A stretch of 63,414 nucleotides of DNA, the filler included, from Bacteriovoracaceae bacterium (GTDB lineage Bacteria; Bdellovibrionota; Bacteriovoracia; Bacteriovoracales; Bacteriovoracaceae): the NCBI GenBank assembly GCA_018649885.1. It is 7 parts of 7 records of this genome, joined end to end, with 100 filler letters (N's around TTAATTAATTAA, not from the genome) between each part and the next. Parts side by side here need not be neighbours in the genome. Positions count along the whole stretch, not along the records: positions 1 to 15,496 come from JABIHA010000052.1; 6 more parts are not named here. One strand, written 5' to 3'. Below the pieces are notes generated by a model. That model ran no database searches and had not been told where the DNA came from. It saw nothing but the letters and a program-made list of their open reading frames with translations. This document shows positions 1-63,414 of this stretch, piece after piece (the stretch's first letter is position 1; the number at the start of each line of letters is the position of its first letter). The position numbers and the translations under genes are program-made.

Positions 1-139
1 TTATCAATAATCTCAACTTGCAGAAAGCTTGGTGTGAGTTTTTGGAAATACCTAGATGACCGAACTTCGACCCGCGGAGAACTTCCTTTTCTTGCCCAAA
101 CTATACGATCTCTTTAAAAACAGTATATTGGGCAGTTAC
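1..139 (+). mobile_element. Right end of an IS66-family element (transposase C-terminus 1..117 plus terminal IR), cut by the contig edge
   Basis: Frame +1 reads LSIISTCRKLGVSFWKYLDDR...RSL* (stop at 115-117), typical of the IS66 TnpC C-terminus. It is followed by GGGCAGTTAC ending at 139; IS66 ends read GTAA.../...TTAC. Not in the ORF track. Confidence 0.75.
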
Positions 140-243
140 GGGCTTAATGTCTATTTTTTGGACACGGTGGTAAATATGGAGGTGAGTATGTTACAAGTTC
201 ATCAATTTTCATATAATGTATTGAACTTATCAATGGAGGATAA

Positions 244-1044
244 ATGCTTTGGTTATTACTAGGTGGGCTACTGGCCTGTGGAATTCAAAACCTCGATAAC
301 ATCCCCTCCGTTGAAGAGTTCATAGCAAATATCAAATCAAACCCCAGCGATCAATTTATCATTGGTAATTTCTCCACCACAAATAGTGTCTCCTCAACGA
401 CTTCGTATGTTGGAACTAATGGAGGAGAATGCAATCATGAGGGAGCACATCTTTCTTTTAAGGACCAAGGCGCTGATTACACTGTTGAGATTGTGGCCCC
501 TCAAGATGGCTACGTAACCTACATAAGACCATGCAAAGAAAATAGAACCCATGATGAGACGGTATCTCCAGACGGAAATGACGCCTACGATATTTGGTTT
601 AGAATGGCAGACAATGGCTCAGGATTTAGCAGAGAATTTGTCGAGTTAGAGCTAAGTATTGAGCCCATGAAGGGAATTTTTTGCAGCGGAAGAGATGGAA
701 GTGCTGTGGATGAAGAATACTTTGTGAATGCTGGATATATCGATTCCAATCTCTATGAGAGCTATAATAAAAACGATGCTCCAGGCCTATTTTTTAAAAA
801 AAGTGAAGTCATCGGCAAAATGTTAGTCCCCGCAGGAAGTATGGACGCTACCCATATTCATTACAATCTTCGAGTAAAGAAAAAAGGTGAGGATGAGTAC
901 AAGGCATGTCCAAACTTATTTACAAGTGCTATCGAAAGCACTCAAATGAGTTACCGCCAAACTGAATCCAATCAGTGTGGACAGGACTTAACTCCCTATT
1001 CTTTTTGTGCTTTTCCAGGCGACGGAGAAGATCTCTTTAAGTAA
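244..1044 (+). CDS. Lipoprotein with a divergent M23-peptidase-like fold
   Basis: GGAGG RBS and LLAC lipobox. HEGAH, IVAPQDGYV and THIHYNL resemble the M23 HxGxD, V.A..dG.V and HxH motifs. Confidence 0.5.
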   Translation: MLWLLLGGLLACGIQNLDNIPSVEEFIANIKSNPSDQFIIGNFSTTNSVSSTTSYVGTNGGECNHEGAHLSFKDQGADYTVEIVAPQDGYVTYIRPCKENRTHDETVSPDGNDAYDIWFRMADNGSGFSREFVELELSIEPMKGIFCSGRDGSAVDEEYFVNAGYIDSNLYESYNKNDAPGLFFKKSEVIGKMLVPAGSMDATHIHYNLRVKKKGEDEYKACPNLFTSAIESTQMSYRQTESNQCGQDLTPYSFCAFPGDGEDLFK

Positions 1045-1050
1045 TTTTAG

Positions 1051-1518
1051 CTATGGTCTCCAAAATTTAATTTCGTCTTGTGGTACGCCTGATGAATCGG
1101 TAGTGGTTTTTTTCCCTACTATTTTAAGACCGCCATCTTTAATTTTGGAAGTCACAACCTGCCAAGCTGAATGATATGTAAAAATAGGATCATTAGATTT
1201 AGACTTAAATATCTTGATTGTTTGCCCATGGACTCCTTTAGTCCATGTGCTTACAAAATAGACCTCGCCTCTAATATCCACAGTGTACAGTTTTTTAAAT
1301 TTTGCATCATATGCTTTAGGTCTATGTAGTAAAATTGTCTTTGAATCCTTCAAAATATGAAGTTCATCAAAAACAAAACCCGATTTTTTAATTAACTGTT
1401 TGTTTAAAGAAATTTTGAACCTAGGATCCTGGGTCACTATTTTTTTCACAGTTAAAAGTTTGCCACTTACACCAAATGGCCAAACCAATAAAAAAATAAA
1501 AACATTCCAATTTATCAT
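1051..1518 (-). CDS. Hypothetical exported protein
   Basis: Hydrophobic N-terminus. The ATG at 1518 overlaps the upstream stop (ATGA). Confidence 0.55.
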   Translation of the reverse strand: MINWNVFIFLLVWPFGVSGKLLTVKKIVTQDPRFKISLNKQLIKKSGFVFDELHILKDSKTILLHRPKAYDAKFKKLYTVDIRGEVYFVSTWTKGVHGQTIKIFKSKSNDPIFTYHSAWQVVTSKIKDGGLKIVGKKTTTDSSGVPQDEIKFWRP

Positions 1519-3137
1519 AAGGTTCGATCCATACATACCACAGGATTATTCAAGTCTGGCTCCTCTTTAAAGCAACTCATACATCTATCAAACCTTCGCA
1601 AATAATCATCAGGGCTATCATGGTCATAAGATAGTACACCGTCTCTTAAATTTCCTGCAGTTTTGATTTTCTGATTGATAATATTGTACATGGCCTCCAT
1701 TTGAAGTGAGGGATCCTGGTATATTGCCTCCCAAACACCATCTCTTCTGGCCCTTGCTCGAGCTCGTTTTTCACTGGGCCATGTGTTGTCGAACTCCATA
1801 TGTGAATTAACAGATTCCTCTGTAAAATAAAAAGCACCATTGCAACGATTCTCTTTTCTATCATCACAAAATGAACTTCTTGTGATCATTCCAAATCCAT
1901 GGGCCGTACTTAGGGGCTCTCCTGGGCGCCGGTCGCAATAAGTATAATTGATGGCCTGTGGGTCAAAGTCTAACCCCCTTTGCCTTGTTTCAACTGCAGC
2001 GATACAAACTGGGACAAATTCATTGAGTGATGGAGTTAAGATGCTTGGGTCGTGTGCCAAATCGACGTAATTGAGGGATTTCATTTCCCGTTCTTTCTCT
2101 GAATAGTACTCAGTAACACCTTCAAGCATTTCAGTATCTGGAAACTGGGTCTGCACCAACTGAGAACACTTGGCAGGATACTGATCCTTTCTAATGCCAT
2201 TAAGCTCCCCTATATCGAGCATGGGAAGCATCTTAGCTTTAAAATCTTTCATAATAAGATTGATACTCTCCTCAATAAATCCACTCAAATATTTTCCACT
2301 GACACTGGATTCATAAATCCACTCGCTCATATTGTGAATAGTAGGCCTATTTTCAGGGTATCCATAAAGAGGGCCTTTAAACTGTTCAACCTTATAGCGG
2401 TTATAACCATCTTTGCCTTTGATAAATTGATCGTAGGCAATTTGGGGATCAAGAGGATTTTCCTCCATAAATTTTCGAATTTCACTTTGGTGAGCAGGCC
2501 GATCAGCTCTAGGGATATACGAAGTGAGTGAGTCTACCAAAGAATCAACTGTCTGCTTTTCCATGCTTCCCAAAAAAAACTTATAAAACCTTGGAGCCTG
2601 GCTGGCCTTAACGGAAGTACGAGAATCACTTGTGTACATACTTTGAAGTTCCACTAACTTTTGATCACAAGACATGCGGTGATCAATTTCAATACAAGGG
2701 GCACGCCTCATATATTCAATTTGCGACTCTAAAACTTTTTGGGCCTTATCAAAAATCAGCTTAGGTAGAATCTCTCTCATTTTTTCTTCACAATAATTAG
2801 AGACTCCCTCTTTTTTTAGCTGTGAGTAAGACGTCCTCGATAGCCTAAGGATTTCCCTGGCCCTTTCTGCTCGGTCCTTATCTTTCCATATGGAATGCTT
2901 ATCAAGCTCCTTTCCCACTTTGGACATGCACCCTTCCCCGGCCACAGATTTTGAAAACTGATCGATTTGATCAAGAGAAAGCTCACTCTCACTGGACTGG
3001 GGAATGAACAGCTCTACAACACTTCCATCACTAGTTGTATCAACACCTCTACAATAAGCGGGTATATCACCTTCATCAGCAGCGCCAAGCTCTGTTAATG
3101 TAAACAAAAGAAGTATTGTGATAGTGATTTTTTCCAC
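1515..3137 (-). CDS. Secreted Cys-rich protein with a C-terminal lysozyme/lytic-transglycosylase-like domain
   Basis: Signal peptide. CIAAVET and AHGFGMIT resemble the SLT catalytic Glu helix and the GxxQ-type motif. Confidence 0.5.
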   Translation of the reverse strand: MEKITITILLLFTLTELGAADEGDIPAYCRGVDTTSDGSVVELFIPQSSESELSLDQIDQFSKSVAGEGCMSKVGKELDKHSIWKDKDRAERAREILRLSRTSYSQLKKEGVSNYCEEKMREILPKLIFDKAQKVLESQIEYMRRAPCIEIDHRMSCDQKLVELQSMYTSDSRTSVKASQAPRFYKFFLGSMEKQTVDSLVDSLTSYIPRADRPAHQSEIRKFMEENPLDPQIAYDQFIKGKDGYNRYKVEQFKGPLYGYPENRPTIHNMSEWIYESSVSGKYLSGFIEESINLIMKDFKAKMLPMLDIGELNGIRKDQYPAKCSQLVQTQFPDTEMLEGVTEYYSEKEREMKSLNYVDLAHDPSILTPSLNEFVPVCIAAVETRQRGLDFDPQAINYTYCDRRPGEPLSTAHGFGMITRSSFCDDRKENRCNGAFYFTEESVNSHMEFDNTWPSEKRARARARRDGVWEAIYQDPSLQMEAMYNIINQKIKTAGNLRDGVLSYDHDSPDDYLRRFDRCMSCFKEEPDLNNPVVCMDRTL

Positions 3138-3242
3138 AGTCTAACTTCGAATCTTTGAGTACAAGAGTTTAGCTAATGAATCATTTAAAACAAGCACTTG
3201 AAAACTTTACCGCACGTTTTCACCCTAGTATCATTGGTTTGT

Positions 3243-4268
3243 ATGATAAAAAAACATCGGTTTTGGCTTAATCAATTTATGGAAAACCTCGCTCAGACCA
3301 ATAAGTCTAATCATACCATCATCAATTACCGTACTGATCTCGTTAAATTCATCCAGTGGTTTGAGTCTCACTATCCTGGACAGTTCCTCAATCTTTCACG
3401 CGCACCAGTTATAACGGCCTATCAAAGATTTCTGACAACAGGGAGTAACGACACTATTCCGGCACTGATAAGAGGTGAATCAAGGCCTGCAAGAAAGATA
3501 GGCCCTATTCGAAGATTTTTTCATTTCATTAAATCTAAGTTTAGTAGCAATAAGACAAGGCATCAAAAACTAAAACTGGGACTTTTAAATCAATACCGGT
3601 GCATACCACTGAGTACTAATTCCACCAAAAGACATCTTTCTTGTATCAAAAATTTCTATGAATTTTTAAAACAAAGTAATGAAGATATCAATGAACTCTT
3701 CCAGGTCAATCCTGTGAAATCAAAGCTTCATCACATAAAACTAAAAGATGCGGATATCTCCCACACCGTCTACTTACCACCGAGTGATTGGGATAAAATA
3801 GAAGATACGATCTATCGACCTGAGGATAGACTGCTGATGCACCTACTCTATTTTGGGGGACTGAGACTTGAAGAAGCAGCTAAATTAAAATTTGAAAACT
3901 TTAAAACCCATGGACAATTCCTCTCATTTATTAGAAAAGGCGGAAAAAGACATGAGCTGCATATTCAACATCGTGAAGACCTATTTAAAATAATCGAGCT
4001 CCATGAAAATTTCAGAAAACACCATGGCCCCTATCTATTTCTCACAAAAAAAGGTTTACCCCTGTCCACTAGAAGCTTAAGAGACAGAATTCATAAAATT
4101 ATTGAAAAATCGGGTTGCGTGACCAGAGGTCTAACTCCGCATAGCTTCAGAAAGGCCTGTGCCACAAATATGTACCTTTCAACAAAAGATCTTTTAAAAG
4201 TACGAGATTATATGGGACACGCAGACGCGCTTGTCACTCAGACCTATATCGATCCCAGCGCAATCTAA
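3243..4268 (+). CDS. XerC/XerD-like tyrosine recombinase
   Basis: N-terminal HTIINYRTDL. Catalytic motifs GLRLEE (R), RKGGK (K), HSFRK (HxxR), MGHAD (H) and TQTY (Y). Start placed at ATG 3243. Confidence 0.88.
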   Translation: MIKKHRFWLNQFMENLAQTNKSNHTIINYRTDLVKFIQWFESHYPGQFLNLSRAPVITAYQRFLTTGSNDTIPALIRGESRPARKIGPIRRFFHFIKSKFSSNKTRHQKLKLGLLNQYRCIPLSTNSTKRHLSCIKNFYEFLKQSNEDINELFQVNPVKSKLHHIKLKDADISHTVYLPPSDWDKIEDTIYRPEDRLLMHLLYFGGLRLEEAAKLKFENFKTHGQFLSFIRKGGKRHELHIQHREDLFKIIELHENFRKHHGPYLFLTKKGLPLSTRSLRDRIHKIIEKSGCVTRGLTPHSFRKACATNMYLSTKDLLKVRDYMGHADALVTQTYIDPSAI

Positions 4269-4269
4269 A

Positions 4270-4965
4270 TTAGGAAGCATTTTTAAAAGATTCGATTGAC
4301 TCCATAAAGACTTCTTTCAGAGTCACACTCTCCCCTTCCAGGTTTCGAACATAAAATTTCTGATATAGAAAAACCCCAATAAAAAGTCCAGCAACAAGAT
4401 CAATGACGTGATGCTGATGAACAAATAAAATGGACAGATCAATAGCAAAAGAAAGGATGTACCAAAAATATTTGAAAAAAGAAGTTTTACAGTTTCTAGC
4501 AAAGGGAAAGAGCATCAAAGTAGAGAAAATCACATGAAATGAAGGAAATAAATTATGAGGCTTATCGAGCACAAAGAGCATCTCATATAGTGGCGCCCAA
4601 ACACTGTTCACCGGAACTTCCCTGACAAAGCCAAGCTGTGTGGGGAGAAGAAGAAATATGGGCATGCAAATAAACAGAGAATTAGCGATAGATCTTGCCA
4701 GTAGACGTAGCTCTTTTTCATTTAATAAAATAGGGGCCATGAGTGGTGTTAAGTAAACGCTGACATAAAAAAACATCGTCCAGGTCAAAAATGGTATTTG
4801 GAGCTCATTATTTGTGTAAAGATGGTACACATCAGTGCGCGTGGAATTGAAGTAATTGCACGATAAGTAGATGAGTAAAAAGATTGCGACTGTTTTAGTC
4901 AACTCGACAGCAAACACCTTGTACCTGCTGAGTAACTGATCATTTAAAATTGGTCCTTCCATCAA
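4270..4965 (-). CDS. PAP2-superfamily membrane phosphatase/phosphotransferase
   Basis: Several TM segments. Motifs NLFPSFHV and HQHHVIDLVAG. Confidence 0.8.
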   Translation of the reverse strand: MMEGPILNDQLLSRYKVFAVELTKTVAIFLLIYLSCNYFNSTRTDVYHLYTNNELQIPFLTWTMFFYVSVYLTPLMAPILLNEKELRLLARSIANSLFICMPIFLLLPTQLGFVREVPVNSVWAPLYEMLFVLDKPHNLFPSFHVIFSTLMLFPFARNCKTSFFKYFWYILSFAIDLSILFVHQHHVIDLVAGLFIGVFLYQKFYVRNLEGESVTLKEVFMESIESFKNAS

Positions 4966-5150
4966 CTAATTATATCGAAAGTACTATCAAAACACCCGCT
5001 TACATCCCAAATAATGGAAATTTAGTGAGATAACTGATTCAAAAGTTGGGAAATTGGCCTAAATTTTGGCCATATTACTTAATTTAATAAACAAAAACCA
5101 CCTAGGAATCTGCGTGGCTATGTATAAGTATATTGTCTAAGAGATTTGGG

Positions 5151-5183
5151 CACACGGTATTCAAATCAATTAAATACCGTGTG
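5151..5183. terminator. Hairpin downstream of the lipoprotein gene
   Basis: Perfect 11-bp inverted repeat CACACGGTATT...AATACCGTGTG with no clear U-tract. Confidence 0.35.
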
Positions 5184-5193
5184 GATCTAAAAT

Positions 5194-5568
5194 TTACTTT
5201 GTTTTTTTATCTTTTTTATATTCTTCAGCACGTCTGACAAAATTGTCTCTCTTAGTGAAGTTATACCCTCTTCCTTCAAATCTTAATGGCCAGTAGATAA
5301 TAGCAGCTGGAGGCCAAAAGATTGAGGCCACTCTAAAATGCGACTTGATTTTGCCTTCATCTATGACTTGATTATTTTTTTCGATTCTGTAAGGAATTCC
5401 TGAAGAGCGGCTCCAGAAAAAGGGAGACCTGGTGTATTCACCGTACTCGGCTTCGGGAACAAGTCTTTCCTCTACATAGAGATCAGCGCCTTTAGGGACG
5501 ACGAAACTTGTAGTTGTACTACAGCCCACAAAAAATAAAACACCAAAAAATAGTACCAACTTTGTCAT
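5194..5568 (-). CDS. Hypothetical lipoprotein
   Basis: Lipobox FVGC after a hydrophobic stretch; AAGGAAG RBS. Confidence 0.75.
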   Translation of the reverse strand: MTKLVLFFGVLFFVGCSTTTSFVVPKGADLYVEERLVPEAEYGEYTRSPFFWSRSSGIPYRIEKNNQVIDEGKIKSHFRVASIFWPPAAIIYWPLRFEGRGYNFTKRDNFVRRAEEYKKDKKTK

Positions 5569-5626
5569 AAAACTTCCTTGTTAAAATTTTTCACAATTCT
5601 ATCCCACTGGAAGTGTGGTTGCCAAA

Positions 5627-6742
5627 TTATTTGACTCCAAGATCTGTGAAAGCACTTAGAAGGGTGTTCACATTTTTGATCCCTGCACTTTGTCCCATCA
5701 GACCAATTCTCCAGATTGTACCGGCGAATGGACCAAGCCCTGCACCGATTTCAATGCCGTAGCGTTGTAATAGCTCGCCTCGAAATTTGCCATCATCAAC
5801 ACCACTGGGGATCTTAACCGCATTTAGCTGGGGAAGCCTCTCGTTTTCAGGCACGATAAACTCTATTCCCCTACTCTCAAGTCCTGTCTTTAAAAGCTGA
5901 TGCATATCACTATGTCTTTTCCAGCTCGCCTCAAGGCCTTCTTCTAACAATAGACACAGGCTTTCATGAAGGGCATATATGGAATTAACAGGGGCGGTAT
6001 GATGATAAGAACGCTTGCCATCACTATTCCAATAATTCATCACCAAATTTAAATCTAAAAACCAGCTCTGAACTTTGCTTTTTCGATTTTTTATTTTAGA
6101 GGTGGCCTTATCACTAAATGTGACAGGAGACAGACCTGGCACACACGACATACATTTTTGTGTTCCTGAGTAGACAGCGTCCATCCCCCACTCATCAACC
6201 AAAACAGGAACTCCAGCTAGCGAGGTCACTGTATCAACGATGGAAATCATCTGATTTTTATCAGCTAACTGGCAAAGTTTCTTGGCATCACTTAGAGCGC
6301 CTGTGGAAGTTTCTGCGTGAACAAAGGCCAAGCAGCTAGCATCAGGGTGGTTGGCCATGGCCTGTTCAACTTTCTGAACATCTACTGCTCTACCCCAATC
6401 ATCTTTAACAATAATAGGAGTCCCCCCACAGCGAATGACATTTTCTTCCATCCGCATTCCAAAGACACCATTTTGGCAGACGATTACCTTATCTCCGGGC
6501 TCAACTAAATTGACAAAACAAGTCTCCATTCCTGCAGAGCCAGGCGCCGAAACAGGAAATGTCAGTTTGTTATCTGTTACAAATACTTTTTTGAGTTGAG
6601 ACTTTACCTCTTCCATAAGATCCACAAAAACAGGATCAAGGTGACCTATAGTGGGCATACTCATGGCCTGTAAAACTCTAGGGTGAATATCAGAGGGACC
6701 AGGTCCCATGAGAACTCTTGTAGGTGGGTAAAATCGATTCAT
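5627..6742 (-). CDS. Alanine--glyoxylate/serine--pyruvate aminotransferase (class V PLP)
   Basis: Motifs LMGPGPS, HAETSTG, DTVTSLAG, SGTQKC (PLP Lys), YHHTAPVN and WRIGLMG. GGAG RBS before ATG 6742. Confidence 0.93.
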   Translation of the reverse strand: MNRFYPPTRVLMGPGPSDIHPRVLQAMSMPTIGHLDPVFVDLMEEVKSQLKKVFVTDNKLTFPVSAPGSAGMETCFVNLVEPGDKVIVCQNGVFGMRMEENVIRCGGTPIIVKDDWGRAVDVQKVEQAMANHPDASCLAFVHAETSTGALSDAKKLCQLADKNQMISIVDTVTSLAGVPVLVDEWGMDAVYSGTQKCMSCVPGLSPVTFSDKATSKIKNRKSKVQSWFLDLNLVMNYWNSDGKRSYHHTAPVNSIYALHESLCLLLEEGLEASWKRHSDMHQLLKTGLESRGIEFIVPENERLPQLNAVKIPSGVDDGKFRGELLQRYGIEIGAGLGPFAGTIWRIGLMGQSAGIKNVNTLLSAFTDLGVK

Positions 6743-6799
6743 AGTCTCTCCGTTTTCTTTTGATATTATATTAAAAGACAAAGAGTCGTAAAACCAATT

Positions 6800-6825
6800 A
6801 AAAACGCCATGGACAGGCCATGGCG
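6800..6825 (-). terminator. Intrinsic terminator after aceA
   Basis: CGCCATGG-5 nt-CCATGGCG stem followed by TTTTT on the minus strand. Confidence 0.55.
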
Positions 6826-6853
6826 ATGGAAATAAGAATTTTAATAGGCCCTA

Positions 6854-8131
6854 TTATTTGGACTTATCAAATTGTGCTTCTTCTGTGGATCCTTCTAATG
6901 CAAGAGTTGATGCCTTGCCACCAGAGACGACTTTTGAGACAACATCGAAATATCCTGTCCCCACTTCTCTTTGATGTTTAGTAGCAGTGTACCCATGAAC
7001 TTCAGAAGCAAACTCTGCATCTTGAAGTCTAGAATAAGCGGCCATACCTTCTTCGCGGTAATTGCGAGCAAGCTCAAACATAGAGTAATTAAGTGCGTGA
7101 AAGCCAGCAAGAGTTACAAATTGAAATTTGTATCCCATAGCTCCTAACTCGCGTTGAAATTTAGCAATGGTCTGAGCGTCGAGATTTTTTCTCCAGTTAA
7201 ATGATGGTGAGCAGTTATAAGCAAGCTGCTTTCCTGGAAATTTATCTCTCACTGCTTCAGCAAATCTTTTGGCATCATCTAAATTAGGTGTGCTTGTTTC
7301 ACACCAAATAAGATCGGCATAAGGGGCGTAAGATAGGGCGCGATCAATGGCCGTATCAAATCCATTATTAATTCTAAAAAATCCCTCAGGTGTTCTGTCC
7401 CCTGTTAAAAATTTGTGATCTCTTTCATCAACATCACTTGTAATTAATTGGGCCGCCTCAGCGTCTGTTCTCGCCACTAAAATTGTGGGGACACCCATTA
7501 CATCAGATGCAAGTCTTGCAGCTGTTAGTGTTTTGATAAACTGAGAGGTAGGAACTAGTACCTTACCACCAAGGTGACCACATTTTTTCTCTGAGGCCAG
7601 TTGATCTTCAAAGTGAACTCCAGCGGCCCCTGACTCAATCATAGACTTCATCAGTTCGTAGGCATTAAGTGCTCCGCCAAATCCTGCTTCTGCATCTGCC
7701 ATAATCGGAACCATCCAGTCCCGTGTGACATTGCCTTCAGCATGTTCAACTTGGTCGGCCCTTTGAAGAGCATTATTAATTCTTTTAACAACAGCAGGTA
7801 CACTGTCAGCTGGGTACAAGCTTTGATCCGGATACATTTGGCCGGCCAAATTCGCGTCTGCGGCCACTTGCCATCCACTTAAGTAGACGGCCTTAAGACC
7901 TGCCTTAACTTGTTGAACAGCTTGATTACCTGTCAAGGCCCCAAGGGCATTAACGTAATCAGATTCCTTCATAAACTTCCAAAGGCTTTCTGCCCCTCGG
8001 CTAGCAAGCGTGTGCTCTATTTTAACACTTCCACGCAACCGTAGAACATCTTCAGGTTTATATGTTCTGGTGATTCCCTTCCACCGAGAATCTTCTTCCC
8101 AACTTTTTTTGATTGATTCCAATTCACTCAT
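6854..8131 (-). CDS. aceA: Isocitrate lyase
   Basis: Motifs [44 protein letters not shown] and [11 protein letters not shown]. Confidence 0.98.
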
Positions 8132-8188
8132 CATTCCCCTCCATAGAGATAAAAACAAAGAATATCTATAAATTCTTACTAATCTATA

Positions 8189-9889
8189 TTAAATGGCGTT
8201 TGCAGACCTTGTCATGTTCTCAGTGAATCCATCGTCTTCTTCTTTTTCTTCCTGGTCATTGTCGCCTGAAACAGTCAAGAAATCGCAAAGTGTATCACTA
8301 GTGAACAAAGCTTTTGCATCTTCAGAGGCCTTAACAAATTCTCTTTGCACTGCGAGTACTTGTTCATCAGACTTGCCAGACATGGTCGAGATAACCTCGT
8401 TACATATTCTTTCGAGTTCTTCATCGAAAATGCATTCTACGAGATTTTTTGTAACTCTTTCACCTGAGTCTAGTGCAATCTTGTGATGCAGCCACTGCCA
8501 AGTTTGGGCCCTTGAAATCTCTAGTGTGGCCAAATCTTCCATTAAACCGTCCCAAGAGACACATCCAATATCATTATTCCAACCACGGAGATAGGCGATG
8601 CCTACTCGAATATTCGTTCGAAGACCTTGCAGAGTGCGTGGTCCAGTACCATCCATGATTAGCTTTGGATATTTTGTGAAATCTTCTAGTTTCACATCCA
8701 GTTGATTTTTTTTGGTAAAGCATTCTCTGGCGATATCAATAAAGTAGGGATGAGAAACCCAACACCCATCGTGACCAAGTGTGGCCTCGCGAGTTTTGTC
8801 TTCAGTCACCTTCTTTGTTTGGAGCTGTCTAACATCAGCATCTTTTCCAGGTGTAAAAGAAGACATTCCACCGATGGCAAAAGCACCTCTGGCGTGACAA
8901 ATTTTAACTAGCCTTTTGGCGTAGTTATCCATCCAAAATTTATCCATATTTATGGTGGCACGATCAGCTGAGATTCGACGTGGATGATTTTTAAGAACTT
9001 TAATATCGCTAAATATTTTGTCCCATCTTCCCACATTCAGGCCAGCAGCGTGATCTCTCAGTTCAAATAAAATCTCTTCCATTTGAAAAGCGGCCGGTAG
9101 GGTTTCGATTAAAAAAGTGGCCCTAAGGGTTCCGATGCTGTGCTGATGATAATTTTCAAGCTTAGTGAAAAGATCATTCCACCACTCTGCTTCTAAAAAA
9201 TGCTCACATTTTGGAACGTAATACTTGGGGGTCTTTCCTCTTTCTATAAGAGTCTGTGATGTGTGAAAGTAGCAAGTGGCCAAGTCTAGTAGACCTGCTG
9301 ACGCTGGGCGTCCTTCAATGACTACATTGGTCTCATTCATATGAAGGCCTCTAACCCTCACCATGATTCCTGCCATATCTTTTGGATCAAGCCGGTAGTC
9401 TTTAAGGACTCTTCCAGTATCATCCACTTTTTGACAATTAATCGTAAGGTTACAAGCATCTATAACGTTGGTGTAACCACTAATAACATTATTCCAAGAG
9501 GGCTTCATGCTATCTTCAAAATCAAGCATCGCCATATCTGCGCGCACTCCTCTTTCATTAGCAGAGAGCATATTAATAACCATTTTAGTATCGTTAACAG
9601 GACCTGTTATCTCAACTCTTCTCTCTCTTAAGTCCAGAGGGACTTCACGAACACTCCAATCAGAGCGAGAGGCAATAGAATCATCCCCAATATACTCGGG
9701 TAACTTGCCTTGATCAAAGTGGCGTTGCCGAACTTTTCTGGTGGCCAGCAAATGAATTCTTCTGAGATTAAGTTTGTGATGTAGCCGCTTAAGGTGTCTG
9801 CAAAAATCCGGTGTGAAGACTCTCAAAACTTCATCCCGCCGAGTTTCCGTGTTTACCAGTACTCCTTCAATAATTTCTTCCATGCTCAT
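8189..9889 (-). CDS. aceB: Malate synthase A
   Basis: Motifs RRVEITGP, MLDFEDS, VRVRGLH, LIETLPAAFQMEEIL, GLNVGRWD, GHDGCWVSHP and LMEDLATLEISR. Confidence 0.96.
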   Translation of the reverse strand: MSMEEIIEGVLVNTETRRDEVLRVFTPDFCRHLKRLHHKLNLRRIHLLATRKVRQRHFDQGKLPEYIGDDSIASRSDWSVREVPLDLRERRVEITGPVNDTKMVINMLSANERGVRADMAMLDFEDSMKPSWNNVISGYTNVIDACNLTINCQKVDDTGRVLKDYRLDPKDMAGIMVRVRGLHMNETNVVIEGRPASAGLLDLATCYFHTSQTLIERGKTPKYYVPKCEHFLEAEWWNDLFTKLENYHQHSIGTLRATFLIETLPAAFQMEEILFELRDHAAGLNVGRWDKIFSDIKVLKNHPRRISADRATINMDKFWMDNYAKRLVKICHARGAFAIGGMSSFTPGKDADVRQLQTKKVTEDKTREATLGHDGCWVSHPYFIDIARECFTKKNQLDVKLEDFTKYPKLIMDGTGPRTLQGLRTNIRVGIAYLRGWNNDIGCVSWDGLMEDLATLEISRAQTWQWLHHKIALDSGERVTKNLVECIFDEELERICNEVISTMSGKSDEQVLAVQREFVKASEDAKALFTSDTLCDFLTVSGDNDQEEKEEDDGFTENMTRSANAI

Positions 9890-10103
9890 AATTTCTCCTT
9901 ATTTCCATTAAGGGGTTCTCTTTGATAGTTTGTGGCCAAAAATTATCGCTGTCAACGAATATCCGCTAAATGCCTTTTCCGCAACGTAGCGACCTGGCCC
10001 CTTTGATTTCCTATACTTCTGACGATATAAAGGACTGTAGCGCCCGGGTAATGTGGAAATATTTTTATGGGGACAAAATGCACTTTCAACAAGGTCTATT
10101 TAA

Positions 10104-11597
10104 TTGAGACGAAATAAAGACTCTTTAAAATTCATTTTAGGTCTAAAACTAAAAGATCTTCGAGCAAAGAAAGGACTCTCCCTTAAAGAGCTGGCCTCCA
10201 TGAGTGGCCTTTCATCTAGCTACTTAAATGAAATCGAAAAAGGCAAAAAGTATCCTAAGGTTGAAAAACTTCTGTCACTCGCAAGAGGACTTAAGGTTTC
10301 ACTAGATGATTTAACTTCAGTAAGAATTTCAAAAAAGCTTAAGCCTATTTTAGAATTCATAGAAAGTGATTTGTATAACCGACTGCCACTAGATGCCTTT
10401 GGACTTACAGATCAAGATTTATTTGAATTGATGTCAGGTGCACCTGAGAAATTTTCTTCTTTTATAATGGCACTTCAAGGACTTGCTAGGTTTCACGACT
10501 TTAGCATGGATAAATTTCATAAAATTGCTCTTAGATCCTATAAAGAACTCAATGGAAATTATTTTCCAGAAATTGAAACGATTGCTCGCGTTACCCGATC
10601 ACAATATTTTAATGAGACTCCCTTATCCATTGAAGGCCTTAAAAAAGTACTTGAAGAAAAGTTTCACTATAATATAGACACCACGACTCTTGGTGAAGAC
10701 TCTACACTGACTAAACTTAGATCTCTTTATAAGGAAGGTCCTCCCCATCATTTACTTCTTGGAGGAAACCTAAAAGATTCACATATTTTATTTATATTGG
10801 CCAAGGAGCTTGGCAGTTGTGTGATGGGCCTACCCAAAACAGTACTGGGTGGGAAAAACCTCTACGATCAGACATTTAATGAAATTCTAAGTGACTATAA
10901 ATCATCCTATTTCTCTGGCTCATTACTAATTAATGAAAACGAGCTGGCGGCAGATATGAGAGGCTTTTTTGGTAATTCCGACTTTAATGGACAAGACCTG
11001 TTAAAGATTAAGGCCAAGTACGCTGCAGGGACTGAAGTCTTTATGCAGAGACTGACCCAAATACTTCCCACCCACTTTGGATTAGATCAGCTCTTTTTCT
11101 TGAAGTTTAATAACCCATTTCTCAGCTCTAACCCTAATAAGATTACCCTCTCACAAGAAATTCACCTAGGTGGTGTTCACAACCCTCACGGAGTTGAACA
11201 AAATGAGCACTATTGTAGAAGATGGATCACTGTTGCCCTGTTGAACGAGCTAGCAAAGGGGGACAATAGAGAGCGCACTCACATAGTAGAAGCGCAAAAA
11301 TCAATAATGATAGAAAATGGTTCTACCTATTTTTGTATATCTGTGGCGATGCCATCAAAAAGAAAAGATGACATGAATAGTTGTGTAACCATTGGCATGC
11401 GTTGTAATGAGCAATTTCAAAATTCTGCTAAATTTTGGAATTCCTCGGAAGTCAGAACCAAAGAAGTCTCCCAAACATGTGAAAGGTGTCCCATAACCGA
11501 CTGTGATGATCGTGCTTGTGCCCCTTCTATTTACCTTGAAAGTCAGTCAGATAAACAAATTAAAGAAAAAATCACCAGTCTGCTAAATTTGTTATAA
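10104..11597 (+). CDS. XRE-family RamB/PccR-like (short-chain fatty acyl-CoA) regulator, divergent from aceBA
   Basis: N-terminal XRE HTH (LSSSYLNEIEKGKKYP), NYFPEIE, HYCRRW and C-terminal TCERCPITDCDDRA. Sits divergently to the glyoxylate shunt genes. Confidence 0.88.
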   Translation: MRRNKDSLKFILGLKLKDLRAKKGLSLKELASMSGLSSSYLNEIEKGKKYPKVEKLLSLARGLKVSLDDLTSVRISKKLKPILEFIESDLYNRLPLDAFGLTDQDLFELMSGAPEKFSSFIMALQGLARFHDFSMDKFHKIALRSYKELNGNYFPEIETIARVTRSQYFNETPLSIEGLKKVLEEKFHYNIDTTTLGEDSTLTKLRSLYKEGPPHHLLLGGNLKDSHILFILAKELGSCVMGLPKTVLGGKNLYDQTFNEILSDYKSSYFSGSLLINENELAADMRGFFGNSDFNGQDLLKIKAKYAAGTEVFMQRLTQILPTHFGLDQLFFLKFNNPFLSSNPNKITLSQEIHLGGVHNPHGVEQNEHYCRRWITVALLNELAKGDNRERTHIVEAQKSIMIENGSTYFCISVAMPSKRKDDMNSCVTIGMRCNEQFQNSAKFWNSSEVRTKEVSQTCERCPITDCDDRACAPSIYLESQSDKQIKEKITSLLNLL

Positions 11598-11643
11598 ATC
11601 AATGTATTAACAGTCATAAAAATCCTTAAATATTCCGAAATAA

Positions 11644-12618
11644 GTGGTGATGAAAAATGCAGAATTAATCCCAGTAAGTGCAAAAGAGAGTCCTCTTTTT
11701 CGTGAAACCAAAATGAAGAGGTATCACTTCTCACTACTCACTCCAGATAGAGTGTGTCCTTGCAGTATCTACGTCTATTTTAGAGGTAAGTATATTGAAG
11801 CAGTAAAAAGAGAAGGAATCGTAGCGTTAGAGCTTATGGCAAAGATGTATCATGCCCAAAATTATTTCTTCTATGTCCTAGAAGACGAAGATGATCTGTT
11901 TAGACACTGGATTAAGGCCCGCCATTCAATAGAATTTTTACCCATGCTTGAAGTTAATGAAAAAAATAAAGTCGTGGAATTTAAAACTTCAAATTATATC
12001 AAGGCGGCCCTGGCATCTATCCACTTTAGCGAAGAGAATGCCTCAACAAAGCGGTTTTTAAAGTCAGCTCATCATAAATTAAAGCAAGTTGTCTGCCACC
12101 CATCATTAAAATGGTTCTTTGAATCAGAATGGGAAAAAGAGACAATTGAGCACACATCAAGAGTAGCATTTATGATGCTGCTATACTTAGAATTCCAAGA
12201 AGTAATTGCAAAAACGCTCAATCCTTTTGAGCTGATTCAAGCGTGTATCATCCATCACCTGGATGGTGAGCTTAGCTCATATAGAGAAGGCGAAACCTAT
12301 CACAAGACCCTGAGTTATCTTACAAGTAAAAACCATATAGTTTCTGAAAACGTCTGCAAAATTTTGGGTGGAGTCAACGAGTTTCACAATGGTTCTGGAA
12401 AACCTAAAGCGCTCAAGCGAGATGATTTAGCGCTGGAAAACCAACTACTGTCAGTTGTTGACTATTTTGACCATTTTAGAAAATCAAATAATCAACTTAC
12501 GAGAAGTAAGGCCCTAGCAAATACAAAGGTAGAGATGGTCTCTAAAAAAGCACTTTTTAATCCTAGTATGCTCAAAGGCTTTATGATGTTTTTAGATCTA
12601 ATAGAAATTAAGACCTAG
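11644..12618 (+). CDS. Degenerate HD-GYP-like protein
   Basis: EHTSRVA, IIHHLDG (HD to HH), VNEFHNGSGKP (HHExxDGxGYP altered) and LSVVDYFD. The true start may be 11713. Confidence 0.7.
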   Translation: MVMKNAELIPVSAKESPLFRETKMKRYHFSLLTPDRVCPCSIYVYFRGKYIEAVKREGIVALELMAKMYHAQNYFFYVLEDEDDLFRHWIKARHSIEFLPMLEVNEKNKVVEFKTSNYIKAALASIHFSEENASTKRFLKSAHHKLKQVVCHPSLKWFFESEWEKETIEHTSRVAFMMLLYLEFQEVIAKTLNPFELIQACIIHHLDGELSSYREGETYHKTLSYLTSKNHIVSENVCKILGGVNEFHNGSGKPKALKRDDLALENQLLSVVDYFDHFRKSNNQLTRSKALANTKVEMVSKKALFNPSMLKGFMMFLDLIEIKT

Positions 12619-12624
12619 AGGAAT

Positions 12625-14076
12625 ATGATTGATTATTTTTCGATTACAGATTTCATAAAAAACTCTACCCTTTATTTTTTCTTAAAGGGAAGAAAGTATC
12701 AAGTCGTAGATGCTAGTGGTGTTGTTGTTCAAGATCATTCCGGTGGTTCGAAAGTCTTAACGCCATTAAAGTTGAGTCACGGAAAAGTTTGTTATGGAAC
12801 GCTCTATGTTGACGATAAAAGTATCCAGGTGGAGCTCATTGAAAAAGAGCTAGAAAGCTATCTAGAGCAAAAATGCCAAATGGCGTGGACAGCGCAAAGT
12901 CAAATTTTAACAAATGAGCTCATATCAAATTTAAAATCTTCAGAAAATTCAAATTTTGAAACAAAAGATCTACTTGTGAATCTTATTGAAGGCGTAAGGT
13001 CTCACATTCGATGTGAAAAAGTGCTTTTTTTCACAGTTCAAAATGGAAGAAATTTGCAAGCAACTATTGGTATGGGAAAAGAGGGAAAAATCAGGCGACA
13101 AGAGTTTGATAAAACCGTTTGGAATAAGGCCGCAGAAACGGCCGCCTGTAGCAGAAAAATTTATTTTATCAATGACCTAGAAAAAGACCCTCACTATGAA
13201 TTCTTTGATTTTGATGATGGCAGTAAAACAAACAACCTAGCAGCATTTCCCATCATGCACAGTGGAAATGTCATTGGAGTCTTTTTAACTGTCAATAAGG
13301 CCGAAGGTATCTACAATGAATATGATTTGGAAATTATTCACCGCTTTGAACAATTATCCGGTCATATAATTGAAGAAAGTTTATATAACCAACAACTCTC
13401 AAGAGCGGAGAAGATTTCATCAGAACTCTCTAAATATATGTCCAAGAGCATGGCCGAGAATTTAAAAGAAAAAGGGGCAGGGCAGGCCGGAGGTCAGCAA
13501 AAAAAAGTAGTTGTACTTTTTTTAAAAATTAATAACTTTCAGAAATTTGCAACAAAACTCAAACCGACTCAACTAATTAATCTTCTTAACTTCATTTATG
13601 AGGAAGTCCACCAGGTGGCCAATATTTATGATGGCACACTTGATAAAATCATGACTCCAGTTATGATGTTCTTGTGGAATCATCCCTTCGCTCAAGACGA
13701 ACCTGAAGACTTGGCCTTACAATGCGCTCTTGAAGTTCAAAAGAAGATACACACTCTATCTTCTATCATAAGTGCTCAATTTGGAATAAAAGATTTCAGC
13801 GTTTGCATCGGGATTAATTCAGGTGAGGCCGTGGCCGGCAATATTGGCTGTGATGAATTTTTTGATAACACCGTTATTGGAGATACTATTAATACCGCCC
13901 AAAGACTGCAAGCATCAGGCACTGGGCCCGAGATAATAATCAGTGATGGAACATTTACTAAAAGCTCTTGTGCCAAAATGCAGCTTTTTAAAAATGTTAG
14001 TATCAAGGCCAAAGGTAAAAGCCTTGAGCTCAGTGCATACAAACTCCATGCAAGGATAGAAAAAGATGTTGCCTGA
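12625..14076 (+). CDS. GAF plus class III nucleotide cyclase, C2-like half (lacks the metal-binding Asp residues)
   Basis: GAF motif LAAFPIMHSGNVIGVFLTVNK. Cyclase motifs LFLKINNF, DKIMTP, IGINSGEAVAGNIG and TVIGDTINTAQRLQ. Confidence 0.88.
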   Translation: MIDYFSITDFIKNSTLYFFLKGRKYQVVDASGVVVQDHSGGSKVLTPLKLSHGKVCYGTLYVDDKSIQVELIEKELESYLEQKCQMAWTAQSQILTNELISNLKSSENSNFETKDLLVNLIEGVRSHIRCEKVLFFTVQNGRNLQATIGMGKEGKIRRQEFDKTVWNKAAETAACSRKIYFINDLEKDPHYEFFDFDDGSKTNNLAAFPIMHSGNVIGVFLTVNKAEGIYNEYDLEIIHRFEQLSGHIIEESLYNQQLSRAEKISSELSKYMSKSMAENLKEKGAGQAGGQQKKVVVLFLKINNFQKFATKLKPTQLINLLNFIYEEVHQVANIYDGTLDKIMTPVMMFLWNHPFAQDEPEDLALQCALEVQKKIHTLSSIISAQFGIKDFSVCIGINSGEAVAGNIGCDEFFDNTVIGDTINTAQRLQASGTGPEIIISDGTFTKSSCAKMQLFKNVSIKAKGKSLELSAYKLHARIEKDVA

Positions 14077-15496
14077 CTACCTTAATTTAAAATTTATAAT
14101 TGGAGATCACTTTATTGAAAAAAACCAATTTGGTGATACTTTTGCTATTTTTAGTACCTTTGGTGAATGTGTTGCAAGTAAGAACCTCGAAGCGGCCAAA
14201 AAGCTAGACCCAATTGCTATTAATGTTGGCGTCCAAAACTACGGCACACTTTTCATCGACCCAGCAAAGTCTTTGACTCTTTCAAAAATGGTAGCTTCAG
14301 AGATTCACGAATACCTTACTCTCACCGAAAGTGCTCACGCACTCACCATTGAAGAAGTCATTATTAAAGATCTTGATAAAATTCTAGAACTATCTCGCTC
14401 TGATAGTATGAAAATAGAAGAAGTTCTAGAAACATTTTTTCTCTATTTAAAGGCACACATCCCTTTTAAATCTGCAAATATCCTGACAGAAAACAATAAA
14501 AGTGAGTTAAAGCCGTTCATGACTCTCGATAGCAAAGGGAAAATAAAAAGAGATTCTGGAGATGGCGGACAATTTTTCAACATAAGTGACCTCGAAGAAA
14601 TGTGTCACATCAATCAAAAGATATATTACGAAAAAGACCAAAAGATGTATGGATACTTTCCTATTGCCTATAACAACTATTCCCTTGGGGTATTAGATCT
14701 TTGCGATATTTTAGTAGATCTTCACATTGAGCAAAATAGGAGCATTATCACAAAGTTTCTAACTGTCTTAAGCCACATTATTTACCAATATCAAATAAAA
14801 AATGAAATTGGCCAAAGCCTTAAAGTGAGTCAAGATCTTAGAAAATATATGTCAGATAATTTATTTAATAGTATTGCCGGAGGCAGTGGAGCAGATTCAA
14901 CTAAAGTTCAAAAGAAACTAATCGTCAGCATGTACGCAGATATAAGGTCATTTACAAAAATAAGTGAAAGCCTTGATCCAAAGGTTTTAGTAGAGTTATT
15001 AAATATCTACTTTTCTGAGCTGACACCAATTATCGAAGAGAGTGAAGGTACTATTGATAAATTTGTAGGTGATATGATCACGGCCTTTTGGAATGCTCCA
15101 GGCAATATAGAAAACCCTGAAATTAAAGCTGTCCAAGCAGCACTCAAAATGCAAAGAGCAATGGTAAGAAAAGTGGCGCCAAAATGGAAAGAGGCCGGAA
15201 TTGAACACATGGGAATAGGAATAGGTATTCATGTGGGTCAGGCCATCGTGGGTGATTTTGGATCCAAGGCCTTTAATAATTATACCGCCATTGGACCAGT
15301 CACTGAAAGAGCTCAGTGGCTAGAGAGTCTGGCAAGGCCTGCTGAGGTATGGGTTTCAGAAAGTCTCTACAACAAAGCGGGCAAAAAAATCCCGCCACCA
15401 ACAAGAAAAGATTCAAATAATATATACAGAGGCGAGAGAACTAATATCTACATCTACAAACCTGAAAACTACCCCGACTATACAAAAGCTTCATAA
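14066..15496 (+). CDS. GAF-like plus class III nucleotide cyclase, C1-like half (lacks the Asn/Arg pair)
   Basis: Motifs MYADIRSFT, DKFVGDMI, GIGIHVGQAIVG and YTAIGPVTERAQWLE. Overlaps the previous gene by 11 nt. Confidence 0.9.
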   Translation: MLPDYLNLKFIIGDHFIEKNQFGDTFAIFSTFGECVASKNLEAAKKLDPIAINVGVQNYGTLFIDPAKSLTLSKMVASEIHEYLTLTESAHALTIEEVIIKDLDKILELSRSDSMKIEEVLETFFLYLKAHIPFKSANILTENNKSELKPFMTLDSKGKIKRDSGDGGQFFNISDLEEMCHINQKIYYEKDQKMYGYFPIAYNNYSLGVLDLCDILVDLHIEQNRSIITKFLTVLSHIIYQYQIKNEIGQSLKVSQDLRKYMSDNLFNSIAGGSGADSTKVQKKLIVSMYADIRSFTKISESLDPKVLVELLNIYFSELTPIIEESEGTIDKFVGDMITAFWNAPGNIENPEIKAVQAALKMQRAMVRKVAPKWKEAGIEHMGIGIGIHVGQAIVGDFGSKAFNNYTAIGPVTERAQWLESLARPAEVWVSESLYNKAGKKIPPPTRKDSNNIYRGERTNIYIYKPENYPDYTKAS

Positions 15497-15596
15497 NNNN
15501 NNNNNNNNNNNNNNNNNNNNNNNNNNNNNNNNNNNNNNNNTTAATTAATTAANNNNNNNNNNNNNNNNNNNNNNNNNNNNNNNNNNNNNNNNNNNN
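15497..15596. other. Artificial contig linker
   Basis: N44-TTAATTAATTAA-N44 all-frame stop spacer. Confidence 0.99.
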
Positions 15597-16427
15597 AACA
15601 CAATATAAAGCTGAAAGAGCAATTGTGACTGTCCCTCTACTAGTATTACCCATCCCAAAATCCCAAATTAATGAAATAGGAACGATTGAACTCATAAACA
15701 ATGCAGAGAGCGATGGTGGCGAGGATTGGATACCAACAATGTTAAATAATTGAATCATAATTATCATCAGAGAAAGTAGGAAGCTATACAGAAAATATTG
15801 AACTTTAAATTCATTTACTATGTGTTGTAGCTGAGGAAGTAGCATTATCAAAAATAGCATCGAGATGAGTAAACTAACTCTTCTTGTTAACTCAAAAGGC
15901 TTGTAAGATTTAGATATGACTCTTGTTGATGTTTGAGACAGTACGAAGCTAATAAGAATCGCTAAGAATAAGATTATATTTGTTGTTGAGTGGCCTTGAT
16001 CGGAAGGTCTTTCAATTACATATATTAAAAAAAGAAGAATTAGCGGAAGAAAACTTTGTATTCTTGCTTTTGGGCTTAGATTTTCTAACTTCCAATCATT
16101 GGAAAAGAAAAGTGCAAGAGTCGGAGCAATACATTTTATTAACACAATATTTGATGGGTGCAGGTTCTTTGGAAAATAAAGATATAGGAAATAGACAACA
16201 ACATACCCTGTGGCCCAGCCCAATAGGCAGAGATTAGATTTTTTGTCATTTAGAATAAGTGGCTTTTTGTCTGGCCTCATAGAAAGTATAAGAAAATTGA
16301 AAAAGTTGGCCAGGCACAAAATAGCGATATTAATGATGGAGTCAGATGAGATACTTTTAAATAACTGCAGTGCCGAACAAAGTAACAAGCTTGAGATAAT
16401 AAAATTAAAAACGCTGAGCTTTGCCAT
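15597..16427 (-). CDS. EamA/DMT-like multi-pass membrane protein (3' end cut by the contig edge)
   Basis: About 10 hydrophobic segments in two repeats, with DMT-like ...IAPTLALF and ...SSIVPISLIWD. Confidence 0.55.
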
Positions 16428-18706
16428 TAGAAATTGCTCACCTTTTTAGAAGAGGTGTCATTGACAGTGAAAATCCTAATATTATTTACCATTCCCCTTA
16501 ATCTTCTTGGTTTTAATTCAAGTAGTGTAGACTTGTCTTGAATATATTTATATGCATCTTCTAGGAGCAGGCATTCACCGTTTCCTGCAATACTATTTAA
16601 AACTCTTGCAAGTCTATCAATTGCCCCATCAGATACTTGATTGACTGCTCGAATTTGTCCTTTGAACCGATGAACATTTGTCATCGAATTCATAACAAAT
16701 CTAAATTGCATAGGCATATGTATCGAAAAATCCTTACAGTACTTACTTAGCTCTTCTTCATGTTTACTCAATGCATTTAAAATTATGAGTCCTCTCTGAG
16801 TAGCAAGGGATTCATCTTCATCTTCATACAAGCAAGGTATAACAAAGGCTATTTCATCGCCATGGACTCTGTTAATAATAATCCCTAATTCTTTGTGCCT
16901 GCTCCAAAAATCATGAATCCAAGAATCAAGTGCCAAATCAATAATATCCGCGCCAAATACATCATTTAAGGTAGAGCTTAGTACTAAATCGCCTTTAATG
17001 ACACAGTTTGAGCCAAAGTTCTCAGACATTTGAAAGTGTTCCCTGAAATAATCTTCAGATTTGATCTGAATTTCATGAACGCCTAACCGTAGTGATGTAA
17101 TTAATTCTGCATCAGAAATTTCTTTTTTCTTAGAAATAATAATATTTGAAGCATTAAGCGTAACCCGACAAATTTTCTTCATAAATGGCTCAATAAAAGG
17201 CGAAAGACGCTGACTTTGAAAGTAAGTGATACACAGTAGTGATACAACCGTACCATTTATAATTAAAGGATAGATAATATATTCTTGTGAGGGTTCACCT
17301 AAAGAGCCACGAATCGTTTTTCTTTCATTAAAGGCTTCGTTCAATAATTCGCTCTCCACCAGAATTGTATTTTTTGATTTCTCTATGAAACTACCATATG
17401 TTCCTAAGAGAATTATTTTTCCTTTTTTCACTTGTGAAATAGACACTCTATTAGCACGAACAATGGATGCAATCTTTTCTGCAAAATTATCAATTGCGTT
17501 ATTTCCCAAAAAATGAAGTGGTTCCATATCATTTGAAACTAGGGCATCTAATGAACTTAATTGTTTTAAAAGGTCATTTCTATTTTTGTATCGTTGATTG
17601 TATAGGCTTAGAATTAGAGTGGCGATTGCTAAAATACCAATATAGTGATTTGTATAATAATATTTTGATTTTAATAAGAATAAATTTATCACATCGAATG
17701 TAAATGAGATTGCTCCTAGGGCCAAAAGAGCCGAAATGTGTCTTGGGAGCGAATGAAAATGCTTGTATTGAATTTTTTTTAGATGAATAAGAATTAGAAT
17801 TGAAGAATAGAAAACCGTTATTGAAAAACCTGCACAAATTCCTAAAGTCGTAATCTCTCTTTTGGAAGAAAAAAATATAAAAAATGAAGAGAGGATAATA
17901 ACGGAAAATAATATTTTATCGATTTTGAACTTTTCAAATATTTTACCAGTAAAGTGTTTACTAATAGAGATTAGAAAGAATGCATACATTGTAGTTTGAA
18001 TCGAGTCATTAATTCTTGCCACAAGAGGCATGGAGATAAACATCCTTGGTATTGCGGTTAAGCTTATAAATGTTCCGATACACAATGAAAGAGTAATAGT
18101 TATTTGCAATTTTTCAAATAATGAAACTCCAGAAACTAGAAAAAGTGAAAAATAGATAAATCCAATAAAAAGGAATATTTCGAAAATAAAATAAGTGATA
18201 TTTGTTGAGTTTTTTATAACGCTAATAATTAAGTTTTTAAAGTTAAGAATCCTTGGTGATCCAGACCTAATGCCAGTTTGTCGTGGCAGTATATCTTGAT
18301 AGTGTAGAGTGAATGAGTATTCTCCTGCTTCGGTATAGAATGATTTAAGATCCAAGAAAAAGGGGATGATTCTCATGTAGTCAGGCTTTACTTCTTTACT
18401 TCTGTAAAGGCCATGGGTGAAGTGTGTATTTCGGATTGGCATTTGATTGAAATGAGTAAATTCAATCAAGCTTGAATCACCAACCTCTCCAATGTAAAGA
18501 AATTTGCCTTGGTCAATATCGGAACTTTTTACTTCGATTTTGCATTTATATAAACCTTTGATGTATTTTGAAGGGCCAATATCTACACCTACAGTTTTTC
18601 CTGATTCGATTAATTGGTCACCATCTACAAAGTAGTGTATACAATTCGCAGTTTGAGAGTATGCCTTAATTGTGAATAGAAAAACAAATAAGATTAGCTT
18701 TTTCAC
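16427..18706 (-). CDS. Membrane sensor: exported domain, about 7 TM, GAF-like domain and atypical class III cyclase-like domain
   Basis: Signal peptide and TM block. GAF-like IIYPLIINGTVVSLL. Cyclase-like IKGDLVLSS, RVHGDEIAF, AIDRLARV and GECLL...LRGMVNNIRIF. Confidence 0.65.
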   Translation of the reverse strand: MKKLILFVFLFTIKAYSQTANCIHYFVDGDQLIESGKTVGVDIGPSKYIKGLYKCKIEVKSSDIDQGKFLYIGEVGDSSLIEFTHFNQMPIRNTHFTHGLYRSKEVKPDYMRIIPFFLDLKSFYTEAGEYSFTLHYQDILPRQTGIRSGSPRILNFKNLIISVIKNSTNITYFIFEIFLFIGFIYFSLFLVSGVSLFEKLQITITLSLCIGTFISLTAIPRMFISMPLVARINDSIQTTMYAFFLISISKHFTGKIFEKFKIDKILFSVIILSSFFIFFSSKREITTLGICAGFSITVFYSSILILIHLKKIQYKHFHSLPRHISALLALGAISFTFDVINLFLLKSKYYYTNHYIGILAIATLILSLYNQRYKNRNDLLKQLSSLDALVSNDMEPLHFLGNNAIDNFAEKIASIVRANRVSISQVKKGKIILLGTYGSFIEKSKNTILVESELLNEAFNERKTIRGSLGEPSQEYIIYPLIINGTVVSLLCITYFQSQRLSPFIEPFMKKICRVTLNASNIIISKKKEISDAELITSLRLGVHEIQIKSEDYFREHFQMSENFGSNCVIKGDLVLSSTLNDVFGADIIDLALDSWIHDFWSRHKELGIIINRVHGDEIAFVIPCLYEDEDESLATQRGLIILNALSKHEEELSKYCKDFSIHMPMQFRFVMNSMTNVHRFKGQIRAVNQVSDGAIDRLARVLNSIAGNGECLLLEDAYKYIQDKSTLLELKPRRLRGMVNNIRIFTVNDTSSKKVSNF

Positions 18707-20691
18707 ATTATAGAGCTCATTTGAGACAGTGATTCATCTCCATATTTTTTTAGTACTGAATATATCGCTTTAGCAATTGATGATACGACAGGTCCACATT
18801 CTCTTAATTCAGTTATAGTCCAAAATAAGTCTTCACCTTCAATTCCTATCTCTTCACATTTAACAATTTCTCTGAAATTTTCTGTGCATACATATAATCC
18901 ACACCCTTGGAATATATTTGTAATAGAATGAATCAGGTCATCATTAATATTTTCTTTAGAAGTAAATAGCCAAGAGTAGTTTAATATATCAGATGCAGTG
19001 AAATTTTCTCTGGAATTATTTTTTATTAGTGTCCCTATTGTAACATTATTGTCATCATATATTTTATAATACTCTTGAGTATGCATATCCTTGCAAATGT
19101 TGTTTGTAGGAGTGAGGTTATTTGAGATCTCTTTATTTGTTGCAGTACTCTCTTTGAATTCAGTGCTCGAAATTTTTTCTAGATTAAATTTTTTGGAAAT
19201 TGGTTTAATTTCTTTTGAGGCCTTTATTCTTATCAAATTTACAATTTTTTGTTTCTTTGCAGCTGCATGGCCATCAAACACAACAACTAGTCTCGAGGTG
19301 AACCTAGATGCCCTCCTATAAGAGCCTGCATAATTTTTAATTTGGGGAATCAAATATGATAGGTCAAATCCAATGTTTATAAGCTTTAAAAAACTTTCTA
19401 TTGATTCTAGGTTTTTTAGCATACAAGCTGAGTGGCCATATATTGTATTCTCTGAAATCGGTAATGTTCCAACTGAAGCTACTAAATCATCTTCAACTCT
19501 TTTACCGAAACAGTTGCCTGGAATTGTTTTATCTTGCTGTTCCCAATTTAACTGTGTTGTTTCCTCCCACTCAAACTCATTAGTCGAGTCGCAGTAGCCA
19601 ACTTTTTTGTATAGTTCCAAAAATTCTTTGTAGTTTTGTCTCGTCCTTTGGACTAAGCCTGAGCTTAAATTATTAACAATAATTTCTCTGATTTTCTTAA
19701 ATATTTCAAGATTTTCATTGGCAAACATTAGTCCAATATTATTTTTACGTGTCTCTTTAATCTCAGCATTTATAAAAGTATTATTCGGTAGTTCCAAAAG
19801 TAACTTTTGATGATCGATTAATAATGGGGTCTGTTGTGGTGCTATTTCAATTAAGGCTCCTGAAATTGAGATAGATTTCATTGTTGCTTCTAACATTTCT
19901 TCATTTTCAAGGTGTGCTTTGACTTTAATGTTCGTATGGTGTCTAAGAAAAATTCGACCTGTCGTTGCTATTATGGTTTCTGGAATAAATATGTCCATTT
20001 CTCCAAAATCTTTATCGATTTCTTTTACTTTTGTTGAAAAGATATACGAAACAGATAAGTAGTTGAATTGGAGCTCAATTTCAGAACCAGTTTCAAGTTT
20101 CAATCTATCAATATCAAATATATCTATTGATAAAAAATCGATACTTGATGAATTGCTGCCAAAGTCTAGTGAACCCAACTGTTTATTAGAACCACCTTCT
20201 TTCAAAAGACTAATTTTTACAGGATAAAGGCAATCTTTTAAACCTGTAAACAAACAAGCAATTTCTTCATTATCAACTTCATTTTTTAAGTCAAATATTC
20301 TATAGGAGCTTGGATTTAGAAATAATCTAGGGTTAAATTTATATAATAGGTTTGTTATCTTATCTATTTTTGAATTTTTAATTGAATATATATTTCCATT
20401 ATCTTCTCTTATGAAATTAACTTCCCACTTTCCATTAAAATAAACTTCTTCGTCTTGAAGAATCTCAATGTCGAGGAGAGAGTCAGTGTCTGGACTAATA
20501 GGCGAGCTTGTTTTAATTATGAGCTCACCATGTTTAAGTTCGAGGATTTCAACTTCAGAGACGAACTCCTTATTTATGAAGAGCATTCCGAAATTATCAT
20601 CTTTTTGGTTTCTCGAGGTATTTCTACTTTCACCTCTCACCAATTTAAATGGACTATTAGCTTCCATATTTAACAACTCCAGATTCTTCAT
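18703..20691 (-). CDS. PilZ (YcgR-like) domain protein with a C-terminal putative GNAT-like domain
   Basis: RIFLR (RxxxR) and SISISG (D/NxSxxG variant). The GNAT call rests on the pattern YKEFLELYKKVGY...DDLVASVG and is weak. Confidence 0.6.
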   Translation of the reverse strand: MKNLELLNMEANSPFKLVRGESRNTSRNQKDDNFGMLFINKEFVSEVEILELKHGELIIKTSSPISPDTDSLLDIEILQDEEVYFNGKWEVNFIREDNGNIYSIKNSKIDKITNLLYKFNPRLFLNPSSYRIFDLKNEVDNEEIACLFTGLKDCLYPVKISLLKEGGSNKQLGSLDFGSNSSSIDFLSIDIFDIDRLKLETGSEIELQFNYLSVSYIFSTKVKEIDKDFGEMDIFIPETIIATTGRIFLRHHTNIKVKAHLENEEMLEATMKSISISGALIEIAPQQTPLLIDHQKLLLELPNNTFINAEIKETRKNNIGLMFANENLEIFKKIREIIVNNLSSGLVQRTRQNYKEFLELYKKVGYCDSTNEFEWEETTQLNWEQQDKTIPGNCFGKRVEDDLVASVGTLPISENTIYGHSACMLKNLESIESFLKLINIGFDLSYLIPQIKNYAGSYRRASRFTSRLVVVFDGHAAAKKQKIVNLIRIKASKEIKPISKKFNLEKISSTEFKESTATNKEISNNLTPTNNICKDMHTQEYYKIYDDNNVTIGTLIKNNSRENFTASDILNYSWLFTSKENINDDLIHSITNIFQGCGLYVCTENFREIVKCEEIGIEGEDLFWTITELRECGPVVSSIAKAIYSVLKKYGDESLSQMSSIM

Positions 20692-21574
20692 AAATTGAAC
20701 TTATGACTTCATTTAGATTAGTTTCATTGAGTGCTTTTATTGATTTATGCTTAAGTTGTTTTGGTCTCTTTAAAATATTTTGAATTGTTTCATCTTTTCC
20801 TGACTCTTGGTAAGAGTGTGAGATGAAGTGACTTAATGTAATTATAAAACCCGCTGAAGTGGACGGAGAATTATTTTGGCTTGCTTTCGAACTTGTAGCA
20901 GAGAGTACATTCAGTAGGTCATGATGGTTTGGAGAAATAAATTCATTGTATTTATTGACATCAATATTTGGGGAGTAAATTAAATTTGCAGCTATTATAT
21001 CAACTTTTTCTTTAGTGCTGAAATCATAATAGTTTAATAACTTATTGAGTATGGCTTGGGCATCTTTATTGTCTTGATTGTTGTCGCCTGCAATAGAATG
21101 TACCGTTTGGCCTACCGTCTTTGCATATTCAAATAATGTTTCGCTATTGTGAGACTGTGAATATTCTCTGGCAAACTTAAGTAGAAGAGTTTTAAAGTCT
21201 TCATAGTCATCAAATGGGCTAGCCGTAAGAAAATCAAAAACATGGCCAGCACTATTGGACTCTTTTCTTTTTAAAAAATCAGTAGAAGTTGTGATTGGTA
21301 TTAATTGAACATTCTCATTGGCATTGATCATTTCCATTTGGATGTAGACATAATCTTTGTCATCTACTTCATCTTCAAAAATCACCAGGTTGCATTGATA
21401 TTTTCTTGTTAGCTCACTTGCCTCTTTTACATCTTTGGCCGAATAGATCGACATTCTTTGTAATTGATTGTCTTGTTCTGATTTAGCCTCAAGGAAATCA
21501 ACCGTCTCAAAGTTTTTGCTTAGGATTACAACCTTGATGTCTTTTGTTTCACTTGATTGGATTTCTATTTTCAT
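20657..21574 (-). CDS. Pseudo-receiver-like protein with a helical C-terminal domain
   Basis: KVVILS...IYSAKDVKEASELTRKYQCNLVIFED matches a receiver fold without the canonical acidic pocket. Confidence 0.45.
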   Translation of the reverse strand: MKIEIQSSETKDIKVVILSKNFETVDFLEAKSEQDNQLQRMSIYSAKDVKEASELTRKYQCNLVIFEDEVDDKDYVYIQMEMINANENVQLIPITTSTDFLKRKESNSAGHVFDFLTASPFDDYEDFKTLLLKFAREYSQSHNSETLFEYAKTVGQTVHSIAGDNNQDNKDAQAILNKLLNYYDFSTKEKVDIIAANLIYSPNIDVNKYNEFISPNHHDLLNVLSATSSKASQNNSPSTSAGFIITLSHFISHSYQESGKDETIQNILKRPKQLKHKSIKALNETNLNEVISSIYEESGVVKYGS

Positions 21575-21690
21575 TAAAGCCTCATATGTAAAAAGTCTAC
21601 GTGATCTGTTTTTCGGAGGTTGTAACTATGGGAATTAATTAAAGTTAGATGTAGTTTTTTGAGTGGTAGTTTTTGACCATATAAGGACGG

Positions 21691-22035
21691 CTAGAGCTCA
21701 GAGAGATCCCGAATCTTAGAAGACATAGATTTCATAACAAGCCTGATCCATTTAGGCTGTTTTCCCAACATTGATTTGAAAAGAGAGTAGTCAAGTATAT
21801 AAACTTCGCAGTCCTCCACGGCCTTAACAGAGGCCGAGCGCTCTTTGCCATCAATGAATGAAAGCTCACCAAAAATTTCCCCCGGCTCAATAGTCCGAAT
21901 GGCGTACGTTCCCTTGGTAGCTGGCATGTCTTTATAGACTTTGAGCAGGCCACTTTTGAGCAGGTACATCGAAGTACTTTTGTCACCTTCAGTGATTAAG
22001 ATATGGCCTTTTTTAATTTTAACAATGTCTTCCAT
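21691..22035 (-). CDS. Stand-alone cyclic-nucleotide-binding (CAP_ED) domain protein
   Basis: Motifs LITEGDKSTSMYLLKSG and GEIFGELSFIDGKERSASVKA; no HTH. Confidence 0.92.
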   Translation of the reverse strand: MEDIVKIKKGHILITEGDKSTSMYLLKSGLLKVYKDMPATKGTYAIRTIEPGEIFGELSFIDGKERSASVKAVEDCEVYILDYSLFKSMLGKQPKWIRLVMKSMSSKIRDLSEL

Positions 22036-22119
22036 GATTTCTGTTCGGGTGATTGGGGGAAGAGCTTAACTAGAGTTGTTTAAATTTGCGAAAACAAATA
22101 TAATTTGTGGATGAAAGGA

Positions 22120-22467
22120 ATGTTAGACGAAATATTACACATCTCAAAAGATCAGGTTTTAATTCGAGAGGGTGAGGCTAGTAAGGATATGTACTGGTTG
22201 AAAAAGGGCAGTATGTCTGTTCGAAAAAGATCACCTACGGATGATGAGATATATCCCATTCGAGTGATTCACGAGGGAGAAATTTTTGGTGAGTTGGCCT
22301 TTGTGGATAATCAACCCCGCTGTGCTACTATCGTTGCTCTTGAAAGTTGTGAGGTTTTGCGACTTGATTATCATAAATTTAAAGAAATGCTAAGCGACGA
22401 ACCTAAGTGGATACGTGCTGTGATGGTGGCGATGGCGCATAAACTTCGAGAAACTTCTCAGATATAA
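22120..22467 (+). CDS. Stand-alone cyclic-nucleotide-binding domain protein (paralogue, divergently transcribed)
   Basis: Motifs LIREGEASKDMYWLKKG and GEIFGELAFVDNQPRCATIVA. Start uncertain (22105-22120). Confidence 0.92.
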   Translation: MLDEILHISKDQVLIREGEASKDMYWLKKGSMSVRKRSPTDDEIYPIRVIHEGEIFGELAFVDNQPRCATIVALESCEVLRLDYHKFKEMLSDEPKWIRAVMVAMAHKLRETSQI

Positions 22468-22593
22468 TTTCTTTCGCAGATTCCTTTTTTGTGTCCTTTC
22501 ATCACATTGTAAATTGATAGAAACATGATTTATTTCATGTTACTATTTCTGAGTATATAAATAGTCTTTTATTTCCAAGCGTAGGAGCTTCTA

Positions 22594-23076
22594 ATGCATG
22601 ATAGCGTAGTGCTGATGAAAGTAGACGACCTTTTTAATTGGGGTCGCAAAAACTCTCTTTGGCCAATGACCTTTGGGCTTGCATGTTGTGCTATCGAAAT
22701 GATGGCCACGGGTGCCTCTAAATATGATTTAGAGAGATTTGGTTGTGGAGCTTTTATGGCCACACCAAGAAGAGCAGACTTAATGATTGTTGCGGGAACT
22801 GTAACGATGAAAATGGCCGAGAGATTAAAAACTCTTTACGAACAAATGGCCGAACCAAAATATGTTATCTCAATGGGCTCTTGTGCAAATAAGGGTGGGC
22901 CATACTGGCAACACGGATATCACGTCGTAAAAGGCGTTGATGAAATAGTTCCCGTTGATGTGTATGTTCCCGGCTGTCCTCCAAGACCTGAGGCCTTGAT
23001 TGAGGGAATTATGACTCTTCAAAAGAAAATTGCTAACGAGAGATTACTCCGCGACAAGTGGGTGAAGCATGCATAG
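22594..23076 (+). CDS. nuoB: NADH-quinone oxidoreductase subunit B
   Basis: Motifs [24 protein letters not shown] and [13 protein letters not shown]. Confidence 0.98.
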
Positions 23077-23629
23077 TGAATTGGCAAATTTTATAAATTC
23101 TAAAGTAAGTGGTGCTGGTGCGGTATTTGAAGAAAGAGAAGTTGGCGATCACGTGATTTTTGTTGATCCGGCCCACATCTTTGATGTATCGAAAACTCTT
23201 AGAGATGAGAAAGACTTTAAAGTTTTGCAGGTGATTACAGGAACTGACTATCTCGATGATAAAACTATTGAAGTTAGTTATATTCTCGCCACCTTTGATC
23301 CACAAAATAGTGAAGATGATTTGATATTGAAAGTGAAACTGGATAGAGAGAATCCTGAATTGGACTCTGTGGTTGATGTTTGGAAGTCAGCTGATTATCA
23401 AGAGAGAGAGTGCTATGACATGTTGGGTGTGAATTTTAGAAATCACCCCAATCTCATAAGAATTCTTTGTTGCTATGATTGGGAGGGCTTTCCTCTGAGA
23501 AAAGATTATGAGGCAGCTAAGGAATATAAAGGAATGACAATTTACCCTGAGTCTAAGAACAATTCGGCCGATCAAGAGTTCAAAAAACTTTCTAAGGCCG
23601 ATCCAGGGATAGAAAGACCTAGGTGGTAG
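23069..23629 (+). CDS. nuoC: NADH-quinone oxidoreductase subunit C
   Basis: Motifs [22 protein letters not shown] and [10 protein letters not shown]. Confidence 0.96.
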
Positions 23630-23652
23630 AGTAATTTTTAAGGATAAGAGAT

Positions 23653-24810
23653 ATGTCTAATACAAAAACTATAGAAATTGGTGGGACTCCTTCAGAAAAA
23701 CTAAAAACTGATCTACTCACCATTAATATGGGGCCTCAGCATCCGGCGACTCACGGGGTGCTAAGAATTGAAATTAAAACAGATTCTGAAATAGTTAGTG
23801 AGGCCATTCCTCATCTTGGATATCTTCACAGATGTATGGAAAAGCATTGCGAGAAAGTTGATTACCGTGGTGTGATTCCATTTACTGACCGTCTCGATTA
23901 TCTCGCCTCCATGAGTATGGAGTGGGGATATTCAATGGCAGTTGAGAAAATGCTAAATATTGAAGTTCCTAAAAGGGCCGAATATATAAGATGCATTATT
24001 GCTGAACTCCAAAGAATCGCCTCTCACCTTATTGCCTTTGGAACCTATGCTATTGACCTTGGAGCTTTTTCTCCATTTTTATATGCTTTTGAGATGAGAG
24101 AGAAGGTTTTAAGATTTTTTGAAGAACTCTCTGGTGCAAGACTTCTGTACAATTATATTTGGATTGGTGGAGTCTGGAATGACATTGACGACAAGCAGTT
24201 GAAGCGAATCGGAAAATTTTGTGACGAAATGGAAGAAGAGGTAAAAAAATATAATGAGCTTGTTTCCTTTAATAAAATCTTCGTTGAAAGAACTGCTAAT
24301 GTAGGAGTTCTCTCTATTGAAGATGCTTATCAGTATGGAGCGTCCGGTCCTGTTCTTAGAGGCTCAGGTGTTAAATGGGATCTTAGAGCAAACCGTCCTT
24401 ACTCACTTTACTCAGAGCTTGATTTTGACGTTCACGTAGGTGAGGGTGAAAGAGGTGTTGTTGGGGATTGTTGGAACCGGTACTTTGTGAGAATGAAAGA
24501 AGTTGTTGAGAGTGTAAAAATTATCAGACAACTTCTTGATGGAATCGAAGATGGCCCAGTGATGGGAAAGGTTCCTAAGGTTATCAAACCACCAAAAGGT
24601 GAAATTTACATTAGAACAGAGTGCCCTAGAGGGGAGCTTGGCTACCATCTTATTTCTGATGGCAAGAAAACGCCTTACCGTCTTAAAGTTAAGTCACCTT
24701 GTTTTACTCACACTTCAATGCTTCCTCTTCTGGGGGAAGGGCAACTTATAGCCGATTTTGTGGCAACTATTGGTAGTATCGATATCGTCCTAGGGGAGGT
24801 TGACCGGTAA
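23653..24810 (+). CDS. nuoD: NADH-quinone oxidoreductase subunit D
   Basis: Motifs NMGPQHPATHGVLR, GYLHRCMEK, DRLDY and SIDIVLGEVDR. Confidence 0.98.
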   Translation: MSNTKTIEIGGTPSEKLKTDLLTINMGPQHPATHGVLRIEIKTDSEIVSEAIPHLGYLHRCMEKHCEKVDYRGVIPFTDRLDYLASMSMEWGYSMAVEKMLNIEVPKRAEYIRCIIAELQRIASHLIAFGTYAIDLGAFSPFLYAFEMREKVLRFFEELSGARLLYNYIWIGGVWNDIDDKQLKRIGKFCDEMEEEVKKYNELVSFNKIFVERTANVGVLSIEDAYQYGASGPVLRGSGVKWDLRANRPYSLYSELDFDVHVGEGERGVVGDCWNRYFVRMKEVVESVKIIRQLLDGIEDGPVMGKVPKVIKPPKGEIYIRTECPRGELGYHLISDGKKTPYRLKVKSPCFTHTSMLPLLGEGQLIADFVATIGSIDIVLGEVDR

Positions 24811-25325
24811 TGGCAACAACAATATCTGAATCAAATAAGTTAACTTTTACGGGTTATTTTAGAAATATCTACGAGGCTTTTTATACTTGCGGTAAAGGGA
24901 TGTGGATTACATTCAAATATGTTTGGGCGCATAAGCCAGTGACAATTGAATATCCTGAAGTCAAAGAGGTATTGCCTGAGAAGGCCAGAATGAGGCTTTT
25001 TAACGACGCCGAAAACTGCATCTCTTGCACACAGTGTGCTCTTTCTTGTCCTGTTGATTGCATCTATATTGCATCAAAGCCAAGGCCAAAGGGTGAAGAG
25101 GTTCCCAAAACAACAAACGGCTCACCCATTAGACAAATTCTCACTCAATACACAATTGATACGGCCCTTTGCTGCTACTGCGGTCTGTGTACAACTGTTT
25201 GTCCTACAGAGTGCTTAACTCACTCTCACGACTATGAGTATTCTCAGTACTCACTGTCCGGCATGAAGGTTGATTATCTCAATGATGATGTCAGGGCATG
25301 GAGAGAGAGAATCGTTAAAGAATAA
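24810..25325 (+). CDS. nuoI: NADH-quinone oxidoreductase subunit I
   Basis: VTIEYPE and two CxxCxxCxxxCP 4Fe-4S motifs. Confidence 0.93.
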   Translation: MATTISESNKLTFTGYFRNIYEAFYTCGKGMWITFKYVWAHKPVTIEYPEVKEVLPEKARMRLFNDAENCISCTQCALSCPVDCIYIASKPRPKGEEVPKTTNGSPIRQILTQYTIDTALCCYCGLCTTVCPTECLTHSHDYEYSQYSLSGMKVDYLNDDVRAWRERIVKE

Positions 25326-25339
25326 TATTTTTTGATACC

Positions 25340-25390
25340 CTCTAACTCTTAGTTTTTTTCTTTAAAATTAAAGAGTTAGAGTTTCTTTTT
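25340..25390 (+). terminator. Probable terminator after nuoI
   Basis: CTCTAACTCTT...AAGAGTTAGAG inverted repeat followed by TTTCTTTTT. Confidence 0.5.
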
Positions 25391-25615
25391 AACTTCACGG
25401 TTAAGTCCACTAGTACACTTTAACTAAATTGACCTGGAAAATTCTTGGGTGTTGCGTTACTGTTGTCTCAGATCAAAAGAGTAGTTTTACCCTATGCCCG
25501 TTTGGTGCCTGACCACACCAGAAATATCATATCATCTCCTAGATTTTATGATCTTACCCGTTTACCGTTTTTAATTAATCCAAGTTCTTTTTATAGTAGA
25601 AGGACTTGGATTTTT

Positions 25616-26920
25616 TTACTTTTCTTTTTTGAGTACAATGACTTTTAGGTAATCACCTTCGGGAAAGATTTTAAGAGCAGGACAGTCCCCGCCGAGTCCA
25701 AGAGTTTTTTCTAGAACAAGACCTTTGCAGACTTTATTTTCACTGATTATTTTTTTGATATGTTCTTCAAATTTTTTCTTCTTTATTGAGTGTGTATTTA
25801 AAATAACTACCATTTTCCCATCTGGGGAGAGAGTCTTTGCCATCTTAGGTAGCAGTGAAGTGTACTTTTGGAGGGCACTAGTCATTTTCTTTTTATCTGA
25901 TGAAACTGTTGGTGGATCACAAACAATAAGATCAAATTCTTTTTTATCATTACAAAATTTATCTAGTGACTTGGTTACATCTTGCTCAACAGATAAATGC
26001 TTTGATGGATCGAGCTCTTTGTTGAGCTTTAAATTGCGATCTAACTTCTTTAAGTATTCAGGGGACAAATCAACTGATACCACTTCTCTAGCGCCACATC
26101 TTAGTGCAAATAGGCTGAATGCTCCAGTGTAGGCATAGAGATTTAATACAGACCTAGATTTTTCAAATAGGCCTTGAAGTCTTTGTCTGATGGAGCTCAT
26201 ATCAGTGTAGATTCCCAGGTCATAGAGGTCATCAAAAAATACTTCGTACGCTACATCAAATTCTTCAATCACTATCTTTTTTACTGGTCTAAAGGATTTT
26301 GGAGAGATGAATTTTCGGTGAACCGACTTGGAGCTTTCTCTTTTCTCTCTGATAATCGCTTTTAATTTAATTTGCGGATAGAACTTTTCAAATGCTTTTC
26401 TGCTAAAGCTAACTAGCTTTTCTCGGTATTTTTCCCAGAAAAAAGATTCATACTGGAAGACCATGATATCTTTGAGCAGTAGAATTTTAAGACCGGGTAA
26501 AAAGTCAGCTTCTCCAAATGCTAAGAAAACATTTTGTCTGTTATCTAGATATTTCTCAACAGCTCTCTTTTCAAAAGCTGCATAAATTCTGTCTCTAAGT
26601 GTACCGTTGAATAACCCAACTTGGTCAGTAAAGGGCTTTCTAAAAGTCCACACACGCGCCTTAATTTTTGGGTGAGTGGGATCATGAATGAGTAAGGCCA
26701 GCTCTTCTTCTTTCTTATCTGTCCCAATTATAAAGGGAGAAATTTTTGAAAACTTTGCGGTATAAGAATCCCTGATAATCCAGGGATGGCCTCTTCTAAC
26801 TTCTTTTATAGATTGAGGATGAAGGAGTGCTTTGTCAGCTCTGATTTTCGGCGCTTTCTTTGGCTTACTATCACTAGCTGTCTGTGTTTTCCTTGATTTT
26901 GAATTCTTCTGCAATTTCAT
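25616..26920 (-). CDS. RlmI/RlmK-like class I SAM rRNA methyltransferase
   Basis: PUA-like RGHPWI, plus GEADFLPGL, VLNLYAYTGAFS, DLIVCDPP and FPEGDYLK. Confidence 0.88.
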   Translation of the reverse strand: MKLQKNSKSRKTQTASDSKPKKAPKIRADKALLHPQSIKEVRRGHPWIIRDSYTAKFSKISPFIIGTDKKEEELALLIHDPTHPKIKARVWTFRKPFTDQVGLFNGTLRDRIYAAFEKRAVEKYLDNRQNVFLAFGEADFLPGLKILLLKDIMVFQYESFFWEKYREKLVSFSRKAFEKFYPQIKLKAIIREKRESSKSVHRKFISPKSFRPVKKIVIEEFDVAYEVFFDDLYDLGIYTDMSSIRQRLQGLFEKSRSVLNLYAYTGAFSLFALRCGAREVVSVDLSPEYLKKLDRNLKLNKELDPSKHLSVEQDVTKSLDKFCNDKKEFDLIVCDPPTVSSDKKKMTSALQKYTSLLPKMAKTLSPDGKMVVILNTHSIKKKKFEEHIKKIISENKVCKGLVLEKTLGLGGDCPALKIFPEGDYLKVIVLKKEK

Positions 26921-27170
26921 CTAATAGAACCAATATTTTATTTGTAAGTTGGAAGGGGTCACCAATAAATGTTTCGAGGTGATATTTTTTGAGAAGCTTT
27001 AAGACTTTCTTGTCAGGATTTCCTGAGTAAGGGTCGTAGGCATCACAAAGATATTCAAGCTCAGATTGGGCCAACTTTAATTTTTTTGCATTTTTCCAAG
27101 GGGCTTTGATTTCACTCACAAGATCCTTGAATTCATTTAAATTTTGAGACTCCATACAACTTATTTCCAT
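26874..27170 (-). CDS. Hypothetical protein
   Basis: 98-aa ORF overlapping the methyltransferase start on the same strand. Confidence 0.55.
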   Translation of the reverse strand: MEISCMESQNLNEFKDLVSEIKAPWKNAKKLKLAQSELEYLCDAYDPYSGNPDKKVLKLLKKYHLETFIGDPFQLTNKILVLLDEIAEEFKIKENTDS

Positions 27171-27242
27171 AAATAAAATGGTCTGTCAATGCAATGAGTT
27201 AACACACCTTTATTCTGATGCAATTTTGAAGTAAATGACTCT

Positions 27243-28148
27243 ATGCTTTTGATGATATTGCCAATAGGAGCGTGTCAAATACACATTACTTTCATGTATT
27301 TTTTGAAGATCACTATTTTGAGTCTGATTTCCTACTTCTTAATTGAGCTGTGTTTCAAATTATCCAAGGGGAAAAAGCTATTCAAACCAAGACCACAAGC
27401 GTTAGCGAAAGCTCTTTTAGATTTTCTTGAAGGCCCTGAGTTTGAGACTCACAACTTAAAAAATATCTCCCTGCCTGTGGATTACAAATTCTACAGCTCA
27501 CTCATTTATCGCCTGCTTGAATCTGCCCATAAGTGTGGAACTCCACTGCTTTCCCCTCTCAAAGTATTGAGAAAGGCCCTCTATGAGGACTACAAGTTTG
27601 AGGTGAAAAATGCAGAGATTCTCAGTGGGGCCTGGGCCCAAATGGCGATAATTGCTTTTATTGGGTGGGGATTTTTGTTCATGGCCGCCAAGCTGACGGG
27701 GATTACTCCCACGGGCACCGTTGTCTTGTTGATACTTTGTCTTCAATTTTGTGGTGTTATGGTCTTCGGTACTTTATCGGCAAAAATTAAAAAGGCACTA
27801 TTCAGTGATTATGAGCAGCTCTACCAATTGGTTTACTCACACAAGATGTGCGCGTTTACCTTTCAACTTCCCTCTGAGCAAGGAGAGGGCCTAAAGCTAA
27901 CAAGAAGCAGGCTTTTAAATGTTAAAAAAAGAATACACCGACTGGAGCAGGCCATAAAATCTGGTGGCCATGGGATTTCGGCGATAATTGATGAGATTGT
28001 CGACGAGCTTCACTTTCTTCACGGTGCAGATAATGAAGTTTTTCTAAAGAGACTAATGGCGTTAAAGATGGCAATTGTACTGTTTTTTTTCGTCCCCTCG
28101 TTTTTTATTAATCTGTACTCACTTATTTCCCAAACCGCTGGTTTTTAG
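27243..28148 (+). CDS. Membrane protein, TadB/T2SS-F-like
   Basis: LLESAHKCGTPLLSPLKVLRKAL resembles the T2SSF helix and is flanked by TM segments. Start may be 27294. Confidence 0.45.
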   Translation: MLLMILPIGACQIHITFMYFLKITILSLISYFLIELCFKLSKGKKLFKPRPQALAKALLDFLEGPEFETHNLKNISLPVDYKFYSSLIYRLLESAHKCGTPLLSPLKVLRKALYEDYKFEVKNAEILSGAWAQMAIIAFIGWGFLFMAAKLTGITPTGTVVLLILCLQFCGVMVFGTLSAKIKKALFSDYEQLYQLVYSHKMCAFTFQLPSEQGEGLKLTRSRLLNVKKRIHRLEQAIKSGGHGISAIIDEIVDELHFLHGADNEVFLKRLMALKMAIVLFFFVPSFFINLYSLISQTAGF

Positions 28149-28150
28149 CA

Positions 28151-28325
28151 CCTAGTACTCCGTCCATTAAATTTACCCTAATCAAACTTGATCTTTTTCA
28201 ATCTGAGATGCTTCACTCAATCGGCATACTTCAGTATGCCTCACTCGTTCAGCACCTCAGATTAAAAAATCTCTGCGTTTGCTTATGCTGCGCATACGGT
28301 TAAACTTAATGGACGGAGCACTAGG
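28151..28325. repeat. 175-bp palindromic MITE/REP-like element
   Basis: Terminal IRs CCTAGTACTCCGTCCATTAA / TTAATGGACGGAGCACTAGG. Nested IRs AATCTGAG..CTCAGATT and GGCATACT-TC-AGTATGCC. CTAG at both ends. Confidence 0.75.
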
Positions 28326-28407
28326 CTGACGCTTCAAGCAATGGACAAGAGGGGAATATTAGCTAGAATGCATCCATTCAATCAATACAGTTTATTTGGA
28401 GTCATTA

Positions 28408-30084
28408 ATGGATGATAAAAAGATCATATACTCAATGTCTGGTGTGGGTAAGGTCTACCCAGGAAGAAAGCAGGTTTTAAAAGATATTTCTCTCTCTTAT
28501 TTCTATGGAGCAAAAATCGGAGTGCTTGGATACAATGGCTCTGGGAAATCTTCTCTTTTAAACATTATGGCCGGAATAGATGATGATTTTTTGGGAAATG
28601 CCGTGCTCTCAAAGGGCTACAAAGTAGGCTACCTTGAGCAGGACCCAAAACTTGATAAAGATAAAACTGTAAAAGAAATTGTTGAAGAAGGTGCTAAAGA
28701 GACAGTTCAACTTCTCAAAGACTTTGATGATATAAATGCAAAGTTTGCAGAGCCTATGTCTGATGATGAAATGACCGAGCTACTTGCAAAACAAGCAAAG
28801 GTTCAAGATAAACTCGACGCCGCTGAAGCCTGGGATCTTGATTCAAAACTTGAGCTTGCGATGGACGCCCTTAGATGTCCTCCAGCAGATCAAAAAATAG
28901 AACATCTCTCAGGTGGTGAGAGAAGAAGAGTTGCACTTTGTAGACTTCTTATTGAAGAGCCAGATATTTTGCTTGTTGATGAGCCCACTAACCATTTGGA
29001 TGCAGAAACTGTATTTTGGTTGGAAAAGCATCTTCATAATTACAAAGGCACTGTCATTGCCGTGACTCACGATAGGTATTTCTTAGACAATGTGGCTGGC
29101 TGGATTTTAGAGCTTGATAGAGGGCAAGGCATTCCCTGGAGAGGAAACTATTCATCTTGGCTTGAACAAAAAGGAAAGAGATTAAAGACAGAAGAAAAGC
29201 AAGAGTCCAAAAGACAAAGAGCTCTTAGCTCAGAGCTCGAATGGATTAGGCAATCTCCTAAGGCCAGACAAGCAAAAAGTAAGGCAAGGGTTGCAAGATT
29301 TGATGAACTACTCAAAAAGAGTAAGGACAAATCATTTGAAACCACTGAGCTTTTCATTCCACCAGGACCAAGACTTGGAGACAATGTACTGGAAGTCAGT
29401 GGTGTGAGTAAATCTTTTGGCGATAAGCTTCTCTATGAAAATCTTAATTTTAAGATTCCTCCAGGTGCAATTGTAGGGATTATTGGTCCAAACGGTGCCG
29501 GTAAAACAACTCTTTTTAGAATGGTTATGGGAGAAGAGCAGCCCGACGCAGGTACCTTTAAAGTGGGAGATACTGTTAAATTTTCCTACGCTGATCAATC
29601 CAGAGGAATGGATCCAAACAAAACGCTGCTGGAAAATATCGCTGGTGATAGAGATATGATTACTGTTGGTGGTAAGGAAATTAACACTCGTGCTTATCTT
29701 TCGAAGTTTAATTTTTCTGGCGATGATCAAAAGAAAAAATACACTGAGCTCTCAGGTGGAGAAAAAAACAGAGTCCATTTGGCAAAAACTCTTTTATCAG
29801 AGGGAAATGTACTTCTGCTGGATGAGCCTACCAATGATTTAGATATAAATACACTTCGAGCACTTGAAGATGCACTTTTAAACTTCCCTGGAAGTGCAGT
29901 GATTATCTCTCACGATCGCTACTTTCTAGACCGTGTGGCCACACATATTCTTGGCTTTGAAGGAAATAGTGAAGTTTATTTATTTGAAGGTAACTTCAGT
30001 GACTACGAAGAAGATAAAAAGAAACGACTTGGAATCGATTCAATTGTTCCCAAGAGAATTCAATACAAGAGACTAAAGAGGTAG
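28408..30084 (+). CDS. ettA: Energy-dependent translational throttle A (ABC-F ATPase)
   Basis: DISLSYFYGAKIGVLG, two ABC cassettes, ELEWIRQSPKARQAKSKAR, IPPGPRLG and RIQYKRLKR. Confidence 0.96.
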   Translation: MDDKKIIYSMSGVGKVYPGRKQVLKDISLSYFYGAKIGVLGYNGSGKSSLLNIMAGIDDDFLGNAVLSKGYKVGYLEQDPKLDKDKTVKEIVEEGAKETVQLLKDFDDINAKFAEPMSDDEMTELLAKQAKVQDKLDAAEAWDLDSKLELAMDALRCPPADQKIEHLSGGERRRVALCRLLIEEPDILLVDEPTNHLDAETVFWLEKHLHNYKGTVIAVTHDRYFLDNVAGWILELDRGQGIPWRGNYSSWLEQKGKRLKTEEKQESKRQRALSSELEWIRQSPKARQAKSKARVARFDELLKKSKDKSFETTELFIPPGPRLGDNVLEVSGVSKSFGDKLLYENLNFKIPPGAIVGIIGPNGAGKTTLFRMVMGEEQPDAGTFKVGDTVKFSYADQSRGMDPNKTLLENIAGDRDMITVGGKEINTRAYLSKFNFSGDDQKKKYTELSGGEKNRVHLAKTLLSEGNVLLLDEPTNDLDINTLRALEDALLNFPGSAVIISHDRYFLDRVATHILGFEGNSEVYLFEGNFSDYEEDKKKRLGIDSIVPKRIQYKRLKR

Positions 30085-30085
30085 C

Positions 30086-30508
30086 TTGGAATACTTAAAA
30101 GAGAATAATGTTTATTTAGTTAGAATTGATAGGGGAGAGGATTTAATGTCCTCCCTATCTAATTTAGCAATAGAAGAGCAGCTACAATCCGGCTCTGTAA
30201 CAGGGATTGGAGCACTAGAAAAAATCAAACTAGGCTTTTATCACTTGGATACTAAGACCTATGATTCAAAAGTTTTCGAAGGGGAATATGAGCTTTTATC
30301 ATTGAGTGGAAATCTCAGCTTTATGGAAAATGCTCCTTTCTTCCACCTACACGCTCAATTAAGTGGGGCAGACTATAGCTGCATCGGAGGCCATCTTTTC
30401 GAGGCAACTGTAGCTGTAACATGCGAAATTTATTTAACATGCAACAACTTTGCTCCCACTAGAACCCTCGATAGCGAGGTGGGTCTCAATACACTGTCCT
30501 TTAAGTGA
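30086..30508 (+). CDS. PPC/DUF296 domain protein
   Basis: Motifs RIDRGEDL, GIGAL, ELLSLSGN, HLHAQ and GGHL. Confidence 0.9.
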   Translation: MEYLKENNVYLVRIDRGEDLMSSLSNLAIEEQLQSGSVTGIGALEKIKLGFYHLDTKTYDSKVFEGEYELLSLSGNLSFMENAPFFHLHAQLSGADYSCIGGHLFEATVAVTCEIYLTCNNFAPTRTLDSEVGLNTLSFK

Positions 30509-30576
30509 CCCCCTTGTGCTTTTGGATGCACCATACCATAATATGAGAGTAGCTGTGTGCTTTACTTGGGGTAAAT

Positions 30577-31821
30577 TTGAGCTATAGATATTTAACCATC
30601 CATTTCTATCTGGTACTGCTAGTTGCCCTTTTGGGTTGTGAGCAGGGTAGTGGCGTGGATGAAAGATCCAATTTTTCTGGAGAGCTCGAAAAAATTGATA
30701 GAGGCCTTGAAATCGAAACCAAAGCCGACGAACTCTTAGCAAAACAAAACCTTTTCAAAAATATTTTCGAACAAAGTGACGATGTTTTAATTGATGACCT
30801 TCAAGATTGGGCCAACGATCTCAACTTACAACTCACTTATTTTTTAAATGCCTACCGCTCCTCACTTGGAATTTCAGTTATTCGTGAACTTGAAGACACT
30901 TTTGATAAAATCACCTTACTACTTGAAGTTTTAAATGAACAAGAAGCTGGTGGAGTTGATATCCTGCCAGGGGAGCTTAGCTACGGCATTCGAGCAATAC
31001 TTATCGATGGAGGCGACGCTGACATTGATTTCGATTCGATCTTTGTATTCACCGAAGACATCCAGGCATTGCAGTTAGTAGAGAGTAATTTTAGAGACCT
31101 TTTTCGCGAATCTGGGGTCAATACAAAACTGACAGATCTAGAAGAGTGGAGAGTATTTGCAATCGCTGAGATTGATCTTTTCTTACTCGAAAATCTCGAC
31201 AAGTGTGAGCCCAGTCTTCTTGAAGATCTTCAAAATGGTAGGGCACAATTAGTTGAACAAGAAGAATTATTCGATAACTTAATTAACCTTCTAAGAAGAA
31301 CTATTTTGCCAGTAGATATCGCTGAGGGAATTACAGCATTGTGTGTAAGTGACAGCGAAAGATTAGACTGGGAGGGCATTTTTACGGTCGTGGGAGACTC
31401 GGGATTTTCTAATATCGATTTTGATGAAATTAAAGAAATGATCGATGAAGATGGCAATATTGATATTATGGGAATTACTTATCCCATAGCTCAGGTTGAA
31501 TACGAAAGCTTCAGTGCATTTTTAGGAATGGATGAACACGAAGATGATCTAAATGATATTTTACTTTTTAACACCAACTCAGCACTTGAAGATCTTCAAG
31601 AAATCGATGAAAGCAAGCCTCCAAAAAAATGGTTACTGGCGTTAGCATTCAAAAATAAGCTTAAAAAGACCAATAAAAAGCTAATGAAAGACCTATCCGA
31701 CACCTACAGAGAAAAGATAATTGGAGGTTACGGATTCTACTTTGATGAGCTCCAAGTGTTACTAGAATCTCAAATGGCACAGGACCTTGAAATTGTGACA
31801 ACGGGGCTTGAACTCAAATGG
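30577..31821 (+). CDS. Acidic hypothetical lipoprotein (3' end cut by the contig edge)
   Basis: LLGC lipobox; long open frame running into the linker. Confidence 0.6.
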
Positions 31822-31921
31822 NNNNNNNNNNNNNNNNNNNNNNNNNNNNNNNNNNNNNNNNNNNNTTAATTAATTAANNNNNNNNNNNNNNNNNNNNNNN
31901 NNNNNNNNNNNNNNNNNNNNN
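31822..31921. other. Artificial contig linker
   Basis: N-TTAATTAATTAA-N. Confidence 0.99.
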
Positions 31922-32630
31922 CAAGTGCTAGGGGCTGATTCAGTTCTGGTGCATATAGTTGGATAGCCCCGCCTGAAATCGTATCCACACATTTATTACT
32001 GCGCTTTGATTTTAGAACAGGAGCCTTGCCGGGCCCATCAGAATCTAAAAAAGTGCGATGGATGCCAACCAATTCACCACCTCTGGTTATCATTGCAACC
32101 ATACACGGGAACTTCCCGTAGGACTTCCCGTTATTCCAATACTCAAGTGAAGGGTGTAGCCGAAGCGTATCAGGTGGCATGACACACAACCCTCTAAACT
32201 CAAAATATTGCCTCAATCGTCTCGCCCCAGGTTGCGACTCAGCCCATATCCGCCCAAGTTGCTTACGTTCTCTCTTCCAATCTTTTTGGGATGGTAGCTG
32301 TGGTGTTTGATAGCGGAGTGTGGGCATGGCGCTTTCAACCAACCCAAGATAGTTTGTAACCGCTCTCAACGATTCTGGGAATGTCCAAGAGTTTGCCCAT
32401 TGTAAGACTGCAAAACCATCAGCACCCCCCTTACAGACATTGCAGAAAATCCCACCACTCTCTGCAAAATCGTTATGGCATCTAGCACGATCCTTCCCTC
32501 CGCAAAATGGACAAGGCCCATGTCTCTTTCCTCTTTTAATAAGTAATGAAAGGTGAGGGGCTAGAGTTGCGATGATCTCCGGCCATCTTCCAATTGCAAA
32601 TTCTTTCAATGTCTCAACACTCAGCCGCAT
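31922..32630 (-). CDS. P4-alpha-type zinc-ribbon DNA primase of a phage/satellite (3' end cut by the contig edge)
   Basis: Motifs AIGRWPEII, HGPCPFCGGKDR, FCNVC..ADGF and GIHRTFL..DG.GKA...GGAIQL. Confidence 0.88.
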
Positions 32631-32673
32631 AGATACCCCCTGGTTTTTTCAAACAATTCTTCGACTTAAAGCG

Positions 32674-32940
32674 TTAATCAAAATCATCGCCTGACAGTCC
32701 CCCGTCTTTCGTGAGGTAGGCTTCTAGGTCATCCAATCTGTAGTAATACTCCTGGCCGTCCTTAAACCAACGAGGCCCCTTACCCATGCTCCTCCAATTA
32801 CGCAGAGTACGAGGCTTCAACCCTATGACAACACGCTCAATATTCTTCGCACTGACAAGGAGTGGGCGAAATTCTCCAGACTTAAACTCGATAATTCGAG
32901 CGTCATTAGGTATTGGCTCTTGTTTTCGTTTTCGAGGCAT
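32674..32940 (-). CDS. Excisionase/AlpA-like HTH protein
   Basis: GLKPRTLRNWRSMGKGPRWFK...YYRLDDLEAYL. Confidence 0.8.
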   Translation of the reverse strand: MPRKRKQEPIPNDARIIEFKSGEFRPLLVSAKNIERVVIGLKPRTLRNWRSMGKGPRWFKDGQEYYYRLDDLEAYLTKDGGLSGDDFD

Positions 32941-32995
32941 ATCACAAAATATAAATCACAACTGGTAAAAAATGTTACTAATGTTGACAAAAAAA

Positions 32996-33811
32996 CTATT
33001 TGAAATCAGGGTCGTTTATTAGCCACTCAAGAAACTTAATATTTCCCCTGGCCTCAAGGCGGTCTTCTTTGGTGTGGCTTTTTTGTTCAATAAAAGCAAT
33101 CAGATCATCGAAGACTATTTTTGACATTTGTGGCTCAAGATTCTGATATAGCTCCCTTTTCAACCTATATCCTTCTTTCGAGTAAACAAGATTAACAACA
33201 TCATAAATGGCACGAAACCCATTAACATCACTTACTTCTATATGCTCATACCCTGCGACCGTACTGCCCTCAAAAAATCTGAATATCCGGGCAGGGGTTG
33301 TCCGCCCCTTTAAAATATCCTTCAAAACATAATCCTTAATTAACTGGCGGAGAGGCTCTCCATAAGAATCAACATCTGCAAACAATGGATCATTTTCAAA
33401 GTCAAGAGGGCCGTCAATTTCACCACTTAGAACTTTCCTGTGCTTACGTATGATATGCCCAGAAAACGCATAGGAAAACTTAGTCTGCAAATCATGATGA
33501 TTTTTCATAAACTCCTTTTCCGTTTTCCATTTCCTCAAAACCCCGTAAGACACTCCTGCCGCACGCGCAACCTCTTTAAGAGGCCAATTACGCATCAGGT
33601 AAAACAAGGCGGAATACTTTTGAACGCTGTAGCCAATTTTCTCTCCCTTAATCGTTCCCTTTCTTTGAGCAGGAACAAACTCATCCATTGCCTCAAGCAT
33701 GAACCTATTCAGCAACGTCATCACCCGCTCCTTCTTAACAGGCGCTCCACTCTTCTTTTTTGTCCTGCTCTTGGCTTTAATTTTCTTCTTCACCTTCGCC
33801 CCATTAACCAA
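32996..33811 (-). CDS. Hypothetical protein with an HTH (mobile-element regulator?)
   Basis: LKEVARAAGVSYGVLRKWK and a basic N-terminus. Confidence 0.55.
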   Translation of the reverse strand: MVNGAKVKKKIKAKSRTKKKSGAPVKKERVMTLLNRFMLEAMDEFVPAQRKGTIKGEKIGYSVQKYSALFYLMRNWPLKEVARAAGVSYGVLRKWKTEKEFMKNHHDLQTKFSYAFSGHIIRKHRKVLSGEIDGPLDFENDPLFADVDSYGEPLRQLIKDYVLKDILKGRTTPARIFRFFEGSTVAGYEHIEVSDVNGFRAIYDVVNLVYSKEGYRLKRELYQNLEPQMSKIVFDDLIAFIEQKSHTKEDRLEARGNIKFLEWLINDPDFK

Positions 33812-33969
33812 TCAACAATATTAGTAACAATAATACTAATATGTCACTAATGTCAACGAAAAAGCTGTCTTTAGGCATTTAGGAACCCTTCTGGCAACGC
33901 ACAGAGAAACAGTCTAATTTCGCAAACAAGTGGCAAAATAGTGGCAAACAGAACCATAAAAATAAAAAT

Positions 33970-33994
33970 GGGTTATGACTCGAAGTCATAACCC
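33970..33994. terminator. Hairpin just downstream of the tRNA fragment
   Basis: GGGTTATGACT-CGA-AGTCATAACCC, flanked by A- and T-rich runs. Confidence 0.6.
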
Positions 33995-34005
33995 CTTGTT
34001 TTAAG

Positions 34006-34056
34006 TGGTGGGCCGTCTCGGGATCGAACCGAGGACCTACTGATTAAGAGTCAGTT
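34006..34056 (-). mobile_element. att site: 3' fragment (51 nt) of tRNA-Lys(CTT)
   Basis: The minus strand reads AACTGACTCTTAATCAGTAGGTCCTCGGTTCGATCCCGAGACGGCCCACCA (anticodon arm, T-arm, acceptor 3' strand, CCA). The 5' acceptor strand and D-arm are absent. Confidence 0.85.
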
Positions 34057-34495
34057 ACTTCGCATAACTCGCAACAACTCATAACAACACACAACAATAG
34101 ATTCAACAAATTAGATTATATTCATTATTGGTAATTACTACTGAAACTTGTTCATTATGATATGCAAGTGTCACTACGAGTGTCACTATTATTTTTATGC
34201 AGAATATGACAGACCGTTACTCCATCCTTCCTAAATTATCCAGCACTCACCATTAAAGAAGCCGATCCGATCGCTGATCCAGCCTAAAGTTTAATTTTAT
34301 AGGGTCAAACACTCCCAAAGGCTAATAAATCATTACAGAAGAATGGCATGGCACCAATTTAAGGCTATTATTAACTTTTTCACTTTCCCAATATTTGTTA
34401 TATTGCCAGATCTACCAAATGGTTAAGCTAAAGCATTTAACACGTATTATTAAGCTGGCGTTTCATAACCTTGAACTAGCTGAAGAAATATAGAC

Positions 34496-36994
34496 ATGAC
34501 TACGGAGCTTGAATTGAATTCATTGGAACTAATAGGGGTTGAGGAAAGTCGCATAAAGAGCATTTCAAAACCCTTTAGAGTTTTAGGCATTGATTTAGGA
34601 ACTACAAATTCAACTATCTCAGAAATTCTATGGAATCCCAATACTCCAAATAACTTTAAATGTGTATGCCTTGAAATTGACCAAGAAACCACATCAGGTG
34701 TTTACAGCAATTATTTAGTCCCCTCAGTCATCGCCATTCATAATAATAAAGAAGTTGTGGGTGAGGGAGCAAAAAGGCTGTTTGGTCGAATGGTAGAATT
34801 CAATCTTACACAATATGAAAATATTTTTCTCGAATGTAAAAATGACATGGGTTGTAGGCGAACCTATCATAAAGCTCCCGATGGATATAGATCACCACCT
34901 GAAATAAGTGGAAAGATACTAAAGTTTCTTACAGAATCTGTTCCCGCAGAAAAAAACTTTCCAACTAAGAAAACTGTAATTACCATTCCCGCCTCATTTC
35001 AAGTTGCCCAAAGAACGGATACTCTAGAAGCAGCAAAAAATGCCGGAATATCAATATCTGGTGGGGAGTTAATTGACGAACCGATTGCCGCATTTATTGA
35101 CTTTTTATTAAATCATCCTGATAAAATTATTAAAAGTCTAAAGCTATCTAGTAAAGTTATTGTTTTCGATTTTGGTGGAGGAACGTGTGACGTAGCAATC
35201 TATCAAGTAATGAAAAACATAAACTCAAAATGTCTTGATTTTTCACCATTAGCTGTATCTCGCTATCATCGTTTAGGTGGAGGAGATATTGACCGAGCAA
35301 TTATTCACGATGTTTTATTACCTCAATTATTGGAGCAAAATAATTTAAAAGCTAGTGATTTAGGGTTTGAAGAAAAGAAGATATTTATAGAGCCCTCGCT
35401 TACTGCGGTCGCTCAAGCCTTAAAAATTGGGATTTCGAATGAAATAAGCCAACTAGAAGGTTTTGATAAGTATGAAGGCAAGGAAAAGAAGGAACTAGTC
35501 AAAATTCAACCAGGAAGACATATTTGCTCTCTCAAAGACCGTGACTTTATTTTGCAGTCCCCATCAATTAATGCTGAACAATTTGAAAAACTTTTAACAC
35601 CATTTTTAGATCAAGATTCTCTTTATGCGAGAGAAACTGAATATAATTTAACCTGTTCTATTTTTGCCCCTATTCAGGATGCCATAGATAGAGCACTCAT
35701 CTCTGCTGATGATATAGATTTTTCACTAATGGTTGGTGGCAGTAGTTTAATTCCTCAGGTTCAAAAAGCTGTTAAAAATTATTTTCCCAGTGCAGATACG
35801 TTAAAACACACGGATAAAGAGTCCTCGCAGTTAGCAATCTCAAAGGGAGCATCCTATCATGCTCTTGCATTAGAACTAAGAGGCAAGGGACTTTTTCAAA
35901 TAGTAGCAAACGATAAAATATCAATAAGAACAGAATCAGGCTCGGTTGATTTAATTCAAAGAGGGGAACAATTGCCCTTTCCAAAATCAAATAAGTGGCG
36001 TGAAATTTCTTCGCTTGTTGTTCCTGAAATCAACAGAACCAATCTCGTAAAGGTCAATCCCAATACAAATACTCCAGACTTTTCAGACCCAACCAGTATC
36101 ACTAATAGCTCTAATGATATTAGGGTAGAATTAATCGCTGGCATAGATGATGATGAAAGGCTTCTTTTTGAAGAGCTTTGGAGAATTCCAAATTCCGTAA
36201 AAGGAGGTGAACCACTTCTACTCAAATACAGGATGGATGAAAATCAAGTTTTCGAATTTGACTTAAGTATTCATTCGAAAAATGACTTTCCGTCATTTGA
36301 GTGCTCTATTGAAAATCCGCTAACAAATGTCGTAAACCCAAACCAAACTCGAATACGGATTCAGGAAGCCGAGGAGGATCTTAGGGCTGGAAACGTTCCA
36401 AAAAATGAAATTCCAGATAAAGTGGTAGAAATTGCTCGTGATTACAGCGAATTAAATCAAATCGAAAAGGCAATATCCTTTCTTCAAAGAGCACTAAAAA
36501 TGAAGAAAGAACCTGATTCTCATATTTTAAATCTGCTTGGAATGAATTTTGGCGACCTTAATAATTGGGAAAAAGAAGAAAGTTACTATAGGGAGGCTGC
36601 TAGAGTATCTACTAGTCGAGCCCCTCTTTTTAACCTCGCCCTTTCGCAAAAAGATAGAGGAAAATATAAGGATGCCAAGGTAACCATTAATGAAGCCATT
36701 TCAAGAGAGAGAGACGGGCCATCCATTACACTTAAAGCTCAGATATTTAAATCACTTGGCGAAGACAAACCTTACAAGGAAAACTTAAGTGAGGCTCTTG
36801 ATTGTTATGAAGACATGGATAATATGTCCGACTGGGAGCTTGGTTGGTACCTAACAGCCGCAGGACTATCAGGTGATGATGATCTGAAAAAGACTATTAA
36901 AAGTGAGCAGAAGAAAAGGGCCGCTAAATCCAAAGGCTCACTTGAGGGCAGAGGTGCCTTACCTGAAATTTCCTTAAACCTGGATACGAAATGA
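34496..36994 (+). CDS. Divergent Hsp70-family ATPase with C-terminal TPR repeats
   Basis: Motifs GIDLGTTNS, ITIPASF, IDEPIAA, VFDFGGGTCD, LGGGDID and VGGSSLIP. TPR-like helices AISFLQRAL and PLFNLALSQKDRGKYKDA. Confidence 0.88.
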   Translation: MTTELELNSLELIGVEESRIKSISKPFRVLGIDLGTTNSTISEILWNPNTPNNFKCVCLEIDQETTSGVYSNYLVPSVIAIHNNKEVVGEGAKRLFGRMVEFNLTQYENIFLECKNDMGCRRTYHKAPDGYRSPPEISGKILKFLTESVPAEKNFPTKKTVITIPASFQVAQRTDTLEAAKNAGISISGGELIDEPIAAFIDFLLNHPDKIIKSLKLSSKVIVFDFGGGTCDVAIYQVMKNINSKCLDFSPLAVSRYHRLGGGDIDRAIIHDVLLPQLLEQNNLKASDLGFEEKKIFIEPSLTAVAQALKIGISNEISQLEGFDKYEGKEKKELVKIQPGRHICSLKDRDFILQSPSINAEQFEKLLTPFLDQDSLYARETEYNLTCSIFAPIQDAIDRALISADDIDFSLMVGGSSLIPQVQKAVKNYFPSADTLKHTDKESSQLAISKGASYHALALELRGKGLFQIVANDKISIRTESGSVDLIQRGEQLPFPKSNKWREISSLVVPEINRTNLVKVNPNTNTPDFSDPTSITNSSNDIRVELIAGIDDDERLLFEELWRIPNSVKGGEPLLLKYRMDENQVFEFDLSIHSKNDFPSFECSIENPLTNVVNPNQTRIRIQEAEEDLRAGNVPKNEIPDKVVEIARDYSELNQIEKAISFLQRALKMKKEPDSHILNLLGMNFGDLNNWEKEESYYREAARVSTSRAPLFNLALSQKDRGKYKDAKVTINEAISRERDGPSITLKAQIFKSLGEDKPYKENLSEALDCYEDMDNMSDWELGWYLTAAGLSGDDDLKKTIKSEQKKRAAKSKGSLEGRGALPEISLNLDTK

Positions 36995-38226
36995 GTTGGC
37001 TTATACCGAAAAATGAATTGACCCCTGACCAGATTAGGGCCACTGAATTATCACCATCTGAAAATAGAATAATTTCAGGAGGTCCCGGCTCAGGAAAAAC
37101 TCAAATCCTTCTTCATAGAGCAAGGTATCTATTGGATTTATGTGGCAATAAAAATAATTATAAAATAATGGTTTATACAAACGTTTTAAAGGACTACATA
37201 AAATCTGACATTAACTTATTAAACTTACCAGAGGACAATGTCCTTACGTTCGACCACTGGTGCAGACTTTTTTACGAAAGCTACATAGGTGGTAAAATTC
37301 CTTGGAATTCTAAAGCACGGCAACCAAATTTCTCAGCCACCAGAAGTGCCGTTTATGAGTATATAGATAAAAATTTAACCAAACCTATCTATGACTTTAT
37401 TTTAGTTGATGAGGCTCAAGATTTAGAGGAAGAAGTATTTAACTTATTAAATAAAGTTGCTCAGCACGTCACAGTTTGTTTTGACCAAAAACAACAGATC
37501 TATGACACAGGAACTATAGAACAGGATGTTCTCGATGCTTTAGACATAAGAAAAAAAAATATAAATCTTATTGAAGCTTTTCGAGTTTCCCAATACTTAA
37601 TTGTATTAGCAAGTCAGTTTCTCCCTAAAGGAAATGAGAGAGATTTCTTCCTTGACCAAAGAAGAACAGCCAAAATGGCAAAAGAAACTCCTTTACTGTA
37701 TTACGCTGAGAATTTTGATGATGAAAAAGAAAAACTTTACGAAATGGTTAGAGAACGTCAATTAATGAATGACCGAATTGCTATATTATTTCCTCAAAAC
37801 AGACAGGTATTCGGATTTGCACAAGGCTTGAGAGAGATTGGCATAGAAGTTGAGGTTCCTAATAAGCAAAACTCTAAAAACAATGCACACAGAACCCATG
37901 ATTTTACAAGTAATCGACCAAAATTAATGTCCTATCACAGTGCCAAGGGACTCACATTTGACTCAGTATTTTTGCCTCGACTGGTTAAAAGGTCATTTAG
38001 CTGGCTTTCTGATGAGAATGTTGAGAAGCTACTTTTCATGGCAATAACCAGAGCAACAAAATGGGCATATTTCAGTACCGCAGAGGACAATCCATTGGAA
38101 ATATTGTATAAGCTTGAATCATTAGAAGAATCGGGTACGATAAAATTATTAAGGGGAACTGAAGACCGAAGGTCAAAATCTACCTCATCGAGCAAAAAGG
38201 ATGGTGATGATTTGGACTTTTTATAA
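36991..38226 (+). CDS. Compact UvrD/Rep-like (SF1) helicase
   Basis: Motifs GGPGSGKT, ILVDEAQD, DQKQQIY, SYHSAKGLTFD and FMAITRA. ATGA overlap with the Hsp70 gene. Confidence 0.9.
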   Translation: MSWLIPKNELTPDQIRATELSPSENRIISGGPGSGKTQILLHRARYLLDLCGNKNNYKIMVYTNVLKDYIKSDINLLNLPEDNVLTFDHWCRLFYESYIGGKIPWNSKARQPNFSATRSAVYEYIDKNLTKPIYDFILVDEAQDLEEEVFNLLNKVAQHVTVCFDQKQQIYDTGTIEQDVLDALDIRKKNINLIEAFRVSQYLIVLASQFLPKGNERDFFLDQRRTAKMAKETPLLYYAENFDDEKEKLYEMVRERQLMNDRIAILFPQNRQVFGFAQGLREIGIEVEVPNKQNSKNNAHRTHDFTSNRPKLMSYHSAKGLTFDSVFLPRLVKRSFSWLSDENVEKLLFMAITRATKWAYFSTAEDNPLEILYKLESLEESGTIKLLRGTEDRRSKSTSSSKKDGDDLDFL

Positions 38227-38531
38227 TCATCACCATACTGCAACGAACGAAACACATAGCCGTAAAATTAACACTGCCTCCCCTCCCTTGTTGATTTAAT
38301 TGTTAGCAAAATTTAATTTAAACTACTTTTAATCAAGTAATGCTCCTCAAATCCCCCCCCCAAAAAGCCCCAGAGTGACCTAAATTACCTTACTTTCTAG
38401 TTCTGCATGGGGCTCCCCACACTAACGCACTGAAAATACTACTATTATGATAGATACTTTTTTTCTGGGATTGAGTTCTTCGATGTGGCAATATCAGCAA
38501 CTTCAAAACAAAAAATATTGATGAGGACAAA

Positions 38532-38825
38532 ATGACAAAGGCTGACCTTGTTGAAAAAGTATCTCAGCAGATAAATTTGACAAAAAAACAAACGGAAGTA
38601 GTAGTTAATACTGTATTTCAATCCATAACCGAATCGCTTGAAAATGGTAAAGGTGTAGAAATCAGAGGTTTTGGTAGTTTCCGAATTCGTGAAAGAAATG
38701 CCAGGGTTGGTCGCAACCCTAAATCAGGAGAAGCGGTAGACGTTCCCGCTAAAAAAGTCCCCTTCTTCAAGGCAGGAAAAGAGTTGCGTGAGATTGTGGA
38801 TGAGAAAGGGTTGGAGATTTCATGA
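38532..38825 (+). CDS. HU/IHF-beta family DNA-binding protein
   Basis: MTKADLVE...VEIRGFGSF...GRNPKSGE...PFFKAGKELR. Confidence 0.95.
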   Translation: MTKADLVEKVSQQINLTKKQTEVVVNTVFQSITESLENGKGVEIRGFGSFRIRERNARVGRNPKSGEAVDVPAKKVPFFKAGKELREIVDEKGLEIS

Positions 38826-38934
38826 GCTACAGAGATACAGCCTCTTTTGGAAAACGTCAGGAATATTCAGTCATCGCTGAACTTTTAAAGCGTGGCTTCG
38901 ATGTCTATATGACTTTAGTAGACGATCAAGGAAT
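38822..38934 (+). pseudogene. N-terminal fragment of a PD-(D/E)XK-type nuclease
   Basis: GKRQEYSVIAELLKRGFDVYMTLVDDQGI matches the helix and first strand of small restriction-like nucleases. It breaks off just before the expected catalytic Asp. Confidence 0.55.
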
Positions 38935-39071
38935 AATGTGCTGTGGGCGAACACCCATGAAAACTTTACTTGAGGGAAAACTGATTTGGGATGAAAAAAA
39001 TCTAACCCAAATCTAATCTAACAGGCACCCTAAAAATCTGGTAACAGCACGATCTAGTCTGAGCCATTACA
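38926..39071 (+). mobile_element. IS481-family remnant (transposase tail plus right end)
   Basis: MCCGRTPMKTLLEGKLIWDEKNLTQI* matches the recalled C-terminus of IS481-family (ISSod13/ISEc18-like) transposases. It is followed by ...GTCTGAGCCATTACA, giving the expected ACA end. Confidence 0.7.
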
Positions 39072-39091
39072 AATTAAATCAGATACTACCC

Positions 39092-39517
39092 TCATGAGTT
39101 AGAAATTTGCTCTTTAACTCTTTTAAGAAGTTGTTCGCCATGCTGCGACGGCATGAGATTTAGGTGCATAATCTCTTCGTCTAGTTTATTGAGTAAAGAG
39201 TTAAATGCTCTTGTATCGCCCCCCCCAAACTCCAAAACGGTCTGTTGACCGAAAACAAACATGCATATAATCGTTGCCTTATCAGTCAAACACGTCACCA
39301 ACTTTTGTTTATTTAGGTCAGCAGGGGATGAAGGTAGGCTCATGAGGTTATATTTAGCAGCTTGGACGTTTGACAACTCTTTATGTAGGTCGTCACGGTT
39401 AAGTTTAGTTAGCTTTGTAGCATAGCTACTTGCATCATCCTGTGATTGAATCTCAAGCTTAGGTTCGAGCGCAGATGTTATTACCCAATCGTTCTTTTTC
39501 TTGAAAAAATCGAACAT
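39092..39517 (-). CDS. Hypothetical protein
   Basis: GGAGG RBS; directly downstream of darG on the same strand. Confidence 0.7.
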   Translation of the reverse strand: MFDFFKKKNDWVITSALEPKLEIQSQDDASSYATKLTKLNRDDLHKELSNVQAAKYNLMSLPSSPADLNKQKLVTCLTDKATIICMFVFGQQTVLEFGGGDTRAFNSLLNKLDEEIMHLNLMPSQHGEQLLKRVKEQISNS

Positions 39518-39531
39518 TCCTAATCCTCCAA

Positions 39532-40236
39532 TTAAAATAGTGATCTTTGAATTGGTGTTGTTCTGTCAGTGTCAGCTATTGTATTAGTTGCGTAAATGAA
39601 AACCTTTTCTAGTGTTTTTAACCCAACGCCTTCTACATTTATTAATTGGCTTATTTGCACTATATCAGGATTTTGGATTGCATTAATAAGTTTTTCTACA
39701 TAGTTCTTTCTTATATTTGTTTCAGTCGAGATGACTTCAATGCTCTTTGAAAGCAGTTTTTCCTTTATTTGGTCAAATAAATCGTCTTTTGCACATTTGT
39801 CGTATTTATAAATTTCAATTTCAAGATCAATTTTATCTAAATAACTTCTCATAATACTCAAGCTGACTTCTTGAGAAATTCCCCCTTTGTCAGCACCCAG
39901 CAAAGGAAACGCTATTGCCTCAATACCTTTTTCTTTATAAGAATCGCAAAACTTTTCAAGACCAGTATATAAGTATTCTTTTTTAGAAGGGTATTTCCAG
40001 TGATTTTTTGTGGGAAAGTTCAACACCCATCTTTTATGTGATTTATATAACCACAACAAACCAGTCTCTATTTTATTGTCATTACATAGGCTTATATACT
40101 TCTCATGCATTTCTGGGTACCTAAGACGACATTCAAGAGCAATACCGGCACCCATAACTCCAACGCAATTAACGGTGTTCACAATGGTTTGGCATGAACT
40201 TGTGAAAAGGTTTCCAGTGATTACCTTAACGCTCAT
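39532..40236 (-). CDS. darG: Macro-domain antitoxin DarG-like with a C-terminal HhH motif
   Basis: GNLF...IVNTVNCVGVMGAGIA, LNFPTKNHWK, AFPLLG and VEGVGLKT. Adjacent to darT; GGAGG RBS before ATG 40236. Confidence 0.82.
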   Translation of the reverse strand: MSVKVITGNLFTSSCQTIVNTVNCVGVMGAGIALECRLRYPEMHEKYISLCNDNKIETGLLWLYKSHKRWVLNFPTKNHWKYPSKKEYLYTGLEKFCDSYKEKGIEAIAFPLLGADKGGISQEVSLSIMRSYLDKIDLEIEIYKYDKCAKDDLFDQIKEKLLSKSIEVISTETNIRKNYVEKLINAIQNPDIVQISQLINVEGVGLKTLEKVFIYATNTIADTDRTTPIQRSLF

Positions 40237-40297
40237 CTTTGACCTCCCTTCACTCAACTGACCTCAATTTATTCACCTCTTGCAAGAAATTTTAGAA

Positions 40298-41047
40298 TTA
40301 AAAATAAAGCTCAGGGCTTACTTGAACCTCGTGAATACTTGTTTCTATTAATTCAGATACTTTATTGGCAGTAGAAATATCCTTGCAGTGTATCCCTTTG
40401 ATATATGAACTGGATATACTTTTAAAAACCAAACATTCACTCATCATCATAGATTTTTGCTCCACATTAATAACACCACTACCAATCTCTGCCCATGTTC
40501 TACTGCAAATCTTATCCCAATCAAACGAGGCGGCTTTAATTTTGCAACGAGTGAGGGATGAATCCCATCTTGCAGCATTTCCTTGACTGAATACCGTATA
40601 GTCTTTTTTTACAATTTCTCTATTGATTTCTAAGATAATAATTTTCCCATTAAATTGTTTGCACGTCTGGTACAACATTGCATTTCTTGAGTTGAAATAT
40701 AACGGCACGTATTCATGCAGACTACCAAAAGATTTCCTTTCTCTCTCTCTTCGCTTATTAACTTTTAGATTGCTTATATCTTTATAACCTGATGCGTCGT
40801 TATGGCATTTCAGGCCCTGACTTAAGATAGGTTTTAAGTTTAAAATATGCGTTAAATGATAGAGTCTAAAATCAAAACGCTTAATTATACCAGACACAAT
40901 AGGGTTAATTTTTTTGTCTAATAGAGCTTTATTCCACCCAATATATTTTTCACCATTATCGGTAAACAAATAGCCCCCATATTTATGTCCTTCATCTGTC
41001 AATTCGTAGGATTTGTTTCTTCTCGTAGGTTTTGTAATTAAATTCAA
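40298..41047 (-). CDS. darT: DarT (DUF4433) DNA ADP-ribosyltransferase toxin, possibly 5'-truncated
   Basis: Motifs LYHLTHILNLKPILSQGL, LHEYVPLYFNSRNAMLY, FSQGNAA and MSECLV (catalytic Glu). Confidence 0.85.
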   Translation of the reverse strand: MNLITKPTRRNKSYELTDEGHKYGGYLFTDNGEKYIGWNKALLDKKINPIVSGIIKRFDFRLYHLTHILNLKPILSQGLKCHNDASGYKDISNLKVNKRRERERKSFGSLHEYVPLYFNSRNAMLYQTCKQFNGKIIILEINREIVKKDYTVFSQGNAARWDSSLTRCKIKAASFDWDKICSRTWAEIGSGVINVEQKSMMMSECLVFKSISSSYIKGIHCKDISTANKVSELIETSIHEVQVSPELYF

Positions 41048-41062
41048 ATCTGTTAAATAATC

Positions 41063-41202
41063 TGTATGTCGTCAAATGAATGTGGACCAAAGTTGCAAAT
41101 TTCTAAGAGATACCTATCTGCCTGAAGGGGTCTTTCTTTAACCTATGGAGTTGTGAAAAATGATTCTCATTTTTACACAGGCTCCACAGGTTCTACAACA
41201 GC
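41063..41202. mobile_element. Possible IS end abutting darT
   Basis: Begins with TGT exactly where the darT frame stops looking protein-like. Contains the imperfect palindrome TGGAG-TTGTGAAAAATGA..TCATTTTTACAC-AGGCTCCA. The contig ends inside it. Confidence 0.35.
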
Positions 41203-41302
41203 NNNNNNNNNNNNNNNNNNNNNNNNNNNNNNNNNNNNNNNNNNNNTTAATTAATTAANNNNNNNNNNNNNNNNNNNNNNNNNNNNNNNNNNNNNNNNNN
41301 NN
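41203..41302. other. Artificial contig linker
   Basis: N-TTAATTAATTAA-N. Confidence 0.99.
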
Positions 41303-41558
41303 CAATCCTTTTGAGCCTCGTTAGTCATTTATAAACAAATCTTAGATACTAGTTATGCATGTGTACTTGACCTAGGAGATACAAGCAAATGATTTAGTTC
41401 TTGAGAATTTCATGACACACATCAGTGCGCACAGCAGCCCACCAGAAACACCTTTCAGATCTCAATAATTTCCATTTATTACTTGAGTAATTTACAAAAC
41501 ATGCCGAAAAGAAGCATAGCACAAAGGCGACAACGCGCTCTATTAAGGGGATATTGTA

Positions 41559-42002
41559 GTGGATAAAAATGAACAGTTTGAAGCATTAGGTGGGAGAAAA
41601 ATTCTCGAAGTCGTGGCCAAAGAATTCTACGACAGGCTTTATGAGCATCCCTGGCTTTCAAAATTTTTCGAAGAAATTCCCCAAGAAAGAATTGAAAAGC
41701 AACAAGTTGATTTTATGCAAGCAGCACTTGGTGGCCCCAATGTTTACTGTGGATCACTCCCAATCCCTGCTCATCAACACATATATATTGATGAAGAAAT
41801 GTTTGATTTAAGGCAAGTTATTCTTATTGAAGCATTGAAAAAGTGTGGAAGTTCCACAGAGCTTATAGACAAGTGGCTAAAAATCGATAGTTCATTTAAA
41901 TCTAGAATTGTAAAATCATCGATCGCCGAATGTGAGAAAAGATTTTTCACCGACAACATACTGGCCTTCCCCAATCCCAAGGATCAAAGGAAAGCTGCTT
42001 AA
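41559..42002 (+). CDS. Group I truncated hemoglobin
   Basis: FEALGG...FYDRL...FF...QVDFMQAALGGPNVYCG...AHQHIYI. Confidence 0.9.
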   Translation: MDKNEQFEALGGRKILEVVAKEFYDRLYEHPWLSKFFEEIPQERIEKQQVDFMQAALGGPNVYCGSLPIPAHQHIYIDEEMFDLRQVILIEALKKCGSSTELIDKWLKIDSSFKSRIVKSSIAECEKRFFTDNILAFPNPKDQRKAA

Positions 42003-42023
42003 CTATTGCAATAAGCATTATCT

Positions 42024-42683
42024 ATGATAGCTTGTGACCCAATGAAAAGTGTAAGCGTTTTCCAATATTCAAAAAATGAAGAAATCATTAACTGGACCTC
42101 CCATAGCATTGGGATTGTTTTTGGTTTTTTTGCACTCGTTTCTCTGCTTGTAAAAAGCAGCCCTCATTTTGCTTTGGATTTAACGATTGGTCACATCGTG
42201 TATGGGCTAAGCTTTATTGCGCTTTTTACAGCATCTACTTGCTATCATTTTACAAAAGATAGCGCGAGAAAAGCAGCTCTAAAAAAGCTTGATCACGTTT
42301 GTATTTATATTTATATTGCCGGTTGCTACACACCATTTGTACTTCATCACTATCAAGGTAGTGGTAAATTTTGGTTCTTAGCATTTGTTTGGATGCTGGC
42401 AAGCCTGGGAGTAATGTACAAACTTTTTTCTAAATCAAAGAATATTTTTATTTCTGTTGGCACCTATCTGGGTCTTGGGTACTCATGCTTTGCTGTTAAG
42501 GACACCCTGCTAGATAATCTTAGCCCCGAATCTTTTCAGTGGCTGCTCTATGGAGGCATCTGCTACACAATTGGTGTTCTTTTTTATATTCAAAAGAAGA
42601 TGCCTTTTCACCACGCTCTTTGGCACATATTTGTACTGGGCGGTACTACAATGCACTACTTTTCTCTTCGCATGAGTTTTTGA
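42024..42683 (+). CDS. Hemolysin III/PAQR family membrane protein
   Basis: Motifs EEIINWTSH, STCYH, LDHVCIYIYIAGCYTPF and HALWHIFVLGG. Confidence 0.93.
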   Translation: MIACDPMKSVSVFQYSKNEEIINWTSHSIGIVFGFFALVSLLVKSSPHFALDLTIGHIVYGLSFIALFTASTCYHFTKDSARKAALKKLDHVCIYIYIAGCYTPFVLHHYQGSGKFWFLAFVWMLASLGVMYKLFSKSKNIFISVGTYLGLGYSCFAVKDTLLDNLSPESFQWLLYGGICYTIGVLFYIQKKMPFHHALWHIFVLGGTTMHYFSLRMSF

Positions 42684-42690
42684 TTTCAAA

Positions 42691-43425
42691 CTATCTGAAG
42701 ATAAACTGCCTACTCACACCTTCCCCATACTTAATACTCAAATTATCTTTTCGAGCAGGCATACTAGTATGAAGAACTAAGCCAACTTGCCTTGTCTCAA
42801 AAGAAGCACTGGAGTCTGAAAGTATGTATTCATAAACTGCACTCTTTGAAACCAATACGAGGTAGGATCTAATACCGAGATCATTTGCATTTTCATATTT
42901 ATTTCTTATTAATTTTTCAATAGAGTTTAAGTACTCACTATCAGAAATGCCATCTGCCCTTATTTGAATCAGAAAACGAGTGAATCCATTTTGCCAATTG
43001 GCTTCGCTTTGAAGTACATCATAGGCTTCTTCAAACTGTGCATTCCCACTCCACTTCTGTGGAACAAGGCTTTTACTTTTTCCCTTTTCAAAGTATTCCC
43101 AATGAAGCTTTTGATAACTAGAGCCATGTGGCTTTTTTCTTAACTCACGATACCTCTTCTCACTTTCATAGGTAACAAGTGCAAGCTCATCGGGAATAAA
43201 AGAAGGCTTATCCCTCTTTGGCAGAACAGGGAGGTATGAAATCAGCCCGTCATTCTTTCCCTGCTCTACTGTTTTGGGTATGAAAATTTCATTGAGTCCA
43301 TCTAAAAATTTACTTTCACCTATGCTGACCTCCATAAACCCTCTCCAAAATCGGTAATAAGGAGTGGCTGAATAAGCGTTGACACAAAAACTACTAAGCA
43401 AGATCATTTTAACTAAGGTTTTCAT
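42691..43425 (-). CDS. Hypothetical secreted protein
   Basis: Signal peptide (..VNAYSA); 1-nt overlap with the DJ-1 gene. Confidence 0.7.
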   Translation of the reverse strand: MKTLVKMILLSSFCVNAYSATPYYRFWRGFMEVSIGESKFLDGLNEIFIPKTVEQGKNDGLISYLPVLPKRDKPSFIPDELALVTYESEKRYRELRKKPHGSSYQKLHWEYFEKGKSKSLVPQKWSGNAQFEEAYDVLQSEANWQNGFTRFLIQIRADGISDSEYLNSIEKLIRNKYENANDLGIRSYLVLVSKSAVYEYILSDSSASFETRQVGLVLHTSMPARKDNLSIKYGEGVSRQFIFR

Positions 43426-44075
43426 TATTTCTTTCCTTTTAATGCTTTATTTAAAACTTTAACAACACTCTTTCCAAAAAGCTCTGAAGATATGGGGTCT
43501 CTTCCAGTAATAAGTTTTTTATCAATCACAACATAGGGTTTTCCCTTTTCTCCAGCATAGTAATCAACTTTTCCCAAGTTTTTAAGTAGCGCCACAACTC
43601 TCTTGTAACCTGTTACTTTTCTTCCTGCGGCCAAAGGCTTTCCAGCTCCATCCAAGTTCCCCGCCACACCTAAGAGCCCAGTCGAAGAGCACAGAAGTGC
43701 TACTACTAAATCATTTTTCATGGCATCCTCCAGAATTTTATGAACAGTCTCGTTGGGAAAGAAATCTTCCCAAGCCCCGTTGCCTCCTGCAAAAACAAGA
43801 GCGTCGTATTCACTAATATTGACCTGATCAAAAGTTAAATCAACTTTTACTGGCCGGTACTGGGTATTTCTCCTATCTGGCTTAATGAGGCCTTTGTATT
43901 TGCCAGCTACTTTAATTTCAAAACCTTGTTTTTCAAAAAGAGCTCTAGGCTTGTAGTACTCAGGCGCCCAAAATCCTTCAGATATCATCATCAGTACCTT
44001 GCCAGGTTTCGCTGATGCAGAAAAAGAAGCTAGTATGCTAAGGGCAATCGTAATTATCATAAGTGTGTGTTTCAT
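43425..44075 (-). CDS. DJ-1/PfpI family protein with a signal peptide
   Basis: EGFWAPEY, YDALVFAGGNG, ALLCSS (nucleophile Cys) and VIDKKLITGRDP. AGGAG RBS. Confidence 0.9.
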   Translation of the reverse strand: MKHTLMIITIALSILASFSASAKPGKVLMMISEGFWAPEYYKPRALFEKQGFEIKVAGKYKGLIKPDRRNTQYRPVKVDLTFDQVNISEYDALVFAGGNGAWEDFFPNETVHKILEDAMKNDLVVALLCSSTGLLGVAGNLDGAGKPLAAGRKVTGYKRVVALLKNLGKVDYYAGEKGKPYVVIDKKLITGRDPISSELFGKSVVKVLNKALKGKK

Positions 44076-44194
44076 TATTATTCTCCTGTTCAAGTTTGTG
44101 TATTTAACATAGCGCAGCGATTGACATTAGTGAAATTATCAATTAAAATATAATCCATTAATTTTACTTATCATAAATCAGGTAACGTATTGAA

Positions 44195-45121
44195 ATGTTA
44201 GATATAAATACTTCATTTTTCACAAGATTTGACCGTTCTACCTTCAGGGCGTTCTATGCAGTTGCCAGAGAGCTTAATTTCACACGGGCAGCTGAACAAA
44301 TGGGGGCCACTCAGTCAGGGGTCAGCCAACACATTCAAAAGCTTGAAAAAGAGTTGGGAGTCAGTCTCTTTATAAGAAGAAAAAGAAATGTGTTGATCAC
44401 TGAAGCGGGCCTTGTACTAAAAGGATTTATTGAAGGCCTAATAGACCAAGAGCAAAGTGTTATTGAGAAAATGAAGCATCACCTGGTTAGTCTTTCAGGA
44501 ACAACAAGGTATTCAATGCCAGCAAGTTGTTTGATGTCTCCACATTTTTCTATGATGCTTTCCGAGAAAAAGGATCATTTTAGTGAGTTAGATTTAGAAA
44601 TAGTAATTTGCCATTCAGATTTAGTCCAAACGAATGTTTTGGATATGAAGGTTGATTTTGGATTTATAACAACAAATGTGATTTGTGCAGGTCTCGGAAA
44701 AATAAAATTTTGTGAAGAAGAATATGTTCTCATTGCCCCTAATAGTTTTAAAATAGATAAGCAATTTTCGAAGACACCCTTTATATGGCATCCAGACTTT
44801 GAATCCCTTTATGAAGTTTGGCATCAAAGCCAATTTCCTAAAACCAAATATGTAAACACAAAGACATTAAATTATGCTGGCAGGATTAATTCAGTACAAG
44901 GTGCTCTTGATATGGTTAGGGGTGGTGTTGGTGCTACGGTTATGCCAAGACATTGCATTGAAAAGTACCTGGAGAGAAGTGATTATAAAATCCCATCTGG
45001 CTTCAAGAGTATTTCAGGAGATATAAATATTATTTTTTTAAAAGATAGAGTTCTTCCTAAGCGGGTTACGACGCTAATTAATACATTTCTATCGTTTTAT
45101 GGGAAAGAGCTTCCGGAGTGA
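44195..45121 (+). CDS. LysR-family transcriptional regulator
   Basis: FYAVARELNFTRAAEQMGATQSGVSQHIQKLEKELGVSLF; divergent from the DJ-1 operon. Confidence 0.95.
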   Translation: MLDINTSFFTRFDRSTFRAFYAVARELNFTRAAEQMGATQSGVSQHIQKLEKELGVSLFIRRKRNVLITEAGLVLKGFIEGLIDQEQSVIEKMKHHLVSLSGTTRYSMPASCLMSPHFSMMLSEKKDHFSELDLEIVICHSDLVQTNVLDMKVDFGFITTNVICAGLGKIKFCEEEYVLIAPNSFKIDKQFSKTPFIWHPDFESLYEVWHQSQFPKTKYVNTKTLNYAGRINSVQGALDMVRGGVGATVMPRHCIEKYLERSDYKIPSGFKSISGDINIIFLKDRVLPKRVTTLINTFLSFYGKELPE

Positions 45122-45377
45122 TTAACAAATAAATTCCCCAAACGATATTTCATTTTTTTCCTTTGCTTTTTTCCTTGCCCTTACCTTTATACCTCGCCGT
45201 CGCCCTCGCCAGTCAGTACATATTTATTGAGTTGTCTTGAACTTTCCGAGACATACTTTACTATTTATTAGCGACACATACTTTACACTATGTGTTTTTC
45301 TTAACTACTCGGAAGTTAAAGGGGCTTTCTCCCGATGTGAATTTATATTCTATATCGTCAATAAATCCTAATTCATA

Positions 45378-45477
45378 NNNNNNNNNNNNNNNNNNNNNNN
45401 NNNNNNNNNNNNNNNNNNNNNTTAATTAATTAANNNNNNNNNNNNNNNNNNNNNNNNNNNNNNNNNNNNNNNNNNNN
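45378..45477. other. Artificial contig linker
   Basis: N-TTAATTAATTAA-N. Confidence 0.99.
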
Positions 45478-45594
45478 CTCCTTTAAAATTAAGAAGAAGA
45501 GAATCTAAATGATTGAAAAGAGGAATTTAATTTAACCACGGGGTGGGTGATAATTCGGCCGTTACAGTGGATGACTTTTCAACTGCAAAAACCA
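45478..45594 (-). mobile_element. 117-bp inverted repeat, left copy (IS21-like end)
   Basis: Exact reverse complement of 47955-48071. Confidence 0.85.
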
Positions 45595-45651
45595 ATATTG
45601 ACATAATTTCAGGTAATTTCAGGTAATTACGTGACACTGAGGACTATGTGT

Positions 45652-45692
45652 ATGCTACTATAGTTCACCTTTTGTGTGAACTATGGTAGCAT
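45652..45692 (+). promoter_or_regulatory. Palindromic operator upstream of abiEi
   Basis: ATGCTACTATAGTTCAC-7 nt-GTGAACTATGGTAGCAT (16/17 match), ending 9 nt before the ATG. AbiEi antitoxins are known to autorepress through promoter inverted repeats. Confidence 0.7.
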
Positions 45693-45701
45693 GTATGTAT
45701 T

Positions 45702-46517
45702 ATGACTAATCGTATTGCTTTAGGAATTGGAAAGTTAAATAGGAATCGGCTATCTCAGGTTCTTAGGAAAAGCAGTGGCATTTTTGATGTCAAAGAAGTT
45801 GCTTGTTGGCTAGGTATTACTAGTGTGGAGGCTTCAAAAATCTTATCTTATTGGTCAAAGAATGGATGGGTCAAGAGACTAAAGAGGGGTCTATATATTC
45901 CTGTACCTTTAGAATCTAGCAATGGAGATATTGCAGTTGAAGAACCCTGGGTTTTGGCAGAGAAGTTATTCAGACCCTGCTACATTGGGGGTTGGAGCGC
46001 ATCTGAATATTTAGACTTAACGGAACAGATCTACGGCACAGTAATGATTTTTACTGCTAGCAACATTAAGCAAAAGGAAGTAAATATCGCGGGAGTCAAA
46101 TTCTACTGTAAGCGAGTTTCTGCGGATAAAATTTGGGGTACAAAAACCGAATGGAGAGGAAAGATCAAAGTATTGATTTCAGATAAAGAAAGAACTATCG
46201 TTGACATGCTTTCCGATCCTAAAGTAGGCGGTGGTATTCGCCCTGTTTTAGATGTTTTAACAGAGTATTGGGAAAGTGAAGACAGAAATATAGACAAAAT
46301 AAAAGAGTATGCAAGGAAACTTGAAAACGGTGTTATTTTTAAAAGGTTGGGATTTTTACTTGAGATGAATTTTCCAAAAGAAATCGAACTTTTAGAATAT
46401 TGCAAACAAAATATTTCAAAAGGAAACTCTAAATTAGACTCTTCCTTATATTGTAACAAATTGTCATCGAAGTGGAATCTTTGGGTGCCTGAGAATTGGA
46501 AGGTTGAAAAAAAATGA
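45702..46517 (+). CDS. abiEi: Type IV TA antitoxin AbiEi (wHTH)
   Basis: GWVKRLKRGLY, YIGGWSA...LTEQ, ISDKERTIVDML..P..GGGI and KRLGFLLE. Confidence 0.88.
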   Translation: MTNRIALGIGKLNRNRLSQVLRKSSGIFDVKEVACWLGITSVEASKILSYWSKNGWVKRLKRGLYIPVPLESSNGDIAVEEPWVLAEKLFRPCYIGGWSASEYLDLTEQIYGTVMIFTASNIKQKEVNIAGVKFYCKRVSADKIWGTKTEWRGKIKVLISDKERTIVDMLSDPKVGGGIRPVLDVLTEYWESEDRNIDKIKEYARKLENGVIFKRLGFLLEMNFPKEIELLEYCKQNISKGNSKLDSSLYCNKLSSKWNLWVPENWKVEKK

Positions 46518-47692
46518 TAGATAAAAATGAAATTATGGAAGTTTCACAAGCAGTTAACCTGCGCGCGGATGTCGTCGAAAAAGACTATATCCTGAGTTGG
46601 TTGTTAGCAGGTATAAACTGGCACAAGGATTTAAAAACCAAATGGATTTTCAAAGGTGGAACTTGCCTCAAAAAGTGTTACTTTGAGACTTATAGATTCT
46701 CTGAGGATTTAGATTTTACTGTTACAGATATAACTCACTTAAATCCTGAATACTTGAAAGAGAAATTTATAGAAATTGCTGAAATGTTGTACGAAGAGTC
46801 AGGCATCAAATGTCCTGAGGAATTAATCACTTTTAAACTCAAAAAGAATAAAAAAGGAAACCCAACAATTGAAGGTAAGGTGGGATATATTGGCCCAATG
46901 CTAAGGACAGTGAGAAGTATTGCTAAAATTAAGCTTGATTTAACAAATGATGAAATTGTTGTTTTAGAGCCTGCCCACCAGAAGCTCTACCATCCTTATA
47001 CAGATGATCCGATTAATGGAATTTCAGTTCGCTGTTATGGATATGAGGAGGTTTTTGCTGAAAAAACTAGAGCTTTGGCCGAGAGAGCACGACCACGAGA
47101 CCTGTATGACGTGATTCATCTTTTTAGAAATAATTCTCATGCAGTAAATAAAAGTTTGTTATTGTCTACTCTTAAGAAAAAATGTGACTTTAAACAAATA
47201 GCAGTACCGACATATGAATCAATACAAAAACATAAGAAATATGGAGAACTTGAAAGTGAATGGGAGAATATGCTCTCACATCAACTTCCTCTTTTACCAA
47301 GCCTAGAGCATTTCATGGGAGAATTACCAGATTTCTTCGAGTGGCTGCATTCTACTAAAGAACCTGTAATTCTTCCAGAGACAGGTCTAAAATCGGGAGA
47401 AGAAAAGTGGCAACCGGGACGAATTAGAACCTATGGAGACTTAGATCAAAGTGTTCAAAAAATTAAATTTGCAGCAGCGAACAGAGTATGTATAAGGCTC
47501 ACATACTCTAGGAAAGTCAGAACAATTGAACCTTATTCTTTTAGAAGAAGTCGTGATGGTGCGAGATTGTTCTATGGTTGGCATCAAGAGGCAGGGCAGA
47601 TTAAATGTTTTAGAATTGACCGTTTCGAGGCACTTGAAGTTACAAATATATCCTATACTCCTAGGTTTCATGTTGAGATTTCATCTAATTAA
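46514..47692 (+). CDS. abiEii: AbiEii nucleotidyltransferase toxin with a C-terminal WYL domain
   Basis: VEKDYIL, FKGGTCLKK, RFSEDLDF, AEKTRA and RPRDLYD. C-terminal LTY..RTIEPYS..LFYGW..IKCFRIDR is WYL-like. Confidence 0.9.
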   Translation: MIDKNEIMEVSQAVNLRADVVEKDYILSWLLAGINWHKDLKTKWIFKGGTCLKKCYFETYRFSEDLDFTVTDITHLNPEYLKEKFIEIAEMLYEESGIKCPEELITFKLKKNKKGNPTIEGKVGYIGPMLRTVRSIAKIKLDLTNDEIVVLEPAHQKLYHPYTDDPINGISVRCYGYEEVFAEKTRALAERARPRDLYDVIHLFRNNSHAVNKSLLLSTLKKKCDFKQIAVPTYESIQKHKKYGELESEWENMLSHQLPLLPSLEHFMGELPDFFEWLHSTKEPVILPETGLKSGEEKWQPGRIRTYGDLDQSVQKIKFAAANRVCIRLTYSRKVRTIEPYSFRRSRDGARLFYGWHQEAGQIKCFRIDRFEALEVTNISYTPRFHVEISSN

Positions 47693-47954
47693 GGAGGAAG
47701 TGCTCTTTTCGTGAGGTCGGTTTTTTTGGATAAAATAAATTGGGATAGAAAACAAGTTAGTTAAATGAATGGCCGCATTAACAAAAATTACGATATAATT
47801 GAAATTGGCTAAATCGTGACAACAAATAATTAAAAACTGGCAGGATTGGCAAAATTTTAGAATTTAAATAAGGTCTATATGGGTGCAATTTCATTAGATT
47901 TCTACGAAGACGAATTGTGTGAGACAGAGAATTTGGTGCAGTCTTATGCCTATA

Positions 47955-48089
47955 TGGTTTTTGCAGTTGAAAAGTCATCCACTGTAACGGCCGAATTATC
48001 ACCCACCCCGTGGTTAAATTAAATTCCTCTTTTCAATCATTTAGATTCTCTTCTTCTTAATTTTAAAGGAGCAGGGGGCAATGCCCCTA
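47955..48089 (+). mobile_element. Inverted repeat, right copy (IS21-like left end, cut by the contig edge)
   Basis: Starts with TG and has internal imperfect repeats GAAAAGTCATCCAC / GAATTATCACCCAC. An AAGGAG RBS and ATG at 48081 run into the contig end. Confidence 0.75.
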
Positions 48090-48189
48090 NNNNNNNNNNN
48101 NNNNNNNNNNNNNNNNNNNNNNNNNNNNNNNNNTTAATTAATTAANNNNNNNNNNNNNNNNNNNNNNNNNNNNNNNNNNNNNNNNNNNN
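48090..48189. other. Artificial contig linker
   Basis: N-TTAATTAATTAA-N. Confidence 0.99.
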
Positions 48190-48541
48190 AATTACTCTTT
48201 TCTGCTAAACCAAGGCCAGCGCCTGTTAAATTAGAACTTCCTACAAAGGCAATAGATGAATCTATAAGAAATAATTTAGCATGCAACCTTTCATCAACCT
48301 TAAAAGTCCAACCTAGCTCTTGACATTGTTTATACACGCTTAAATCAGAAACTTTAGTAACTAGATCGTCCAGCCTCCATCTAGTAACAACAATAACCTC
48401 AATATCAGTATTTTTTATTTGTTTTCTAAGCCACTCAAAAGCATTGTGTTTAATGAATGCACTTAATACTATAATAGAGGATCTGGAACTGTACAGAGCT
48501 AAAGCTAACTCACGCCTTACTTGCTGCTCATCAAGAATCAT
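48190..48541 (-). CDS. Phospholipase D-like (HKD) nuclease domain protein (3' end cut by the contig edge)
   Basis: LHAKLFLID...FVGSSNLTGAG. Confidence 0.88.
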
Positions 48542-50278
48542 TTAATTAATGGCATTTTTCAATAATTCTTCTATATGTTGACCCCATTTTTCTCGATACT
48601 GTAAAAACGTTTCTTTTCTATCTGAATTTCCATAAGACAATTCGTCTTCAGCTCTAACAAGAGCCATCAATATCAATTGTAAGGCTTCAAAACCTTTTTG
48701 GTCATTGGCTGTTTCCAAATACCGCCAAAATTGTTTATAAAATTTTGTGCGCATATTTATTTCTCCAATTGATTGGTTGTCAATAATACTTCTTTCAAGA
48801 AATAACGACCCTGGCCAACTAGTTGTAATCAAATTAACCTTAAAATCTAATTGAGTTTCAGCAATTTCTCTTGCCTCAGTCTTGGTTAACGAAGTGTCAT
48901 TATTCATAACAACTTCAATTAGTGACTCAATTTTTTGTTCAGGTGTTTGGCTACACTGTTCTGATTCAGTGTGAGAGTTGTTGTTATCAAACACCTCATT
49001 ACCTCTTTCAAGAACTGGATTTTTCTTCTTTTTTTCACTTAAAGAGCCTGACTTTCTAGAAGTAATAACACTCATCATTCCACTAATGCCTTCTGAAAGA
49101 CATCTATTTAGCTTTAATATCATCTTTGAATTAAGATTTCCATATTCGGCCTCCAGCTCAAGTGACTTAATTTTTTCCTTTGAAACACCTTTAAAACCTC
49201 TGACGTTTTGCTTGTTATTGGTAATTTTAAAAATTTTATCAAGTTCCGGTTCAAATCTTACCTCTGCGCCCCACCACCTATGTCTCGGCTCACTATTGTC
49301 AAGCAAATTAAACCTGCCAAACTCTATCTCTCTTCCAGCTCTCACAAATGAAACGCCACAATTTTCCTCGTAATGATTTCCAACTTTAGAATTTCCTCTT
49401 AAATTTTGAATTTCTGGTTTTGCCATAGAGAATGTAACAAGAACATTTGAAGTTTTAATTTCTCCATTTAAGTCTTCATAATCAATATTTAGTTCAACCT
49501 TATCAATTAACGCATTAGTTTGCTTATCTTGAAGCTCTTCATCGGGTAGATTGTTTGGAGTAAGAAGATACAAGGGGTCGTTGGCTCTCAAGCTCTCAGC
49601 TGTAATCTCACCAGTTTCAACTTGCAGATTTTTAATAGTAATATTTCTTCTCTCTCCATAGTCATCATCTTCATCTAAAAAATGCCTGTAAATTCTGCAC
49701 AATTCTTCATTGAGTCTCCTTGACAGTGTGTCTGACATTTTTACATCCAAATCAAGATCCTCCCATATAACAAGCGTCCCAGTATTACCCAGAGCCTCAT
49801 GAAAGTTTTCAATAAATTCTTTAGGAAGGTTGGTTTTGACTGGGTCCTCAATGTGCTGAATCTCATCTTTATATATTTTTGGAGAATCTATTTCAGACAT
49901 ATAAACTTCACCTGGTGACTGCCAACTATAAACTTTAACTATTTCAGCTTGAGAAATTGATGAGCCTTTTAATCCGAAACCAAATTTCCCCAATCCTTCG
50001 GTAGCATCCAATCTCGACCCCCATCCTAGACTAAGACATTTTGAAAGAGTGTCAAGATCCATGCCATGGCCATCATCCAATACGGCTAATTTAAAAACGT
50101 TGTTAGATGATCTTGCACCCACCCTCTGTTTTTTATTTATAACCAAGATATCAATATTCTCAGCCTCAGCCTGAAGTGAATTATCAATCAACTCTCCAAT
50201 TGCTGTTGCAGCGGATTTGTAACCCGCCTCTTTTATCATCTTAAGTGTGTATGCTGCATCAGCGATTGGTTGTGGCAT
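48542..50278 (-). CDS. MORC/GHKL-family ATPase
   Basis: GY...AIGELIDNS, VLDDGHGM, LGKFGFGLK and GTLVIWE, plus an S5-like region (RWWGAEVRF..ELDKIFKITNNKQ). Confidence 0.9.
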   Translation of the reverse strand: MPQPIADAAYTLKMIKEAGYKSAATAIGELIDNSLQAEAENIDILVINKKQRVGARSSNNVFKLAVLDDGHGMDLDTLSKCLSLGWGSRLDATEGLGKFGFGLKGSSISQAEIVKVYSWQSPGEVYMSEIDSPKIYKDEIQHIEDPVKTNLPKEFIENFHEALGNTGTLVIWEDLDLDVKMSDTLSRRLNEELCRIYRHFLDEDDDYGERRNITIKNLQVETGEITAESLRANDPLYLLTPNNLPDEELQDKQTNALIDKVELNIDYEDLNGEIKTSNVLVTFSMAKPEIQNLRGNSKVGNHYEENCGVSFVRAGREIEFGRFNLLDNSEPRHRWWGAEVRFEPELDKIFKITNNKQNVRGFKGVSKEKIKSLELEAEYGNLNSKMILKLNRCLSEGISGMMSVITSRKSGSLSEKKKKNPVLERGNEVFDNNNSHTESEQCSQTPEQKIESLIEVVMNNDTSLTKTEAREIAETQLDFKVNLITTSWPGSLFLERSIIDNQSIGEINMRTKFYKQFWRYLETANDQKGFEALQLILMALVRAEDELSYGNSDRKETFLQYREKWGQHIEELLKNAIN

Positions 50279-50299
50279 TGTACTTCTCCTGTATAAAAA

Positions 50300-51910
50300 C
50301 TAATTCCAATTATTTTCAAAAAATAAAAAGGCTTGATCATTATTCGGCATATTAATTAAATTATCCCTAACATTAATTACTTTACAAATATCCTCTCCCC
50401 CCATTAATCTGCCTCTTAAGCCCCTTCCAATCATTTGGGAGTACAAAACGACAGAAGTTGTAGGTCTTGCAATTACAACTGCCTTGATATTTGGCGCATC
50501 GAACCCCGTTGTTAAGACTCCATAGTTAACCAGCACATCAATAATGCCTTTTTTAAAACTTGAAATGCTCTCCCTTCTCACAGAAGTTGGTGTATCTCCA
50601 GTTACGGCTTCAGACTTAATATTATGAAGTTTTAAAAGTGTTGAGATAACTATAGCACTGTCTTTGCTTGGGGCAAACACAATAGTGGGCAGGCCTTCTT
50701 CATTAATAAGGTAGATAATTTGTGTTACTATTTTTTGCGTTCGTGCCGAATCTTTTCCAAGTTTATCTAAAACTGAATACGGGATATCTAAATGATTAGA
50801 CATGTATATTTTTTCTTTTTCGGTTAAGGTAATCTCACTATCTAAGTTGTCAATAGCTAAAAACTCTACATCAGATAAAACTTTCTTTTTAGTTAAAAAA
50901 TCTATAGGATTATCTAGCAATCCACCTTCATCATCAACTATATTAATTTTATTATTATCGTAAAAATTGGACAGCTTGCTTGTCTCTTCTGCATCTTGAT
51001 TTATATGATGCCTTCCAGGGGTTGCAGTTAAGCCTACAATATTAGTTGATGAGTTAGATAAAAATCTAATAGCCTTCTCATAAGTTGGAGCGATAGATTG
51101 GTGGGCCTCATCAATTATCAGCAACTTATTTCTGAGTCTTATTTCTGAGAAAAAATCGAATTTTTCATCGCTAGAAGAAACGGTTAAACTATAAGCAGTA
51201 TCAAAACTCGCAACAATAAAAGATGGATTTTTATCACTAAGGCCCTTAATTTTCCTCCCCCCCCAAAGTCTAACTATTTCAACATCTCTGTTGCCAAGTT
51301 TTTCCCAAATTTCTATAAAAGAAGAGGTGGCCTGCTCACACAATTCTTCGCTATGAGCTAACCAAACCACACAAAAGTTTTCTTCTTCAATTGTACGCAT
51401 GAAATCGCTAGAAGCTTCAAGTGCTGTTCTCGTCTTTCCCGCACCTGTAGGCATATGAACCATTACTTTATTTCTATCTTGGGTAGATAAAAACTCAAAA
51501 ATTTGCCTTCTAATGTGGTTTTGATATGGATATAAAGGCCTAAATATTGAGGCTTTACCTTGCTCAATATTTTTATCAGAATCATTCAAAAAGTCATTAT
51601 TAAAGCCAAATATCTGTAAATAATTTTTTGTTTTATTGTTATTTCCCCATTGGAAACTTATGGAGTTTTTATCAGGAAATCCAAACTCTTTATAGTTGAA
51701 GTTCTGAAAACTGTCATAAATTGCTTCTCTAATTTTTGAATTTCTTAAACAGGAAATCCCCCCTTCAGTCAAAATAATACTTGCCACTAAAGGGGCATTA
51801 ATTAGCTCACCTACCTCAACTAATTGCTCCAAAATATTTTCATTAATAAATGACGCAAGTTTTCTTACGCCAAGATCAATAAGAATATCTTCTAGTTTAT
51901 TTATATCCAT
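50300..51910 (-). CDS. SF2 DEAD/DEAH-box (ResIII/SSL2-like) helicase
   Basis: Motifs LYPYQ, MPTGAGKT, IIDEAH, GLTATPGR, LTTGFDAP and QMIGRGLRG. Start placed at ATG 51910, just after the upstream stop. Confidence 0.93.
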   Translation of the reverse strand: MDINKLEDILIDLGVRKLASFINENILEQLVEVGELINAPLVASIILTEGGISCLRNSKIREAIYDSFQNFNYKEFGFPDKNSISFQWGNNNKTKNYLQIFGFNNDFLNDSDKNIEQGKASIFRPLYPYQNHIRRQIFEFLSTQDRNKVMVHMPTGAGKTRTALEASSDFMRTIEEENFCVVWLAHSEELCEQATSSFIEIWEKLGNRDVEIVRLWGGRKIKGLSDKNPSFIVASFDTAYSLTVSSSDEKFDFFSEIRLRNKLLIIDEAHQSIAPTYEKAIRFLSNSSTNIVGLTATPGRHHINQDAEETSKLSNFYDNNKINIVDDEGGLLDNPIDFLTKKKVLSDVEFLAIDNLDSEITLTEKEKIYMSNHLDIPYSVLDKLGKDSARTQKIVTQIIYLINEEGLPTIVFAPSKDSAIVISTLLKLHNIKSEAVTGDTPTSVRRESISSFKKGIIDVLVNYGVLTTGFDAPNIKAVVIARPTTSVVLYSQMIGRGLRGRLMGGEDICKVINVRDNLINMPNNDQAFLFFENNWN

Positions 51911-51912
51911 AT

Positions 51913-52368
51913 TCACAATGAACACATGGTACAAGCCTGATCTTCAGGCTCGTCATCATCTTGCTCTTTCACAATATCTTGCCAACTTCGCGTCTCCTTG
52001 GCTTTAAATTTTTTTCCAGCAGCTTCATTCTCTTCAGCTTTCCCTATGACAACATCTAAAGATCCACTCTGTGACCAGGTATAACCTTGACCACACTCCT
52101 TTCTTTCGCCTGTACTCCAATCAAAACCCTTCTTGTGAACGCTTTCTTCAATAGCTTTAGCTTGCTCAAAAAGTTCTGGATGATTCCTTTTTAAACCCAG
52201 CCACTCTTCTTGTCGTTGAAAGAAACAAAAAAAACAACCTGATCTGGATCGCCACTTGTAATACTCAGGGATGCCAACAGACTCTTCAAGAATCCTAAAG
52301 ACGTCCTCTCTAACAATGCCATCACCTATAAATGGAAATACAGCTTTAATATTTGGCTTTTTGCTGAC
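51913..52368 (-). CDS. SspD/BrxP-like PAPS-reductase family protein (C-terminal part; 5' end cut by the contig edge)
   Basis: Manual translation gives ...PEYYKWRSRSGCFFCFFQRQEEWLGLKRNHPELFEQAKAIE...YTWSQ...ACTMCSL*. Not in the ORF track. Confidence 0.8.
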   Translation of the reverse strand, partial: VSKKPNIKAVFPFIGDGIVREDVFRILEESVGIPEYYKWRSRSGCFFCFFQRQEEWLGLKRNHPELFEQAKAIEESVHKKGFDWSTGERKECGQGYTWSQSGSLDVVIGKAEENEAAGKKFKAKETRSWQDIVKEQDDDEPEDQACTMCSL

Positions 52369-52369
52369 A

Positions 52370-52469
52370 NNNNNNNNNNNNNNNNNNNNNNNNNNNNNNN
52401 NNNNNNNNNNNNNTTAATTAATTAANNNNNNNNNNNNNNNNNNNNNNNNNNNNNNNNNNNNNNNNNNNN
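52370..52469. other. Artificial contig linker
   Basis: N-TTAATTAATTAA-N. Confidence 0.99.
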
Positions 52470-52520
52470 GGGCAAGGGCAAGTGACAATCGGGCAAGTCA
52501 ACGTATAAGGAAATGGATAG

Positions 52521-52568
52521 AAGTGATTAAGTGATTAAGTGATTAAGTGATTAAGTGATTAAGTGATT
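52521..52568. repeat. (AAGTGATT)6 tandem repeat
   Basis: Six perfect 8-bp units. Confidence 0.95.
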
Positions 52569-52657
52569 ATACTTCAGTATTGTAAAAAGATGAGGAATGA
52601 AAGTAATTTAGTCACAGAAAAGATTGGGCATTATTCAAGTTGTCCGATCAGCACAGA

Positions 52658-53425
52658 CTACAATCTATAGGCTATACCGACAGTGGCAAGAGCGCCGCCC
52701 ATTTTGAGCTGATCATCATCTTCCAATTTGCGTTCAGTGGAATTAATTTTTACAAGACCAAGGTCAAATTTCTGATAACCTATTTTTCCCTCAATCATAA
52801 AACCACCGGGGAAAACAAAATCAAGACCAAGGTGGCCTTCAACTAGATCTGACTTCCCACTCATCTTAGAAGACTTTCCACTATTTAAATTTTCTGTTTC
52901 ATCCTTTATTGTTCCCCTACCGAGAGCTAACTCGGCAAAGGGGCGAAATTCAAATTCTCCTGGCATAGAAAAAGAATAACCAATTCGTACGCCAACTCTA
53001 TAAATCATATAAGTTCTTTTCAAACTATATGAATTTTCCTTGTCCATGACATTTTCAAAATTAGTTCTCCAGTAAGATACAGAGGGTCCAAATGCGTAAA
53101 ATCCATTTTCACCAAGCTGATGCTCAAAGCCCAGCCCGATATTCACTCCCCCCATATCCTGGCGAAGTGAATTTGATGAACCAAGTGGCTTATCTTTGCC
53201 TGACTGGATAATAGAATAAGAACCTTGAAGTACTGGTCTGAAATTGTATTTATTTGCATAGGGATCGTCGTGCTCACTCTCTCTACTGATAGAGTACTTA
53301 CTGTATTCAGAAAGCTCACTTTTTTCACCTGTAGTAAAACTGCTGTAGCCCTCGAGTTCACTATCATTCATAGCAAAACTGGATGTGGTGAAAATTGTGA
53401 TGAGAAAAATGAGTAGAAGCTTCAT
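52658..53425 (-). CDS. Outer-membrane beta-barrel protein
   Basis: Signal peptide (SSFA), alternating amphipathic strands and C-terminal VGIAYRL. Confidence 0.8.
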   Translation of the reverse strand: MKLLLIFLITIFTTSSFAMNDSELEGYSSFTTGEKSELSEYSKYSISRESEHDDPYANKYNFRPVLQGSYSIIQSGKDKPLGSSNSLRQDMGGVNIGLGFEHQLGENGFYAFGPSVSYWRTNFENVMDKENSYSLKRTYMIYRVGVRIGYSFSMPGEFEFRPFAELALGRGTIKDETENLNSGKSSKMSGKSDLVEGHLGLDFVFPGGFMIEGKIGYQKFDLGLVKINSTERKLEDDDQLKMGGALATVGIAYRL

Positions 53426-53470
53426 GGACAAACCTTTGATAAATAAAAAAAGTTTACCCGTGAAAATAGC

Positions 53471-53505
53471 AAAAAAAAAGGGGCTACCTAATGGTAACCC
53501 CTTTT
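53471..53505 (-). terminator. Intrinsic terminator
   Basis: The minus strand reads AAAAGGGGTTACC-ATTA-GGTAGCCCC-T9. Confidence 0.8.
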
Positions 53506-53609
53506 AAAAAGAGAGAGGAGAGAGAGATCAGAGAAATATTTAAAACCCTTGCGGGATTCAAACTAATTTTTCATTCTTCCTAGCCAATTCTTTTTCTCCC
53601 TAAGCTGTT
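53471..53609 (-). ncRNA. Candidate small RNA with a CU-rich tract
   Basis: Extended -10 TGCTAGAAT (53624-53616, minus strand), a CU-rich tract and a strong terminator, with no long ORF between them. Confidence 0.35.
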
Positions 53610-53759
53610 AAATATATTCTAGCAAAATAGGCGGAGATTGGAAGATCATGAGAGCTCATTACATGGGGTGGATAAAGTTTTGGCAGGCAATAATTACAGA
53701 GGCTAATTCGTTGAAATTACAGGCTTTTATCTCGAGTAAAAATGGTGTCTTCTAGAGCT

Positions 53760-54401
53760 TTAAAACAAGTGAAAAAATAAATTGATAAACCAAAGTCCAA
53801 GACCAGACAGAACTGGAATCGACAAATTATCATCGACGATCACTGAGAACAGCTCTGAGACGGCTCCTATGATGCCTGCGATAAGTGCAAAGGCAAGCAG
53901 ACTAAGAGAGGCTTCCATATAAAACAGCCCATAAACAAGAGTCGTTAAATAGCAGGTGATAAAACCAGCAAGTGTTCCTTGAATTGATTTTCCTGGAATG
54001 ATTTTATCGCGACCATACAAAACACCAAAAAATGATGAAATAGGATCCGATAAAACGAGAAAAAATATTGATAGCAGAGCTAAACGCTCGGGAAAGAAAA
54101 ACAAGCTCAGAGATACTCCCAGAGCGTAGAAAGGAAGTCCTGTATAAGTTTCATCTTCACCATGTCTCATAAAAGGCTTGAGCACTTTGATAGCTAATTT
54201 ATTCACATCTTTGTTATTGAGCCTTATAAAATCAAAAAGCAGTCCTGATAATGCAATTGAAAGGGTGATGATCGCCCAAGTTTTTGTCGTCCACCCCGTT
54301 CTATAATAGATAGAAAGACCGAGTAATCCCGTACTCAGATGCCAAAGCTTTCTCATTAGATGAAGATCTGAGCGCTGGGCCAAAACCACTTGATGGGGCA
54401 T
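53760..54401 (-). CDS. Dolichol/phytol kinase-like (SEC59/CTP-transferase) membrane protein
   Basis: Motifs MRKLWHL, SDPISSFFGVLYG, GKSIQGT and DDNLSIP. Confidence 0.85.
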   Translation of the reverse strand: MPHQVVLAQRSDLHLMRKLWHLSTGLLGLSIYYRTGWTTKTWAIITLSIALSGLLFDFIRLNNKDVNKLAIKVLKPFMRHGEDETYTGLPFYALGVSLSLFFFPERLALLSIFFLVLSDPISSFFGVLYGRDKIIPGKSIQGTLAGFITCYLTTLVYGLFYMEASLSLLAFALIAGIIGAVSELFSVIVDDNLSIPVLSGLGLWFINLFFHLF

Positions 54402-54678
54402 TAAAAACTCCTAACCAAAATTGAAGAAGGCAAATATACTCCGTGTCACTTCGAGCGTCTATAACAACAAAGCGATATGAAAATAATGCTTTCCTGAGTA
54501 AACCCTTCGGTTTTTGAAGCCAGCTCTTTAAGCGGATTTGTGCAAATTATTCCCTATTCAAAACAAGTTACAATTAATATACTTTCAAAGGAGATTTGTT
54601 TAGAGTTATGCTCTTAAGCTAAACTTCAATAAGTTAACGCATTGCAATGGGACTGTAAATGGATTTAAAGGCCCAACA

Positions 54679-55647
54679 TTGAAAATAAATCATCAAAAAG
54701 AGTCAAAATTCTCTGAAGATCACCAAGGCCTAAGTCAGGGTCTACGGCTGTCAACTAAACAAAAAATCTGGGCAATAGGCGGCGGAAAAGGTGGCGTAGG
54801 CAAAAGTCTAATTACTGCCAACACCTCAATTTGCTTGGCCTTGATGGGTTATAAGGTTGTCACAATTGACCTAGACCTTGGAGGCGCAAACCTTCACACC
54901 TGCTTAGGTGTTCCTATTCCAGAAAAAACATTGACCGATTACCTCACGAAAAAAGTTCGCTCTCTCAAAGATCTTCTCACCCCTACGGCCATCCCAAATC
55001 TCTCAATTATAAGTGGAGCACAAGATGAGCTGGGAATTGCAAACCTTAAGCAAATGCAAAAAAATAAAATCCTCTCCAAATTAGGGGACTTAGACGCAGA
55101 CTATATTCTCTTTGATTTAGGTGCCGGTACTTCAAACAATACACTGGATTTTTTCATCTCATCTGATCAAGGAATTCTGACTGTTTTGCCAGAACCTACA
55201 AGTATAGAAAATACATATCGCTTTATAAAAGCTGTTTACTACAGAAGGCTTCATATGATTGAAGACTTATTAGATATTCAGCCAATTATTTCAAAAGCTA
55301 TGAACTCAAAACTATCTGGAGGAAATACTCCTCAAGACATGGTTAAAAGAGTTATTGATATAAATCCTGAAGTTGGACAAAAACTTCAAAATGAAATCAA
55401 AAAATTTAAGCCTAAATTAATAATGAACCAAGTTAGAACTCAAGCTGATATAGATATTGGGTTTTCAATGCGAACAATATGCAAGAGGTACTTTGGGATT
55501 GAGCTAGATTATGTTGGCTATCTAGATTACGACTCTTCCGTTTGGCAAAGTGTGAAAAAAAGAAGACCACTTTTAATGGAGTTTCCCAATTCAAAATTAG
55601 TTAATAACTTTGATAAAATTGTACACAGGCTTGCAGGGCTTAGATAA
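54679..55647 (+). CDS. MinD/FlhG-like P-loop ATPase
   Basis: Motifs GGGKGGVGKS, DLDLGGANLH, DLGAGTS and PEPTSIENTYRFIK. Confidence 0.9.
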   Translation: MKINHQKESKFSEDHQGLSQGLRLSTKQKIWAIGGGKGGVGKSLITANTSICLALMGYKVVTIDLDLGGANLHTCLGVPIPEKTLTDYLTKKVRSLKDLLTPTAIPNLSIISGAQDELGIANLKQMQKNKILSKLGDLDADYILFDLGAGTSNNTLDFFISSDQGILTVLPEPTSIENTYRFIKAVYYRRLHMIEDLLDIQPIISKAMNSKLSGGNTPQDMVKRVIDINPEVGQKLQNEIKKFKPKLIMNQVRTQADIDIGFSMRTICKRYFGIELDYVGYLDYDSSVWQSVKKRRPLLMEFPNSKLVNNFDKIVHRLAGLR

Positions 55648-55661
55648 AACGGTAATTTAAA

Positions 55662-56447
55662 ATGCATCAAGACATGAAAAATTATTATGAAGTACTAGAG
55701 ATCCCTCTGAATTCAAATGATGAGGAGATTAAAGAAGGTTATATTAGGGCCAAGAATGCTTTCTCTGGAGATAGCCTGGCACTTTACTCTCTTATGGATC
55801 CAAAAGAATGTGAAGAAGTTATAGAGCTAATCGAAGAAGCATTTACGATTTTAAGCCATCCAGAAAAAAGACGAGAATACGACAAGGTTAGAGGGTATAA
55901 CCAAGGGAATGCTGAAATAAGCCAAAGAAGAGCTGTTGGCTTTGGAAGCTCTCCTATGAATGATAAGTTTCTCCCACCAACCCCAGAACCAATAACAGCT
56001 GAAAAAAGAAATCCCTTTAAAGGACATAGCTACCAAAGACCATTTGAAGAAGAAACATCTTCAAGAAGAGAAATGGCAAAAAAAGATTTTCAAATTAATA
56101 GAAAAGAGAGTGAAGTTTCTAAAATCGGTGCTAAAAATAGATTTTCAATTGATTTCGTTGTCGATCAAGAAATGGAAACTAAAATTGAAAATGCAACTGC
56201 ATTTTCCGGTGAGCTCTTAAAAGAAATTAGAGACTATAGAGCTGTGACGATTGAACGCCTTGCCGATATGACAAAAATTTCAAAAACCTATATCAGATAT
56301 ATAGAAGAAGAAAAATACGAAAAACTTCCAGCCCTTGCCTATGTAAGAGGCTTTGTTTATCAATACGCCAAATGCTTGAAGCTAAATCCTGAAATTGTGG
56401 CCAACTCTTATATTCATCACATTAAGACCATTAAAAACCAAGCCTAG
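55662..56447 (+). CDS. Degenerate J-domain plus RodZ-type HTH protein
   Basis: NYYEVLEI...IEEAFTILSHPEKRREYD with HPD replaced by SGD. C-terminal GELLKEIR...LPALAYVRGFVYQYAKCL. Confidence 0.82.
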   Translation: MHQDMKNYYEVLEIPLNSNDEEIKEGYIRAKNAFSGDSLALYSLMDPKECEEVIELIEEAFTILSHPEKRREYDKVRGYNQGNAEISQRRAVGFGSSPMNDKFLPPTPEPITAEKRNPFKGHSYQRPFEEETSSRREMAKKDFQINRKESEVSKIGAKNRFSIDFVVDQEMETKIENATAFSGELLKEIRDYRAVTIERLADMTKISKTYIRYIEEEKYEKLPALAYVRGFVYQYAKCLKLNPEIVANSYIHHIKTIKNQA

Positions 56448-56596
56448 TGCTTCGTCCATTAAGTTTTCCCCGATGATGGCGAAGAGATTTTTTCTGAGAA
56501 TTCCTTCAAAAGCTCGAAGGACTGGCTCCTGGCCAATTCAAGAGGTTTTGAAGGAATTCTCAGGAAAAAGATCGAGTCAGCATCGGGGAAAACTTA

Positions 56597-57604
56597 ATGG
56601 AGGGAGTACTAGTGGCAGATGATAACTCCCCCCCAACAGATGAAGAAATTACTTGTCTGATAACGGACGAAGACCTAGAAAAAAATCTACGACTTGATAA
56701 ATTTCTCAGCATCAAACTTCCAGACTTCAGCAGAACTTTTATAAGAAAAATGTACGATAGTGGTCTCATTAGCTCAGATAGCAGTGGAAAATTAGAATTA
56801 AAAAGAATGCCTCCCTCTGGGACAACAATCAAAATCCTAATCCCTCCTCCTGTTCCCATGGAGGCCCAGGCAGAAGATTTGCCACTTGAGGTACTTTTTG
56901 AAGATGAGCACTTACTTTTTATAAATAAAGCGGCAGGGATGGTTACACACCCTGCTCCCGGAAATTACACAGGAACTCTTGTTAATGCAATCCTACACCA
57001 CTGTCCTGATTTAAAAGGTATTGGAAATGTAAAAAGACCCGGCATAGTCCATAGGCTTGATAAAGGAACAAGTGGAGTCATGGTCGTGGCCAAAACCCAG
57101 AAGACACTAGAGGGGCTCATACTACTTTTTTCCACACACGATATTGTGAGAAAATACCAATGCCTTGCTATTGGAGTTAAGCTGCCAAAAGAAGGTACTC
57201 TTAGCTCGACTATAGGAAGACATCCCATACACAGACAAAAAATGAAGGCCAATGTAAAAAATGGAAAAGATTCTATCACCCATTTTAGAGTCCTGGAGTA
57301 CTTCGAGAAGTTATCGCATATTGAGCTCACCTTAGAAACTGGAAGGACTCATCAAATAAGAGTTCACCTCAGCGAGCTTGTAAAAAGCCCCATTTTAATG
57401 GACCCTGCTTATGGCAATCCCAAAAGCCATATTCACTTCCTAACACCTGCTGCAAAGAAAATACTTAAAGACTATCCCTACCCCCTTTTGCATGCAAAAA
57501 CACTAGGCCTTGTCCATCCAATTACAGGCGAGAGTTTACTGATAGAGACTCCTCCCCCTTCACCTTTTTATGAAGTTTTAAATTCATTACAGGCGGACCA
57601 ATGA
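56597..57604 (+). CDS. rluD: RluA-family pseudouridine synthase (RluD-like)
   Basis: S4-like RLDKFL, plus NKAAGMVTHP, RPGIVHRLDKGTSG and LETGRTHQIRVH. Followed by pgeF, as rluD usually is. Confidence 0.88.
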   Translation: MEGVLVADDNSPPTDEEITCLITDEDLEKNLRLDKFLSIKLPDFSRTFIRKMYDSGLISSDSSGKLELKRMPPSGTTIKILIPPPVPMEAQAEDLPLEVLFEDEHLLFINKAAGMVTHPAPGNYTGTLVNAILHHCPDLKGIGNVKRPGIVHRLDKGTSGVMVVAKTQKTLEGLILLFSTHDIVRKYQCLAIGVKLPKEGTLSSTIGRHPIHRQKMKANVKNGKDSITHFRVLEYFEKLSHIELTLETGRTHQIRVHLSELVKSPILMDPAYGNPKSHIHFLTPAAKKILKDYPYPLLHAKTLGLVHPITGESLLIETPPPSPFYEVLNSLQADQ

Positions 57605-58221
57605 AACCAATATTTCAAATGGCGCTAAGTAGAGGAGTTTTTCGCACCTATGCTGAAAAACCTGAGTTTGATATTCGAAGGATTCATCAGGTTCACGGAG
57701 ATAAGGTAATTGAGCTTGGGACTTCAGAAAATTCAGAGCAAATAAAAGCTGATGGCATGGCGGTAATAGAAAGCGGAACGCTTAATGATGTTCTATGTAT
57801 TATCACGGCCGACTGCCTACCTATTGCCATTGAAGGTGAAAAAGGAGTGGCAATGGTCCACGCCGGCTGGAGAGGAGTGCACGCCAATATTCTTTCATCT
57901 CCAATGATTAAAAAAATCGTACCAACAAACTTCTTTATTGGTCCTCATATCGGCCCATTATCTTATGAAGTAGGAAGTGAATTTAAAGAGCATTTCCCAG
58001 ACGGAGGCCTTGTTACAGAGCTTGAAAATAAGCTCTATTTTAATTTAGCTCTTGCGGCCATAGGTCAAATTAACTCCCTCTACCCCAAAGCTTCGGTCAG
58101 CTGCTCCGGTATATGTACTTTCTGCGATAATAATTTCCATAGCTATAGGCGAAATAATACGACTCAGCGCAATTTTAATGTCTACATTCCAAACCATCTT
58201 GTGGCACAATTGTCTCCATGA
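57601..58221 (+). CDS. pgeF: YfiH/PgeF (laccase-like) family protein
   Basis: Motifs QVHG, ADG, TADCLPI, HAGWRG, IGPHI, YEVG, CTFC and SYRR. Confidence 0.9.
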   Translation: MKPIFQMALSRGVFRTYAEKPEFDIRRIHQVHGDKVIELGTSENSEQIKADGMAVIESGTLNDVLCIITADCLPIAIEGEKGVAMVHAGWRGVHANILSSPMIKKIVPTNFFIGPHIGPLSYEVGSEFKEHFPDGGLVTELENKLYFNLALAAIGQINSLYPKASVSCSGICTFCDNNFHSYRRNNTTQRNFNVYIPNHLVAQLSP

Positions 58222-58242
58222 ACAAAACAGACTGAGGGAATC

Positions 58243-59412
58243 ATGAGCAAAGCAAAACAAACTGAGGAAATTATGAGCAAAAAAAATCTGACCATGCAAG
58301 GTATGACTCCACTCAACGCACTTTTATTAGTGCTCGGAATGGCGGCCGTGGGTTTAAGTATCTATTTGACCAAACACTTCTTTGAGTCTCACTTCCCCAC
58401 TGGAATACAAGGTAGTGGATTTTGCTCCATTTCTGCTTTTTGGAATTGTGATGTGGCCACTTTTTCAACATTTTCAAATATCGCTGGCATTCCCATTTCA
58501 TTTTTTGGAATGCTCTTTGGTTGTTTTATTATTGCCGGCTCTATTTTCCCCTCAGAAAAAATGGAGCGAACAAATGGTATTTTAGCAGCGATTAATGCCG
58601 CCGGTTGCCTGGTACTATTTCTATATTCTCTTATTGCACTCAAAGGACTTTGCCCTTTTTGCGCAGTCTATTACATTGTTAGTTGGGCCATTTTTTATCT
58701 ATTTTTAAAATTTGGTGATTTCTCCTTTCAAATCTCCCCAAAGATAATCGCCATCTACCTAGTTCCAACAATTGTGGGGGGAGCTATTTTTCACCTTCAC
58801 TTTAATTCTGAAACAGAAAAACTTGTTCTGATGTCCGACTCTATTCTAAAGGAATTCAAAACCCTTAAAAATTACGGCAACCCTGAAACAGATTCTAAAT
58901 TTAGAATCCACACTAGCGCTGAGAAATTCTCAGATGCTCCAATTCAGCTCACCGTATTCTCTGATTTTCAGTGCCCAGCTTGCCTTGCATTTGAAGAAAC
59001 TATTGCACCACTTATTAAGAAATTTTCTGATAAAATAAATGTTCAGTACTTCCCCTACCCGCTTGATGATCACTGCAACCCCAATATGAAACGATCTCTT
59101 CATCCCCATGCCTGTCATGCTGCTAGAGTTTCTATGTGTGCCCCAGAAAGGTTTGAAACCTCTCATACTGAGCTGTTTAAAGCTCAAAGTGATCTTAGTG
59201 AAAGTTGGTTAAATGATTATGCCAAAAAACTAGGCGTCACAGAATGTGCTAAAGGTGAAGCAGTCAAAAAGCTTATTCTTGCAGGTATAGAACTGGGAGA
59301 AAAATATGAGCTTAGCTCAACTCCCACAATTATCATCAATGGGAAAAAAATAGAAGGCTCTCTTCCGGCCCCCTACTTTACTGCTATATTTAATAGTTTG
59401 TTAGGAAAATGA
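58243..59412 (+). CDS. VKOR-DsbA/thioredoxin fusion
   Basis: VKOR FCSISAFWNC and CPFC; thioredoxin FSDFQCPAC and STPTIIING. Alternative start at 58273. Confidence 0.92.
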   Translation: MSKAKQTEEIMSKKNLTMQGMTPLNALLLVLGMAAVGLSIYLTKHFFESHFPTGIQGSGFCSISAFWNCDVATFSTFSNIAGIPISFFGMLFGCFIIAGSIFPSEKMERTNGILAAINAAGCLVLFLYSLIALKGLCPFCAVYYIVSWAIFYLFLKFGDFSFQISPKIIAIYLVPTIVGGAIFHLHFNSETEKLVLMSDSILKEFKTLKNYGNPETDSKFRIHTSAEKFSDAPIQLTVFSDFQCPACLAFEETIAPLIKKFSDKINVQYFPYPLDDHCNPNMKRSLHPHACHAARVSMCAPERFETSHTELFKAQSDLSESWLNDYAKKLGVTECAKGEAVKKLILAGIELGEKYELSSTPTIIINGKKIEGSLPAPYFTAIFNSLLGK

Positions 59413-60182
59413 CACATAAATTTATTGAAACACATTGCCACCTCGATTATCTAAAAGAAAAACCTCTAGAAGAAATTCTAGAGGATTCTAAAAAAGCTGG
59501 AATTGAGTACACTATTACAATCTCGGTTGAACCCGGAAATATGGATCCGGTTCTTGAGATTGCAAAGAGTCATGAGAATATTTATTGCACTCAAGGAGTT
59601 CATCCACACAATGCAAAAGATTTTACTGATACTGTCTTAGAAAAAATTAAATTAAATTCATCTCACCCAAAAGTTTTGGCCATTGGTGAAATTGGACTCG
59701 ACTATCACTATGACAATTCCCCCAGAGAGGCACAACTTGCAGCACTAGAGAAACAACTTGAGCTTGCCTGCGAATTAGAGCTTCCAGTGGTGATACACAC
59801 AAGAGAAGCAGAAGAAGATACTATGAGTATCTTAAAAAATTTCTCGGGGAAATTAAAAAAAGGCGGTGTAATTCACTCATTCACTTCAAGTACTCGGTTC
59901 GCCGAATTCGCACTTTCTGAAAACTTTCACATTGGATTTAATGGGATCATCACATTTAAAAAGGCCCAAAATGTGAGAGATGTACTAGAAATAACACCCA
60001 TAGAAAATATTCTGCTTGAGACAGATTCTCCATTTCTAGCTCCTACTCCCCACAGAGGTCGTGAAAACTACCCGTGCTATATCCCTTTTATCGCAGCGAA
60101 ATTATTGGAAGTAAAAAATTTGGATGAGCAAGCATTTGATATAATTTATCAGAACTCTAAAAGACTTTTTGCAATCGCTTAA
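59409..60182 (+). CDS. tatD: TatD-family hydrolase
   Basis: Motifs THCHLD, GVHP, IGEIGLDY, IHTRE, IHSF and LLETDSPFLAP. Confidence 0.95.
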   Translation: MTHKFIETHCHLDYLKEKPLEEILEDSKKAGIEYTITISVEPGNMDPVLEIAKSHENIYCTQGVHPHNAKDFTDTVLEKIKLNSSHPKVLAIGEIGLDYHYDNSPREAQLAALEKQLELACELELPVVIHTREAEEDTMSILKNFSGKLKKGGVIHSFTSSTRFAEFALSENFHIGFNGIITFKKAQNVRDVLEITPIENILLETDSPFLAPTPHRGRENYPCYIPFIAAKLLEVKNLDEQAFDIIYQNSKRLFAIA

Positions 60183-61759
60183 GCCCTTTTTCGTGGTCCA
60201 AGAATTGTATCAACAATTTGCTCAATAAACTCGCCTCGAATCCCTAACATCATTCCTATTTCATAGAGAACTTTCATCTCTTCCACATCGAGTACCCCAT
60301 CAGATATGGCAATTAGAACCAAATCACGCAATAAATTACTTTTTTCGAATTTATTGGCATGGAGATGAACTTTGTCACAATCTGAAGACATAGAAGTGAA
60401 AAGAGATTTAACACTTATAGGGTTTCCAAGCTTTGACATTTCCTCACGGTAAATATCACCACTAACCATTTTTGCTAAGGCACTTAACTCACACTGATCT
60501 ACCACTCCATCAGCAGCAGCAATGGCCATACCTCCGCGAAAAAGAAAGCTTTGAAGTAATTTTGATTTTTCTGAATCATTTATTAGGTAATCTGGCTCCA
60601 TTAAAGACATAAACTCCCAGATACCTGTTTCAAGTTGTTTTTTATTATGGACTTGCTTTCCCTTCCCCCCAATTTTGTAATAGGGCTCACTATTGAGAAA
60701 TAATTCCAAGGCCTTTATTCTGAGAGGCCCAAAAGGATGAGTTGTATACCAATCTTTTGGATCAGAATCGTCTTTTAACATTTCGTTTTTTAGATTTTCA
60801 AACTGGGAGAGATAAGAATTAATATTGAGCTCCCATTTATTTTTTGTAATTCCCGAGGATAGTTTAAAAAAGGCCGTTACTGCAGCAGCAAAGTTATCAC
60901 AGCAAATTAAACCTATCCTATCTGCGCTTAACTCAGTACTTCTAGACCAGGAGTAGAGTTTCACTGCGTGTAGAGGAGTTACAAAGTCAGCACCATTTTG
61001 AAGAATATATGAAGCTGGAAATTTATAGTGATCAAAAATAAAATGGCCAAGTTCATGACCGATTACAAAACATATTTCATCTTCATTAAAATTTTCCAGT
61101 ATTCCTGAGGTCAATAAAATCGTCACCTTTCCATCTTTTGGTGGATATACCATGGCATTGAATACTTGGTTTTGATAAACGTAAAAATCGATATCACAAT
61201 TAAGACCAAGCCTTTCTTTGCATAGATTTCCAATACCCGCTATTTTGGGTGATATTTGAGGTGTTAAATGAAAAGATGTCTTTAAAAGCTCTTTTGTAAG
61301 ATTGTATTCAGGGTTTCCCTCAAGTAGATGAGATACAAAACCCATAAAATTCTCTTCTCCCAAAAACCACTGTCTCATGTCCAGGTCATTACAATAAACG
61401 AGGTCATCTAAATTGAGATGGCTCTTAGACTTATCATTTAGTGAAAAAATTTCTTTGTTCTCCGAAATACTGCTCGCTGCAAAGGAGACCCCACTACCTG
61501 AAGCTATTTTTTGTTTAACCTCACCGCCTAGGCCCTTTGCTGTTATTTGATATTCTTTTGTCAAAACTTCAACTTCTTTTCTATATTCACCTTTGAGTTT
61601 TCTAACAGCTTCAAGGTTTGAATTTCCTTTTATCTTTCCCTCATAAAGGCTTCGAAGATATTGCTTTTTTTGAGAAAATTCTATTTCAAGAGATTCAATA
61701 TTGCTCGAATTCCAAATAACTCCCACGAAACTTCCTTTTTCAAACTTATCGACAAACAC
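60179..61759 (-). CDS. M48 (HtpX-like) metallopeptidase with a C-terminal TerB-like domain
   Basis: FNA, VIGHELGH, RSTELSADR and THP. C-terminal AIAAADGVVDQCE / IAISDGVLDVEE. Start uncertain. Confidence 0.85.
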   Translation of the reverse strand: MFVDKFEKGSFVGVIWNSSNIESLEIEFSQKKQYLRSLYEGKIKGNSNLEAVRKLKGEYRKEVEVLTKEYQITAKGLGGEVKQKIASGSGVSFAASSISENKEIFSLNDKSKSHLNLDDLVYCNDLDMRQWFLGEENFMGFVSHLLEGNPEYNLTKELLKTSFHLTPQISPKIAGIGNLCKERLGLNCDIDFYVYQNQVFNAMVYPPKDGKVTILLTSGILENFNEDEICFVIGHELGHFIFDHYKFPASYILQNGADFVTPLHAVKLYSWSRSTELSADRIGLICCDNFAAAVTAFFKLSSGITKNKWELNINSYLSQFENLKNEMLKDDSDPKDWYTTHPFGPLRIKALELFLNSEPYYKIGGKGKQVHNKKQLETGIWEFMSLMEPDYLINDSEKSKLLQSFLFRGGMAIAAADGVVDQCELSALAKMVSGDIYREEMSKLGNPISVKSLFTSMSSDCDKVHLHANKFEKSNLLRDLVLIAISDGVLDVEEMKVLYEIGMMLGIRGEFIEQIVDTILGPRKRA

Positions 61760-61906
61760 ATCAAAAAGATGAGCTTTTCACTCCACTACTTTGGTATTAG
61801 TGATTCTTATAGATCACTAGTAGTAAGTTTAATTTCTCTAATAAGAAGCTGTTGGGTATGATATTCACAGAAACATTTAAAGCTATGAAATATTGCGGAG
61901 ATATTC

Positions 61907-62347
61907 ATGTTTAAACCAATTTTTTTGACTATCCTTATTGTATTTAGTCTTGGAGCGAATGCGGCCAATTTAAATAACCCCTTTCTAATTTGCAAAGATA
62001 TCTATAAGCAAGCAACACCTTATTACTCATTTGTTATTGAGATCGACAAGGTTTCCCAAGTGGCGAAAGTCACAGTGCAAGAACTCCCTTTTCGAGGGGC
62101 GGTTATGAGACCAAAAAGTTTTACACTAAAGGGCTTTGAAAAAGCATCTTTAGATATGAACACAACTGGTGACATCATCATTAAAAGTGCTAAAGAAGGT
62201 ACTGCCGGTTACACCCACCTAGTCCCAGTAGATGAAAAACTTGTAGGCGATCTTGTTTTCCCAAATTCTAGTCAATTAAAATTTAATGATGAGTACCTGA
62301 AAGATGGGGACTATCTTTCACTGGAATGTAAGTCCTTTGGGCTTTAG
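61907..62347 (+). CDS. Hypothetical secreted protein
   Basis: Signal peptide ending ANA; GGAG RBS. Confidence 0.7.
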   Translation: MFKPIFLTILIVFSLGANAANLNNPFLICKDIYKQATPYYSFVIEIDKVSQVAKVTVQELPFRGAVMRPKSFTLKGFEKASLDMNTTGDIIIKSAKEGTAGYTHLVPVDEKLVGDLVFPNSSQLKFNDEYLKDGDYLSLECKSFGL

Positions 62348-62426
62348 TAATTAAAGAAAAAATGATAGCCTCCGAAATATTGCTACTTCTTGGAGGCTTA
62401 CTATAAGTATAGATCGTCTGGCCCAA

Positions 62427-63128
62427 ATGCCCATTGACCCCAGCTACATTACTCCTAGTGAATCTGATATTGATTTTCTGAAAACTCATGATCAAAGAGT
62501 CGAAATTGAGAACACTCCACTTTTTAAGAAATACAACGCTTATTTCAAAATGGGTCTTGCTGGAACAATTGAAAATATGTTCATCAGAAAGGCCATACTA
62601 GACAAGCTAAACAATCTCGAAAATCTACTTGCACCGAAATATTCATTCCTTGTTTTTGATGCCTTTAGAAGTCTTGAGGCGCAGATGGCATTATTTGATC
62701 TCTTTAAAGATGAAATAAGAAAAAGTAAACCTGGCCTAACCGAAGAACAAATCACAGAAGAGGCCGCAGTATTTGTAGCTCATCCTGACTTTCGCCCCAC
62801 ATACTCAGCCCTACCTCACAATACTGGAGGCGCCATTGACTTGGCCTTATGCCATAGAGACAGTGGAGAAATTTTAGAGTTTGGTTGTGAGTTCGACAAT
62901 CCTACCGATTTGGCCTCAACCAAATTTTTTGAAGCACCCTTTGATCCCAAGCATGGTATTTCAGAGCAGGTTTGGATGGAGGCCAGAGTTAATCGCAGAA
63001 TTCTTTTCAATCTCTTGATCCCCCTGGGATTTGCCAATTACTCTGCAGAGTGGTGGCACTTTAATATGGGCGACTCTTCATGGGGTACTCAAGTTGGCTG
63101 CAAGTGGAGCTATGGGTCGATGGAATAG
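62427..63128 (+). CDS. M15-family D-Ala-D-Ala dipeptidase (VanX/DdpX-like)
   Basis: Motifs VFDAFRS..AQ, PHNTGGAIDL, NRRIL and EWWHF. Confidence 0.9.
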   Translation: MPIDPSYITPSESDIDFLKTHDQRVEIENTPLFKKYNAYFKMGLAGTIENMFIRKAILDKLNNLENLLAPKYSFLVFDAFRSLEAQMALFDLFKDEIRKSKPGLTEEQITEEAAVFVAHPDFRPTYSALPHNTGGAIDLALCHRDSGEILEFGCEFDNPTDLASTKFFEAPFDPKHGISEQVWMEARVNRRILFNLLIPLGFANYSAEWWHFNMGDSSWGTQVGCKWSYGSME

Positions 63129-63165
63129 TAGACCTTAACCGTCATGTAAGCCCATTGTACCGACC

Positions 63166-63414
63166 ACTACTTTGATTCATAGGCCATTGAAAATCCACTA
63201 ACTACTTTGATTCATAGGCCATTGAAAATCCACTAACCACTTTGATTCATAGGCCATTGAAAATCTACTAACCACTTTGATTCATAGGCAATTAAAAATC
63301 CACTAACCACTTTGATTCATAGGCAATTGAAAATCTACTAACCACTTTGATTCATAGGCAATTAAAAATCCACTAACCACTTTGATTCATAGGCCATTGA
63401 AAATCTACTAACCA
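63166..63414. repeat. 35-bp tandem repeat, at least 7 copies, running to the window end
   Basis: Unit ACTTTGATTCATAGGC(C/A)ATT(G/A)AAAATC(C/T)ACTAACC, head-to-tail with no spacers. Confidence 0.95.

Follow-up and report, generated by a model that had tools for sequence, protein, structure and literature searches.

Overlapping paralogous genes in a Bacteriovoracaceae bacterium probably encode the complementary halves of a class III adenylyl cyclase

Results

The window (the whole stretch of DNA analysed, 63,414 nucleotides with filler) comes from a member of the Bacteriovoracaceae, a predatory-type bacterium. ORF calling placed two overlapping sister ORFs in it, hereafter referred to as A (483 aa) and B (476 aa), downstream of a degenerate gene for an HD-GYP-like protein. 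The coordinates of the genes and of the residues discussed below are collected in Table 1. The stop codon of the HD-GYP-like gene lies 6 nt from the start of A, and a GAGGA-type ribosome-binding site is found directly 5' of the A start codon. The 11-nt overlap between A and B that had been described in the first-pass annotation was recovered, and the orthologous junctions are tight in every cassette, ranging from overlapping to up to 23 nt apart. The overlap suggests translational coupling, and such a tight junction would favour equal synthesis of both subunits. YPDYT, a conserved motif, closes the B protein, and the stop codon of the gene ends on the final base of contig C68 (position 15496). 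Positions 15497-15596 are N and linker, and the bases beyond belong to another contig; ORFs at 15549-18706 on the minus strand were rejected as downstream context because they lie past this junction. A 759-aa ORF in that interval gave no Pfam match and no PDB sequence match at an E value of 0.1 or better.

Table 1 Coordinates of the cassette genes and of the features discussed, counted along the window.
Feature	Position	Strand	Remarks
Degenerate HD-GYP-like gene (Bd1817-like)	11644..12618	+	324 aa; first cassette gene
Gene A	12625..14076	+	483 aa; N-terminal region, GAF, linker helix, class III cyclase domain; 'C2-like' half
A GAF domain, residues about 116-248	12970..13368	+	Pfam GAF_2 E 3.2e-7, GAF E 2.7e-6
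A K301, first metal-Asp position, lost	13525..13527	+	Asp in 0/7 genome copies and 0/13 global A-type representatives
A K341 (adenine-specifying Lys, kept) to P345 (second metal-Asp position, lost)	13645..13659	+	alignment
A T416, N423, R427 (substrate Thr; transition-state Asn, Arg), kept	13870..13905	+	columns invariant
A K463-G464-K465 loop	14011..14019	+	invariant in A, degenerate in B
A/B overlap, 11 nt	14066..14076	+	B ATG at 14066; A TGA at 14074-14076
Gene B	14066..15496	+	476 aa; full-length paralogue of A; 'C1-like' half
B D292, first metal Asp, kept	14939..14941	+	invariant in B alignment
B K332 to D336 (Lys kept; second metal Asp kept)	15059..15073	+	alignment
B T407 kept; E414 at Asn and W418 at Arg position, lost	15284..15319	+	alignment

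Both proteins contain a class III cyclase domain that matches PF00211 above the gathering score (E 1.3e-16 for A, 1.1e-13 for B), and both match solved cyclases with E values of 1e-19 to 1e-24. Catalytic residues were placed by alignment to the solved cyclases CyaB (3r5g), Cya2 (2w01) and 6fht. The six catalytic positions are KKPTNR in A and DKDTEW in B, so that the full set is present in neither chain and is obtained only across both. In A, 'LFLKI' aligned onto 'FFSDI' puts K301 at the position of the first metal-binding Asp, and 'DKIMTP' aligned onto 'DKFVGD' puts P345 at that of the second and retains K341; T416, N423 and R427 are retained in the segment TVIGDTINTAQRL. In B, D292 is retained within 'YADIRSF', K332 and D336 within 'DKFVGD', and T407 further on, and alignment of GPVTERAQWLES onto GAQVNLTYRIES shows the Asn replaced by E414 and the Arg by W418. 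The division of residues that had been read in the first-pass annotation, with A devoid of both metal-binding Asp and keeping Lys, Thr, Asn and Arg, and B keeping both Asp and devoid of Asn and Arg, was thus borne out by the alignments to solved cyclases. The Lys/Thr pair is the signature of adenine-type specificity.

GAF-type N-termini had likewise been assigned to both proteins. Pfam confirmed this directly for A (Table 1). A Pfam GAF search with this B gave no match; the alignment has a gap there and the GAF-type region is shortened. For B, the assignment is suggested by its relatives: Pfam GAF was matched in 5 of the 7 B orthologues, and in a profile comparison the two paralogues align at full length, GAF-type region included (473 columns, hhalign probability 100%).

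The cassette, in which the degenerate HD-GYP gene is followed by A and then by B, was found in 7 of 237 Bacteriovoracaceae genomes, always with the catalytic residues split in this way. The complementary pattern held in all seven, which represent six genera. Across these genomes the first-Asp position of A reads K, K, Q, R, Q, L and Q and its second-Asp position P, D, E, D, E, P and D, while its K, T, N and R are always present; the T, N and R are invariant in 13/13 global A-type representatives as well. In B, the D, K, D and T are always present, the Asn position reads E, Q, E, K, Q, E and E, and the Arg position W, M, Q, M, Q, F and T; Asn and Arg are both missing from 7/7 B genome copies and from 12/12 global B-type representatives. 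The residues that build one site are therefore invariant across copies and the lost positions drift, as expected there from relaxed constraint. Overall identity among A proteins is about 25-30%, yet their K/T/N/R set and KGK loop are invariant. The cyclase domain of B has more invariant columns than that of A.

The 151 best of 1.84 billion global cluster representatives included 13 A-type and 12 B-type sequences, all of which obeyed the split. The cluster names of these global relatives read 'class 3 adenylate cyclase' only.

Background cyclases were canonical. In a control set of 164 cyclase domains from 160 fetched loci, the residues were DKDTNR in 149 and DKDSNR in 6; the remaining 9 domains all came from A/B cassettes. 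DKDTNR was also found in 26 of the 32 domains of a second control set, the rest being 4 A/B copies and 2 copies of a dead pair described below. A profile search of the same genome returned one other class III cyclase domain, which belongs to a canonical 761-aa protein on another contig. With canonical background cyclases and a conserved split, the pattern goes beyond chance.

Single-gene relatives that share the upstream HD-like gene were found in six genomes and at one metagenome locus (L122), and all of them are canonical (DKDTNR). In a phylogenetic tree the single-gene relatives group with A and B in a single clade (100/99). Within it, monophyly is supported for A (99/99) as well as for B (99/94), and the two show mirrored internal branching. 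The order in which A, B and the single-gene forms branched appears as an open fork in this tree, and supports were 85-88 in a second one. The complementary losses and the synteny whose recurrence in homologues had been suggested as a check are thus conserved in 7/7 cassettes, and the losses also in 13/13 A-type and 12/12 B-type representatives. Homologues that occur singly or decay at random had also been considered; the single-copy relatives found are canonical, and within cassettes the split is uniform.

A second syntenic cassette is present in the three genomes of one genus, g83 (G243, G244 and G245), with intact ORFs and with the catalytic residues lost from both copies. Its A' copy reads GQELDQ or KQEQDQ and its B' copy NNDSKI, DDDSKI or NNDSKM. 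G243, rated 100% complete, carries the dead cassette only; counting it, the cassette is still rare (8/237 family genomes). In the tree, the two dead copies fall within the A and B clades, on long branches of 2.02 and 1.45 changes per column, which marks the dead pair as a later derivative and not as the ancestral condition.

An HD-GYP-like gene lies 5' of the cyclase gene or genes in all cassettes examined. The protein matches Pfam HD_5 (E 2e-8), as do 6 of its 9 orthologues, and the HD-GYP fold is supported by an AlphaFold model (pLDDT 81) whose top Foldseek matches are the HD-GYP domains of Bd1817 (E 1e-8), PA4781 and DvhD. The HD dyad is lost, reading HH, HE, HN, HQ, SN or YY across orthologues, and so is the GYP motif, which reads GKP, GNP, GRP, GIP, GFP or GMP or is absent; the only invariant residues are L, W, W, F and F. 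Bd1817 of Bdellovibrio bacteriovorus (3tm8, 3tmb, 3tmc, 3tmd) is the best structural match and covers the full length, but at a TM-score of just 0.39-0.41 and an identity of 13-15%. Bd1817, an unconventional HD-GYP protein, reportedly retains its metal centre. In the cassette protein the dyad Asp is missing as well. Bd1817 is described as being without the active-site Tyr (PMC3188283).

A complex of A (residues 255-483) and B (residues 245-476) was modelled with ATP and 2 Mg. The A-B model scored 0.80, compared with 0.00 for the best of 3 controls, against a mark that is reached by 116/157 solved complexes and 2/215 mismatched pairs; the custom alignments and the riding ligands differ from the conditions of the tool's calibration. 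Since the pair resembles cyclase complexes already solved, this pass may reflect only that resemblance. Model runs agreed in at least 95% of contacts, with partner pLDDT of at least 88. The modelled contacts join A 416-427 to B 295-298 and 333-335, and A 462-466, which includes the KGK loop, to B 297-298.

Discussion

Taken at the level of sequence and complex model, A and B probably constitute an obligate heterodimeric class III adenylyl cyclase with one intact and one degenerate ATP site. The two proteins would associate head-to-tail by way of the cyclase domains and of the linker helices before them. In the competent site, B would give the metal-binding D292 and D336, and A would give the adenine-specifying K341 together with T416, the transition-state residues N423 and R427, and the KGK loop. 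The second, symmetry-related site, with K301 and P345 from A and E414 and W418 from B, would be non-catalytic. Because each gene keeps one half-site, cAMP would most likely be formed by the mixed pair only. The existence of sister lineages with the same cassette and one canonical cyclase points to a single tandem duplication of a canonical GAF-cyclase gene, 3' of the degenerate HD-GYP gene, followed by complementary loss, after which each copy would have depended on the other.

The comparative evidence for the obligate heterodimer proposed in the first-pass annotation is strong, including as it does the mirrored trees and the canonical single-gene forms, and from it we infer real A-B pairing, cAMP as the product and inactive homodimers. 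The accompanying claim of two dead homodimers has a firm basis for A, where no metal-binding Asp is left. For B it would follow from the missing Asn and Arg, and could be too strict, since a chain that has both Asp as well as Lys and Thr could retain weak activity as a homodimer.

An alternative built on this last point, which we regard as unlikely, is that B is the enzyme, acting as a weak or otherwise activated homodimer, and that A is a non-catalytic regulator that modulates or titrates it, so that the heterodimer would not be obligatory. The invariance of D292, K332, D336 and T407 in 7/7 genome copies and 12/12 global representatives would agree with this, as would the larger number of invariant columns in the B cyclase domain. 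The invariant K/T/N/R set and KGK loop of A, however, are hard to explain unless A contributes to a site, and B has lost, in every copy, exactly the two residues that A retains. Replacement of the Asn or the Arg costs class III enzymes most of their activity, which likewise argues against B acting on its own.

Distinctly improbable, in our view, is that no cyclic nucleotide is made and that the pair is a non-catalytic scaffold, such as a regulator that binds a nucleotide or a GAF ligand and acts together with the HD-GYP-like protein. The upstream protein is itself without HD dyad and GYP motif, and the doubly dead cassette is intact and syntenic in three g83 species; its persistence indicates that catalysis is not the sole reason for which the pair is retained. 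In the A/B copies, however, the residues of one complete site are invariant as those of the other drift, and the position of the dead pair, on long branches within the A and B clades, identifies it as derived. That A and B are recent duplicates decaying at random, their complementarity a coincidence, is barely credible: duplicates do often decay, and nothing else speaks for it, but the identical split in 7/7 genomes from 6 genera and in 13 and 12 global clusters, the intact ORFs, the mirrored trees and the canonical background cyclases contradict it. The one-site heterodimer is the reading preferred here.

For such a heterodimer, the invariant Lys and Thr of B in the spent site suggest that an adenine nucleotide or another ligand could bind there, making it an allosteric pocket. 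Likening that pocket to the forskolin site, or regarding the pair as an AND gate on two GAF inputs, is speculation. A wider scenario, in which canonical homodimer, one-site heterodimer and dead heterodimer are three successive states, the pseudo-site is allosteric and the inputs of the two sensors set the output, is conceivable and, on balance, doubtful.

The closest solved relatives by sequence are canonical bacterial class III cyclases, and A and B share fold and family with homodimers such as P. aeruginosa CyaB (3r5g), Synechocystis Cya2 (2w01) and Rv1625c. Guo and colleagues reportedly found in 2001 that metal-Asp and transition-state mutants of Rv1625c, each inactive alone, were active when mixed, a logic that A and B would share; those were laboratory point mutants of one gene, whereas the A/B division occurs naturally, is ancient and has become fixed in two diverged genes. 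According to PMC4174876 and PMC5699072, canonical homodimers carry all six residues in each chain and form two symmetric sites, which is true of neither A nor B. The same papers, with PMC9552081, present bacterial class III cyclases as symmetric two-site homodimers and the one-site heterodimer as a eukaryotic development. No description of a natural bacterial two-gene class III heterodimer was found in searches of open-access literature. GcyB and GcyC of Rhodospirillum centenum were considered as a precedent and rejected, being described as non-catalytic subunits and hypothetical proteins (PMC4681086).

Soluble guanylyl cyclase, with its alpha and beta subunits, is a two-gene class III cyclase that works solely as a heterodimer (PMC3591389), and in the chytrid rhodopsin-cyclase/NeoR pairs the genes are clustered and the homodimers inactive (PMC10622942). 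Both systems belong to eukaryotes, are specific for GTP and carry H-NOX/PAS or rhodopsin sensors, whereas A and B have ATP-type Lys/Thr residues and GAF-type sensors; of the sensor domains Pfam matched GAF only, in A and in B orthologues, with no H-NOX or PAS, and the specificity residues, Lys and Thr, are not GTP-type.

The nearest parallel is provided by the mammalian membrane adenylyl cyclases, whose head-to-tail wreath dimer has one active site and one pseudo-site (PMC4174876) and whose complementary partition between C1 and C2 is matched by B and A, respectively. The mammalian enzyme is one polypeptide with two six-helix membrane domains in addition to C1 and C2, unlike A and B, which are two ORFs with GAF-type N-termini and no membrane spans. 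The origin of A and B would be independent and bacterial, by local tandem duplication, and control by forskolin or G proteins is not implied. As a small, soluble and genetically simple system, the pair may be informative on how interdependence between paralogues becomes fixed, on the use of a spent pseudo-site and on the joint control of one catalytic site by two sensor domains. If the proposed mechanism is correct, one-site asymmetry also evolved independently in bacteria, through plain tandem duplication and complementary loss, and the un-duplicated sister form is still extant. Should the wider three-state scenario hold too, the clade would be a natural bacterial replay of the origin of C1/C2 asymmetry in animals.

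Gene organization of the cyclase locus

The source genome is a draft of 5.45 Mb in 151 contigs (92% complete), and the window is a chain of its contigs. The contig carrying the two cyclase genes A and B ends at window base 15496, the final base of the B stop codon. Positions 15497-15596 consist of N and the six-frame stop linker 'ttaattaattaa', after which a different contig begins. True genomic context is therefore available upstream only, and downstream ORFs are not context. The start codon of A is preceded by a GAGGA-type site overlapping the stop of the upstream gene, and the B ATG sits within the final codons of A, in line with the 11-nt overlap described in the first-pass annotation.

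Coordinates of the features discussed (window positions unless a locus is named)
Feature	Position	Strand	Basis or source
HTH_3/ScfR-like regulator	10104-11597	+	ORF + profile match
HD_5 protein, 324 aa	11644-12618	+	ORF + profile match
Gene A, 483 aa	12625-14076	+	ORF + PF00211
Gene B, 476 aa	14066-15496	+	ORF + PF00211
Multi-pass membrane ORF, 759 aa	16427-18706	-	next contig
Dead cassette	L229:3752-7674		genus g83
Dead cassette	L238:2488-6381		genus g83
Dead cassette	L239:3128-7051		genus g83

The HTH_3 regulator lies directly upstream of the cassette, shows a weak ScfR C-terminal match and is absent from the corresponding place in the other cassette genomes compared. The 759-aa ORF matched no Pfam family and gave no meaningful PDB sequence match; 'HGDEIAFV' in its C-terminal part faintly resembles nucleotide-cyclase or GGDEF motifs.

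Catalytic residues and domains of A and B

Both proteins matched PF00211 above the Pfam threshold and solved bacterial cyclases with E-values of 1e-19 to 1e-24. Upon alignment to these structures, the first and second metal-Asp positions of A were occupied by K301 and P345, while K341, T416, N423 and R427 were retained. B retained D292, K332, D336 and T407, while E414 and W418 take the places of Asn and Arg, respectively. The first-pass description of A as lacking both metal-binding Asp residues and of B as lacking Asn and Arg was thereby confirmed, and every motif it quoted was found as given. Its assignment of GAF domains to both N-termini held by Pfam for A but not for the window's B, which fell below detection and has a gap in the corresponding region, although GAF was matched by 5/7 B orthologues. 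Family profiles of A and B aligned over 473 columns with 100% probability, which indicates that the two are full-length paralogues.

Close to its C-terminus, A has an invariant KGK loop (17/17 rows, some redundant), of which the third position in B is Lys in just 5/18 rows. A conserved KP.(D/N)YPDY(T) motif at the C-terminus of B (window 15461-15493) is missing from A; this YPDY-type motif forms the C-terminal end of B-type proteins.

Conservation of the split

All 237 available genomes of the family were searched with protein B. The pair was present in seven genomes from six genera as adjacent genes, A first every time, with the HD-like gene preceding A in 7/7 and outer flanks that vary. Catalytic positions were read via one profile alignment and are given as six-letter codes (Asp1, Lys, Asp2, Asp/Thr, Asn, Arg). 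In the seven A copies, position 1 was never Asp (K, K, Q, R, Q, L, Q), Asp2 was drifting (P, D, E, D, E, P, D), and Lys, Thr, Asn and Arg were all present. Each B copy contained Asp, Lys, Asp and Thr, whereas Asn was replaced throughout (E, Q, E, K, Q, E, E), as was Arg (W, M, Q, M, Q, F, T). When 1.84 billion cluster representatives were searched by profile and the best 151 matches read, the pattern was the same: all 13 A-type representatives lacked Asp1 and carried K, T, N and R, and all 12 B-type representatives carried D, K, D and T without Asn and Arg. The first-pass annotation had proposed checking whether the complementary losses and synteny are conserved; in the seven genomes both are. 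Among distant relatives, P0051, P0048 and P0032 carry two or three cyclase domains per chain; P0051 (1415 aa) reads DKDSNW + NKSSNR, a fused complementary arrangement.

Background cyclases were read as controls. Of 164 domains from 160 loci in genome and metagenome collections, 149 were DKDTNR and 6 DKDSNR; the other 9 all lay in A/B cassettes, the window's own contig among them. A second set from the same phylum (32 domains, 29 loci) contained 26 DKDTNR domains, the exceptions being four A/B copies and one dead pair. Of the first 80 loci, just four gave more than one cyclase match (three A/B cassettes and one single ORF). The one further class III domain detectable by profile in the source genome is canonical and belongs to a protein of 761 aa encoded on a different contig.

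Origin of the pair and a dead second cassette

Close relatives with a single cyclase gene were found in G379, G427, G413, G493 (its copy is locus L042) and G367, all of one family of the same phylum, and further ones in G495 (another family) and metagenome locus L122. In each, a lone cyclase of ~485-510 aa is encoded after the HD-like gene. Singly occurring homologues had been named as evidence against the heterodimer; those found are all canonical DKDTNR. Their C-terminal YVYRPLSY resembles the B-type ending.

In a careful tree (28 rows, with an outgroup of 10 canonical cyclases at greater distance), one clade (100/99) united A, B and the single forms, and A (99/99) and B (99/94) were each monophyletic. 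Both subtrees share the shape (G000,G016), (G143,G137), (G020,(G245,G244)), in keeping with a single duplication that preceded the divergence of these genera, the two copies then being inherited together. The relative order of A, B and single forms is an open fork in this tree and received supports of 85-88 in a quick tree, from which seven near-duplicate or long-branch rows were removed and to which 25 others were added.

A family profile search added G243 as the eighth genome and gave a third match each in G244 and G245, all belonging to an additional syntenic cassette of genus g83 (HD', A', B'). Catalytic residues are lost in A' (GQELDQ or KQEQDQ) and B' (NNDSKI, DDDSKI or NNDSKM), and all three species have intact ORFs; in G243, rated 100% complete, the dead cassette is the only one. 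In the quick tree A' fell within A and B' within B, beside the g83 and G020 copies (long branches, 2.02 and 1.45), a nesting that indicates the dead pair is a later copy of the complementary pair.

The upstream gene is present with single, split and dead cassettes alike. A model of its 324-aa product (pLDDT 81) matched best, over its full length, Bd1817, an unconventional HD-GYP protein of Bdellovibrio (E 1e-8, TM 0.39-0.41), followed by other HD-GYP domains. Neither the HD dyad nor the GYP motif is conserved in this family, which has just five invariant residues, all hydrophobic. Given the motif loss and this distribution, the protein is probably a non-catalytic partner.

Predicted A-B heterodimer and alternatives

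A 255-483 and B 245-476 were modelled with 7-row alignments, ATP and two Mg. The pair scored 0.80 against 0.00 for the best of three controls, which is compatible with the postulated heterodimer, although the pass may reflect only likeness to solved cyclase dimers. That mark was reached by 116/157 solved complexes and 2/215 mismatched pairs, and the alignments and ligands used here depart from those of the tool's calibration. Runs shared at least 95% of their contacts, with partner pLDDT of at least 88. In the model, B 295-298 and 333-335 face the T416-R427 segment and the KGK loop of A, beside both B Asp residues, and the linker helices pair.

The residue patterns and the model together suggest that A and B probably form a heterodimer in which a single ATP site would combine Asp from B with Lys, Thr, Asn and Arg from A, the other site being spent. 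Set beside the retention of these four residues in every A copy, B as a weak enzyme regulated by A, a role its intact Asp, Lys, Asp and Thr would allow, appears unlikely. The dead pair shows that such pairs can persist for reasons beyond catalysis, which somewhat lowers confidence in a catalytic heterodimer; a wholly non-catalytic scaffold is nevertheless considered less likely still, with the complementary residues kept in all seven cassettes. Random decay of both genes is highly improbable beside that same pattern. Within the preferred heterodimer, the forskolin-like pocket and AND gate of the first-pass annotation are ideas that may apply; ligand binding would be in keeping with the invariant Lys and Thr that B has in the spent site, which do not prove it.

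Comparison with known cyclases

PMC4174876 and PMC5699072 describe bacterial class III enzymes as homodimers with two sites, and PMC9552081 places the duplication behind pseudo-heterodimers in an early eukaryote. The first-pass annotation knew of no characterised bacterial two-gene case, and none occurring naturally was found in open-access full text, a coverage that does not prove absence. The particular value of the A/B family is that an un-duplicated sister form is still living and a dead derivative exists. The mammalian C1/C2 cyclases (PMC4174876) follow the logic proposed here for A and B, which is also shared by two-gene eukaryotic heterodimers, namely sGC (PMC3591389) and the chytrid rhodopsin cyclases (PMC10622942).

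Follow-up and report, generated by a model that had tools for sequence, protein, structure and literature searches.

A conserved Hsp70-TPR and UvrD-type helicase gene pair as a candidate anti-phage defence cassette

Gene pair and genomic setting

The gene pair is located on a 9,281-bp contig (G000:C74) that occupies positions 31922–41202 of the window, namely the whole 63,414-nucleotide stretch of DNA analysed, in which seven contigs are joined with N spacers. ORF calling placed two genes on the plus strand: ORF1 (34496–36994) encodes an 832-aa Hsp70-TPR protein, in which a nucleotide-binding domain (NBD) and a substrate-binding beta-sandwich (SBD-beta) are followed by TPR repeats replacing the alpha-helical lid (Pfam, AF2 model and DnaK alignment), and ORF2 (36991–38226) encodes a minimal UvrD/PcrA-type SF1 helicase of 411 aa (Pfam and model). 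The helicase start overlaps the upstream stop in an ATGA at 36991–36994, confirming the translational coupling that had been proposed. Databases also hold an 826-aa call of the Hsp70-TPR protein, starting at the TTG of codon 7. Both genes were matched without differences in public marine DNA contigs from a sequencing run that is possibly the source sample. The promoter scan of the locus stayed at chance level and the terminator search returned none. RNA-library contigs matched portions of the Hsp70 gene as well as further stretches of C74, and so do not show transcription of the pair. In the mis-binning checks, the assembly exceeded its 40 relatives in size, and C74 ranked 26th lowest of 112 by tetranucleotide composition and was no outlier. 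Neither dnaJ nor grpE was found on C74, as originally noted, and the host's own grpE-dnaK-dnaJ cluster lies on a separate contig, C105.

The pair had been described as the first cargo beside a tRNA att site. The att core was found, as the 3′ half of a tRNA-Lys(CTT) with its 3′ flank (33994–34059, minus strand; Rfam 31.9 bits), which shares 94% identity across 66 nt with the intact tRNA-Lys on contig C70; an intact tRNA was not, ARAGORN detecting none at this site. The remnant places the pair at a probable attR end rather than behind an intact tRNA. A paired arm-type direct repeat (34169–34188, plus strand) recurs only once elsewhere in the genome, on C70, next to an integrase and the intact tRNA-Lys. 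Downstream, an IHF/HU-family gene (38532–38825, plus strand; Pfam) is a neighbour and, according to the neighbour survey, no conserved part of the module. It is followed by a remnant (38822–39016, plus strand) that is indeed a truncated copy of a longer PD-(D/E)xK-like ORF on C70, its nuclease label being a motif judged by eye, and by a neighbouring darT-darG toxin-antitoxin/defence pair (39532–41047, minus strand), both genes of which were confirmed by PADLOC and Pfam.

Domain architecture of the two proteins

ORF1 matched Pfam HSP70 (E 1e-27) and TPR families, and its AF2 model (pLDDT 89) contains an NBD and SBD-beta that fit DnaK/BiP structures, with helical repeats in the position of the lid. 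The NBD (aa ~27–465; 34574–35890, plus strand), delimited by DnaK alignment and conservation, carries Hsp70 motifs that line up with those of DnaK, and its catalytic residues D33, G35, T36, K115, E195, D225, T230 and D232 were invariant in 110/110 full-length rows, bearing out the claim of intact ATPase motifs. The divergent substrate-binding region with TPR repeats, as originally described, was likewise recovered, as an SBD-beta sandwich (aa ~466–608; 35891–36319, plus strand; AF2 model and structure matches) and a TPR array (aa ~609–812; 36320–36931, plus strand; Pfam, model and conservation). The array forms a candidate peptide-binding groove, in which F712, N713 and W784 are near-invariant. 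A search for its ligand through look-alike proteins gave generic TPR matches only, and no Hop-type carboxylate clamp was evident from conservation at what we take to be the clamp positions.

ORF2 matched the N- and C-terminal UvrD families of Pfam, with UvrD/PcrA as its best matches, and gave no match to a nuclease family at E≤0.05; ORF1 has no nuclease domain either, so the description of a 411-aa SF1 helicase free of a nuclease holds. The model comprises two RecA-like domains with a short 1B insert and no 2B. Walker A/B and arginine-finger residues are kept across the orthologues; the W/R of PcrA motif III and the R of motif IVa, which contact DNA, are missing from the helicase, which may therefore unwind only weakly. 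By rmsd, the model came closest (about 5 Å) to structures of SLFN11, a sensor of single-stranded DNA (PMC11615386). The protein ends, after a variable low-confidence linker, in a conserved acidic-then-hydrophobic tail (aa 404–411; 38200–38223, plus strand; conservation and model), present in 86/105 helicase representatives compared with 47/748 other genes.

Conservation, neighbourhoods and known systems

Homologue collection recovered 80 genome loci from 15 named phyla, 11 of which were uninformative because they are cut at contig ends. The Hsp70-TPR gene was directly followed by the helicase in 59 of the 69 informative loci, and a search starting from the helicase found the Hsp70 gene upstream in 72/80 loci and no full-length orphan, so the pair is conserved as the original prediction expected. 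The same 4-nt overlap occurred in 35/58 pairs, and in all 58 the spacing lay between −4 and +27 nt. The two genes correlated in pairwise identity (r 0.69; shuffle maximum 0.17), and both had the same nearest neighbour in 57/89 cases. Related genomes lacked the cassette (0/40), phyla were intermixed in a FastTree tree, and the distribution was rare and patchy. Together, these data support a conserved, coupled and mobile module that has no name so far. The search for a third conserved gene in the clade of the window pair yielded none, the commonest downstream family reaching 6/110; L205 represents a distant three-gene form, whose third gene had no match in 200 loci or the host genome. Phage and plasmid carriage were each represented by one weak match (26–27% identity). 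On viral contigs, a single-protein query returned nothing and an alignment query returned five loci, one of them close and two belonging to the distant three-gene form.

Defence-type neighbours occurred at 33/58 loci compared with 5/40 control regions, which is the enrichment that had been anticipated, and, within the matched genomes, at 5/10 loci compared with 5/40 same-genome controls. The hotspot argument from tRNA-integrated islands was discarded as general support, since tRNAs accompanied 8/58 loci and 6/40 controls. SNF2 helicases (25 loci) and Eco57I-type methyltransferases (19) were the commonest neighbours, ahead of type ISP (9), type III Mod (7) and DUF499 (5) genes. Their prominence, and the module's lack of a nuclease of its own, would suit an accessory to neighbouring restriction-type systems or to a mobile element, remodelling, protecting or licensing SNF2/methyltransferase, type ISP, type III or BREX-like complexes and giving no defence alone. 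However, these restriction-type partners are mutually unrelated, often absent and not present on the window contig, and no immediate neighbour family exceeded 6/110 downstream or 5/87 upstream, and we consider such a role unlikely. The cassette could also be a non-defence stress or repair module hitch-hiking in islands, for example one that recycles stalled RNA polymerases or replisomes in the manner of HelD/PcrA: the helicase has HelD and PcrA among its best matches in both sequence and fold, the relative P0206 has a PcrA/UvrD Tudor domain ahead of its tail, and 14/38 long-flank genome loci have no labelled defence neighbour, some lying amid metabolic genes. Its rare, patchy occurrence mixed across phyla, the enrichment over same-genome controls and the host's separate chaperone cluster argue against this, and make it very unlikely.

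Comparison with described systems agreed with the original view that the pair is not a named one: it fitted the definition of none of the CoCoNuT, Gabija, Avs and DnaK systems, and no published description of an Hsp70-TPR/helicase pair was found in the literature. As predicted, PADLOC-DB 2.0.0 (2023) gave no full match, with no model matching the Hsp70-TPR gene at E≤0.01 and the helicase matched only partially as GajB (best E 2e-17). Gabija resembles the pair in its compact UvrD-like helicase and has a nuclease, GajA, as the partner. Here, the GajB matches stay at generic UvrD level and the upstream partner is a Pfam HSP70 protein, with no GajA nuclease found, so the GajB analogy lost its force as an argument. 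The DnaK-DnaJ-GrpE system shares the NBD and SBD-beta fold and the intact ATPase residues, whereas in the cassette TPRs take the place of the lid, no J-protein or GrpE is included, and the protein predicted to bind IIB is an SF1 ATPase. Hsp70-TPR scores only about 106–110 bits against NCBIfam DnaK/HscA cut-offs of 620–820.

CoCoNuT type III has a similar domain order: CnuD/CnuCD, in which HEAT-like repeats follow an Hsp70-like NBD/SBD, shares an operon in defence islands with the SF1 helicase CnuH (PMC11090510). The core of CoCoNuT is McrB/McrC with a fused or adjacent nuclease effector (HEPN, Vsr or PLD), CnuH resembles UPF1 and carries large helical/coiled-coil insertions and an OB fold, and the Walker A-like motifs of CnuD are degenerate (PMC11090510). 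In contrast, McrB/McrC are absent among the scanned C74 genes (a McrB-like AAA_5 gene occurs at 1/58 long-flank loci), neither gene has a nuclease domain, no adjacent gene is conserved, the 411-aa two-RecA UvrD-type model lacks such insertions, and the Hsp70-TPR catalytic residues are invariant. STAND/Avs proteins likewise join an NTPase switch to C-terminal TPR repeats, and Hsp70-like NTPases are stated to be able to replace STAND as the switch of 'tripartite' immune systems (bioRxiv 10.64898/2026.10.19.760177). The present NTPase is of the Hsp70 fold, with neither a STAND domain nor a fused N-terminal effector, its putative effector being a separate NBD-bound helicase, and no Avs model in PADLOC-DB 2.0.0 was matched. 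Hsp70 has also been recruited to predicted GTPase/tubulin conflict operons, sometimes beside TPR proteins, but these are centred on GTPases, tubulins or GrpE/DnaJ, and 'UvrD' does not occur in the main text of that paper (PMC7159879).

Predicted complex and candidate function

Structure prediction of the Hsp70-helicase pair gave an ipSAE of 0.81 (best of three controls 0.00), a mark reached by 116/157 solved complexes and 2/215 mismatched pairs in the calibration; the runs shared at least 87% of contacts, with partner pLDDT of at least 76. Helicase domain 2A, mainly aa 228–260 (37672–37770, plus strand) together with aa 283–286, 307–310 and the N-terminus, is predicted to lie across Hsp70 subdomains IB and IIB at the mouth of the nucleotide cleft, where nucleotide-exchange factors bind. 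The predicted patches on the Hsp70 side are aa 60–74 plus R94 in IB (34673–34717, plus strand) and aa 304–342 plus 355 in IIB (35405–35521, plus strand); the subdomain names were taken from the DnaK alignment, with boundaries that we assume for IB. Tail residues were absent from the confident contacts of this TPR-less model, which carries no weight either way as to tail binding by NBD/SBD-beta.

Nine full-length Hsp70-TPR genes, in about four lineages, have no adjoining helicase, and none was found elsewhere in their genomes (MAGs of unstated completeness); the downstream genes of all nine were unrelated, and a substitute partner was rejected. Of 16 conserved interface positions, the four lineages have lost 11, 10, 9 and 7, against a background of 51, 60, 31 and 65 of 263 positions elsewhere, giving decay in three, with L076 not significant (p 0.09); excess interface loss in 8/9 solo proteins was above that of all 98 paired proteins. 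This sequence-based decay, which also marks both patches, is a check independent of structure prediction. Several decayed positions had been flagged before the complex was predicted. The solo proteins retain the TPR groove residues, which are therefore not specific to the helicase tail.

Profile and fusion-seeded searches identified three natural NBD-helicase fusions, 42–48% identical, each known from a single contig and probably forming one lineage; a word search for longer fused helicases, weak by design, gave none at E≤1e-10. The SBD-TPR part and the acidic-hydrophobic helicase tail are both missing from the fusions, and the Hsp70 catalytic motifs have decayed while Walker A/B and the motif-VI arginine of the helicase are kept. 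This bears directly on an opposite polarity, in which the helicase, as a nucleic-acid-guided co-chaperone on single-stranded DNA or RNA, would act as exchange and targeting factor, and Hsp70-TPR would be the effector dismantling the replication or transcription complexes of the invader. DnaK itself pulls apart complexes at phage and plasmid origins. The polarity would accord with the predicted IB/IIB contact, the invariant Hsp70 catalytic residues, the survival of Hsp70-TPR without helicase in about four lineages, the SLFN11-like fold, and the scarcity of co-chaperones (GrpE at no locus, DnaJ only at L062, beside a second DnaK-like gene). Published exchange factors all target IIB, as the helicase is predicted to do (PMC4753570). 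On the other hand, the fused lineage loses the Hsp70 side and retains the helicase motifs, and the lid required for canonical client trapping is replaced; on balance, this polarity seems improbable to us.

The reading that we tentatively favour, at somewhat less than an even chance, is that the pair forms a conserved mobile cassette, with gene products predicted to bind each other, that likely serves anti-phage defence, in which Hsp70-TPR would work as a switch driven by ATP and the helicase, free of a nuclease, as the effector. Of the chaperone-type sensor and helicase/ATPase effector first proposed, it is the effector polarity that gains support, from the predicted complex, the interface decay and the fusions. 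To our knowledge, no Hsp70 has been described with a helicase as dedicated partner at the exchange-factor site, and the literature search found none. If the defence reading is true, a nuclease-free, chaperone-gated mechanism would be added to bacterial immunity, and the cassette would allow a direct test of the proposal that Hsp70-like NTPases can take over from STAND ATPases as the immune switch. Should it have no part in defence, the cassette would still represent a new Hsp70 architecture, with TPRs for the lid, and a co-factor class of a new kind. Test points at residue level are offered by the IB/IIB interface, by the tail of the helicase, and by the solo Hsp70-TPR proteins and NBD-helicase fusions as natural separation-of-function variants.

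Under this defence reading, we infer that the TPR array, or SBD-beta, would grip the acidic-hydrophobic tail of the helicase and hold its motor inactive. The trigger could be an invader protein that exposes a peptide, for instance an acidic tail of SSB type; its binding to the SBD/TPR module would push Hsp70 through its ATP cycle and release the tail. Still bound to the NBD, the helicase might then move along single-stranded intermediates of replication or recombination, where it would strip off proteins or stall forks while consuming ATP, and infection would thereby be limited or aborted without a nuclease; a lethal output is a guess, as there is no nuclease or toxic domain and no conserved third gene in the clade. 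A more specific version, decidedly unlikely in this exact form, is sensing by self-mimicry, in which the helicase is clamped on the exchange-factor site with its own SSB-like tail in the lid-replacing TPRs as off-switch, and phage SSB tails displace it, freeing the motor on phage forks. Judged by sequence, the likeness of the helicase tail to SSB tails is modest: among 4,863 host ORFs, 16 outscored the T7 gp2.5 tail and 35 the T4 gp32 tail, and the host SSB candidate took rank 99 in tail-likeness.

Architecture of the pair and comparison with known systems

Seven contigs separated by N spacers make up the window; one of them, the 9,281-bp contig G000:C74 (window 31922-41202), carries ORF1 (34496-36994), an 832-aa protein matched by Pfam HSP70 and TPR models, and ORF2 (36991-38226), a 411-aa UvrD-type helicase matched by both the N- and C-terminal Pfam UvrD models. 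The ORF1 stop and the ORF2 start are joined by an ATGA overlap at 36991, in keeping with the translational coupling named in the original prediction. Its description of intact Hsp70 ATPase motifs followed by TPR repeats also holds, the Hsp70 catalytic positions being invariant or near-invariant across 110 full-length rows. The NBD and SBD-beta of DnaK/BiP structures superpose on the AF2 model of ORF1 (pLDDT 89, pTM 0.86; 74-row alignment), BiP entries (6zmd and 6eof among them) giving the lowest rmsd (~6 Å over ~627 columns), and in the model TPR helices take the place of the alpha-helical lid.

In the helicase model (pLDDT 90) a pair of RecA-like domains carries a short 1B insert, and domain 2B is missing. 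Compared with PcrA, the helicase retains Walker A/B, the glutamine and tyrosine of motif III and the arginines of motifs IV and VI; the W/R of motif III and the R of motif IVa, which have DNA-binding roles in PcrA, are absent. The Pfam scan found no nuclease family in ORF2, in line with the SF1 helicase without a nuclease domain described earlier. The family helicases end in a variable low-confidence linker and then an acidic-then-hydrophobic tail, found in 86/105 near-full-length representatives versus 47/748 other genes under a scoring rule fixed after the tails had been inspected. One family helicase, P0206, has a PcrA/UvrD Tudor domain, which in PcrA/UvrD binds RNA polymerase, inserted ahead of the conserved tail.

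As anticipated, PADLOC (PADLOC-DB of 2023) returned no full match, with none for ORF1 and only partial GajB and NERD-UvrD matches for ORF2. The DnaK/HscA cut-offs lie far above the ORF1 score, and the membership tests place the pair outside DnaK, Gabija and Avs. CoCoNuT type III (PMC11090510) comes nearest, but the pair lacks the McrBC core, the UPF1-type helicase and the nuclease of that system. No description of the pair was found in the published record searched, largely open-access literature (predicted-family catalogues could list it), so that, as far as this literature reaches, the pair is unnamed, as originally claimed. The Hsp70 passages of PMC7159879, PMC8195603 and PMC3710099 deal with other systems, and according to a preprint (10.64898/2026.10.19.760177) the STAND switch of immune systems can be exchanged for an Hsp70-like NTPase. 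The pair would work like an NTPase-switch immune module, outside every tested family.

Conservation and variants of the pair

The pair is real and conserved. The SBD-TPR half as sole query recovered 569 proteins, most of ~800 aa. Of 453 confirmed stretches, the Hsp70-first genome scan used the best 80, a set that therefore leans to close relatives; the helicase directly follows in 59 of these, 11 are cut by contig ends and 10 have no helicase (one with a truncated Hsp70). In 58/58 measured loci the two genes lie -4 to +27 nt apart (-4 in 35/58), one of the 59 having been dropped because its ORF call failed; the paired helicases at two loci (L011 and L014) end early. In the helicase-first scan (best 80 of 271), an Hsp70 partner was found by tblastn in 69 and by HMM in 3 more, the rest being two N-truncated fragments without Hsp70 and six loci with too little upstream DNA. 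Identity in one gene tracks identity in the other (r 0.69; shuffle maximum 0.17), and both share the same nearest neighbour in 57/89. Fifteen named phyla occur among the best 80 of 453 genome loci, intermixed in the family tree. The helicase was found in 0/40 relatives of the source genome, and no third conserved gene was found in this clade.

A distant form (30% identity) on two viral contigs (L205:7929-12901 and L206) encodes an 802-aa Hsp70-TPR, a 389-aa mini-helicase whose tail is hydrophobic but non-acidic, and a 455-aa gene without an assigned family; it adjoins type I RM and mobilisation-like genes. The 109 full-length Hsp70-TPR genes divide into 98 paired, 9 solo and 2 undecidable, the solo genes forming about four lineages in the tree; their genomes, which are of unstated completeness, yielded no full helicase.

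Predicted complex and possible polarity

Co-folding of Hsp70 residues 20-608 with the whole helicase gave an ipSAE of 0.81 (best of three controls, 0.00), a mark reached by 116/157 solved complexes and 2/215 mismatched pairs, counts that are rough for custom alignments. At least 87% of contacts recur between runs, partner pLDDT is at least 76, and the prediction supports Hsp70-helicase binding. The predicted interface sets Hsp70 60-74/94 and 304-355 against the helicase 2A domain and N-terminus; by DnaK alignment, and with subdomain boundaries that we assume, these stretches are IB and IIB. According to PMC4753570, IIB is the target of all described exchange factors. Codon 307 (window 35414-35416), within the predicted interface, is Q in the window's Hsp70 versus E in 109/110 rows.

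G68, R94, E316, position 319, L320 and P339 had been identified as paired-specific before the co-fold was run. Independently of the co-fold, the four solo lineages have lost 11, 10, 9 and 7 of 16 conserved interface positions, versus 51, 60, 31 and 65 of 263 elsewhere (p 5e-5, 1e-3, 6e-5 and 0.09), and in excess interface loss 8/9 solo proteins lie above all 98 paired proteins.

In three proteins (P0161, P0189 and P0291) the NBD is joined directly to the helicase. The SBD-TPR is absent, the Hsp70 catalytic motifs are decayed and the tail is missing (scores -4, -1 and -11 vs a family median of 9); helicase Walker A/B and the motif-VI arginine are retained, motif III being relaxed in two. Most interface residues are kept, with 4, 7 and 5 of 16 positions lost versus ~40% elsewhere, and at 42-48% identity to each other they probably represent one event. 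P0269 (90% cluster of 20 members, many partial) is a different join, in which the SBD-TPR runs directly into the 2A half of the helicase and the tail is retained.

Because of these fusions and the lack of orphan helicases, we infer that the helicase is the business end and needs the NBD as structural partner, with the SBD-TPR and tail forming a regulatory pair. We tentatively prefer, somewhat short of calling it probable, a candidate defence module with the helicase as effector and the Hsp70 SBD-TPR plus tail as regulator. The helicase would sit on IB/IIB; more speculatively, the TPR might hold the tail until an invader peptide displaced it, and the freed motor might then act on single-stranded intermediates. 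The reverse polarity, with the helicase as guide and exchange factor and the Hsp70 as effector, is unlikely given the same fusions. Against the helicase-effector reading, solo Hsp70-TPR genes persist with their TPR groove residues intact. For that reading, phage SSB tails are no more than a lead as the displacing trigger: scored with the family tail matrix, the T7 gp2.5 and T4 gp32 tails fall within the top 1% of C-terminal ends of host ORFs, and phage SSBs serve as triggers for several systems (bioRxiv 2022.08.27.505566).

Defence neighbours and the probable integrated element

The neighbour Pfam scan (96 selected proteins out of 405 cluster representatives) commonly found SNF2 helicases, Eco57I-type methyltransferases, type ISP, type III RM and DUF499, with single cases including BrxL, GmrSD, Dnd, Hachiman, AbiE, Cas6 and EcoRV. 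The expected defence-neighbourhood enrichment was recovered: leaving one locus out at a time, a defence-type gene occurs at 33/58 paired loci with at least 10 kb of flank (19/38 genome and 14/20 metagenome loci) versus 5/40 fixed-position 20-kb control regions from ten of the same genomes, the reference set being drawn from the loci themselves and including Fic and SNF2, and the loci not all being independent. Within the matched ten genomes the ratio is 5/10 versus 5/40. With these neighbours a non-defence role appears improbable, and a role as accessory to the neighbouring systems is somewhat less so, while still doubtful; a labelled defence gene is absent at 14/38 genome loci. The tRNA-integrated island is not supported as a general argument for defence, as tRNAs are not enriched (8/58 paired loci vs 6/40 controls).

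A DprA-like gene (~200 aa) lies near the pair at 11 loci, including L021, L042, L091 and L151; DprA homologues bind ssDNA and SSB (bioRxiv 2022.08.27.505566). Three loci (L007:10123-12760, L134 and L153) carry two linked genes (~430 and ~460 aa) after the helicase, the second beginning with an Hsp70/actin-like motif; Pfam gave nothing for them at E<=1e-3. At L016:8870-10714 the pair is followed by a UvrD-like protein of 614 aa whose N-terminal region, read by eye, is NERD-like, a possible occasional nuclease partner.

The tRNA att site proposed beside the pair is present as an att core, but the tRNA is not intact: 33994-34059 is the 3' half of a tRNA-Lys(CTT), 94% identical to the intact gene (C70 16554-16629) on the 35.6-kb contig C70, outside the window. 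An integrase-like ORF (C70 15110-16162) adjoins that gene, and a paired arm-type repeat is confined in this genome to two sites, one at window 34169 and the other on C70 beside the intact tRNA-Lys. We infer a tRNA-Lys element that carries the pair as its last cargo, at the attR end, and whose other end is probably the C70 site, C70 and C74 being unjoined in the assembly. The contig end (41063-41202), with much higher read depth and 108 nt 100% identical to the C70 end, is the repeat that broke the assembly.

Beyond the att core, 31922-33811 (-) encodes a Zn-ribbon primase, an excisionase-like HTH_17 protein and an HTH protein of 271 aa, and is likely to be a second element of satellite type lying in tandem. 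DarT and DarG were confirmed on the pair's contig, as claimed, and the reported nuclease remnant stands as a remnant, the stretch after the IHF gene being a truncated copy of a longer C70 ORF. By eye, RM-like, helicase and patatin-type genes flank the C70 tRNA/integrase region, and C70 6517-11125 holds a 1053-aa ORF and then one of 471 aa that carries an actin/Hsp70-like phosphate-1 motif, with no tblastn match to the Hsp70-TPR. Other small contigs of the window carry an AbiEi/AbiEii pair and a GHKL-ATPase/helicase pair, at 45702-47692 (+) and 48542-51934 (-).
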